This document shows positions 1-64,000 of a DNA stretch of 64,000 nucleotides, one piece after another; within the stretch, counting starts at the first letter, position 1, and each line of letters begins with the position of its first letter. Below the pieces are notes generated by a model that was not told where the DNA came from, did no database searches, and saw nothing but the letters and a program-made list of their open reading frames with translations. The stretch is from Escherichia coli O127:H6 str. E2348/69. GTDB taxonomy: Bacteria > Pseudomonadota > Gammaproteobacteria > Enterobacterales > Enterobacteriaceae. The stretch lies in the NCBI RefSeq assembly GCF_000026545.1, contig NC_011601.1. One strand, given 5' to 3'. The position numbers were made by a program, and so were the translations under genes.

Positions 1-24859: not shown

Positions 24860-25948
24860 ATGGCTCAAATCTTCAATTTTAGTTCTGGTCCGGCAATGCT
24901 ACCGGCAGAGGTGCTTAAACAGGCTCAACAGGAACTGCGCGACTGGAACGGTCTTGGTACGTCGGTGATGGAAGTGAGTCACCGTGGCAAAGAGTTCATT
25001 CAGGTTGCAGAGGAAGCCGAGAAGGATTTTCGCGATCTTCTTAACGTCCCCTCCAACTACAAAGTATTGTTCTGCCATGGCGGTGGTCGCGGTCAATTTG
25101 CTGCAGTACCGTTGAATATTCTTGGTGATAAAACCACTGCAGATTATGTTGATGCGGGTTACTGGGCAGCAAGTGCTATCAAAGAAGCGAAAAAATACTG
25201 CACACCAAATGTGTTTGATGCGAAAGTGACCGTTGATGGTTTTCGCGCAGTTAAGCCAATGAGTGAATGGCAACTCTCTGATAATGCTGCTTATATGCAT
25301 TACTGTCCGAATGAAACCATTGACGGTATCGCCATCGACGAAACGCCAAACTTCGGTAAAGATGTGGTGGTCGCCGCCGACTTCTCTTCAACCATTCTTT
25401 CCCGTCCGATTGATGTCAGCCGTTATGGTGTAATTTACGCTGGCGCGCAGAAAAATATCGGCCCGGCTGGCCTTACAATCGTCATCGTTCGTGAAGATTT
25501 GCTGGGCAAAGCGAATATCGCCTGCCCATCGATTCTGGATTACTCCATCCTCAACGATAACGATTCCATGTTCAACACGCCGCCGACATTTGCCTGGTAC
25601 TTATCTGGCCTGGTCTTCAAATGGCTGAAAGCGAACGGCGGTGTGGTTGCAATGGATAAGATCAATCAGCAAAAAGCAGAACTGCTGTATGGGGTGATTG
25701 ATAACAGCGATTTCTACCGCAATGATGTGGCGAAAGCTAACCGTTCGCGGATGAACGTGCCGTTCCAGTTGGCGGATAGCGCGCTTGATAAATTGTTCCT
25801 CGAAGAGTCTTTCGCTGCGGGCTTACATGCGCTGAAAGGTCACCGAGTGGTCGGCGGAATGCGTGCTTCTATTTATAACGCCATGCCGCTGGAAGGTGTT
25901 AAAGCACTGACAGACTTCATGGTTGAGTTCGAACGTCGTCACGGCTAA
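24860..25948 (+). CDS. serC: Phosphoserine aminotransferase (362 aa)
   Basis: [54 protein letters not shown]... Confidence 0.96.
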
Positions 25949-25965
25949 TGTCGAAATTTTGCATA

Positions 25966-25996
25966 ATCCCCACAGCCAGCCTGTGGGGTTTTTATT
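25966..25996 (+). terminator. Hairpin plus T-run in the serC-aroA spacer (partial terminator or attenuator)
   Basis: aatCCCCACAGCCAGCCTGTGGGGttttta. Confidence 0.6.
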
Positions 25997-26018
25997 TCTG
26001 TTGTAGAGAGTTGAGTTC

Positions 26019-27302
26019 ATGGAATCCCTAACGTTACAACCCATCGCTCGTGTCGATGGCACTATTAATCTGCCCGGTTCCAAGAGCGTTTCTAACCGCG
26101 CTTTATTGCTGGCGGCATTAGCACACGGCAAAACAGTATTAACCAATCTGCTGGATAGCGATGACGTGCGCCATATGCTGAATGCATTAACAGCGTTAGG
26201 GGTAAGCTATACGCTTTCAGCCGATCGTACGCGTTGCGAAATCATCGGTAACGGCGGTCCATTACACGCAAAAAGTGCCTTGGAGTTGTTCCTCGGTAAC
26301 GCCGGAACGGCAATGCGTCCGCTGGCGGCAGCTCTTTGTCTGGGTAGCAATGATATTGTGCTGACCGGTGAACCGCGTATGAAAGAACGCCCCATTGGTC
26401 ATCTGGTGGATGCGCTGCGCCTGGGCGGGGCGAAGATCACTTACCTGGAACAAGAAAATTATCCACCATTGCGTTTACAGGGCGGCTTTACTGGCGGCAA
26501 CGTTGACGTTGATGGCTCCGTTTCCAGCCAGTTCCTCACCGCACTGTTAATGACTGCGCCTCTTGCACCGGAAGATACGGTGATTCGTATTAAAGGCGAT
26601 CTGGTTTCTAAACCTTATATCGACATCACACTCAATCTGATGAAGACGTTTGGTGTTGAAATTGAAAATCAGCACTATCAACAATTTGTCGTAAAAGGGG
26701 GGCAGTCTTATCAGTCTCCGGGTACTTATTTGGTCGAAGGCGATGCATCTTCGGCTTCTTACTTCCTGGCAGCAGCAGCAATCAAAGGCGGCACTGTAAA
26801 AGTGACCGGCATTGGACGCAACAGTATGCAGGGTGATATTCGCTTTGCTGATGTGCTGGAAAAAATGGGCGCGACCATTTGCTGGGGCGATGATTATATT
26901 TCCTGCATGCGGGGTGAACTGAACGCTATTGATATGGATATGAACCATATTCCTGATGCGGCGATGACCATTGCCACGGCGGCGTTATTTGCAAAAGGCA
27001 CCACCACGCTGCGCAATATCTATAACTGGCGTGTTAAAGAGACCGATCGCCTGTTTGCGATGGCAACAGAACTGCGTAAAGTTGGTGCGGAAGTCGAAGA
27101 GGGGCACGATTTTATTCGCATTACGCCACCGGAAAAACTGAAATTTGCTGAGATCGCCACTTATAATGATCACCGGATGGCGATGTGTTTCTCGCTGGTC
27201 GCATTATCAGATACGGCTGTGACGATTCTTGATCCAAAATGTACCGCTAAAACTTTTCCAGACTATTTCGAGCAATTGGCGCGGATAAGTCAATCCGGCT
27301 GA
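26019..27302 (+). CDS. aroA: EPSP synthase (427 aa)
   Basis: [57 protein letters not shown]... Confidence 0.96.
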
Positions 27303-27344
27303 ATGAATAACGGGCGATAACATAGACAATCCTTTCTTTTCAAA

Positions 27345-27375
27345 GACGTCGGCACATTGCCGGCGTTTTTTTTCG
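27345..27375 (+). terminator. Rho-independent terminator after aroA
   Basis: gaCGTCGGCACAttGCCGGCGttttttttc. Confidence 0.6.
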
Positions 27376-27471
27376 GACCTTGTGGGGTATTTTTATTAAT
27401 GGTAGCGTTAATTATCAATGTAACTTGTTGATACATAATGTTTATATATAATTAATCAACGGATGATTCAC

Positions 27472-28236
27472 ATGAAGAATACTAAATTATTGCTGGCGAT
27501 TGCGACCTCTGCAGCCTTACTGACAGGATGTCAGAATACGCACGGTATTAATACCGATTTGGCTATCAGCTCAGGTCTGAATGCTTATAAAGCCGCAACA
27601 TTAAGCGATGCTGATGCTAAAGCAATCGCCAATCAGGGCTGTGTCGAAATGGACAGCGGCAATAAAGTGGCAAGCAAATCCAGCAAGTACGGGAAACGTC
27701 TGGCAAAAATCGCCAAAGCATTGGGTAACAATATTAATGGCACGCCAGTCAACTATAAGGTTTATATTACCAGCGACGTCAACGCATGGGCGATGGCGAA
27801 CGGTTGTGTTCGTGTCTACAGTGGCCTGATGGACATGATGAACGACAACGAAATTGAAGGCGTTCTGGGCCATGAACTGGGCCACGTCGCGTTGGGTCAC
27901 TCGCTGGCTGAAATGAAAGCTTCTTATGCGATCGTGGCCGCACGCGATGCCATTTCAGCTACCAGCGGTGTGGCTTCCCAGCTTTCCCGCTCACAATTGG
28001 GTGATATCGCAGAAGGCGCTATCAATGCTAAATACTCCCGTGATAAAGAATCCGAAGCAGATGATTTCTCTTTTGATCTGTTGAAGAAACGTGGCATCAG
28101 TACCCAGGGGCTGGTTGGTAGCTTTGAAAAACTGGCCAGCCTGGATGGCGGTCGCACCCAGTCCATGTTTGATTCTCACCCACCATCAACAGAGCGTGCG
28201 CAACACATCCGTGAGCGTATCGCCTCTGGTAAGTAA
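27472..28236 (+). CDS. ycaL: Periplasmic M48 metalloprotease lipoprotein YcaL (254 aa)
   Basis: MKNTKLLLAIATSAALLTGCQ (lipobox), HELGH zinc motif; start set at the third Met of ORF 27463..28236. Confidence 0.9.
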   Translation: MKNTKLLLAIATSAALLTGCQNTHGINTDLAISSGLNAYKAATLSDADAKAIANQGCVEMDSGNKVASKSSKYGKRLAKIAKALGNNINGTPVNYKVYITSDVNAWAMANGCVRVYSGLMDMMNDNEIEGVLGHELGHVALGHSLAEMKASYAIVAARDAISATSGVASQLSRSQLGDIAEGAINAKYSRDKESEADDFSFDLLKKRGISTQGLVGSFEKLASLDGGRTQSMFDSHPPSTERAQHIRERIASGK

Positions 28237-28408
28237 ATCATTGTCATCTTTCGGGCTGGTCTTCTGCCAGCCCGCTATAATTGCGCAATAAATCCCCATC
28301 TGAATACAGACAAAACTGGTTTTTGCACACAACGTTAACGATTTGTGGCGTCGGCGCGTATAATGCGCGCGGTTATGTTAACGGTACGCCTGTTTTAAGG
28401 AGATAAAG

Positions 28409-29092
28409 ATGACGGCAATTGCCCCGGTTATTACCATTGATGGCCCAAGCGGTGCAGGGAAAGGCACCTTGTGTAAGGCTATGGCGGAAGCGTTGCAATG
28501 GCATCTGCTGGATTCGGGTGCAATTTATCGCGTACTGGCACTAGCGGCATTACATCACCATGTTGATGTTGCATCGGAAGATGCGCTGGTGCCGCTGGCA
28601 TCCCATCTGGATGTACGTTTTGTGTCAACCAACGGCAATCTGGAAGTGATCCTCGAAGGGGAAGATGTCAGCGGCGAAATTCGTACTCAGGAGGTGGCGA
28701 ATGCTGCTTCACAAGTCGCGGCATTCCCACGCGTTCGTGAAGCATTATTGCGTCGCCAACGCGCGTTTCGCGAATTACCAGGCCTGATTGCCGATGGGCG
28801 CGACATGGGAACGGTGGTATTCCCTGATGCGCCAGTGAAAATTTTCCTTGACGCCTCCTCGGAAGAACGTGCGCATCGCCGCATGCTACAGTTGCAGGAG
28901 AAGGGCTTTAGTGTTAACTTTGAGCGCCTTTTGGCCGAGATCAAAGAACGCGACGACCGCGATCGTAACCGAGCGGTAGCGCCACTGGTTCCGGCAGCCG
29001 ATGCTTTAGTGTTGGATTCCACCACCTTAAGCATTGAGCAAGTGATTGAAAAAGCGCTACAATACGCGCGCCAGAAATTGGCTCTCGCATAA
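28409..29092 (+). CDS. cmk: Cytidylate kinase (227 aa)
   Basis: [48 protein letters not shown]... Confidence 0.96.
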
Positions 29093-29202
29093 GCGACCGA
29101 ATTTGCAGTACCCCCGTTGCAATGGAATGACAGCGGGTATGTTAAACAACCCCATCCGGCATGGAGCCAGGTGGACGTTAAATATAAACCTGAAGATTAA
29201 AC

Positions 29203-30876
29203 ATGACTGAATCTTTTGCTCAACTCTTTGAAGAGTCCTTAAAAGAAATCGAAACCCGCCCGGGTTCTATCGTTCGTGGCGTAGTTGTTGCTATCGACAA
29301 AGACGTAGTACTGGTTGACGCTGGTCTGAAATCTGAGTCCGCCATCCCGGCTGAGCAGTTCAAAAACGCCCAGGGCGAGCTGGAAATCCAGGTAGGTGAC
29401 GAAGTTGACGTTGCTCTGGACGCAGTAGAAGACGGCTTCGGTGAAACTCTGCTGTCCCGTGAGAAAGCTAAACGTCACGAAGCCTGGATCACGCTGGAAA
29501 AAGCTTACGAAGATGCTGAAACTGTTACCGGTGTTATCAACGGCAAAGTTAAGGGCGGCTTCACTGTTGAGCTGAACGGTATTCGTGCGTTCCTGCCAGG
29601 TTCTCTGGTAGACGTTCGTCCGGTGCGTGACACTCTGCACCTGGAAGGCAAAGAGCTTGAATTCAAAGTAATCAAGCTGGATCAGAAGCGCAACAACGTT
29701 GTTGTTTCTCGTCGTGCCGTTATCGAATCCGAAAACAGCGCAGAGCGCGATCAGCTGCTGGAAAACCTGCAGGAAGGCATGGAAGTTAAAGGTATCGTTA
29801 AGAACCTCACTGACTACGGTGCATTCGTTGATCTGGGCGGCGTTGACGGCCTGCTGCACATCACTGACATGGCCTGGAAACGCGTTAAGCATCCGAGCGA
29901 AATCGTCAACGTGGGCGACGAAATCACTGTTAAAGTGCTGAAGTTCGACCGCGAACGTACCCGTGTATCCCTGGGCCTGAAACAGCTGGGCGAAGATCCG
30001 TGGGTAGCTATCGCTAAACGTTATCCAGAAGGTACCAAACTGACTGGTCGCGTGACCAACCTGACCGACTACGGCTGCTTCGTTGAAATCGAAGAAGGCG
30101 TTGAAGGCCTGGTACACGTTTCCGAAATGGATTGGACCAACAAAAACATCCACCCGTCCAAAGTTGTTAACGTTGGCGATGTAGTGGAAGTTATGGTTCT
30201 GGATATCGACGAAGAACGTCGTCGTATCTCCCTGGGTCTGAAACAGTGCAAAGCTAACCCGTGGCAGCAGTTCGCGGAAACCCACAACAAGGGCGACCGT
30301 GTTGAAGGTAAAATCAAGTCTATCACTGACTTCGGTATCTTCATCGGCCTGGACGGCGGCATCGACGGCCTGGTTCACCTGTCTGACATCTCCTGGAACG
30401 TTGCAGGCGAAGAAGCAGTTCGTGAATACAAAAAAGGCGACGAAATCGCTGCAGTTGTTCTGCAGGTTGACGCAGAACGTGAACGTATCTCCCTGGGCGT
30501 TAAACAGCTCGCAGAAGATCCGTTCAACAACTGGGTTGCTCTGAACAAGAAAGGCGCTATCGTAACCGGTAAAGTAACTGCAGTTGACGCTAAAGGCGCA
30601 ACCGTAGAACTGGCTGACGGCGTTGAAGGTTACCTGCGTGCTTCTGAAGCATCCCGTGACCGCGTTGAAGACGCTACCCTGGTTCTGAGCGTTGGCGACG
30701 AAGTTGAAGCTAAATTCACCGGCGTTGATCGTAAAAACCGCGCAATCAGCCTGTCTGTTCGTGCGAAAGACGAAGCTGACGAGAAAGATGCAATCGCAAC
30801 TGTTAACAAACAGGAAGATGCAAACTTCTCCAACAACGCAATGGCTGAAGCTTTCAAAGCAGCTAAAGGCGAGTAA
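29203..30876 (+). CDS. rpsA: 30S ribosomal protein S1 (557 aa)
   Basis: [49 protein letters not shown]..., six S1 domains, strongly biased codon usage. Confidence 0.97.
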
Positions 30877-31035
30877 TTCTCTGACTCTTCGGGATTTTTA
30901 TTCCGAAGTTTGTTGAGTTTACTTGACAGATTGCAGGTTTCGTCCTGTAATCAAGCACTAAGGGCGGCTACGGCCGCCCTTAATCAATGCAGCAACAGCA
31001 GCCGCTTAATTTGCCTTTAAGGAACCGGAGGAATC

Positions 31036-31320
31036 ATGACCAAGTCAGAATTGATAGAAAGACTTGCCACCCAGCAATCGCACATTCCCGCCAAGACGGT
31101 TGAAGATGCAGTAAAAGATATGCTGGAGCATATGGCCTCGACTCTTGCGCAGGGCGAGCGTATTGAAATCCGCGGTTTCGGCAGTTTCTCTTTGCACTAC
31201 CGCGCACCACGTACCGGACGTAATCCGAAGACTGGCGATAAAGTAGAACTGGAAGGAAAATACGTTCCTCACTTTAAACCAGGTAAAGAACTGCGCGATC
31301 GCGCCAATATTTACGGTTAA
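31036..31320 (+). CDS. ihfB: Integration host factor beta subunit (94 aa)
   Basis: [94 protein letters not shown]. Confidence 0.97.
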
Positions 31321-31344
31321 GTTTTTACTCAAACTTGAACGCGA

Positions 31345-31371
31345 GAAAAGCACCTGTCGGGTGCTTTTTTC
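31345..31371 (+). terminator. Rho-independent terminator after ihfB
   Basis: aaaGCACCtgtcgGGTGCttttttc. Confidence 0.65.
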
Positions 31372-31525
31372 ATTTCTCTAATCTGGAACTGGAAGCTGCC
31401 TCGCAGAGTTTTGAGCAGTTTTCACCCTATCGTTAAATTCTTCTGAACGTGCCTCGGGGAACGCAAAACTCCCACCAGACAACCGTTCAACAAAGTTGCA
31501 CACTTTCTATAAACAGGGAGGGTGC

Positions 31526-33790
31526 ATGAAAATAACGACAGTCGGCGTATGCATAATTTGCGGAATTTTTCCGTTGCTGATTTTGCCCCAATTGCCTGGG
31601 ACAGTAACCCTTGCGTTTCTGACTCTCTTCGCCTGTGTACTGGCATTTATCCCTGTTAAAACCGTCCGTTATATCGTGCTGACGTTGCTGTTTTTCGTTT
31701 GGGGCATATTAGCAGCAAAGCAAATTTTGTGGGCAGGAGAAACCTTAACTGGCGCGACGCAGGATGCAATTGTTGAGATCATTGCTACTGACGGCATGAC
31801 CACTCATTACGGTCAAATTACTCATCTACAAGGTCGACGTATATTCCCTGTGCCAGGCCTCGTACTGTATGGCGAATATCTTCCGCAAGCGGTTTGTGCC
31901 GGACAAGTATGGTCAATGAAACTCAAAGTTCGTGCAGTTCATGGTCAACTTAATGATGGCGGCTTTGATAGCCAGCGTTATGCCATTGCCCAGCATCAAC
32001 CGCTCACCGGCCGTTTTCTGCAGGCAAGTGTCATTGAACCGAATTGTAGCCTGCGTGCACAGTATCTGGCGTCACTACAAACAACGCTGCAACCCTATAT
32101 GTGGAACGCGGTTATTCTTGGATTAGGTATGGGGGAACGGTTATCCGTCCCCAAAGAAATCAAAAATATCATGCGTGATACTGGAACGGCGCATTTAATG
32201 GCAATATCAGGATTGCACATCGCTTTTGCGGCGTTGCTGGCTGCAGGACTCATTCGCGGTGGGCAAGTTTTTCTGCCTGGGTGCTGGATCCACTGGCAAA
32301 TGCCATTAATTGGTGGAATCTGCTGTGCTGCTTTTTATGCCTGGCTTACGGGAATGCAACCTCCTGCATTGCGTACTGTGGTGGCGCTTGCCATTTGGGG
32401 AATGCTTAAGTTAAGTGGACGACAATGGAGTGGCTGGGATGTATGGATATGTTGTCTGGCGGCAATTTTGCTGATGGATCCTGTTGCCATTCTCTCGCAA
32501 AGTTTATGGCTCTCTGCCGCTGCGGTCGCGGCACTGATTTTTTGGTATCAGTGGTTTCCCTGTCCGGAGTGGCAGCTGCCGCCGGTATTGCGCGCGGTTG
32601 TTTCCCTCATCCATCTGCAACTGGGAATCACCCTCCTGCTTATGCCCGTGCAAATTGTCATATTTCATGGCATTAGTCTGACCTCATTTATTGCAAATCT
32701 TTTTGCAATTCCCCTGGTGACATTTATCACGGTTCCGTTGATTCTCGCCGCGATGGTTGTGCATTTAAGCGGGCCGTTTATTCTGGAACAAGGGGTATGG
32801 TTTCTTGCCGACCGGTCTTTGGCTTTACTTTTCTGGGGGTTAAAGAGTTTGCCGGAAGGGTGGATCAACATTGCTGAACGTTGGCAATGGCTAACATTTT
32901 CCCCATGGTTCTTACTGGTGGTATGGCGATTAAACGCCTGGCGAACGTTGCCAGCAATGTGTGTGGCTGTAGGCTTGCTGATGTGCTTGCCGCTGTGGCA
33001 AAAACCTCGACCTGACGAGTGGCAAGTGTACATGCTTGATGTCGGGCAAGGGCTGGCAATGGTCATTGCGCGAAACGGCAAAGCGATTCTCTATGACACG
33101 GGACTGGCCTGGCCCGAAGGGGATAGTGGGCAACAACTGATTATCCCCTGGCTCCACTGGCATAATCTTGAACCGGAAGGCGTTATTTTGAGTCATGAAC
33201 ATCTGGATCACCGGGGAGGGCTGGACTCAATATTGCACACATGGCCGATGTTATGGATCCGAAGTCCGTTAAACTGGGAACATCATCAGCCCTGTATGCG
33301 TGGCGAAGCGTGGCAATGGCAAGGATTGCGTTTCAGCGCGCACTGGCCTTTACAAGGAAGCAACGATAAAGGAAATAACCATTCCTGTGTGGTTAAGATT
33401 GATGACGGGACGAATAGCATTCTTCTAACCGGTGATATTGAAGCCCCCGCTGAACAAAAGATGCTAAGCCGTTACTGGCAGCAAATGCAGGCAACATTAC
33501 TTCAGGTACCTCACCATGGCAGTAATACCTCATCATCGTTGCCATTAATTCAGCGAGTGAATGGAAAAGTGGCACTCGCATCGGCATCGCGCTATAACGC
33601 ATGGCGACTGCCCTCAAGCAAAGTTAAACATCGCTATCAACAACAGGGTTATAAGTGGCTTGATACTCCACATCAGGGTCAAATAACGGTCAATTTTTCA
33701 GCGCAAGGCTGGTGGATTAGCAGCCTCAGAGAGCAAATTTTACCTCGTTGGTATCATCAGTGGTTTGGCGTGCCAGTGGATAACGGGTAG
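31526..33790 (+). CDS. ycaI: ComEC/Rec2-family inner-membrane protein YcaI (754 aa)
   Basis: MKITTVGVCIICGIFPLLILPQLPG..., polytopic N-terminus plus C-terminal metallo-beta-lactamase-like HEHLDHRGG motif; start set at the internal Met of ORF 31496..33790. Confidence 0.88.
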   Translation: MKITTVGVCIICGIFPLLILPQLPGTVTLAFLTLFACVLAFIPVKTVRYIVLTLLFFVWGILAAKQILWAGETLTGATQDAIVEIIATDGMTTHYGQITHLQGRRIFPVPGLVLYGEYLPQAVCAGQVWSMKLKVRAVHGQLNDGGFDSQRYAIAQHQPLTGRFLQASVIEPNCSLRAQYLASLQTTLQPYMWNAVILGLGMGERLSVPKEIKNIMRDTGTAHLMAISGLHIAFAALLAAGLIRGGQVFLPGCWIHWQMPLIGGICCAAFYAWLTGMQPPALRTVVALAIWGMLKLSGRQWSGWDVWICCLAAILLMDPVAILSQSLWLSAAAVAALIFWYQWFPCPEWQLPPVLRAVVSLIHLQLGITLLLMPVQIVIFHGISLTSFIANLFAIPLVTFITVPLILAAMVVHLSGPFILEQGVWFLADRSLALLFWGLKSLPEGWINIAERWQWLTFSPWFLLVVWRLNAWRTLPAMCVAVGLLMCLPLWQKPRPDEWQVYMLDVGQGLAMVIARNGKAILYDTGLAWPEGDSGQQLIIPWLHWHNLEPEGVILSHEHLDHRGGLDSILHTWPMLWIRSPLNWEHHQPCMRGEAWQWQGLRFSAHWPLQGSNDKGNNHSCVVKIDDGTNSILLTGDIEAPAEQKMLSRYWQQMQATLLQVPHHGSNTSSSLPLIQRVNGKVALASASRYNAWRLPSSKVKHRYQQQGYKWLDTPHQGQITVNFSAQGWWISSLREQILPRWYHQWFGVPVDNG

Positions 33791-33826
33791 AATATGTGGC
33801 TATTTCAACAAATGCTGGTTTTTTGA

Positions 33827-35575
33827 ATGCATAACGACAAAGATCTCTCTACGTGGCAGACGTTCCGCCGACTGTGGCCAACCATTGCGCCTTTTAAAGC
33901 GGGTCTGATCGTGGCGGGCGTAGCGTTAATCCTCAACGCAGCCAGCGATACCTTCATGTTATCGCTCCTTAAGCCACTTCTTGATGATGGCTTTGGTAAA
34001 ACAGATCGCTCCGTGCTGATGTGGATGCCGCTGGTGGTGATCGGGCTGATGATTTTACGTGGTATCACCAGCTATATCTCCAGCTACTGTATCTCCTGGG
34101 TATCAGGAAAGGTGGTAATGACTATGCGTCGCCGCCTGTTTGGTCACATGATGGGAATGCCGGTTTCATTCTTTGACAAACAGTCAACGGGTACGCTGTT
34201 GTCACGTATCACCTACGATTCCGAACAGGTCGCTTCTTCTTCTTCCGGCGCACTGATTACTGTTGTGCGTGAAGGTGCGTCGATCATCGGCCTGTTCATC
34301 ATGATGTTCTATTACAGTTGGCAACTGTCGATCATTTTGATTGTGCTGGCACCGATTGTTTCGATTGCGATTCGCGTTGTATCGAAGCGTTTTCGCAACA
34401 TCAGTAAAAACATGCAGAACACCATGGGGCAGGTGACCACCAGCGCCGAACAAATGCTGAAAGGCCATAAAGAAGTATTGATTTTCGGTGGTCAGGAAGT
34501 GGAAACGAAACGCTTCGATAAAGTCAGTAACCGAATGCGTCTTCAGGGGATGAAAATGGTTTCAGCCTCTTCTATCTCTGATCCGATCATTCAGCTGATC
34601 GCCTCTTTGGCGCTGGCGTTTGTTCTGTATGCAGCAAGCTTCCCAAGTGTCATGGATAGCCTGACTGCCGGTACGATTACCGTTGTTTTCTCTTCAATGA
34701 TTGCACTTATGCGTCCGCTGAAATCGCTGACCAACGTTAACGCCCAGTTCCAGCGTGGTATGGCGGCTTGTCAGACGCTGTTTACCATTCTGGACAGTGA
34801 GCAGGAGAAAGACGAAGGTAAGCGCGTGATCGAGCGTGCAACTGGCGACGTGGAATTTCGCAATGTCACCTTTACTTATCCAGGACGTGACGTGCCCGCA
34901 TTGCGTAACATCAACCTGAAAATTCCGGCAGGGAAGACGGTTGCTCTGGTTGGACGATCTGGTTCAGGTAAATCAACCATCGCCAGCCTAATCACACGTT
35001 TTTACGATATTGATGAAGGCGAAATCCTGATGGATGGTCACGATCTGCGCGAGTATACCCTGGCGTCGTTACGTAACCAGGTTGCTCTGGTGTCGCAGAA
35101 TGTCCATCTGTTTAACGATACGGTTGCCAACAACATTGCTTACGCAAGGACTGAACAGTACAGCCGTGAGCAAATTGAAGAAGCTGCGCGTATGGCCTAC
35201 GCCATGGACTTCATCAATAAGATGGATAACGGTCTCGATACAGTCATTGGTGAAAACGGCGTGCTGCTCTCTGGCGGTCAGCGTCAGCGTATTGCTATCG
35301 CTCGAGCCTTGTTGCGTGATAGCCCGATACTGATTCTGGACGAAGCTACCTCGGCGTTGGATACCGAATCCGAACGTGCGATTCAGGCGGCACTGGATGA
35401 GTTGCAGAAAAACCGTACCTCTCTGGTGATTGCCCACCGCTTGTCTACCATTGAAAAGGCAGACGAAATCGTGGTTGTCGAGGATGGTGTCATTGTGGAA
35501 CGCGGTACGCATAACGATTTGCTTGAGCGCCGTGGCGTTTACGCGCAACTTCACAAAATGCAGTTTGGCCAATGA
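33827..35575 (+). CDS. msbA: Lipid A ABC flippase MsbA (582 aa)
   Basis: [57 protein letters not shown]..., Walker [18 protein letters not shown] signature. Confidence 0.96.
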
Positions 35576-36558
35576 TCGAAAAAATCTGGTCTGGTGAATC
35601 CCCTTTATGGCGGCTATTGCTGCCACTCTCCTGGTTGTATGGCCTGGTGAGTGGCGCGATCCGTCTTTGCTATAAACTAAAACTGAAGCGCGCCTGGCGT
35701 GCCCCCGTACCGGTTGTCGTGGTTGGTAATCTCACCGCAGGCGGCAACGGAAAAACCCCGGTCGTTGTCTGGCTGGTGGAACAGCTGCAACAGCGCGGTA
35801 TTCGCGTGGGGGTTGTATCGCGGGGATATGGTGGTAAGGCTGAATCTTATCCGCTGTTATTGTCGGCAGATACCACCACAGCACAGGCGGGTGATGAACC
35901 TGTGTTGATTTATCAACGCACTGGCGCACCTGTTGCGGTTTCTCCCGTGCGTTCTGACGCGGTAAAAGCCATTCTGGCGCAACACCCTGATGTGCAGATC
36001 ATCGTAACCGACGATGGTTTACAGCATTATCGTCTGGCGCGTGATGTGGAAATTGTCGTTATTGATGGTGTGCGTCGCTTTGGCAATGGCTGGTGGTTGC
36101 CGGCGGGGTCAATGCGTGAGCGAGCGGGGCGCTTAAAGTCGGTTGATGCGGTAATCGTCAACGGCGGTGTCCCCCGCAGCGGTGAAATCCCCATGCATCT
36201 GCTGCCGGGTCAGGCGGTGAATTTACGTACCGGTACGCGTTGTGACGTTGCTCAGCTTGAACATGTGGTGGCGATTGCGGGGATTGGGCATCCGCCGCGC
36301 TTTTTTGCCACGCTGAAGATGTGCGGCGTACAACCGGAAAAATGTGTACCGCTGGCCGATCATCAGTCTTTGAATCATGCGGATGTCAGCGCGTTGGTAA
36401 GCGCCGGACAAACGCTGGTAATGACTGAAAAAGATGCGGTGAAATGCCGGGCCTTTGCAGAAGAAAATTGGTGGTATTTGCCTGTAGACGCACAGCTTTC
36501 AGGTGATGAACCAGCGAAACTGCTTGCGCAACTAACCTCGCTGGCTTCTGGCCACTAG
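35572..36558 (+). CDS. lpxK: Tetraacyldisaccharide 4'-kinase LpxK (328 aa)
   Basis: [63 protein letters not shown]...; ATGA start/stop overlap with msbA. Confidence 0.95.
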
Positions 36559-36594
36559 TTACGCCGCGGCAGCGTTCGATTGATGGAGTCATGA

Positions 36595-37827
36595 ATGTCG
36601 CTGCCGCACCTCTCCCTTGCTGATGCGCGTAATCTTCACCTTGCCGCGCAAGGCCTGTTAAACAAACCCCGCCGTCGAGCCTCGTTGGAGGATATTCCGG
36701 CAACGATCTCCCGCATGTCCTTGCTGCAAATCGATACCATCAATATTGTTGCCCGTAGTCCATATCTGGTGCTTTTCAGTCGTCTGGGAAATTATCCTGC
36801 CCAGTGGCTGGATGAGTCTCTGGCGCGTGGCGAATTAATGGAATACTGGGCGCATGAAGCCTGCTTTATGCCGCGTAGCGATTTTCGTCTTATTCGCCAC
36901 CGCATGCTGGCACCTGAAAAAATGGGCTGGAAATATAAAGACGCCTGGATGCAGGAACATGCGGCGGAAATTGCACAGTTAATTCAGCATATTCATGATA
37001 AGGGGCCAGTACGTTCAGCCGATTTTGAGCATCCTCGTAAAGGGGCGAGCGGCTGGTGGGAGTGGAAGCCGCATAAACGACATCTGGAAGGTTTATTTAC
37101 TGCCGGAAAGGTGATGGTGATTGAACGGCGCAACTTCCAGCGCGTTTATGATTTAACTCACCGTGTCATGCCTGAGTGGAATGATGAGCGCGATCTCGTT
37201 TCGCAAGCAGAAGCAGAAATCATCATGCTGGATAACAGTGCGCGTAGCCTGGGAATATTTCGCGAACAGTGGCTGGCAGATTACTACCGGCTAAAACGTC
37301 CGGCACTGGCGGCGTGGCGTGAAGCGAGGGCTGAACAGCAGCAAATCATTGCTGTGCATGTTGAAAAATTGGGCAATCTTTGGCTGCATGCTGATTTGCT
37401 GCCGCTACTCGAGCGTGCGCTCGCCGGAAAGCTCACTGCAACGCACAGCGCGGTACTTTCGCCTTTTGATCCTGTTGTCTGGGATCGCAAACGCGCGGAG
37501 CAGCTTTTTGATTTTAGCTACCGGCTGGAGTGCTATATCCCAGCGCCGAAACGCCAGTATGGCTATTTTGTTCTGCCGTTATTACATCGTGGGCAATTAG
37601 TTGGGCGAATGGATGCCAAAATGCATCGCCAGACAGGCATCCTGGAAGTTATCTCTCTGTGGTTACAGGAAGGCATTAAGCCAACGACAACGCTGCAAAA
37701 AGGGTTACGTCAGGCGATTACTGATTTCGCTAACTGGCAGCAGGCAACGCGGGTGACATTACGACGCTGCCCGCAAGGCCTCTTTACTGATTGCCGCGCC
37801 GGCTGGGAAATAGACCCCGTCGCATAA
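36595..37827 (+). CDS. ycaQ: Winged-helix DNA-glycosylase-like protein YcaQ (410 aa)
   Basis: MSLPHLSLADARNLHLAAQGLLNKPRRRASLEDIPATISRMSLLQIDTINIVARSPYLVLFSRLG... Confidence 0.9.
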   Translation: MSLPHLSLADARNLHLAAQGLLNKPRRRASLEDIPATISRMSLLQIDTINIVARSPYLVLFSRLGNYPAQWLDESLARGELMEYWAHEACFMPRSDFRLIRHRMLAPEKMGWKYKDAWMQEHAAEIAQLIQHIHDKGPVRSADFEHPRKGASGWWEWKPHKRHLEGLFTAGKVMVIERRNFQRVYDLTHRVMPEWNDERDLVSQAEAEIIMLDNSARSLGIFREQWLADYYRLKRPALAAWREARAEQQQIIAVHVEKLGNLWLHADLLPLLERALAGKLTATHSAVLSPFDPVVWDRKRAEQLFDFSYRLECYIPAPKRQYGYFVLPLLHRGQLVGRMDAKMHRQTGILEVISLWLQEGIKPTTTLQKGLRQAITDFANWQQATRVTLRRCPQGLFTDCRAGWEIDPVA

Positions 37828-37878
37828 ATGATTATGATAAGATTTATGCATTCATAACCCGATCCATCTGGAGGAACT

Positions 37879-38804
<926 letters not shown>

Positions 38805-38957
38805 TTTCACTTCACGACACTCCAGCCAATTTTGGGAGGAGTGTCGTACCGTTACGATTTTCCTCAATTTTTCTTTTCAACAATTGATCTCATTCAGGTG
38901 ACATCTTTTATATTGGCGCTCATTATGAAAGCAGTAGCTTTTATGAGGGTAATCTGA

Positions 38958-39851
38958 ATGGAACAGCTGCGTGCCGAATTAAGCCATTTACTGGGCGAAA
39001 AACTCAGTCGTATTGAGTGCGTCAATGAAAAAGCGGATACGGCGTTGTGGGCTTTGTATGACAGCCAGGGAAACCCAATGCCGTTAATGGCAAGAAGCTT
39101 TAGTGCGCCCGGAAAAGCCCGACAACTGGCATGGAAAACCACCATGCTGGCAAGAAGTGGGACTGTCCGTATGCCGACTATTTATGGTGTGATGACGCAT
39201 GAAGAACACCCCGGCCCCGATGTCCTGCTACTGGAGCGAATGCGTGGTGTTTCGGTGGAGGCACCAGCCCGAACACCAGAACGCTGGGAACAACTCAAAG
39301 ATCAAATCGTTGAAGCCTTACTGGCCTGGCACCGTCAGGACAGTCGTGGTTGCGTCGGCGCGGTCGACAATACTCAGGAAAATTTCTGGCCCTCATGGTA
39401 CCGGCAACATGTTGAAGTGCTATGGACCACGCTCAATCAGTTCAATAACACCGGTCTAACGATGCAGGATAAGCGGATCCTGTTTCGCACTCGCGAATGT
39501 CTCCCGGCATTATTTGAAGGCTTTAACGACAATTGTGTACTGATTCACGGTAACTTCTGTTTACGTAGCATGCTGAAAGATTCGCGCAGCGATCAGTTAC
39601 TGGCGATGGTCGGACCGGGACTAATGCTTTGGGCACCGCGAGAATACGAACTGTTCCGACTAATGGATAATTCTCTGGCGGAAGATTTGCTCTGGAGTTA
39701 TCTGCAACGCGCGCCAGTGGCGGAGTCGTTCATCTGGCGGCGTTGGTTGTATGTGTTATGGGATGAAGTTGCGCAACTGGTCAACACCGGACGATTTAGT
39801 CGGCGTAACTTCGATCTGGCATCAAAATCACTCTTGCCGTGGCTCGCCTGA
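38958..39851 (+). CDS. ycbJ: Kinase-like protein YcbJ (297 aa)
   Basis: MEQLRAELSHLLGEKLSRIECVNEKADTALWALYDSQGNPMPLMARSF...; 3' end overlaps the convergent elyC by 24 nt. Confidence 0.88.
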   Translation: MEQLRAELSHLLGEKLSRIECVNEKADTALWALYDSQGNPMPLMARSFSAPGKARQLAWKTTMLARSGTVRMPTIYGVMTHEEHPGPDVLLLERMRGVSVEAPARTPERWEQLKDQIVEALLAWHRQDSRGCVGAVDNTQENFWPSWYRQHVEVLWTTLNQFNNTGLTMQDKRILFRTRECLPALFEGFNDNCVLIHGNFCLRSMLKDSRSDQLLAMVGPGLMLWAPREYELFRLMDNSLAEDLLWSYLQRAPVAESFIWRRWLYVLWDEVAQLVNTGRFSRRNFDLASKSLLPWLA

Positions 39852-40607
39852 CGAACCTTTCAGCCACTGCCAGATCCGGCCAAGCGTTTCATAGCCAACG
39901 CGGTCGCTATGCATCAACCAAACCGGAGAAGGGATTGCCCGTTCCCACGGATTAAGCGGCGAGTCGATGGCCAACTGATTCGCCGGGGCTGGTAGCGGAT
40001 TTAACCCTTCCTGCTGAAAAAAGATCATCGCCCGCGGCAGATGTGATGCGGAGGTCACCAGCAGGAAAGGTGCGTCACCAATCGCCTGTTTCACTGCTGC
40101 AGCTTCTTCTTCGGTATCTTTTGGCAAATCCAGGGTGATAATTTGCTCGCGCGGCACGCCCAGCGATTGCGCAACTCTGGCACCTACTTCGGCTGTGCTC
40201 ACCGTATTGGTTTTAGCTACGCCTCCCGTAAAGATCAGTTTTGATCCCGGATTTTCGCGCCATAAGCGAATACCTTCATTCAGGCGTGGCAGACTGTTAT
40301 TGATTAAATTAGAGCTCGGCGCCCACTGCGGGTTCCAAGTATAACCACCTCCGAGCACCACGATATAGTCCACTTTTTGCGAATTATTCCATGTCGGATA
40401 AGTGCTTTCGATGGGACGCAACAGGCGGTCGGCTATCGGTTGCAAACTCAATAACAAGAGCGCCAGCCACCCAATGCTAATAAAAATCTTCCCGGTTTTT
40501 TGAAAACGGCTAAACCACAGCAGCGCCAGGCCAGCGCCAATAATCAACAACATCAGCGGAAGTGGCAGCAACATATTGCCAATCACTTTTTTCAGTGTAA
40601 AAAGCAT
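39828..40607 (-). CDS. elyC: Envelope biogenesis factor ElyC (DUF218) (259 aa)
   Basis: MLFTLKKVIGNMLLPLPLMLLIIGAGLALLWFSRFQKTGKIFISIGWLALLLLSLQPIADRLLRPIESTYPTW... Confidence 0.9.
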   Translation of the reverse strand: MLFTLKKVIGNMLLPLPLMLLIIGAGLALLWFSRFQKTGKIFISIGWLALLLLSLQPIADRLLRPIESTYPTWNNSQKVDYIVVLGGGYTWNPQWAPSSNLINNSLPRLNEGIRLWRENPGSKLIFTGGVAKTNTVSTAEVGARVAQSLGVPREQIITLDLPKDTEEEAAAVKQAIGDAPFLLVTSASHLPRAMIFFQQEGLNPLPAPANQLAIDSPLNPWERAIPSPVWLMHSDRVGYETLGRIWQWLKGSSGEPRQE

Positions 40608-40742
40608 CCTTTCTGGTTCCTTTTTTGACCATATAGCAAGGGATCGCCAGCGATATTACACCAGACGGGTTCATTCTCGCCGTGGCTGTGACAAAATAGC
40701 GTCTTTATCAGAAAACGTCTTAGCCAACCGGTGGAGAAAGCA

Positions 40743-41528
40743 ATGCAGGATCGCAATTTTGATGATATTGCGGAAAAGTTTTCCCGTAACATTTACGGCA
40801 CCACCAAAGGGCAGCTTCGACAGGCTATTCTGTGGCAGGATCTCGATCGCGTGCTGGCGGAAATGGGCCCGCAAAAACTGCGTGTGCTGGATGCTGGCGG
40901 TGGAGAAGGGCAGACCGCAATCAAAATGGCCGAGCGTGGGCATCAGGTCATTTTATGCGATCTTTCTGCGCAGATGATCGACCGCGCAAAACAGGCGGCA
41001 GAAGCAAAAGGTGTGAGCGACAACATGCAATTTATACATTGCGCCGCTCAGGATGTTGCTTCGCATTTGGAAACGCCCGTTGATCTGATATTGTTCCATG
41101 CGGTGCTGGAGTGGGTGGCCGATCCCCGCAGCGTATTGCAGACCCTGTGGTCAGTGTTGCGTCCAGGCGGCGTGTTGTCGTTAATGTTCTACAATGCGCA
41201 TGGTTTGTTGATGCATAACATGGTCGCCGGGAATTTTGATTACGTGCAGGCGGGAATGCCGAAAAAGAAAAAACGGACGCTTTCGCCAGATTATCCACGC
41301 GACCCGGCGCAGGTTTATCTGTGGCTGGAAGAAGCTGGTTGGCAAATTCTGGGTAAGACAGGCGTTCGCGTGTTTCATGATTATCTGCGCGAGAAGCATC
41401 AGCAGCGCGACTGCTATGAAGCATTACTTGAATTAGAAACGCGTTATTGCCGTCAGGAACCGTATATTACCCTGGGGCGTTATATTCATGTCACCGCGCG
41501 CAAACCGCAGAGCAAGGATAAAGTATGA
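40743..41528 (+). CDS. cmoM: SAM-dependent tRNA methyltransferase CmoM/SmtA (261 aa)
   Basis: [73 protein letters not shown]...; start set at the internal Met of ORF 40731..41528. Confidence 0.9.
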
Positions 41529-42847
41529 GTGAATTTTCCCAGACAGTCCCCGAACTGGTTGCCTGGGCCAGAAAAAATGACTTCTCCATCTCGCTGCCGG
41601 TAGACCGACTCTCTTTTCTGCTGGCGGTTGCCACGCTGAACGGCGAGCGTCTGGATGGTGAGATGAGTGAAGGCGAGCTGGTGGATGCATTCCGCCATGT
41701 GAGTGATGCGTTTGAGCAAACCAGCGAAACCATCGGCGTGCGCGCCAACAACGCGATCAACGACATGGTGCGTCAACGTCTGCTGAACCGCTTTACCAGC
41801 GAGCAGGCGGAAGGGAACGCAATTTACCGTCTGACGCCGCTCGGCATCGGCATCACTGACTATTACATTCGTCAGCGCGAGTTTTCTACGCTGCGCCTTT
41901 CTATGCAGTTGTCGATTGTGGCGGGTGAGCTCAAACGCGCAGCAGATGCCGCCGAAGAGGGCGGTGATGAATTTCACTGGCACCGTAATGTTTATGCGCC
42001 ACTGAAATATTCGGTAGCAGAAATTTTCGACAGTATCGACCTGACGCAACGTCTGATGGATGAACAGCAGCAGCAGGTGAAGGATGATATCGCCCAGTTG
42101 TTGAACAAAGACTGGCGGGCGGCGATTTCCAGCTGTGAATTGTTGCTTTCAGAAACTTCCGGCACGCTGCGTGAATTGCAGGATACGCTGGAAGCGGCAG
42201 GCGATAAATTGCAGGCCAACCTGTTACGCATTCAGGATGCGACGATGATCCATGACGATCTGCATTTTGTCGATCGTCTGGTATTCGATCTGCAGAGCAA
42301 ACTTGACCGTATTATCAGCTGGGGCCAGCAATCCATCGACTTGTGGATTGGCTACGACCGCCACGTACACAAATTTATTCGTACTGCGATCGATATGGAT
42401 AAAAACCGCGTCTTTGCTCAGCGGTTACGTCAGTCGGTACAAACCTATTTTGATGAGCCGTGGGCGCTAACTTATGCCAATGCCGATCGTCTGCTGGATA
42501 TGCGTGATGAAGAGATGGTACTGCGCGATGAAGAAGTGACTGGGGAACTTCCTGAGGATCTGGAGTACGAAGAGTTTAACGAGATCCGCGAACAGCTGGC
42601 GGCGATCATCGAAGAACAACTTGCCGTGTACAAAACCAGACAAGTGCCGTTGGATCTTGGTCTGGTGGTACGCGAATATCTGTCACAGTATCCGCGTGCA
42701 CGTCACTTTGACGTTGCGCGCATTGTTATTGATCAGGCGGTACGTCTTGGCGTAGCGCAAGCAGATTTCACCGGACTGCCAGCGAAATGGCAGCCGATTA
42801 ATGATTACGGAGCCAAGGTACAGGCGCATGTCATCGACAAATATTGA
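41525..42847 (+). CDS. mukF: Condensin kleisin subunit MukF (440 aa)
   Basis: [63 protein letters not shown]...; ATGA overlap with the cmoM stop. Confidence 0.96.
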
Positions 42848-43532
42848 ACAAGTGATGCCGGTTAAGCTGGCGCAGGCGCTGGCGAATCCGTTATTTCCGG
42901 CGCTGGATAGCGCCTTACGTTCAGGCCGCCATATTGGCCTCGACGAACTGGATAATCATGCATTCCTGATGGATTTTCAGGAATATCTGGAAGAGTTTTA
43001 CGCGCGTTATAACGTTGAGCTTATTCGTGCACCGGAAGGGTTCTTCTATCTACGCCCACGTTCCACCACGCTGATCCCTCGTTCCGTCTTGTCGGAACTG
43101 GATATGATGGTCGGGAAAATCCTCTGTTATCTCTATCTCAGCCCGGAACGGCTGGCGAATGAGGGGATTTTTACTCAACAGGAACTGTACGACGAACTGC
43201 TCACCCTGGCCGATGAAGCGAAACTGCTGAAACTGGTGAACAACCGTTCAACCGGTTCAGACGTTGACCGTCAGAAGTTGCAGGAAAAAGTACGTTCTTC
43301 GCTCAACCGTTTGCGTCGTTTAGGCATGGTGTGGTTTATGGGCCACGACAGCAGCAAGTTCCGCATTACCGAATCGGTGTTCCGCTTCGGAGCCGATGTG
43401 CGTGCTGGCGACGATCCCCGTGAAGCACAGCGTCGCCTGATTCGTGATGGTGAAGCAATGCCGATTGAAAATCATCTGCAACTCAACGATGAAACCGAAG
43501 AGAGTCAGCCAGATAGCGGAGAGGAAGAATAA
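42828..43532 (+). CDS. mukE: Condensin subunit MukE (234 aa)
   Basis: [78 protein letters not shown]...; start chosen at MSSTN within ORF 42801..43532, though the upstream Met at 42801 is possible. Confidence 0.88.
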
Positions 43533-46500
43533 TGATTGAACGCGGTAAATTTCGCTCACTGACGCTGATTAACTGGAACGGCTTTTTTGCCCGAACTTTT
43601 GACCTTGACGAGCTGGTCACGACGCTTTCTGGCGGTAACGGGGCGGGTAAATCCACCACCATGGCGGCGTTCGTTACGGCGCTTATCCCCGATCTGACCC
43701 TGCTGCATTTCCGTAACACTACGGAAGCCGGGGCCACCAGCGGTTCGCGCGATAAAGGTCTGCACGGTAAGCTGAAAGCGGGTGTCTGTTATTCGATGCT
43801 CGACACCATTAACTCGCGCCACCAGCGCGTAGTGGTCGGTGTGCGTCTGCAACAGGTTGCCGGACGCGATCGTAAAGTGGATATCAAACCATTTGCCATT
43901 CAGGGCCTGCCGATGTCGGTGCAGCCGACACAACTGGTGACCGAAACTCTGAACGAACGCCAGGCGCGCGTGCTGCCGCTTAACGAGCTGAAAGACAAGC
44001 TCGAGGCGATGGAAGGCGTGCAGTTTAAGCAGTTCAACTCCATTACCGATTACCACTCGCTGATGTTCGATCTGGGCATCATCGCGCGTCGCCTGCGTTC
44101 AGCGTCTGATCGTAGTAAATTCTATCGTCTGATCGAAGCCTCGCTGTATGGCGGGATCTCCAGCGCCATTACTCGTTCTCTGCGCGACTACCTGTTGCCG
44201 GAAAACAGCGGGGTGCGGAAAGCGTTCCAGGACATGGAAGCGGCGCTGCGTGAAAACCGCATGACGCTGGAAGCGATTCGTGTCACCCAGTCGGACCGTG
44301 ACCTGTTTAAGCATCTGATTAGCGAAGCCACCAATTACGTGGCGGCGGACTACATGCGTCACGCCAACGAGCGCCGTGTTCATCTCGATAAGGCCCTGGA
44401 GTTTCGTCGCGAGCTACATACTTCGCGTCAGCAACTGGCGGCTGAGCAGTACAAACACGTCGATATGGCGCGTGAGCTGGCAGAGCACAACGGTGCCGAA
44501 GGCGATCTGGAAGCGGATTATCAGGCGGCCAGCGATCACCTGAACCTGGTGCAAACCGCACTGCGTCAGCAGGAGAAGATCGAACGCTACGAAGCGGATC
44601 TCGATGAGCTGCAGATCCGTCTGGAAGAGCAAAACGAAGTGGTGGCAGAAGCCATCGAACGCCAGGAAGAGAACGAGGCTCGTGCGGAAGCTGCCGAACT
44701 GGAAGTGGACGAGCTGAAAAGCCAGCTTGCTGACTACCAGCAGGCGCTGGACGTCCAGCAAACGCGCGCGATCCAGTATAACCAGGCGATTGCTGCGCTT
44801 AATCGTGCCAAAGAACTGTGCCATCTGCCGGACTTAACCGCCGACAGCGCTGCCGAATGGCTGGAAACCTTCCAGGCGAAAGAGCTGGAAGCGACCGAAA
44901 AAATGCTCTCTCTTGAGCAGAAAATGAGCATGGCGCAAACCGCGCACAGCCAGTTTGAGCAGGCTTATCAGCTGGTGGTGGCAATCAACGGCCCGCTGGC
45001 GCGTAACGAGGCGTGGGATGTCGCTCGCGAACTATTGCGCGAAGGGGTCGATCAGCGTCACCTGGCAGAGCAGGTTCAGCCGTTGCGGATGCGCTTAAGC
45101 GAACTGGAACAGCGTCTGCGTGAGCAGCAAGAAGCTGAGCGTCTGCTGGCAGATTTCTGCAAACGTCAGGGCAAGAATTTTGATATTGATGAACTGGAAG
45201 CTCTGCATCAGGAGCTGGAAGCACGCATTGCCTCTCTTTCCGATAGCGTCTCTAACGCCCGAGAAGAGCGGATGGCACTGCGCCAGGAGCAGGAACAGCT
45301 TCAGTCTCGCATTCAGAGTTTGATGCAGCGTGCGCCGGTTTGGCTGGCAGCGCAAAACAGTCTCAACCAGTTGAGCGAACAGTGCGGCGAAGAGTTCACC
45401 TCCAGCCAGGATGTCACCGAATTTCTGCAACAGTTGCTGGAGCGTGAGCGCGAGGCAATTGTTGAACGCGATGAAGTAGGCGCGCGCAAAAACGCCGTCG
45501 ATGAAGAGATCGAACGTTTAAGCCAGCCAGGTGGTTCTGAAGATCAGCGTCTGAACGCGCTGGCGGAGCGTTTTGGTGGTGTGCTGCTGTCAGAAATTTA
45601 TGACGACGTTAGCCTGGAAGATGCGCCGTACTTCTCAGCGCTGTATGGCCCGTCACGCCACGCCATCGTGGTGCCAGATCTGTCACAGGTAACCGAACAC
45701 CTGGAAGGCTTGACCGATTGCCCGGAAGATCTCTATTTGATCGAAGGGGATCCGCAGTCATTCGATGACAGCGTGTTCAGCGTTGATGAGCTGGAAAAAG
45801 CGGTGGTGGTGAAAATCGCCGATCGTCAGTGGCGTTATTCACGTTTCCCGGAAGTGCCGCTGTTTGGTCGTGCTGCGCGTGAAAGCCGTATTGAAAGCCT
45901 CCATGCCGAGCGGGAAGTGCTTTCCGAACGCTTCGCCACGCTCTCCTTTGATGTACAGAAAATCCAGCGTCTGCATCAGGCGTTCAGCCGCTTTATCGGC
46001 AGTCATCTGGCGGTGGCGTTTGAGTCTGACCCGGAAGCAGAAATCCGTCAACTGAACAGCCGTCGCGTCGAACTGGAACGGGCGTTGAGTAATCATGAAA
46101 ATGATAACCAGCAGCAGCGTATTCAGTTTGAGCAGGCGAAAGAGGGCGTTACGGCGCTGAACCGCATTCTGCCGCGTCTCAACCTGTTGGCTGATGACAG
46201 CCTGGCGGATCGCGTCGATGAAATCCGCGAACGTCTGGATGAAGCCCAGGAAGCCGCGCGTTTTGTTCAGCAGTTTGGCAATCAACTGGCGAAACTGGAA
46301 CCGATCGTTTCGGTATTGCAGAGCGACCCGGAACAGTTCGAACAGTTAAAAGAAGATTACGCGTACTCTCAGCAGATGCAGCGCGATGCCCGTCAGCAGG
46401 CGTTTGCCCTGACGGAAGTGGTGCAGCGTCGCGCGCACTTTAGCTACTCTGACTCGGCAGAAATGCTTAGCGGTAACAGCGATCTCAACGAAAAACTGCG

Positions 46501-47992
46501 TGAACGTCTGGAACAGGCGGAAGCGGAGCGTACCCGCGCTCGTGAAGCGTTGCGCGGACACGCAGCGCAGTTGAATCAGTACAACCAGGTGCTGGCTTCG
46601 CTGAAAAGTTCGTATGACACCAAAAAAGAGCTACTTAACGATCTGCAACGTGAATTGCAGGATATCGGCGTGCGTGCTGATAGCGGGGCAGAAGAGCGGG
46701 CACGTATTCGCCGTGACGAGTTGCACGCGCAACTGAGCAATAACCGTTCACGACGCAATCAACTGGAAAAAGCGCTTACCTTCTGCGAAGCGGAGATGGA
46801 CAACCTGACCCGTAAACTGCGCAAGCTGGAGCGGGATTACTTTGAGATGCGCGAGCAGGTAGTGACCGCCAAAGCGGGCTGGTGTGCGGTGATGCGCATG
46901 GTGAAAGATAATGGCGTTGAGCGTCGCTTACACCGTCGTGAGCTGGCTTATCTCTCCGCTGATGATTTGCGTTCCATGTCGGATAAGGCGTTAGGTGCGC
47001 TGCGTCTGGCGGTGGCAGATAACGAACATCTGCGCGACGTGCTGCGGATGTCGGAAGATCCAAAACGTCCGGAACGTAAAATTCAGTTCTTCGTGGCGGT
47101 TTATCAGCATCTGCGTGAACGTATTCGTCAGGATATTATTCGTACCGATGATCCGGTGGAAGCTATCGAACAGATGGAGATCGAGCTTAGCCGTCTGACC
47201 GAAGAATTAACCTCCCGTGAACAGAAACTGGCGATCAGTTCCCGCAGCGTGGCGAACATCATTCGCAAAACCATTCAGCGCGAGCAGAACCGTATCCGTA
47301 TGCTCAACCAGGGGTTGCAGAACGTATCGTTTGGCCAGGTGAACAGCGTACGTCTGAACGTGAACGTACGTGAAACGCACGCCATGCTGCTGGATGTGCT
47401 CTCTGAACAGCACGAGCAGCATCAGGATCTGTTTAACAGCAACCGCCTGACCTTCTCAGAAGCGCTGGCGAAACTGTATCAACGTCTTAACCCGCAGATT
47501 GATATGGGGCAGCGCACGCCGCAGACCATCGGTGAAGAACTGCTGGATTACCGCAACTATCTGGAAATGGAAGTTGAGGTTAACCGTGGTTCCGATGGCT
47601 GGTTGCGTGCAGAGTCTGGTGCATTGTCGACCGGTGAGGCGATTGGTACCGGTATGTCGATTCTGGTGATGGTGGTACAAAGCTGGGAAGATGAATCTCG
47701 CCGCCTGCGCGGTAAAGATATCTCTCCTTGCCGCCTGCTGTTCCTCGATGAAGCAGCGCGACTGGACGCCCGTTCCATCGCCACGCTGTTTGAATTGTGT
47801 GAACGTTTGCAAATGCAGCTCATTATCGCAGCGCCGGAAAATATCAGCCCGGAGAAAGGCACCACCTATAAACTGGTGCGTAAAGTCTTCCAGAATACCG
47901 AACACGTTCACGTCGTCGGCCTGCGAGGATTTGCGCCGCAACTTCCTGAAACGCTTCCAGGAAGTGACGAAGCGCCTTCTCAGGCTAGTTAA
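43532..47992 (+). CDS. mukB: Condensin SMC-like ATPase MukB (1486 aa)
   Basis: [47 protein letters not shown]..., long coiled coils, C-terminal [11 protein letters not shown] signature. Confidence 0.96.
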
Positions 47993-47996
47993 AATT

Positions 47997-48028
47997 AAGG
48001 CGGCAGCAATGCCGCCTTTTCTTTTTCC
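47997..48028 (+). terminator. Rho-independent terminator after mukB
   Basis: aaGGCGGCAgcaaTGCCGCCttttctttttcc. Confidence 0.65.
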
Positions 48029-48252
48029 GAAAACTCCGTTTCTGCACTAAAAAAGTGGCACATTACGGCGCGCTTTTCTTTAAACTTCTTTACATTAGGT
48101 TATGTAAAAACGTATCGGCGTTTATATACTGAAGATAAGCCTGATGAGTAACAGGCTTGCTCGTCATACTTTCGTGAGTATTGGCGTTGTACAGGCAAGT
48201 CGTAAAATAACAGCCTGGCTATTCAGAGTATGATAAAAACAGGGGGCAAGGG

Positions 48253-50100
48253 ATGTTGCTTAATATGATGTGTGGTCGTCGGCTGTCGGCAATCAGTTTG
48301 TGCCTGGCCGTAACATTCGCTCCACTGTTCAATGCGCAGGCCGATGAGCCTGAAGTAATCCCTTGCGACAGCCCGGTGGCTGTCAGTGAACAGGGCGAGG
48401 CACTGCCGCAGGCGCAAGCCACGGCAATAATGGCGGGGATCCAGCCATTGCCTGAAGGTGCGGCTGAAAAAGCCCGCACGCAAATCGAATCTCAATTACC
48501 CGCAGGTTATAAGCCGGTTTATCTTAACCAGCTTCAATTGTTGTATGCCGCACGCGATATGCAACCCATGTGGGAAAACCGTGATGCTGTTAAAGCCTTC
48601 CAGCAACAGCTGGCAGAGGTGGCGATTGCCGGTTTCCAGCCGCAGTTTAATAAATGGGTAGAGTTACTGACCGATCCTGGTGTTAACGGGATGGCACGCG
48701 ACGTGGTGCTCTCTGATGCGATGATGGGCTATCTCCATTTCATTGCAAATATTCCGGTCAAAGGCACTCGCTGGCTATATAGCAGTAAACCTTATGCGCT
48801 TTCAACGCCGCCGCTTTCGGTGATTAACCAATGGCAGCTGGCGCTGGATAAAGGTCAATTGCCTACGTTTGTTGCAGGATTGGCACCGCAGCATCCGCAA
48901 TATGCGGCGATGCATGAATCGTTACTGGCCTTACTCAGTGACACCAAACCGTGGCCCCAACTGACCGGCAAAGCAACGTTGCGCCCAGGACAGTGGAGTA
49001 ACGACGTACCGGCGTTGCGCGAAATATTGCAACGTACAGGCATGTTGGACGGGGGACCGAAAATTACGCTACCTGGCGATGACACGCCAACTGACGCGGT
49101 AGTCAGCCCATCCGCTGTTACTATTGAAACAGCAGAAACTAAGCCGATGGACAAGCAAACTACGTCTCGTAGTAAACCTGCGCCTGTCGTTCGTGCCGCC
49201 TACGATAATGAACTGGTGGAAGCCGTTAAACGTTTTCAGGCATGGCAAGGATTGGGGGCAGATGGTGCTATTGGCCCGGCAACGCGTGACTGGTTAAACG
49301 TAACGCCCGCCCAGCGTGCTGGCGTGTTGGCACTCAACATCCAGCGATTGCGCTTGCTGCCAACAGAGCTTTCTACCGGGATCATGGTTAACATTCCGGC
49401 CTATTCGCTGGTCTACTATCAGAACGGCAATCAGGTGCTGGATTCGCGAGTCATTGTCGGTCGCCCCGATCGCAAAACGCCGATGATGAGTAGTGCCCTT
49501 AACAACGTGGTGGTAAACCCGCCGTGGAACGTCCCACCAACTCTGGCACGCAAAGATATTCTGCCGAAAGTGCGCAATGATCCTGGGTATCTCGAAAGCC
49601 ATGGCTATACATTGATGCGCGGCTGGAACAGCAGAGAAGCGATTGACCCATGGCAGGTTGACTGGTCTACAATCACGGCCTCGAATTTACCGTTCCGCTT
49701 CCAGCAGGCTCCAGGCCCACGGAACTCACTGGGGCGCTATAAATTCAATATGCCGAGTTCAGAGGCCATTTATTTGCATGACACGCCGAACCACAATCTG
49801 TTCAAGCGTGATACACGCGCATTGAGCTCAGGCTGTGTACGAGTGAATAAAGCTTCCGATCTGGCGAATATGCTGTTGCAGGATGCAGGATGGAATGACA
49901 AACGTATTTCTGATGCGCTGAAGCAGGGCGATACGCGTTACGTCAATATTCGGCAGTCGATTCCGGTGAATCTCTACTATCTGACGGCCTTTGTTGGTGC
50001 AGATGGTCGTACCCAGTATCGTACAGATATTTACAATTATGATCTGCCTGCGCGATCCAGCTCGCAAATCGTATCGAAAGCGGAACAATTAATCAGGTAA
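48253..50100 (+). CDS. ldtD: L,D-transpeptidase LdtD/YcbB (615 aa)
   Basis: [41 protein letters not shown]..., PG-binding domain plus YkuD catalytic [23 protein letters not shown]. Confidence 0.93.
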
Positions 50101-50280
50101 ATGAAGCAGTTCGGGGAAATCAGTTGTCGTAATAATTAGCGTGATCGGGGGCGATTCTCTGCAGCCCCCGTCACTGCTGGGGTTGAGTCATCTTGACGTC
50201 TGCTTTACGGGCGGTTAAGGTGCCTCTTGTGCGCCAGAAGTGCATATAAACGATAACATTGACCTGTAGACTTGATTATC

Positions 50281-50829
50281 ATGGACAAATTCGACGCTAA
50301 TCGCCGCAAACTGCTGGCGCTTGGTGGCGTTGCACTCGGTGCCGCCATCCTGCCGACCCCGGCGTTTGCAACACTCTCTACCCCACGCCCGCGCATTTTG
50401 ACACTCAATAATCTTCATACCGGAGAGTCAATCAAAGCGGAGTTTTTCGATGGCAGAGGCTATATTCAGGAAGAATTGGCAAAACTTAACCATTTTTTCC
50501 GCGATTACCGCGCGAACAAAATAAAGTCCATCGACCCAGGATTATTCGACCAGTTGTATCGCCTGCAAGGGTTGTTAGGCACCCGCAAACCGGTGCAACT
50601 CATTTCCGGTTATCGTTCCATTGATACCAACAATGAACTACGCGCCCGCAGCCGTGGAGTAGCGAAGAAAAGCTATCACACTAAAGGCCAGGCGATGGAT
50701 TTCCACATTGAAGGTATCGCGTTAAGCAATATTCGCAAAGCCGCGTTATCTATGCGCGCAGGTGGTGTAGGATATTACCCACGTAGTAACTTTGTGCATA
50801 TTGATACCGGGCCAGCACGGCACTGGTAG
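50281..50829 (+). CDS. mepK: Murein DD-endopeptidase MepK/YcbK (182 aa)
   Basis: MDKFDANRRKLLALGGVALGAAILPTPAFA (Tat-like signal), peptidase M15-like; start set at the internal Met of ORF 50272..50829. Confidence 0.88.
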   Translation: MDKFDANRRKLLALGGVALGAAILPTPAFATLSTPRPRILTLNNLHTGESIKAEFFDGRGYIQEELAKLNHFFRDYRANKIKSIDPGLFDQLYRLQGLLGTRKPVQLISGYRSIDTNNELRARSRGVAKKSYHTKGQAMDFHIEGIALSNIRKAALSMRAGGVGYYPRSNFVHIDTGPARHW

Positions 50830-50855
50830 TAATCGCTTAACGAAACAGGGGCAGT

Positions 50856-51503
50856 ATGAACTATCGTATTATTCCGGTCACCGCATTCTCCCAGAACTGT
50901 TCATTGATCTGGTGTGAACAAACCCGTCTGGCCGCACTGGTCGATCCTGGCGGCGATGCGGAAAAAATCAAACAGGAAGTTGATGCCAGCGGCCTGACAC
51001 TGATGCAGATCCTGCTGACTCATGGTCATCTGGACCACGTTGGCGCAGCGGCGGAACTGGCGCAACATTACGGCGTGCCGGTTTTTGGCCCGGAAAAAGA
51101 AGATGAGTTCTGGCTGCAAGGCTTGCCTGCGCAAAGTCGTATGTTTGGTCTGGAAGAGTGCCAGCCGCTGACGCCAGATCGTTGGCTGAACGAAGGCGAT
51201 ACCATCAGCATAGGGAATGTGACTTTACAGGTGTTACATTGCCCTGGGCATACGCCGGGTCATGTCGTGTTTTTTGATGATCGGGCAAAGCTGCTGATTT
51301 CTGGCGACGTTATTTTCAAAGGTGGAGTAGGGCGCAGTGACTTCCCGCGTGGCGATCATAATCAACTGATTTATTCAATCAAAGATAAATTGCTGCCACT
51401 GGGGGATGACGTGACATTTATTCCGGGTCACGGACCATTATCCACACTTGGTTATGAGCGCCTGCATAATCCCTTCCTGCAAGACGAAATGCCCGTCTGG
51501 TAA
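50856..51503 (+). CDS. gloC: Metallo-beta-lactamase fold hydroxyacylglutathione hydrolase GloC/YcbL (215 aa)
   Basis: [73 protein letters not shown]... (THxHxDH motif). Confidence 0.9.
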
Positions 51504-51509
51504 AGGTGC

Positions 51510-51540
51510 ATAAAAAAGCCCGCTTTCAAGCGGGCTTCAT
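51510..51540. terminator. Bidirectional terminator between gloC and aspC
   Basis: aaaaaaGCCCGCTTtcAAGCGGGCttcatc: palindromic hairpin with A/T runs on both sides. Confidence 0.65.
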
Positions 51541-51552
51541 CGGTTTTAACGC

Positions 51553-52743
51553 TTACAGCACTGCCACAATCGCTTCGCACAGCGGCGCCATGTTATCTGG
51601 TGTCATCCCGGCCACGTTTACGCGACCAGAAGCAACAGCATATACGCCAAACTCTTCGCGCAGACGCAGCACTTGTTCTTTTGTCAGGCCACTGAAGGAG
51701 AACATGCCGTTCTGTTTGATGATAAAGCTGAAGTCGCGATTTGCGCCTTTTTCCTGCAGCGTATTGACGAACAACTGACGCATACGCTGAATACGCTGGC
51801 GCATATCAGTCAGTTCTTGTTCCCAAATCGCACGTAACGCATCGTTGCTCAGGATGGTGGCAACAACAGAAGCGCCGTGTGCTGGTGGGTTAGAGTAGTT
51901 AGCACGAATCGCCGCTTTCATTTGGCTGAATGCGCGTTCAACAGTTTCACTGTCAGCAGCAACCAGAGTACAAGCGCCAACACGCTCGTTGTACAGGCCA
52001 AAGTTTTTAGAGTAGGAACTGGCAACAATCAGCTCCTTATGCAGAGCCGCGAAAGCGCGCAGTCCTTCAGCATCTTCTTCCAGACCACGGGCAAACCCCT
52101 GGTAAGCGAAGTCAAACAGCGGTAACCAGCCTTTCTCAACGGAGAGTTGTGCCAGTGTCTGCCATTGTTCCAGCGTAGGGTCAATGCCGGTTGGGTTATG
52201 GCAGCAGCCATGGAACAGCACTACGTCGCCAGCCTGAGCTTCGTTCAGGCTGTTAATCAGTGCATCGAAGTCAAGAGTGTGATTTTCCGCATCATAATAA
52301 GCGTATTCACGAACTTCCAGACCTGCAGAGTTAAAGACGCTCTTATGGTTCGGCCAGCTTGGGTTGCTCACCCACACACGCTTAACGCTGGTATTTTTTG
52401 CCAGGAAATCGGCAGCCACGCGTAGTGCGCCAGTGCCACCCGGAGTCTGTGCCGTGCGAGCACGTTTGTCATTGATCAGGGCGCTACCTTTACCAAACAG
52501 CAGTTCCTGAGTGCAGCGACCAAATTCAGGGATGCCGTCAATGCCGAGGTAATTTTTGGTGGTTTCATTTTCGAGCAGATACTGTTCAGCCTTTTTCACG
52601 CTGGTCAGTACCGGGGTTTTACCCGTCTCATCTTTATAGACACCAATCCCGAGGTTAATTTTGCCAGGACGTTCATCGGCTCGAAACAGATCGGCCAGGC
52701 CCAGAATCGGGTCGGCAGGAGCGGCGGTAATGTTCTCAAACAT
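51553..52743 (-). CDS. aspC: Aspartate aminotransferase (396 aa)
   Basis: [76 protein letters not shown]... Confidence 0.97.
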
Positions 52744-52869
52744 GACGAGGTTCCATTATGGTTACAGAAGGGAAGTCCGCTATCAGGGTAACGGGAGATT
52801 TACAAAATTCCAACTATTACTGATGAAAACGCAGGCTGTTTTTGCAAGACGTGAGATTGCTCTGGAAGG

Positions 52870-52902
52870 CATAAAAAAACAGGACCAAAGTCCTGTTTTT
52901 TC
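52870..52902. terminator. Bidirectional terminator between aspC and ompF
   Basis: aaaaaaACAGGACcaaaGTCCTGTtttttc. Confidence 0.65.
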
Positions 52903-52926
52903 GGCATTTAACAAAGGGGTATGCTA

Positions 52927-53997
52927 TTAGAACTGGTAAACGATACCCACAGCAACTGTATCGTCGGAACCTACGCCCAACTTGTTGTCAGAATCGATTT
53001 GGTTAATCGCATAGTCAACATAGGTAGACATGTTTTTGTTGAAGTAGTAGGTTGCGCCCACTTCAATGTAGTTCACCAGATCAACATCACCGATACCTTC
53101 TACATCTTTCGCTTTAGATTTGGTATAGGCGATGGACGGACGCAGACCGAAGTCGAACTGGTATTGCGCAACTAACAGGATATCTTGCGTTTTGTTGGCA
53201 AAGCCACCAGTGATCGGCGTAGCATTACGGGTTTCACCGTAGTTAGCTGCCAGATAGATGTTGTTAGCATCATACTTCAGGCCAGTAGCCCACTGTTCAG
53301 CTTTTTTGCCTTTGCCAAGGGTAGAGTCTTCCTGCAGGTTGGTACGGTCAGCGGCGCCATAAGCACCAACGATACCAAAGCCTTCGAATTCGTAGCTGAC
53401 AGAGCCGCCAACACCGTCGCCGTTAGAACGACGTGCAGTGTCACGCTCGTTTTTACCCAGGTACTGAACAGCGAAATTCAGACCGTCAACCAGACCAAAG
53501 AAGTTGGAGTTACGGTAAGTTGCAACGCCGCCAACACGACCTACGAAGAAGTCATCGCTGTAAGCGGTATCACCACCAAACTCAGGCAGCATATCGGTAT
53601 AACCCAGGGCATCATAAACCACGCCGTAGTTACGACCATAATCGAAAGAACCCGCATCAGCGAATTTCAGACCAGCAAATGCCAGACGCGTTTTATTGCC
53701 ATTCTGAGCATCATCACCTTCAGAGTTATTACCCTGGAAGTTGTATTCCCACTGACCGTAGCCAGTCAGATCGGAGTTAATCTGAGTTTCCCCTTTAAAA
53801 CCAAGACGGGCATAGGTCTTATCGCCATTGCCACCGTAACTGTTTTCACCATTACCCTTGGAGAAATAATGCAAACCGACAGCTTTACCGTATAGATCCA
53901 GTTTGTTGCCATCTTTGTTATAGATTTCCGCAGCGTTTGCGGTACCTGCTACCAACAGAGCAGGGACGACCACTGCCAGAATATTGCGCTTCATCAT
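52927..53997 (-). CDS. ompF: Outer-membrane porin OmpF (356-aa precursor)
   Basis: [56 protein letters not shown]...IVYQF, canonical porin with a C-terminal Phe. Confidence 0.95.
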
Positions 53998-53999
53998 TA

Positions 54000-54260
54000 T
54001 TTATTACCCTCATGGTTTTTTTATGACACCTGCCACTGCCGTCAATAAGTTCTGTCAATAAAAATTTACGGAATTATTGATGAGAGTTTGGTGTCTTTAT
54101 GTGTCTGCAGGCATCTTTCCATTCAAACTAACGTTTCGCTACCGTGAAAGTGCTACAAAGATAAAGATTTGGTTTCAAAAAGAAAAAATATGTGACAAAA
54201 AGTAAAAATTAAGGAACTTTGTGAACACCGTCATATTTCCATAGAAGCGTGATGATATTT
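54000..54260 (-). promoter_or_regulatory. ompF promoter, 5'UTR and proximal OmpR-binding region
   Basis: Minus-strand sequence ...TTTTTGAAACCAAATCTTTATCTTTGTAGCACTTTCACGGTAGCGAAACGTTAGTTTGAATGGAAAGATGCC...TTATTGACGGCAGTGGCAGGTGTCATAAAAAAACCATGAGGGTAATAAATAATG matches the recalled ompF control region. Confidence 0.6.
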
Positions 54261-54555
54261 ACAGCAATTTTTATCTATTTATATGATTTCCTTATATTTA
54301 AATTAACTAAACGGAAATTTTGTTTCTGATGGAAACTTTATCGACCAGGCACAAAATCTTCTTTCAGACATCCAGAACGCCAAAAAATTGTATGAAAATT
54401 GTGCTATCAGCTAAGAAAAAACTAATCCGCAATAAGAATGCAGATTATTTTTTTGTGCGTAAATGTTGCAGTGTAATATTCCGTAACAGGATGATCGTTA
54501 TGGCGGGGTTGCAAATAGATTGCTTGACTTAACAAACAGATAACTTGACAGAAAG

Positions 54556-54590
54556 GATAAAAAAAGAGCCAGCGGGCGCTGGCTCTTGAA
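54556..54590 (-). terminator. Rho-independent terminator after asnS (minus strand)
   Basis: Minus-strand reading caAGAGCCAGCGcccGCTGGCTCTttttttt. Confidence 0.65.
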
Positions 54591-54599
54591 GACACTAAA

Positions 54600-56000
54600 T
54601 TAGAAGCTGGCGTTACGCGGAGTACGTGGGAACGGAATAACATCACGTACGTTTTGCACGCCAGTTACGTAAGCTATCAGGCGTTCAAAACCAAGACCGA
54701 AACCTGAATGCGGAACAGTACCGTAGCGACGCAGATCGCGATACCACCAGTAATCTTCTTTGTTCAGGCCCATTTCCAGCATACGCTCGTCCAGCACGTC
54801 CAGACGTTCTTCACGCTGGGAGCCACCGATGATCTCACCGATGCCCGGAGCCAGAACGTCCATAGCCGCAACGGTTTTACCGTCTTCGTTAAGGCGCATA
54901 TAGAACGCTTTAATATCTTTCGGATAGTTTTTAACCACTACCGGTGCTTTAAAGTGTTCTTCCGCCAGATAACGCTCATGCTCAGAAGAGAGATCTACGC
55001 CCCAGTAAACCGGGTTTTCAAACTTCCTGCCGCAGTTTTCGAGAATGGTCACTGCGTCGGTGTAATCCACCTGCGCAAAATCGGCCTCAATGAAGCGTTC
55101 CAGACGTGAAACGGCATCTTTATCTACGCGTTCAGCGAAGAATTTCATGTCGTCAGCGCGTTCTTCGAGAACCGCTTTGAAGACATATTTCAGCATGGCT
55201 TCAGCCAGACCCGCGATATCGTTCAGGTTAGCAAACGCCACTTCCGGCTCCAGCATCCAGAATTCCGCCAGGTGACGACTGGTGTTGGAGTTTTCAGCAC
55301 GGAAAGTCGGGCCGAAGGTATAAATTTTGGATAATGCGCAAGCGTAGGTTTCGCCGTTCAACTGGCCAGATACGGTCAGGAAAGACTCTTTACCAAAGAA
55401 GTCTTTGTCGAAATCTACTTTGCCCTGATCGTTACGCGGCAGGTTTTCCAGATCCAGCGTAGAAACGCGGAACATTTCGCCAGCCCCTTCGGTATCAGAC
55501 GCAGTAATCAGTGGCGTTGAAACCCAGAAGAATCCCTGCTCGTTAAAGAAGCGATGCAGCGCCTGCGCCAGCGTATGGCGAACGCGCGCGACGGCACCAA
55601 TCAGGTTTGTGCGCGGACGCAGGTGAGCGACTTCACGCAGATACTCAATGCTGTGGCGTTTTGCCGCCATCGGGTAAGTGTCTGGATCTTCAACCCAACC
55701 AGCAACTTCAACCTTGCTGGCCTGAATTTCAAATTGTTGCCCCTGGCCCGGCGACGCCACGACTTTACCCGTCACAATGACCGAGCAACCGGTGGTCAGA
55801 CGCAGGACGTCTTCATTGTAATTGGGCAGAGAATTATTGATGACAGCCTGTACAGGATCAAAGCAGGAACCGTCATAAACGGCGAGGAAGGAGATGCCAG
55901 CTTTTGAATCTCGGCGGGTACGTACCCATCCGCGCACGGTGACTTCGCTGTCAACGGCTACGCGGCCCTGGAGTACGTCGGCTACAGGCACAACGCTCAT
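54600..56000 (-). CDS. asnS: Asparaginyl-tRNA synthetase (466 aa)
   Basis: [61 protein letters not shown]...; start set at the internal Met of ORF 54600..56045. Confidence 0.95.
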
Positions 56001-56168
56001 AATATTCTCTCTGTTAATAGTCGGAAAAAATAAACACTTGTCCACCCGTAAATGGGGGGATACCTATGTTACCTGGCATCTGCAATCAGACAAGCAGAAT
56101 TCGCAAATGCAGCGAAAGATTTCGGAATTAAAGGTAAAAAAAGGGAGCCGATTAGCTCCCTGATGATA

Positions 56169-57371
56169 TTAACTGGCTTTTTTAATATGCGGAAGGTCGA
56201 ACGCTTTGCGCAGCGCCCGAACAAACGCTTTATCGTGGCAGATAGTTTTGCCAGGGCTGTCAGAAAGTTTCGCCACCGGTTTACCGTTACACTCTACCAA
56301 CTTAATGACAATATTCAGGGGTTTTACCTGGGGGATATCGCAGGTCAGGCGAGTCCCAATACCAAAACTTAATTGCACGCGGGAAGAGAAGTGGCGGTAT
56401 AGCTCAACCGCTTTGCGTAAATCCAGATTGTCAGAGAAAACCAGCGTTTTACTCTGTGGATCAATTCCCAGCTTTTCATAATGTGCAATGGCTTTTTCAC
56501 CCCATTCAACCGGGTCACCAGAGTCATGGCGCAGGCCCTGATAGCGACTGGCGAACTCGACACCGAAATCACGCAGGAAAGCATCCATAGTGATGCAGTC
56601 GGTTAACGCAATGCCAAGTTGGTCGGGATACTCTTCCAGCCAGGCAGCAAGTGCAGCTCGCTGGCTGTTGGCTAGATCCGGGCTGATTTGCTGATGCGCC
56701 TGGAACCATTCGTGTGCCTGTGTTCCCATCGGCGTGAGGGAAAGCCGACGCGCCAGATCGTAGTTGCTGGTGCCCACGAACCAGGATTCCTGGTGCAGAC
56801 GTTTCACGATGGTTTCTTGTACTTCGCGAGAAAAACGGCGGCGGGTGCCAAAATCCATCAGATGGAAGCGCGACATATCAAGACCGGCGGTTAATGCCGA
56901 GAAGTCGACTAATTTGTTTTCCAGCGTGTCGAGGGCTTGCGCAACGTCGGCCTGCGGTGAGCGATAGCGATGTACCATTTCACTGATAACCGCCAGCAAA
57001 GGAACTTCCCAGAGGATGACTTCACGCCACGGGCCGCTTAAACGAATATCCAGCTTGCCATTATCGTTGGACACGGTGACTTGTTCCGGGTTAAAGCGGA
57101 ACTCGCGTAGCCAGTTAAGATAGTCGGCCTTAAAGAAAGGCAGGGCAGAGAGCCACTGATATTCATCATCCTGCAGGCGCAGGTGCTGCATCGCCTGAAC
57201 CTGTTCACGAATAGCATCGGCATAAATACCCAGCAGATCGTCACCTCGGCAACGAAACTCCGCCGCGACATGCACATCGTAATAGTGATGAAACACGGCT
57301 TGCTGCATATGCAACTTATAAGCATCTGTATCCAGCAACGAGTGCAGAACAGGAGAAGCGAATTGTGTCAT
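56169..57371 (-). CDS. pncB: Nicotinate phosphoribosyltransferase (400 aa)
   Basis: [57 protein letters not shown]...; start set at the internal Met of ORF 56169..57419. Confidence 0.93.
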
Positions 57372-57401
57372 AGGTGCGCAGTAGCGTCCTCGTACAGGAG
57401 C

Positions 57402-57417
57402 GTTTAGTACAATAAAC
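57402..57417 (-). promoter_or_regulatory. Putative NadR operator (NAD box) upstream of pncB
   Basis: Minus-strand TGTTTAttgtacTAAAC fits the TGTTTA-N6-TAAACA palindrome about 30 bp upstream of the pncB ATG; pncB is a known NadR target. Confidence 0.5.
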
Positions 57418-57636
57418 ATCTTCAGGAACTGCTGGAGTATACCTTGTTTCGCAATTTATTGAACCCCGATCACACCATATGCCACCTTTCTGGTCGATGG
57501 CATAACGCGGTGTATGTTATAAAAATGTAGCAATAAAGGCGTTTGTACCTGAAAAGATGAAGATTCTGCATAGCGCGATTTACGCAATAGGAATAGACTG
57601 AACACCAGACTCTATAAAAGATGCTAAAGGTTATTT

Positions 57637-60249
57637 ATGACTCAACAGCCACAAGCCAAATACCGTCACGATTATCGTGCGCCGGATTACCAGATTACTG
57701 ATATTGACTTGACCTTTGACCTGGACGCGCAAAAGACGGTCGTTACCGCGGTCAGCCAGGCTGTCCGTCATGGTGCATCAGATGTTCCGCTTCGTCTCAA
57801 CGGCGAAGACCTCAAACTGGTTTCTGTTTATATTAATGATGAGCCGTGGACCGCCTGGAAAGAAGAAGAGGGCGCACTGGTCATCAGTAATTTGCCGGAG
57901 CGTTTTACGCTTAAGATCGTTAATGAAATTAGCCCGGCGGCGAATACTGCGCTGGAAGGGCTTTATCAGTCAGGCGATGCGCTTTGCACCCAGTGTGAAG
58001 CCGAAGGTTTCCGCCATATTACGTATTATCTCGACCGCCCGGATGTGCTGGCGCGTTTTACCACCAAAATTATTGCCGATAAAACCAAATATCCCTTCCT
58101 GCTTTCCAATGGTAACCGCGTTGCGCAAGGTGAACTGGAAAATGGACGTCATTGGGTACAGTGGCAGGACCCGTTCCCGAAACCGTGTTACCTGTTTGCG
58201 TTGGTGGCAGGCGACTTTGATGTGCTGCGCGACACTTTCACCACACGTTCTGGTCGCGAAGTAGCGCTGGAGCTGTACGTCGATCGTGGCAACCTTGATC
58301 GCGCGCCGTGGGCGATGACCTCGCTGAAAAACTCCATGAAATGGGATGAAGAACGCTTCGGCCTGGAGTATGACCTCGACATCTATATGATCGTCGCGGT
58401 GGATTTCTTCAATATGGGCGCAATGGAGAATAAGGGGCTGAATATCTTTAACTCCAAATATGTGCTGGCACGCACCGACACCGCCACCGACAAAGATTAC
58501 CTCGATATTGAACGCGTTATCGGCCATGAATATTTCCATAACTGGACCGGCAACCGTGTCACCTGTCGCGACTGGTTCCAGCTCAGTCTGAAAGAAGGTT
58601 TAACCGTCTTCCGCGATCAGGAATTCAGCTCTGACCTTGGTTCCCGCGCGGTAAACCGTATCAACAACGTGCGCACCATGCGCGGATTGCAGTTTGCGGA
58701 AGACGCCAGCCCGATGGCGCACCCGATCCGCCCGGATATGGTCATTGAGATGAACAACTTCTACACCCTGACCGTTTACGAGAAGGGCGCGGAAGTGATT
58801 CGCATGATCCACACCCTGCTGGGCGAAGAAAACTTCCAGAAAGGGATGCAGCTCTATTTCGAGCGCCATGATGGCAGCGCGGCAACCTGCGACGACTTTG
58901 TTCAGGCGATGGAAGATGCGTCGAATGTCGATCTTTCCCATTTCCGCCGTTGGTACAGCCAGTCCGGCACGCCGGTTGTGACCGTCAAAGACGACTACAA
59001 TCCGGAAACTGAGCAGTACACCCTGACCATCAGCCAGCGCACGCCAGCTACGCCGGATCAGGCAGAAAAACAACCGCTGCATATTCCGTTTGCCATCGAA
59101 CTGTATGACAACGAAGGCAAAGTGATCCCGTTGCAGAAAGGCGGTCATCCGGTGAATTCCGTGCTGAACGTCACCCAGGCGGAACAGACCTTTGTTTTTG
59201 ATAATGTCTACTTCCAGCCGGTGCCTGCGCTGCTGTGCGAATTCTCTGCGCCAGTGAAACTGGAATATAAGTGGAGCGATCAGCAACTGACCTTCCTGAT
59301 GCGTCATGCGCGTAATGATTTCTCTCGCTGGGACGCGGCGCAAAGTTTGCTGGCAACCTACATCAAGCTGAACGTCGCCCGTCATCAGCAAGGGCAGCCG
59401 TTGTCTCTGCCGGTGCATGTGGCTGACGCTTTCCGCGCGGTGCTGCTCGATGAGAAGATTGATCCGGCGCTGGCGGCAGAAATCCTGACGCTGCCTTCCG
59501 TCAATGAAATGGCAGAACTGTTCGATATCATCGACCCGATTGCTATTGCCGAAGTACGCGAAGCACTCACTCGTACTCTGGCGACTGAACTGGCAGATGA
59601 GCTGCTGGCTATTTACAACGCGAATTACCAGAGCGAGTACCGTGTTGAGCATGAAGATATTGCAAAACGCACTCTGCGTAATGCCTGCCTGCGTTTCCTC
59701 GCTTTTGGTGAAACGCATCTGGCTGACGTGCTGGTGAGCAAACAGTTCCACGAAGCGAACAATATGACCGATGCGCTGGCGGCGCTTTCTGCGGCGGTTG
59801 CTGCACAGCTGCCTTGCCGTGACGCGCTGATGCAGGAGTACGACGACAAGTGGCATCAGGATGGTCTGGTGATGGATAAATGGTTTATCCTGCAAGCCAC
59901 CAGCCCGGCGGCGAATGTGCTGGAGACGGTGCGTGGCCTGTTGCAGCATCGCTCATTTACCATGAGCAACCCGAACCGTATTCGTTCGTTGATTGGTGCG
60001 TTTGCGGGCAGCAACCCGGCAGCGTTCCATGCCGAAGATGGCAGCGGTTACCAGTTCCTGGTGGAAATGCTTACCGACCTCAACAGCCGTAACCCGCAGG
60101 TGGCTTCACGCCTGATTGAGCCGCTGATTCGCCTGAAACGTTACGATGCCAAACGTCAGGAGAAAATGCGCGCGGCGCTGGAGCAGTTGAAAGGGCTGGA
60201 AAATCTCTCTGGCGATCTGTACGAGAAGATAACTAAAGCACTGGCTTGA
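57637..60249 (+). CDS. pepN: Aminopeptidase N (870 aa)
   Basis: MTQQPQAKYRHDYRAPDYQITDIDLTFDLDAQKTVVTAVSQA..., HEYFHNWTGNRVT zinc motif. Confidence 0.96.
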   Translation: MTQQPQAKYRHDYRAPDYQITDIDLTFDLDAQKTVVTAVSQAVRHGASDVPLRLNGEDLKLVSVYINDEPWTAWKEEEGALVISNLPERFTLKIVNEISPAANTALEGLYQSGDALCTQCEAEGFRHITYYLDRPDVLARFTTKIIADKTKYPFLLSNGNRVAQGELENGRHWVQWQDPFPKPCYLFALVAGDFDVLRDTFTTRSGREVALELYVDRGNLDRAPWAMTSLKNSMKWDEERFGLEYDLDIYMIVAVDFFNMGAMENKGLNIFNSKYVLARTDTATDKDYLDIERVIGHEYFHNWTGNRVTCRDWFQLSLKEGLTVFRDQEFSSDLGSRAVNRINNVRTMRGLQFAEDASPMAHPIRPDMVIEMNNFYTLTVYEKGAEVIRMIHTLLGEENFQKGMQLYFERHDGSAATCDDFVQAMEDASNVDLSHFRRWYSQSGTPVVTVKDDYNPETEQYTLTISQRTPATPDQAEKQPLHIPFAIELYDNEGKVIPLQKGGHPVNSVLNVTQAEQTFVFDNVYFQPVPALLCEFSAPVKLEYKWSDQQLTFLMRHARNDFSRWDAAQSLLATYIKLNVARHQQGQPLSLPVHVADAFRAVLLDEKIDPALAAEILTLPSVNEMAELFDIIDPIAIAEVREALTRTLATELADELLAIYNANYQSEYRVEHEDIAKRTLRNACLRFLAFGETHLADVLVSKQFHEANNMTDALAALSAAVAAQLPCRDALMQEYDDKWHQDGLVMDKWFILQATSPAANVLETVRGLLQHRSFTMSNPNRIRSLIGAFAGSNPAAFHAEDGSGYQFLVEMLTDLNSRNPQVASRLIEPLIRLKRYDAKRQEKMRAALEQLKGLENLSGDLYEKITKALA

Positions 60250-60265
60250 TACTTTTGAGCCAAAA

Positions 60266-60453
60266 TGCCGGATGCGACGCTTGACGCGTCTTATCAGGCC
60301 TACAAGTCCGTTGAAAATGCTGGTTTTGTAGGCTGGATAAGGCGTTCACGCCGCATCCGGCAGCCGTGCCCAAATGCCTGATGCGACGCTTGACGCGTCT
60401 TATCAGGCCTACAATCCGTTGAAACTGCTGGTTTTGTGTGCCACATCCGGCAT
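60266..60453. repeat. BIME / REP cluster (three to four REP units in alternating orientation) between pepN and ssuB
   Basis: tgccggatgcgacgcttgacgcgtcttatcaggcctaca occurs twice (60266..60304 and 60375..60413) with an inverted REP (taggctggataaggcgttcacgccgcatccggca) between them and a partial unit at 60438..60453. Confidence 0.75.
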
Positions 60454-60454
60454 A

Positions 60455-61222
60455 TTAACCATGACGCCGAATCGGTTGTTCAGAGTGCCCACGCTGCATC
60501 ACCCGTTGCAAAACTTCCGCTTCCAGCTCCGCTAATCGCACCGACCCTAACCGGCGCGGACGGGGGATATCCACCGTCAAATCCAGACCAATTTTTCCCT
60601 CTTCAATTAACAATACCCGGTCAGCCATTGCTACCGCTTCGCTCACATCATGCGTCACCAACAGTACGGTAAAGCCGTGCTCCTGCCAAAGTGACACAAT
60701 CAAATCCTGCATCTCGAGCCGAGTCAGGGCGTCCAGCGCCCCGAGCGGTTCATCAAGCAATAATAAACCCGGTCGATGAATTAACGCTCTTGCCAGCGCC
60801 ACACGCTGTTTCTGCCCGCCAGAAAGTGCGGCAGGCCATTCCCCCGCGCGATTCTCCAGTCCTACCGCAGCCAGCGCCCGACGCGCGGCATCGCGCCACT
60901 GACCTTGAAGGCCTAACCCAACGTTATCAATCACCGATTTCCACGGTAGCAGACGCGCATCCTGAAACATCATTCGCGTGTCTTCCTGAATCTCAGCCAG
61001 CGGTGTGGTGCCGGCTAACACATCGCCTGCGGTTGGCGTTTCCAGACCTGCCAGCAGGCGCAGCAGGGTACTTTTGCCACCACCGCTGCGGCCCACCACC
61101 GCCACAAACTGACCAGCCGGAATATGTAAATCCAGTTGGTTCAGAACGATATTTTCCGCGTAATGCTTGCTTACTGCATTGAGCAACAATGGCGTGCCCT
61201 GGTTCAGACGAGCAGTATTCAT
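60455..61222 (-). CDS. ssuB: Aliphatic sulfonate ABC transporter ATPase SsuB (255 aa)
   Basis: [61 protein letters not shown]... Confidence 0.93.
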
Positions 61223-62010
61223 ACCGTGGCCTCCTTCAAATGATAAGCCGGGTTCCAGCGCAACCAGAGGCGCTCTAACAGCTGCGCACTGACGTCAGCA
61301 AGTTTGCCGAGCAGGGCGTAAAGAATAATGGCGACAACCACCACGTCCGTTTGCAAAAACTCCCGCGCATTCATCGCCAGATAACCAATGCCGGAATTGG
61401 CAGAAATGGTTTCGGCAACAATCAACGTCAGCCACATCAGGCCCAATGCAAAACGCACGCCGACCATAATTGAGGGCAGGGCACCAGGCAGGATCACATG
61501 GATAAACAGCGGTATGCCGGATAATCCATAGCTACGCGCCATTTCCACCAGACCGCGATCGATATTACGGATGCCGTGCCAGGTGTTGATATAAATGGGG
61601 AATAGCGTGCCGAGCGCCACCAGAAAGATTTTTGCGGATTCATCAATGCCAAACCACAAAATCACCAGCGGGATCAGCGCCAGATGCGGCACGTTACGCA
61701 ACATCTGAATGGAGGTATCCAGCAGTCGTTCTCCCCAGCGAGATAGCCCGCTAATCAGTCCCAAAATCAACCCCAGCGATCCGCCAATTGAAAAGCCAAT
61801 GAGCGCCCGCCAGGAGCTGATCGCCAGATGCTGCCACAATTCGCCGCTAGCGGAGAGCGTCCAGAACGCCATCACCACTCCTTCCGGTGAGGGCAAAATA
61901 CGCGTTGACAGCCAGCCAACTGAGGAGGCCAGTTGCCACACCGCCACGATGCCCACCGGTAAAAACCAGGGGGCAACGCGCAATAACCACTTTTTCACTG
62001 GCGTTGCCAT
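61219..62010 (-). CDS. ssuC: Aliphatic sulfonate ABC transporter permease SsuC (263 aa)
   Basis: [46 protein letters not shown]...; 4-nt overlap with ssuB. Confidence 0.93.
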
Positions 62011-62021
62011 TATCGTATTCC

Positions 62022-63167
62022 TTAGCTTTGCGCGACTTTACGGGGGATAAAATCATTTGCCACCGCTTCGCCTTGCGGATTCAGCGGCTGCGGCTGGGGA
62101 ATTTCCGGGATGGCGACATCCAGATGCGGGAACAGCAACTCGCCAACCCGATACGCTTCTTCCAGATGCGGGTAGCCCGAAAGCACAAAGCTGTCGATGC
62201 CAAGCGCGGCGTATTCGTTGATTCGCGCAGCGACCGTCGGACCATCGCCCACCAGTGCCGTCCCGGCACCGCCGCGCACTAAGCCAACGCCCGCCCATAA
62301 ATTGGGGCTGATCTCCAGATTGTCGCGCTTGCCGTTATGTAGCGCCGCCATTCGCTGTTGTCCTACGGAATCCGTCCGGGCGAATGCGGCTTGTGCTTTG
62401 GCGATAGTCTCATCATCAAGATGCGAGATTAACCGCTCGGCGGCCTGCCACGCTTCGTCGTTGGTTTCACGAACAATCACATGCAGACGAATACCGAAAC
62501 GAATTTTGCGTCCATGCGCGGCAGCTTTCGCCCGCACGTGTTCGATTTTCTCTTTAACCAGTTCCGGCGGTTCGCCCCAGGTGAGGTAGAGATCAACTTG
62601 TTCTGCCGCCAGCTCCTGGGCGACATCTGACGATCCGCCAAAGTAAAGCGGAGGATACGGCTGTTGAATCGGCGGGAAGAGCAGTTTGGCTCCGCGCACA
62701 TGAATATGTTTACCGTTGAAATTGACGGTTTCCCCCAGCAATAAGCGCCGCCAGACCTGGGTAAATTCCGCCGAGGCTTCGTAGCGCTCGCTATGATCAA
62801 GGAACACGCCGTCGCCTGCCAGCTCTTGTGGATCGCTGCCTGTGACCAGATTAAACAACGCACGACCATTCGAGAGACGGTCAAGCGTGGCGGCCTGGCG
62901 GGCGGCAACGGTAGGTGAGGTTACGCTGGGACGCAGGGCGACAAGAAACTTCAGCCGTTGCGTCACCGGGATCATCGACGCGGCAACCAGCCACGCATCT
63001 TCACACGATCGTCCTGTTGGGATCAGCACACCGGTATAACCCAGACGATCCGCCGCTTGCGCAATTTGTTGCAGATAACCGTGATCAACCGGACGTGAAC
63101 CTTCTTCCGTTCCCAGATAATGCCCGTCACCGTGGGTCGGTAAAAACCAGAACATATTCAGACTCAT
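62022..63167 (-). CDS. ssuD: FMNH2-dependent alkanesulfonate monooxygenase SsuD (381 aa)
   Basis: [74 protein letters not shown]... Confidence 0.95.
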
Positions 63168-64000
63168 AATTGTTTTCCTTCCAGTTGAGTGGGCTGCCAG
63201 ATGCGCTGGCGAATATCGACTTTTTTCGGCACCAGACGGTTTTCATAAAACAGATCTGCCGTTTGCTGCTGTAAGGCGGCAACTTCAGCGCTCAACGGTT
63301 TGATGGTGGTGGGAGGACGATGATCCAGATACGAGGCAATAACCGGTGCCGGTAAGCCCATCGTTTTTGCCAGTAAAGCGATGCTTTGTTCGCGCTGGCT
63401 GCGGGTTAACGCATCGGCCTCACTAAAGGTTGTCAGCACACCCTGAATAAAAGCGCCGTTTTTTTCTGCATACGGACGAGCTGCCAGATAAAACGATCCA
63501 GTTTGATTGAGATCGGTGCCGTCTTTCAGCACCCGCACGCCGCCCTGTAATAATGCAGCGGAGTAGTAGGGATCCCAGATAGCCCAGGCGTCAACGTTAC
63601 CTTGCTGGAACGCGGCGCGGGCATCGGCAGGCGTCAGGTAAGTGGGCTGAATATCCGTGAATTTAAGCCCGGCCTGGCGTAGTGCGCGTAGTAAAAGGTT
63701 GTGCGAACTGGAACCTTTCTGAAAGGCAACTTTGTGACCTTTAAGATCGGCTACGGTTTTGATCGGGCTGTTTTCTGCCACCAGAATCACTTCGGCTTTG
63801 GGCTTCGGTGGCTCGACGCCCACGTATACCAAATCAGCCCCGGCAGCCTGGGCAAAGATTGGCGGAATATCCCCGGTACTGCCGAGATCGATACTGCCAA
63901 CGTTTAACGCCTCCAGCATCTGTGGGCCAGCGGGGAACTCCACCCAGGAGATTTTTGTTTGCGGATAGCGTTTTTCCAGTAACTGGTGGCTTTTTGCCAG
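63164..64000 (-). CDS. ssuA: Aliphatic sulfonate periplasmic binding protein SsuA, 3' part only (N-terminus lies beyond the window)
   Basis: ORF 63164..63943 ends ...[16 protein letters not shown] and the frame stays open past position 64000; 4-nt overlap with ssuD. Confidence 0.85.

Follow-up and report, generated by a model that had tools for sequence, protein, structure and literature searches.

Convergent genes whose coding sequences share their 3' ends were surveyed by Lillo & Krakauer 2007 (PMC2174442), who reported 58 convergent overlaps in E. coli. When the overlap is at least 5 nt long, the two reading frames stand in the phase 123:321 in 33% of the cases, and 20% of the genes engaged in convergent overlaps have a predicted rho-independent terminator. 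The loss of a stop codon was favoured as the usual origin of these overlaps (PMC2174442).

The overlap between ycbJ and elyC, which is the subject of this study, has itself appeared in the literature. ExcludonFinder (NAR 2025, PMC12288877) places the pair among 165 convergent excludons of MG1655, on the criterion that an overlap of the two transcripts is seen in 50% or more of 58 RNA-seq samples; its authors argue that such pairs tend toward conservation and mutual exclusivity. A 2025 preprint also notes the ycbJ/elyC overlap, and states that the deletion of ycbJ inactivates elyC. The overlap is an ordinary and already known feature; what is added here is its conservation over the whole family, the one-sided constraint on its sequence, the interlock between stop and serine codons, the natural uncoupling of the two genes by REP-like elements, and outgroups in which the genes are spaced.

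The window that we analysed is a stretch of 64,000 nucleotides (64 kb) from E. coli O127:H6 str. E2348/69, and the positions below are counted from its first letter. The 24-bp stretch common to ycbJ and elyC is TCACTCTTGCCGTGGCTCGCCTGA. Read in the frame of ycbJ, it is TCA CTC TTG CCG TGG CTC GCC TGA (S291 L L P W L A297 stop), and read in the frame of elyC, it is TCA GGC GAG CCA CGG CAA GAG TGA (S253 G E P R Q E259 stop); the codon boundaries coincide on both strands, which corresponds to phase 123:321, and the number of intergenic bases between the two genes is zero. The RefSeq annotation of E2348/69 gives the two genes coordinates identical to those of the list of open reading frames, and the geometry is the same in K-12 MG1655 (b0919, 971752..972645, and b0920, 972622..973401, in RefSeq). 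The initial annotation, which described a 24-bp overlap between ycbJ on the + strand and elyC on the − strand, was exact on this point, since the list of open reading frames, the translations and RefSeq agree. The features discussed in this work are collected in Table 1.

Table 1. Coordinates of the ycbJ–elyC locus in the window, with the evidence on which each feature is based
Feature	Position	Strand	Description	Basis
ycbJ CDS	38958..39851	+	297 aa, YcbJ family phosphotransferase, APH fold	ORF list, RefSeq, Pfam PF01636, NCBIfam NF007890, AF2
elyC (ycbC) CDS	39828..40607	-	259 aa, envelope biogenesis factor, DUF218	ORF list, RefSeq, Pfam PF02698, NCBIfam NF007794
Tail-to-tail CDS overlap	39828..39851	.	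24 bp; YcbJ S291-A297 + stop, ElyC S253-E259 + stop	Sequence and translations
ycbJ stop TGA	39849..39851	+	Reverse complement of ElyC Ser253 codon TCA	
elyC stop TGA	39828..39830	-	Reverse complement of YcbJ Ser291 codon TCA	
Interrupted inverted repeat bracketing the overlap	39813..39876	.	GATCTGGCA...GTGGCT / AGCCAC TGCCAGATC	MFE folds
Published Rho termination region	39326 (about; K-12 972120)	+	Mapped with 800-nt windows	Adams et al. 2021
C-rich, G-poor elyC-strand RNA, candidate Rho loading region (inferred)	39677..39776	-	52-151 nt past the elyC stop	

The protein encoded by ycbJ matches the NCBIfam equivalog NF007890 with 568.7 bits and covers the curated model over 1-297/297, and ElyC matches NF007794 ("envelope biogenesis factor ElyC") with 512.1 bits over 1-259/259; in Pfam, YcbJ matches APH (PF01636) and ElyC matches DUF218 (PF02698). 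Since both proteins match curated full-length NCBIfam models, ycbJ and elyC both look like real protein-coding genes. The locus is, as expected of a convergent overlapping pair, made of two apparently real genes which lie on opposite strands, share their 3' ends and are found together in this way in other species.

The ycbJ–elyC pair resembles the class of convergent overlaps described above (PMC2174442) in that the genes are on opposite strands and share their 3' ends, with codon position 1 opposite position 3 and position 2 opposite position 2. Like most E. coli genes of this class, ycbJ and elyC have no rho-independent terminator. The pair departs from the class in its length, 24 bp compared to a mode of 4 bp (CTAA, TTAA, CTAG, TTAG), and also in that this length is kept over the whole family and that the direction of the constraint can be read, YcbJ being dominant.

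The conservation of the overlap was assessed by scanning species-representative genomes. The best 80 of 225 relatives were used, all of them Enterobacteriaceae, so that Yersiniaceae, Erwiniaceae and similar families fall outside the set; the genera represented are Escherichia, Salmonella, Citrobacter, Klebsiella, Raoultella, Enterobacter, Kosakonia, Leclercia, Lelliottia, Kluyvera, Buttiauxella, Cedecea, Mangrovibacter and others. In each species, both genes were extended to their stops and the length of the overlap was deduced. Among these best 80 of 225, the two genes overlap in 77 species: by 24 bp in 68, by 21 bp in 8 and by 36 bp in 1, and there is no overlap in the remaining 3. In the eight 21-bp loci, elyC ends with TAA or TAG, the antisense reading of a Leu codon of ycbJ (TTA or CTA, respectively), and the overlap of 36 bp is longer because ycbJ is extended. 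Within E. coli, a 61-nt segment that spans the overlap is present at an identity of at least 95% in 5424 of the 5426 complete genomes. In one sense, the overlap exceeds chance, since it is retained in the species set as in E. coli. The initial suggestion that the overlap is probably ancestral rather than novel thus holds, since it is found across Enterobacteriaceae and was already in the literature in 2025.

The overlapping sequence varies in a manner that reveals which of the two proteins is dominant. The column entropy in the overlap sits at the third positions of the ycbJ codons, which is the same pattern as in the flank that belongs to ycbJ only; in the flank that belongs to elyC only, the variation is at the third positions of elyC. 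In the 68 species with a 24-bp overlap (from the best 80 of 225), the YcbJ tail S-L-L-P-W-L-A has a consensus of 94.7% versus 80.7% for the ElyC tail (these percentages are sums of per-position counts), and the alternative residues found in the ElyC tail (E/K/Q, G/R and Q/E/K) are the exact translations of silent changes in the Leu and Pro codons of ycbJ. A PWL motif near the C-terminus of YcbJ persists in orthologues that are only 33-44% identical (NLIPWLE, RLTPWLAY, SLKPWLES), and the DUF218 partners of these distant YcbJ proteins have other endings, ...WWLTLKGKH and ...LWLSLTSPVVKNASTKKISD.

The structural models point in the same direction. The AlphaFold2 model of YcbJ has a pLDDT of 93.2, and its C-terminal helix (residues 282-296) is predicted with a pLDDT above 90, the last blocks being at 92-95. 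The model of ElyC is moderate (pLDDT 73.9), its last helix stops at residue 250, and residues 254-259 have a pLDDT below 50; the last seven residues of ElyC form a tolerant tail, which is probably disordered according to this model. The constraint is one-sided: the YcbJ tail, which belongs to the conserved C-terminal helix, dictates the sequence, and the ElyC tail follows the silent third-position changes of ycbJ.

There may be a reciprocal constraint, which bears on the stop codons. In all 68 species with a 24-bp overlap (best 80 of 225), the ycbJ stop is TGA and the codon opposite is a Ser codon of ElyC. Similarly, the codon of YcbJ Ser291 is TCA in 70 of the 70 overlapping species that have a serine there (best 80 of 225), and the silent sites near Ser291 have an entropy of 1-1.9 bits, which is near saturation. 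This codon is TCG, TCA and TCT in three Citrobacter species whose elyC stop is elsewhere. These observations are suggestive of a lock by which the elyC stop keeps the Ser291 codon as TCA, the comparison being with these three uncoupled species only. The Pro294 codon is also strongly biased (CCC in 63 of the 68 species, best 80 of 225); since the exact length is held in 68 species and the Pro294 codon shows this bias towards CCC, an additional constraint from ElyC or from the RNA could act.

In enterobacteria, the usual place of REP and BIME elements is between convergent genes. The three loci in which ycbJ and elyC do not overlap belong to species of the Citrobacter freundii complex, Citrobacter youngae (L011), C. 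werkmanii (L017) and Citrobacter sp. wls619 (L025), and they resemble this situation: REP-like palindromic insertions of 93, 58 and 117 bp, respectively, are present right after the ycbJ stop, before the conserved end of elyC. In these three species, ElyC ends in ...WQWLKGxEH, where xEH replaces the usual tail. Since three Citrobacter species have separated the two genes by REP-like insertions, the overlap and the last seven residues of ElyC are dispensable. Contrary to these species, E. coli and most genera lack any element of this kind between ycbJ and elyC.

The search for relatives of YcbJ returned only proteins that are at least 86% identical; the outgroups were taken from the representatives of 50%-identity clusters and from their contigs. 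This sample consists of three loci; families placed between Plesiomonas and Enterobacteriaceae, such as Yersiniaceae and Erwiniaceae, are outside it. In the first outgroup (L086), a metagenome contig of Plesiomonas type whose protein clusters with that of Plesiomonas shigelloides, ycbJ and the DUF218 gene converge and are separated by a spacer of 30 bp. A perfect 11-bp palindrome, GGAATAACCGC(N7)GCGGTTATTCC (2026-2066 of this contig), begins in the last codons of ycbJ and fills the spacer, and a U-tract is absent on either side. In the second outgroup (L087), the spacer between ycbJ and the convergent DUF218 gene is 107 bp long. The third (L084, Logan contig SRR18330944_8720) has the order kdsB-ycbJ-cmoM-mukF, without elyC. 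The full gene order of this last contig is msbA-lpxK-ycaR-kdsB-ycbJ-cmoM-mukFEB, without ycaQ and elyC, and cmoM is on the same strand as ycbJ, 92 bp after it.

From the sequences of these outgroups, we infer that the convergent arrangement of ycbJ and elyC predates their overlap. Based on three outgroup loci, the spacer and the original elyC stop would have been lost at or before the base of Enterobacteriaceae. The elyC frame would then have been extended into the end of ycbJ, up to the first antisense stop, provided by the TCA codon of Ser291 when read as its reverse complement. Since then the two genes would have been interlocked, the TGA stop of each one facing a TCA serine codon in the other. 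Such an origin, in which a stop is lost and the frame runs on to the next antisense stop, agrees with the mechanism favoured for the convergent class. The interpretation that we prefer, with a probability that we estimate at about 0.78, is that ycbJ and elyC are two real coding sequences in an ordinary tail-to-tail overlap of ancestral origin, which is a by-product of the loss of a short spacer and not a regulatory device. The locus is in this respect a clear and small example of how tail-to-tail overlaps evolve, where the structured tail leads, the disordered tail follows and the stops appear to lock serine codons.

Regarding transcription, the two genes leave no space for a terminator between them, so that each full-length mRNA must run into the coding sequence of the partner. 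A scan for intrinsic terminators found no site at or just downstream of the stop of ycbJ or elyC. The nearest terminator-like site is a weak 6-bp stem (39725..39741) that lies inside ycbJ, upstream of its stop, and such sites are not enriched over the region (5, compared to 2.8 ± 1.7 in shuffled sequences). An Rfam search of positions 38700-40900 with E ≤ 1 gave no match. The initial annotation stated that there is no terminator between the two genes; this is right as far as intrinsic terminators are concerned, according to the scan, but a Rho-dependent region has been mapped on the + strand inside ycbJ.

This region was reported by Adams et al. 2021 (eLife, Supplementary file 2) at position 972120 of K-12, and we placed it in the window by converting the coordinate via the start positions of ycbJ. 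The counts upstream and downstream of it are 135/18 in untreated cells and 192/140 in the presence of bicyclomycin, with a Rho score of 5.47 and p = 5e-12 (Adams et al. 2021). At the 800-nt resolution of the method, the peak precedes the overlap by about 525 nt on the + strand, and no such region is reported for the − strand. The Term-seq tables of the same study assign no 3' end to ycbJ, elyC or ycbC. Since a Rho-dependent region is mapped inside ycbJ, part of the transcription of the ycbJ strand probably stops before or around the overlap.

The position of this region also suggests premature termination of the transcription of the ycbJ strand, possibly of read-through from kdsB. Further upstream, a terminator-like hairpin (38779-38802, +) overlaps the end of kdsB, and the 153-bp gap between kdsB and ycbJ contains a weak sigma-70-like site (38898-38926, +); both are only consensus matches, and they suggest that ycbJ has its own promoter.

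On the other strand, the RNA that follows the elyC stop is rich in C and poor in G. The 100 nt from 39776 to 39677 (−) contain 37 C and 18 G, which is at the 99.56th percentile of all the 100-nt windows on both strands of the 64-kb window. The bias is only weakly conserved across species (mean C−G of +6.5, about +0.9 sd). A bias of C over G would be expected for RNA that is antisense to a coding sequence. From its composition, the tract is suggestive of a Rho loading region.

We propose that the extensions of both mRNAs would be ended diffusely by Rho, once the ribosome leaves at the stop codon. The initial annotation put forward the hypothesis that antisense or collision effects couple the expression of ycbJ and elyC; such coupling would be weak, since both genes are transcribed at low levels.

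The strongest competitor of this interpretation is that ycbJ and elyC form a functional convergent excludon, where the two genes repress each other through the collision of RNA polymerases or the cleavage of an RNA duplex by RNase III, so that expression of the putative kinase excludes that of the envelope factor and vice versa. We consider it unlikely. The pair has the general look of convergent excludons (PMC12288877), being made of adjacent genes on opposite strands with transcripts that overlap at the 3' end, it is on the "excludome" list of E. coli, its arrangement is conserved over the whole family, and an intrinsic terminator is absent. However, the listing is near-automatic and silent on function, because overlapping coding sequences must, by construction, give overlapping full-length mRNAs.

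The level of antisense RNA deserves more attention. In the wild-type data of Huang et al. 2020 (Table S1c), the sense and antisense signals are 36.4 and 5.4 RPM for ycbJ and 20.5 and 7.1 RPM for ycbC (elyC), and they are 106 and 1.7 RPM for kdsB and 91.6 and 2.4 RPM for smtA, so that antisense is relatively high in the pair compared to its neighbours (about 2%). On the other hand, excludons are defined by reciprocal exclusive expression and by processing by RNase III, and the gene-level data give no sign of this: the antisense signals of ycbJ and elyC do not rise in the RNase III mutants rnc-14 and rnc-38 (Huang et al. 2020, Tables S1b and S1c), and the double-stranded RNA captured by p19 is low for both genes (8-19 RPM), at gene level and at low expression. 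Both genes being weakly expressed, opposing polymerases should rarely meet.

The comparative results also argue against a functional excludon, since three Citrobacter species have uncoupled ycbJ and elyC by REP-like insertions, one outgroup lineage (L084) has no elyC, and the constraint on the YcbJ protein alone explains the pattern of substitutions. A more specific form of this proposal is that the overlap has been kept as a true excludon because it makes the transcription of ycbJ, which is at the end of the msbA-lpxK-ycaQ-ycaR-kdsB envelope cluster, and that of elyC mutually exclusive; we find it more doubtful still. If it were true, the levels of ElyC would be linked to the transcription of the LPS cluster. 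Under the interpretation that we prefer, an ordinary overlap inherited from an ancestor, the locus opens no new question of regulation.

[quoted passage not shown] It takes its appeal from the interrupted inverted repeat that brackets the overlap in the window, the arms of which pair 39813-39821 with 39868-39876 (9 bp) and 39839-39844 with 39862-39867 (6 bp), and from the perfect palindrome that the Plesiomonas-type outgroup has at the equivalent place. The − strand folds across the overlap somewhat better than shuffled sequences (MFE z = −2.27), but the + strand does not (z = +0.19). When 78 sequences are compared, RNAalifold finds 0 pairs at the overlap; an explicit count gives 76.6% of the cells paired versus 76.1% in shuffles, with no covariation, and the pairs 33/96, 34/95 and 59/87 of the inverted repeat are broken in 36-72 of the 78 sequences. 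The pairs that are invariant correspond to Trp and Ala codons.

The inverted repeat was on these grounds (0 pairs in RNAalifold, and a pair count no better than that of shuffles) rejected as a conserved element. It results incidentally from the codons that specify D-L-A in YcbJ and I-W-Q-W in ElyC. As for a bidirectional intrinsic terminator, the overlap has no U-tract and no match in the terminator scan or in Rfam, and it shows neither a consensus structure nor covariation. The idea of a hairpin is already largely refuted.

Last, that the overlap is an artefact of annotation or sequencing, one of the proteins in truth ending earlier, has next to no chance of being right: nothing specific speaks for it apart from the poor conservation and predicted disorder of the ElyC tail, whereas the 3' end of a coding sequence is set by the first in-frame stop, both stops are read directly, the same stops recur in E. 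coli and in the 68 species (best 80 of 225) with the 24-bp overlap, and both proteins match curated models end to end.

The practical value of the overlap is mainly that a clean deletion of ycbJ or elyC damages the partner, because 24 bp are shared. In the Keio design, each deletion reportedly keeps no more of the target gene than its last 21 nt. If this is so, the stop codon of the partner is removed in both the ycbJ and the elyC mutants, and because both mutants would lose it, the phenotypes of ycbJ and elyC in genome-wide screens would be confounded.

Two of the genomes have particularities at this locus. In Escherichia albertii NBRC 107761 (L006), elyC has a premature stop at codon 91, which is W91 in other species (GGGYT*NPQW); this gene is either a pseudogene or the result of a sequencing error in the assembly of the type strain, and the geometry of the 24-bp overlap is otherwise intact. 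In E. coli strain R9 (L083, NZ_CP107164.1), a prophage with Mu-like genes (Mor activator, gp16 family) is apparently inserted inside the last codons of ycbJ, at a point that corresponds to about 39814-39820 of the window, and ycbJ is annotated with 876 nt instead of 894; the other junction of the prophage is about 38 kb away, and only elyC is annotated there.

Overlaps between genes of the same strand are also found nearby: ycaR/kdsB (4 bp, 38058-38061) and cmoM/mukF (4 bp, 41525-41528), and further on mukF/mukE (20 bp, 42828-42847) and mukE/mukB (1 bp, 43532). These overlaps, for which the coordinates in the RefSeq table of L001 were converted to window positions, are of the ordinary operon type.

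Follow-up and report, generated by a model that had tools for sequence, protein, structure and literature searches.

The ompF gene of Escherichia coli O127:H6 str. E2348/69 differs by about 10% at the DNA level from the ompF that is common in the species, and this divergence, which is confined to the coding sequence, marks the replacement of one allele by another through recombination. The gene was studied in a stretch of 64,000 nucleotides of this chromosome, the whole of which is called the window here. Taken together, the material is best explained by a rare, recombined ompF of E2348/69 type that encodes a normal channel with an altered surface at the loops L5, L6 and L2, and we put the probability of this reading at roughly 0.8. 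Homologous recombination would have put the rare allele into an ordinary phylogroup-B2 chromosome, and the piece replaced, from about codon 10 of the signal peptide to the terminator, would be about 1.05 kb long, that is to say, essentially the coding sequence only. The incoming ompF would come from a lineage whose distance from E. coli is about that of other Escherichia species, and strong purifying selection would keep the core of the channel as it is.

Identity of the gene and boundaries of the replaced tract

First of all, ompF is located at 52927..53997 on the minus strand, and its open reading frame is intact, with ATG as the start and 356 codons; it encodes a precursor of 356 aa, composed of a 22-aa signal peptide and a 334-aa mature porin. 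One neighbour is aspC (51553..52743, minus strand) and the other is asnS (54600..56000, minus strand). The place between them is the orthologous site, and the order pncB-asnS-ompF-aspC-gloC was found in every genome compared. In the ORF list asnS is extended to an upstream GTG (54600-56045, minus strand, 481 aa), while the RefSeq start gives 466 aa and the coordinates above. The protein scores 762.5 bits over its full length with the NCBIfam OmpF equivalog model NF007446, above the cut-off of 583, whereas it stays below the cut-offs of the PhoE model (497 against 599) and the OmpC model (468 against 484); Pfam PF00267 (Porin_1) also matches, with E = 5.8e-139. As read from the translation, the protein has a cleavable signal peptide and ends in a C-terminal aromatic residue (VYQF). 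In the alignments, the signal peptide (codons 1-22, 53932..53997, minus strand) carries a single substitution against K-12, I10V, or I(-12)V in mature numbering, and the ANA/AEIYN cleavage site is kept. The gene is therefore an intact, orthologous ompF, encoding a general-diffusion porin of the 16-stranded beta-barrel trimer type, whose L3 constriction is unchanged; that it forms trimers, is expressed and is active as a channel is expected from this conservation.

The DNA of the coding sequence is 100% identical in E2348/69 and six more complete E. coli genomes (7 in all), and the protein corresponds to RefSeq WP_000977937.1, which is indexed in exactly this form in 957 blocks of public assemblies, and its gene context is the same throughout. 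Since the same DNA occurs in 7 complete genomes and the same protein in 957 assembly blocks, the sequence is not an error.

The rarity of the allele became clear from a survey of 5,426 complete E. coli genomes, in about 99.7% of which ompF is only 88-91% identical to that of the window at the DNA level. Seven genomes lie at 99% or above, 4 at 98% and 2 at 94.5%, and the rest at or below about 91.5%; for comparison, 91% of the genomes are within 5% of the K-12 ompF. Against LF82, a B2 relative, 13-27 differences per 200 bp are found within the ompF coding sequence and 0-3 per 200 bp in aspC and asnS, while the asnS-ompF intergenic region shows 2-4 per 200 bp against B2 relatives. In this intergenic region LF82 lacks 21-22 bp that are present in the window and in other strains (~54512-54532), and on the other side of aspC the gap to gloC is about 172 bp longer in K-12 than in the window (~51430-51550).

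From the outermost allele-specific differences against LF82 and from sliding windows, the divergent (imported) tract covers 52872..53970, about 1.05-1.1 kb. One edge falls at ~52872-52957, in the T-run of the terminator and the stop codon, and the other at ~53970, in codon 10 of the signal peptide. The 3' signature TAATAGCATACCCC, together with a T-run one base shorter, is common to the window allele and to a related allele on the metagenome scaffold L099, which is treated below. A simple terminator scan left the ompF terminator hairpin unflagged, and a hairpin is seen by eye at ~52876-52900.

The same picture is given by the Nei-Gojobori estimates. For ompF, dS between the window and LF82 or K-12 is 0.38-0.41, compared with 0.014 for aspC and 0.057 for asnS between the window and LF82, and with 0.062 for ompF between K-12 and LF82. 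Inside the gene, dS amounts to 0.12 for the signal peptide and to 0.37-0.9 for the mature part. The highest DNA divergence (25-27 differences per 200 bp, at synonymous sites) lies over L2-L3, a part with hardly any change in the protein. In the neighbour-joining tree of aspC plus asnS, LF82 is the sister of the window strain, at a distance of 0.009, whereas in the tree of ompF the window strain stands outside all common E. coli alleles, at 0.09-0.10 compared with about 0.02 among those alleles; this depth is comparable to the distances between E. coli and E. albertii or the cryptic lineage in the flanks (0.08-0.09). That is to say, aspC and asnS are typical phylogroup-B2 sequence, and the flat flanks, the abrupt edges, the discordant trees and the mosaic relatives described next together mean that about the whole coding sequence was replaced by homologous recombination.

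The replacement was followed by further recombination. In FDAARGOS_144 and A21 ompF is of window type except for the first ~150-250 bp at the 5' end, and in Z1323HEC0423 only the 3' ~400 bp are of window type. At least three backgrounds carry the identical allele, namely E2348/69 (O127:H6), A25/DCE7 and 2022H047/048, and their flanks are mosaic. Among E2348/69, A25/DCE7 and 2022H047, a block of ~4.5 kb, from the 3' end of ldtD through ompF (window 49400-53900), is identical, and further out these backgrounds diverge by as much as 5% per 500 bp, as in pepN at 58-59.5 kb. An identical block with such diverged surroundings therefore suggests that the allele is carried within a larger shared haplotype, in which it may travel. 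In some of the genomes with the identical allele, an insertion sequence of the rve family, ~1.1 kb long, is located between mepK and ldtD (contigs L090, L095 and L098, 7803-8849); the window does not have it.

A further deep class of ompF was seen in strain E50 (L102, 1501-2574; WP_000977905.1), which is about 8% from K-12 over codons ~50-250 and has changes in L1, L4 and L5 as well as a short L6. Because its 3' end is identical to K-12 and codons ~50-250 are diverged, the E50 gene is regarded as a second, independent mosaic.

Differences from the K-12 porin and their place in the structure

Among the closest known porins is K-12 OmpF (P02931; PDB 2OMF/1OPF/3HW9), which shares the locus and the family model with the window protein and is 95% identical to it in amino acids, compared with ~10% divergence in DNA and a dS of ~0.4. 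In a phmmer search of PDB the window OmpF aligns end to end with the K-12 precursor (3hw9_A, E = 3.7e-222), and the MAFFT alignment gives 17 substitutions and one gap of 6 residues. The original prediction, which was made from the sequence by comparison with K-12 OmpF, had put the precursor at 356 aa against 362 aa in K-12, and the open reading frame and the phmmer alignment to 3hw9_A confirm this. The same alignment reproduces exactly the stretch it described as six residues shorter (14 residues against 20 in K-12) and the cluster of substitutions opposite QEAQPLGNGKK of K-12; the K-12 sequence that it used was accurate, and no exact match between the window protein and K-12 appears on alignment.

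In mature numbering, the remaining 16 substitutions are V11L, M38K, A73D, T77N, Y90F, V93A, I178V, Y182F, A202D, Q203S, P204T, N207K, S248G, V257I, F295I and I314A. The gap is located at positions 241-246 (or 242-247), where NKFTNT of K-12 is absent, and the cluster in L5 turns EAQPLGN of K-12 into EDSTLGK. From precursor residue 116 to 199 there is no amino-acid difference at all.

An AlphaFold2 model, built from an alignment of 38 sequences (mean pLDDT 81.7, pTM 0.80), has the expected 16 strands and superimposes on the K-12 crystal structures (2ZFG/1OPF) with TM 0.94 and an rmsd of 2.1 Å. The loop boundaries were taken from this model by DSSP, the model having been validated against the crystal structures, and they also lean on the boundaries of Cowan et al. 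1992. A literature search for an explicit crystal-based list of OmpF loop boundaries found none. In precursor numbering, the model places L1 at residues 47-57, L4 at 181-194, the tip of L7 at about 297-307 and L8 at 333-346. The constriction loop L3 (residues 125-153; 53539..53625, minus strand), which includes PEFGGD, is identical to K-12 in protein, and so are L1, L4, L7 and L8. The changes fall, by alignment and model, in the latching loop L2 (residues 91-101; 53695..53727, minus strand), with A73D and T77N; in L5 (residues 218-231; 53305..53346, minus strand), with A202D, Q203S, P204T and N207K; and in L6 (residues 258-268; 53194..53226, minus strand), which is six residues shorter, carries S248G and is flanked by the strands 247-257 and 269-279.

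The original prediction had also held that the changes map to extracellular loops, and this part stands only for some of them. L2, L5 and L6 together take the indel and 7 of the 16 substitutions of the mature protein, whereas the other nine, all conservative, lie in beta-strands or in the periplasmic turn T2. For all eight loops, which make up 115 of 334 residues, 7 of 16 substitutions are not a significant enrichment (p = 0.43); it is only for L2, L5 and L6, a subset chosen post hoc, that p falls to 5e-4. The reading of the changes as loop changes is thus partly supported, since there is no significant all-loop enrichment and only this post hoc subset is enriched. When dN is partitioned, it amounts to 0.11 in L2+L5+L6, 0.02 in the strands and 0 in L1, L3, L4, L7 and L8, which corresponds to a concentration of amino-acid change of about 5-fold in L2/L5/L6. 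Omega is below 1 everywhere, at 0.05-0.06 gene-wide and 0.12 in the variable loops; because the latter value, from a pairwise comparison, does not exceed 1, there is no direct signal of positive selection.

The pore itself is conserved. The residues K16, R42, R82, D113, E117, G119, G120, D121, R132, R167 and R168 are all as in K-12, so that the basic cluster K16/R42/R82/R132 faces the acidic D113/E117 as before, and the PEFGGD of L3 is kept. M38K is located in strand beta-2, two residues before Y40 and four before R42, and the periodicity of the strand would turn it towards the vestibule; a lysine at this position is common among other alleles.

As for the shorter L6, the short form (ATPI-x-GGFANK) is also found in E. 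albertii, in the cryptic-lineage strain SCPM-O-B-8794 and in several Citrobacter, as well as in PhoE-like paralogues and in two other allele classes of E. coli (SCU-316 and E50), and across the Enterobacterales the number of extra residues in L6 ranges from 0 to about 17. Because the short L6 is common to E. albertii, the cryptic lineage, Citrobacter and the other classes, an insertion in K-12 is the more parsimonious change. Comparison of the sequences thus makes it more likely that NKFTNT is a derived insertion in K-12 rather than that it was deleted in the window allele.

Origin of the allele

Where the incoming ompF came from was searched for among species-representative genomes, and among the matches listed E. 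albertii and the cryptic-lineage strain SCPM-O-B-8794 came up, neither of them the donor. The OmpF of E. albertii resembles that of the window in having 356 aa and the same short L6, yet its gene has a dS of 0.70 to the window and 0.52 to K-12, and its flanks are ~8-9% diverged, for which it was rejected. SCPM-O-B-8794 also has an OmpF of 356 aa with the same short L6, and it shares V10, L33 and TLGKGK with the window, but its dS of 0.34 for ompF reflects closeness in patches only, and with flanks that are likewise ~8-9% diverged it was rejected too. In a search of a set of 5.8 billion proteins the alleles are not separated, because clustering at 90% merges all E. coli OmpF.

A conversion of ompF by a paralogous porin of the same genome (ompC, phoE, ompN or the variable porin next to yddG) would be another possible source, and one contig seemed to speak for it. 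L099, an ENA metagenome scaffold (1-1695), joins the promoter and the signal peptide of a porin downstream of yddG to an ompF body that is 97.9% identical to the window. Up to position ~655, that is, over the 3' end of yddG, the intergenic region and the signal peptide, it is identical to L101, a longer contig from the metagenome scan that carries the true yddG-locus porin; it then switches, via a shared stretch of 26 bp, to ompF of window class, and at its end it has a terminator of ompF type in place of the 3' flank of L101. From this comparison the idea of an ompF paralogue beside yddG was rejected, and L099 is probably an assembly chimera, whose ompF part is a natural, 2%-diverged relative of the window allele. 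Moreover, genuine yddG-locus porins share just ~64% identity with ompF, the scores of the PhoE and OmpC models fall far short of that of the OmpF model, and no paralogue comes near the ~98-100% identity that would be required. Because a chimeric assembly is the most likely explanation of L099, conversion from a paralogue was dropped as very improbable.

The site downstream of yddG is in itself a variable porin slot (L100, 4476-5576; L101, 9201-10316, minus strand), occupied by the OmpC-like porin WP_000768391.1 in strain 2013C-4282 and by a different porin of 371 aa in the metagenome contig. In K-12 the same site presumably holds only a yddL remnant.

It may also be asked whether the allele was imported at all, or whether its class has long been kept within E. 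coli as an ancient balanced polymorphism, by frequency-dependent selection from phages, colicins or immunity, with the flanks homogenised by recombination. Several deep ompF classes do coexist in E. coli, of which that of E50 is 8% from K-12, and 492 ompF records lie between 90 and 95% when compared with K-12. Intragenic mosaics exist, the short L6 is common across species, and the published model of mosaic evolution agrees with such a history (10.1101/2021.09.21.461324). If selection on the loops had carried linked sites along, however, the synonymous divergence would be expected to peak around L5/L6, whereas it is uniformly high with its top over L2-L3. The divergence also breaks off sharply at either end of the gene, the class, with about 0.2-0.3% of genomes, is very rare, and its depth equals the species-level divergence in the flanks. 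A polymorphism of this kind is thus considered unlikely. Because of the uniform, L2-L3-peaked dS, the abrupt edges and the rarity, import is favoured over it. A further-reaching reading, held to be less likely than not, is that ompF was imported from an unsampled non-coli Escherichia lineage, that selection for escape from OmpF-binding phages or bacteriocins fixed it in a few E. coli lineages, and that it is now being broken up by intragenic recombination. If it is true, the window would hold a ready-made, natural receptor-swap allele, by which the host range of OmpF phages is changed and permeability is left unaltered.

The allele as such is already known, being catalogued in a preprint and in RefSeq, and it is likewise established that porin loops are polymorphic and that ompF undergoes mosaic recombination. 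Five HVR groups of OmpF, with E2348/69 named, are described by Chen et al. (bioRxiv 2021, 10.1101/2021.09.21.461324; follow-up PMC12175518), and ompF, ompC, ompA, lamB and fhuA are said to evolve as mosaics by local recombination plus positive selection. Their E2348/69 group has the same protein as the window, its HVR4 (L5) and HVR5 (L6) are far apart in the published model, and the diversity is put down to local recombination. As far as the text consulted goes, the treatment is at the level of protein and HVR, without the whole-CDS synonymous divergence of ~10%, the tract edges, the share of the 5,426 genomes with the allele, or the polarity of the L6 indel. The features of mosaic outer-membrane-protein genes are all found in the window ompF, namely a discordant tree, sharp edges, intragenic recombinants and amino-acid variation concentrated at the loop tips, with purifying selection on the rest, the last with the caveat that 9 of the 16 mature substitutions are outside the loops. 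What is added here refines this knowledge, namely where the tract begins and ends, how deep the synonymous divergence is, how often the allele occurs among complete genomes and which way the indel went. The locus makes a clean textbook case of a core gene in which a tract of about one gene length was exchanged for another allele, and it opens no new question.

Channel and receptor surface

OmpF is a main route of entry for beta-lactams and fluoroquinolones, and several phages, colicins and CDI toxins use it as a receptor or translocator. The gene is damaged in several clinical E. coli genomes (among them L103, 1501-2581), either by IS1 or IS26 or, in strain 165, by a frameshift; this is the familiar path of porin loss to lower antibiotic uptake.

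The original prediction had added that the allele may influence permeation. A large effect of this kind is unlikely, because L3, L4 and the residues that line the pore, every one named above among them, are identical to K-12. With barrel, constriction and regulatory region all conserved, the window OmpF is likely to work as a normal channel, and its bulk permeability should be essentially unchanged.

The outward surface, on the other hand, differs from that of K-12, through the two substitutions in L2, the four in L5 and an L6 that is six residues shorter. According to papers citing Traurig & Misra 1999, L5, L6 and L7 form the surface to which phage K20 binds, and changes in them block K20 binding while channel activity stays intact (PMC12032242; PMC6499177). 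Since the L5/L6 changes of the window coincide with the region critical for K20, it is plausible by analogy that the receptor specificity is altered towards phages docking on L5/L6. Recognition by K20-type phages, by Gp38-bearing T-even-like phages and possibly by antibodies would probably be altered. OmpC offers a parallel, in which variable, modular loops on a conserved barrel set receptor specificity (Beck et al. 2016, PMC5056734); there a phenotype in CdiA-EC536 and phage recognition was demonstrated for L4/L5, whereas the window ompF is known here from its sequence. A literature search for phage, colicin, CDI or permeability data on the E2348/69-type allele found none, and we infer both the selective agent and any receptor phenotype from the evidence given above.

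The loop differences could also be neutral, with no effect on receptor or permeability phenotype. Omega is, after all, below 1 even in the loops, and according to Housden et al. colicin translocation reportedly goes through the conserved lumen of OmpF. Some interactions of OmpF tolerate loop variation, given that divergent OmpF proteins, such as those of E. cloacae and Salmonella, still serve as co-receptor for CdiA-EC536 (PMC5056734). Against neutrality, however, change is concentrated about 5-fold in L2/L5/L6 and is zero in the other five loops. According to the cited papers, single substitutions in L5, L6 or L7 of K-12 are enough to abolish K20 binding (PMC12032242; PMC6499177), and a change of six residues in the length of L6 exceeds them. 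A fully neutral variant is accordingly regarded as somewhat doubtful, and the reading of a normal channel with an altered L5/L6/L2 surface is kept.

That is to say, a reference EPEC strain carries an OmpF that varies at the surface and is unchanged in the pore, which matters for phage host range, colicin sensitivity and serology. Where reagents based on K-12 are used, the surface variation of the E2348/69 OmpF is relevant to work on vaccine epitopes too.
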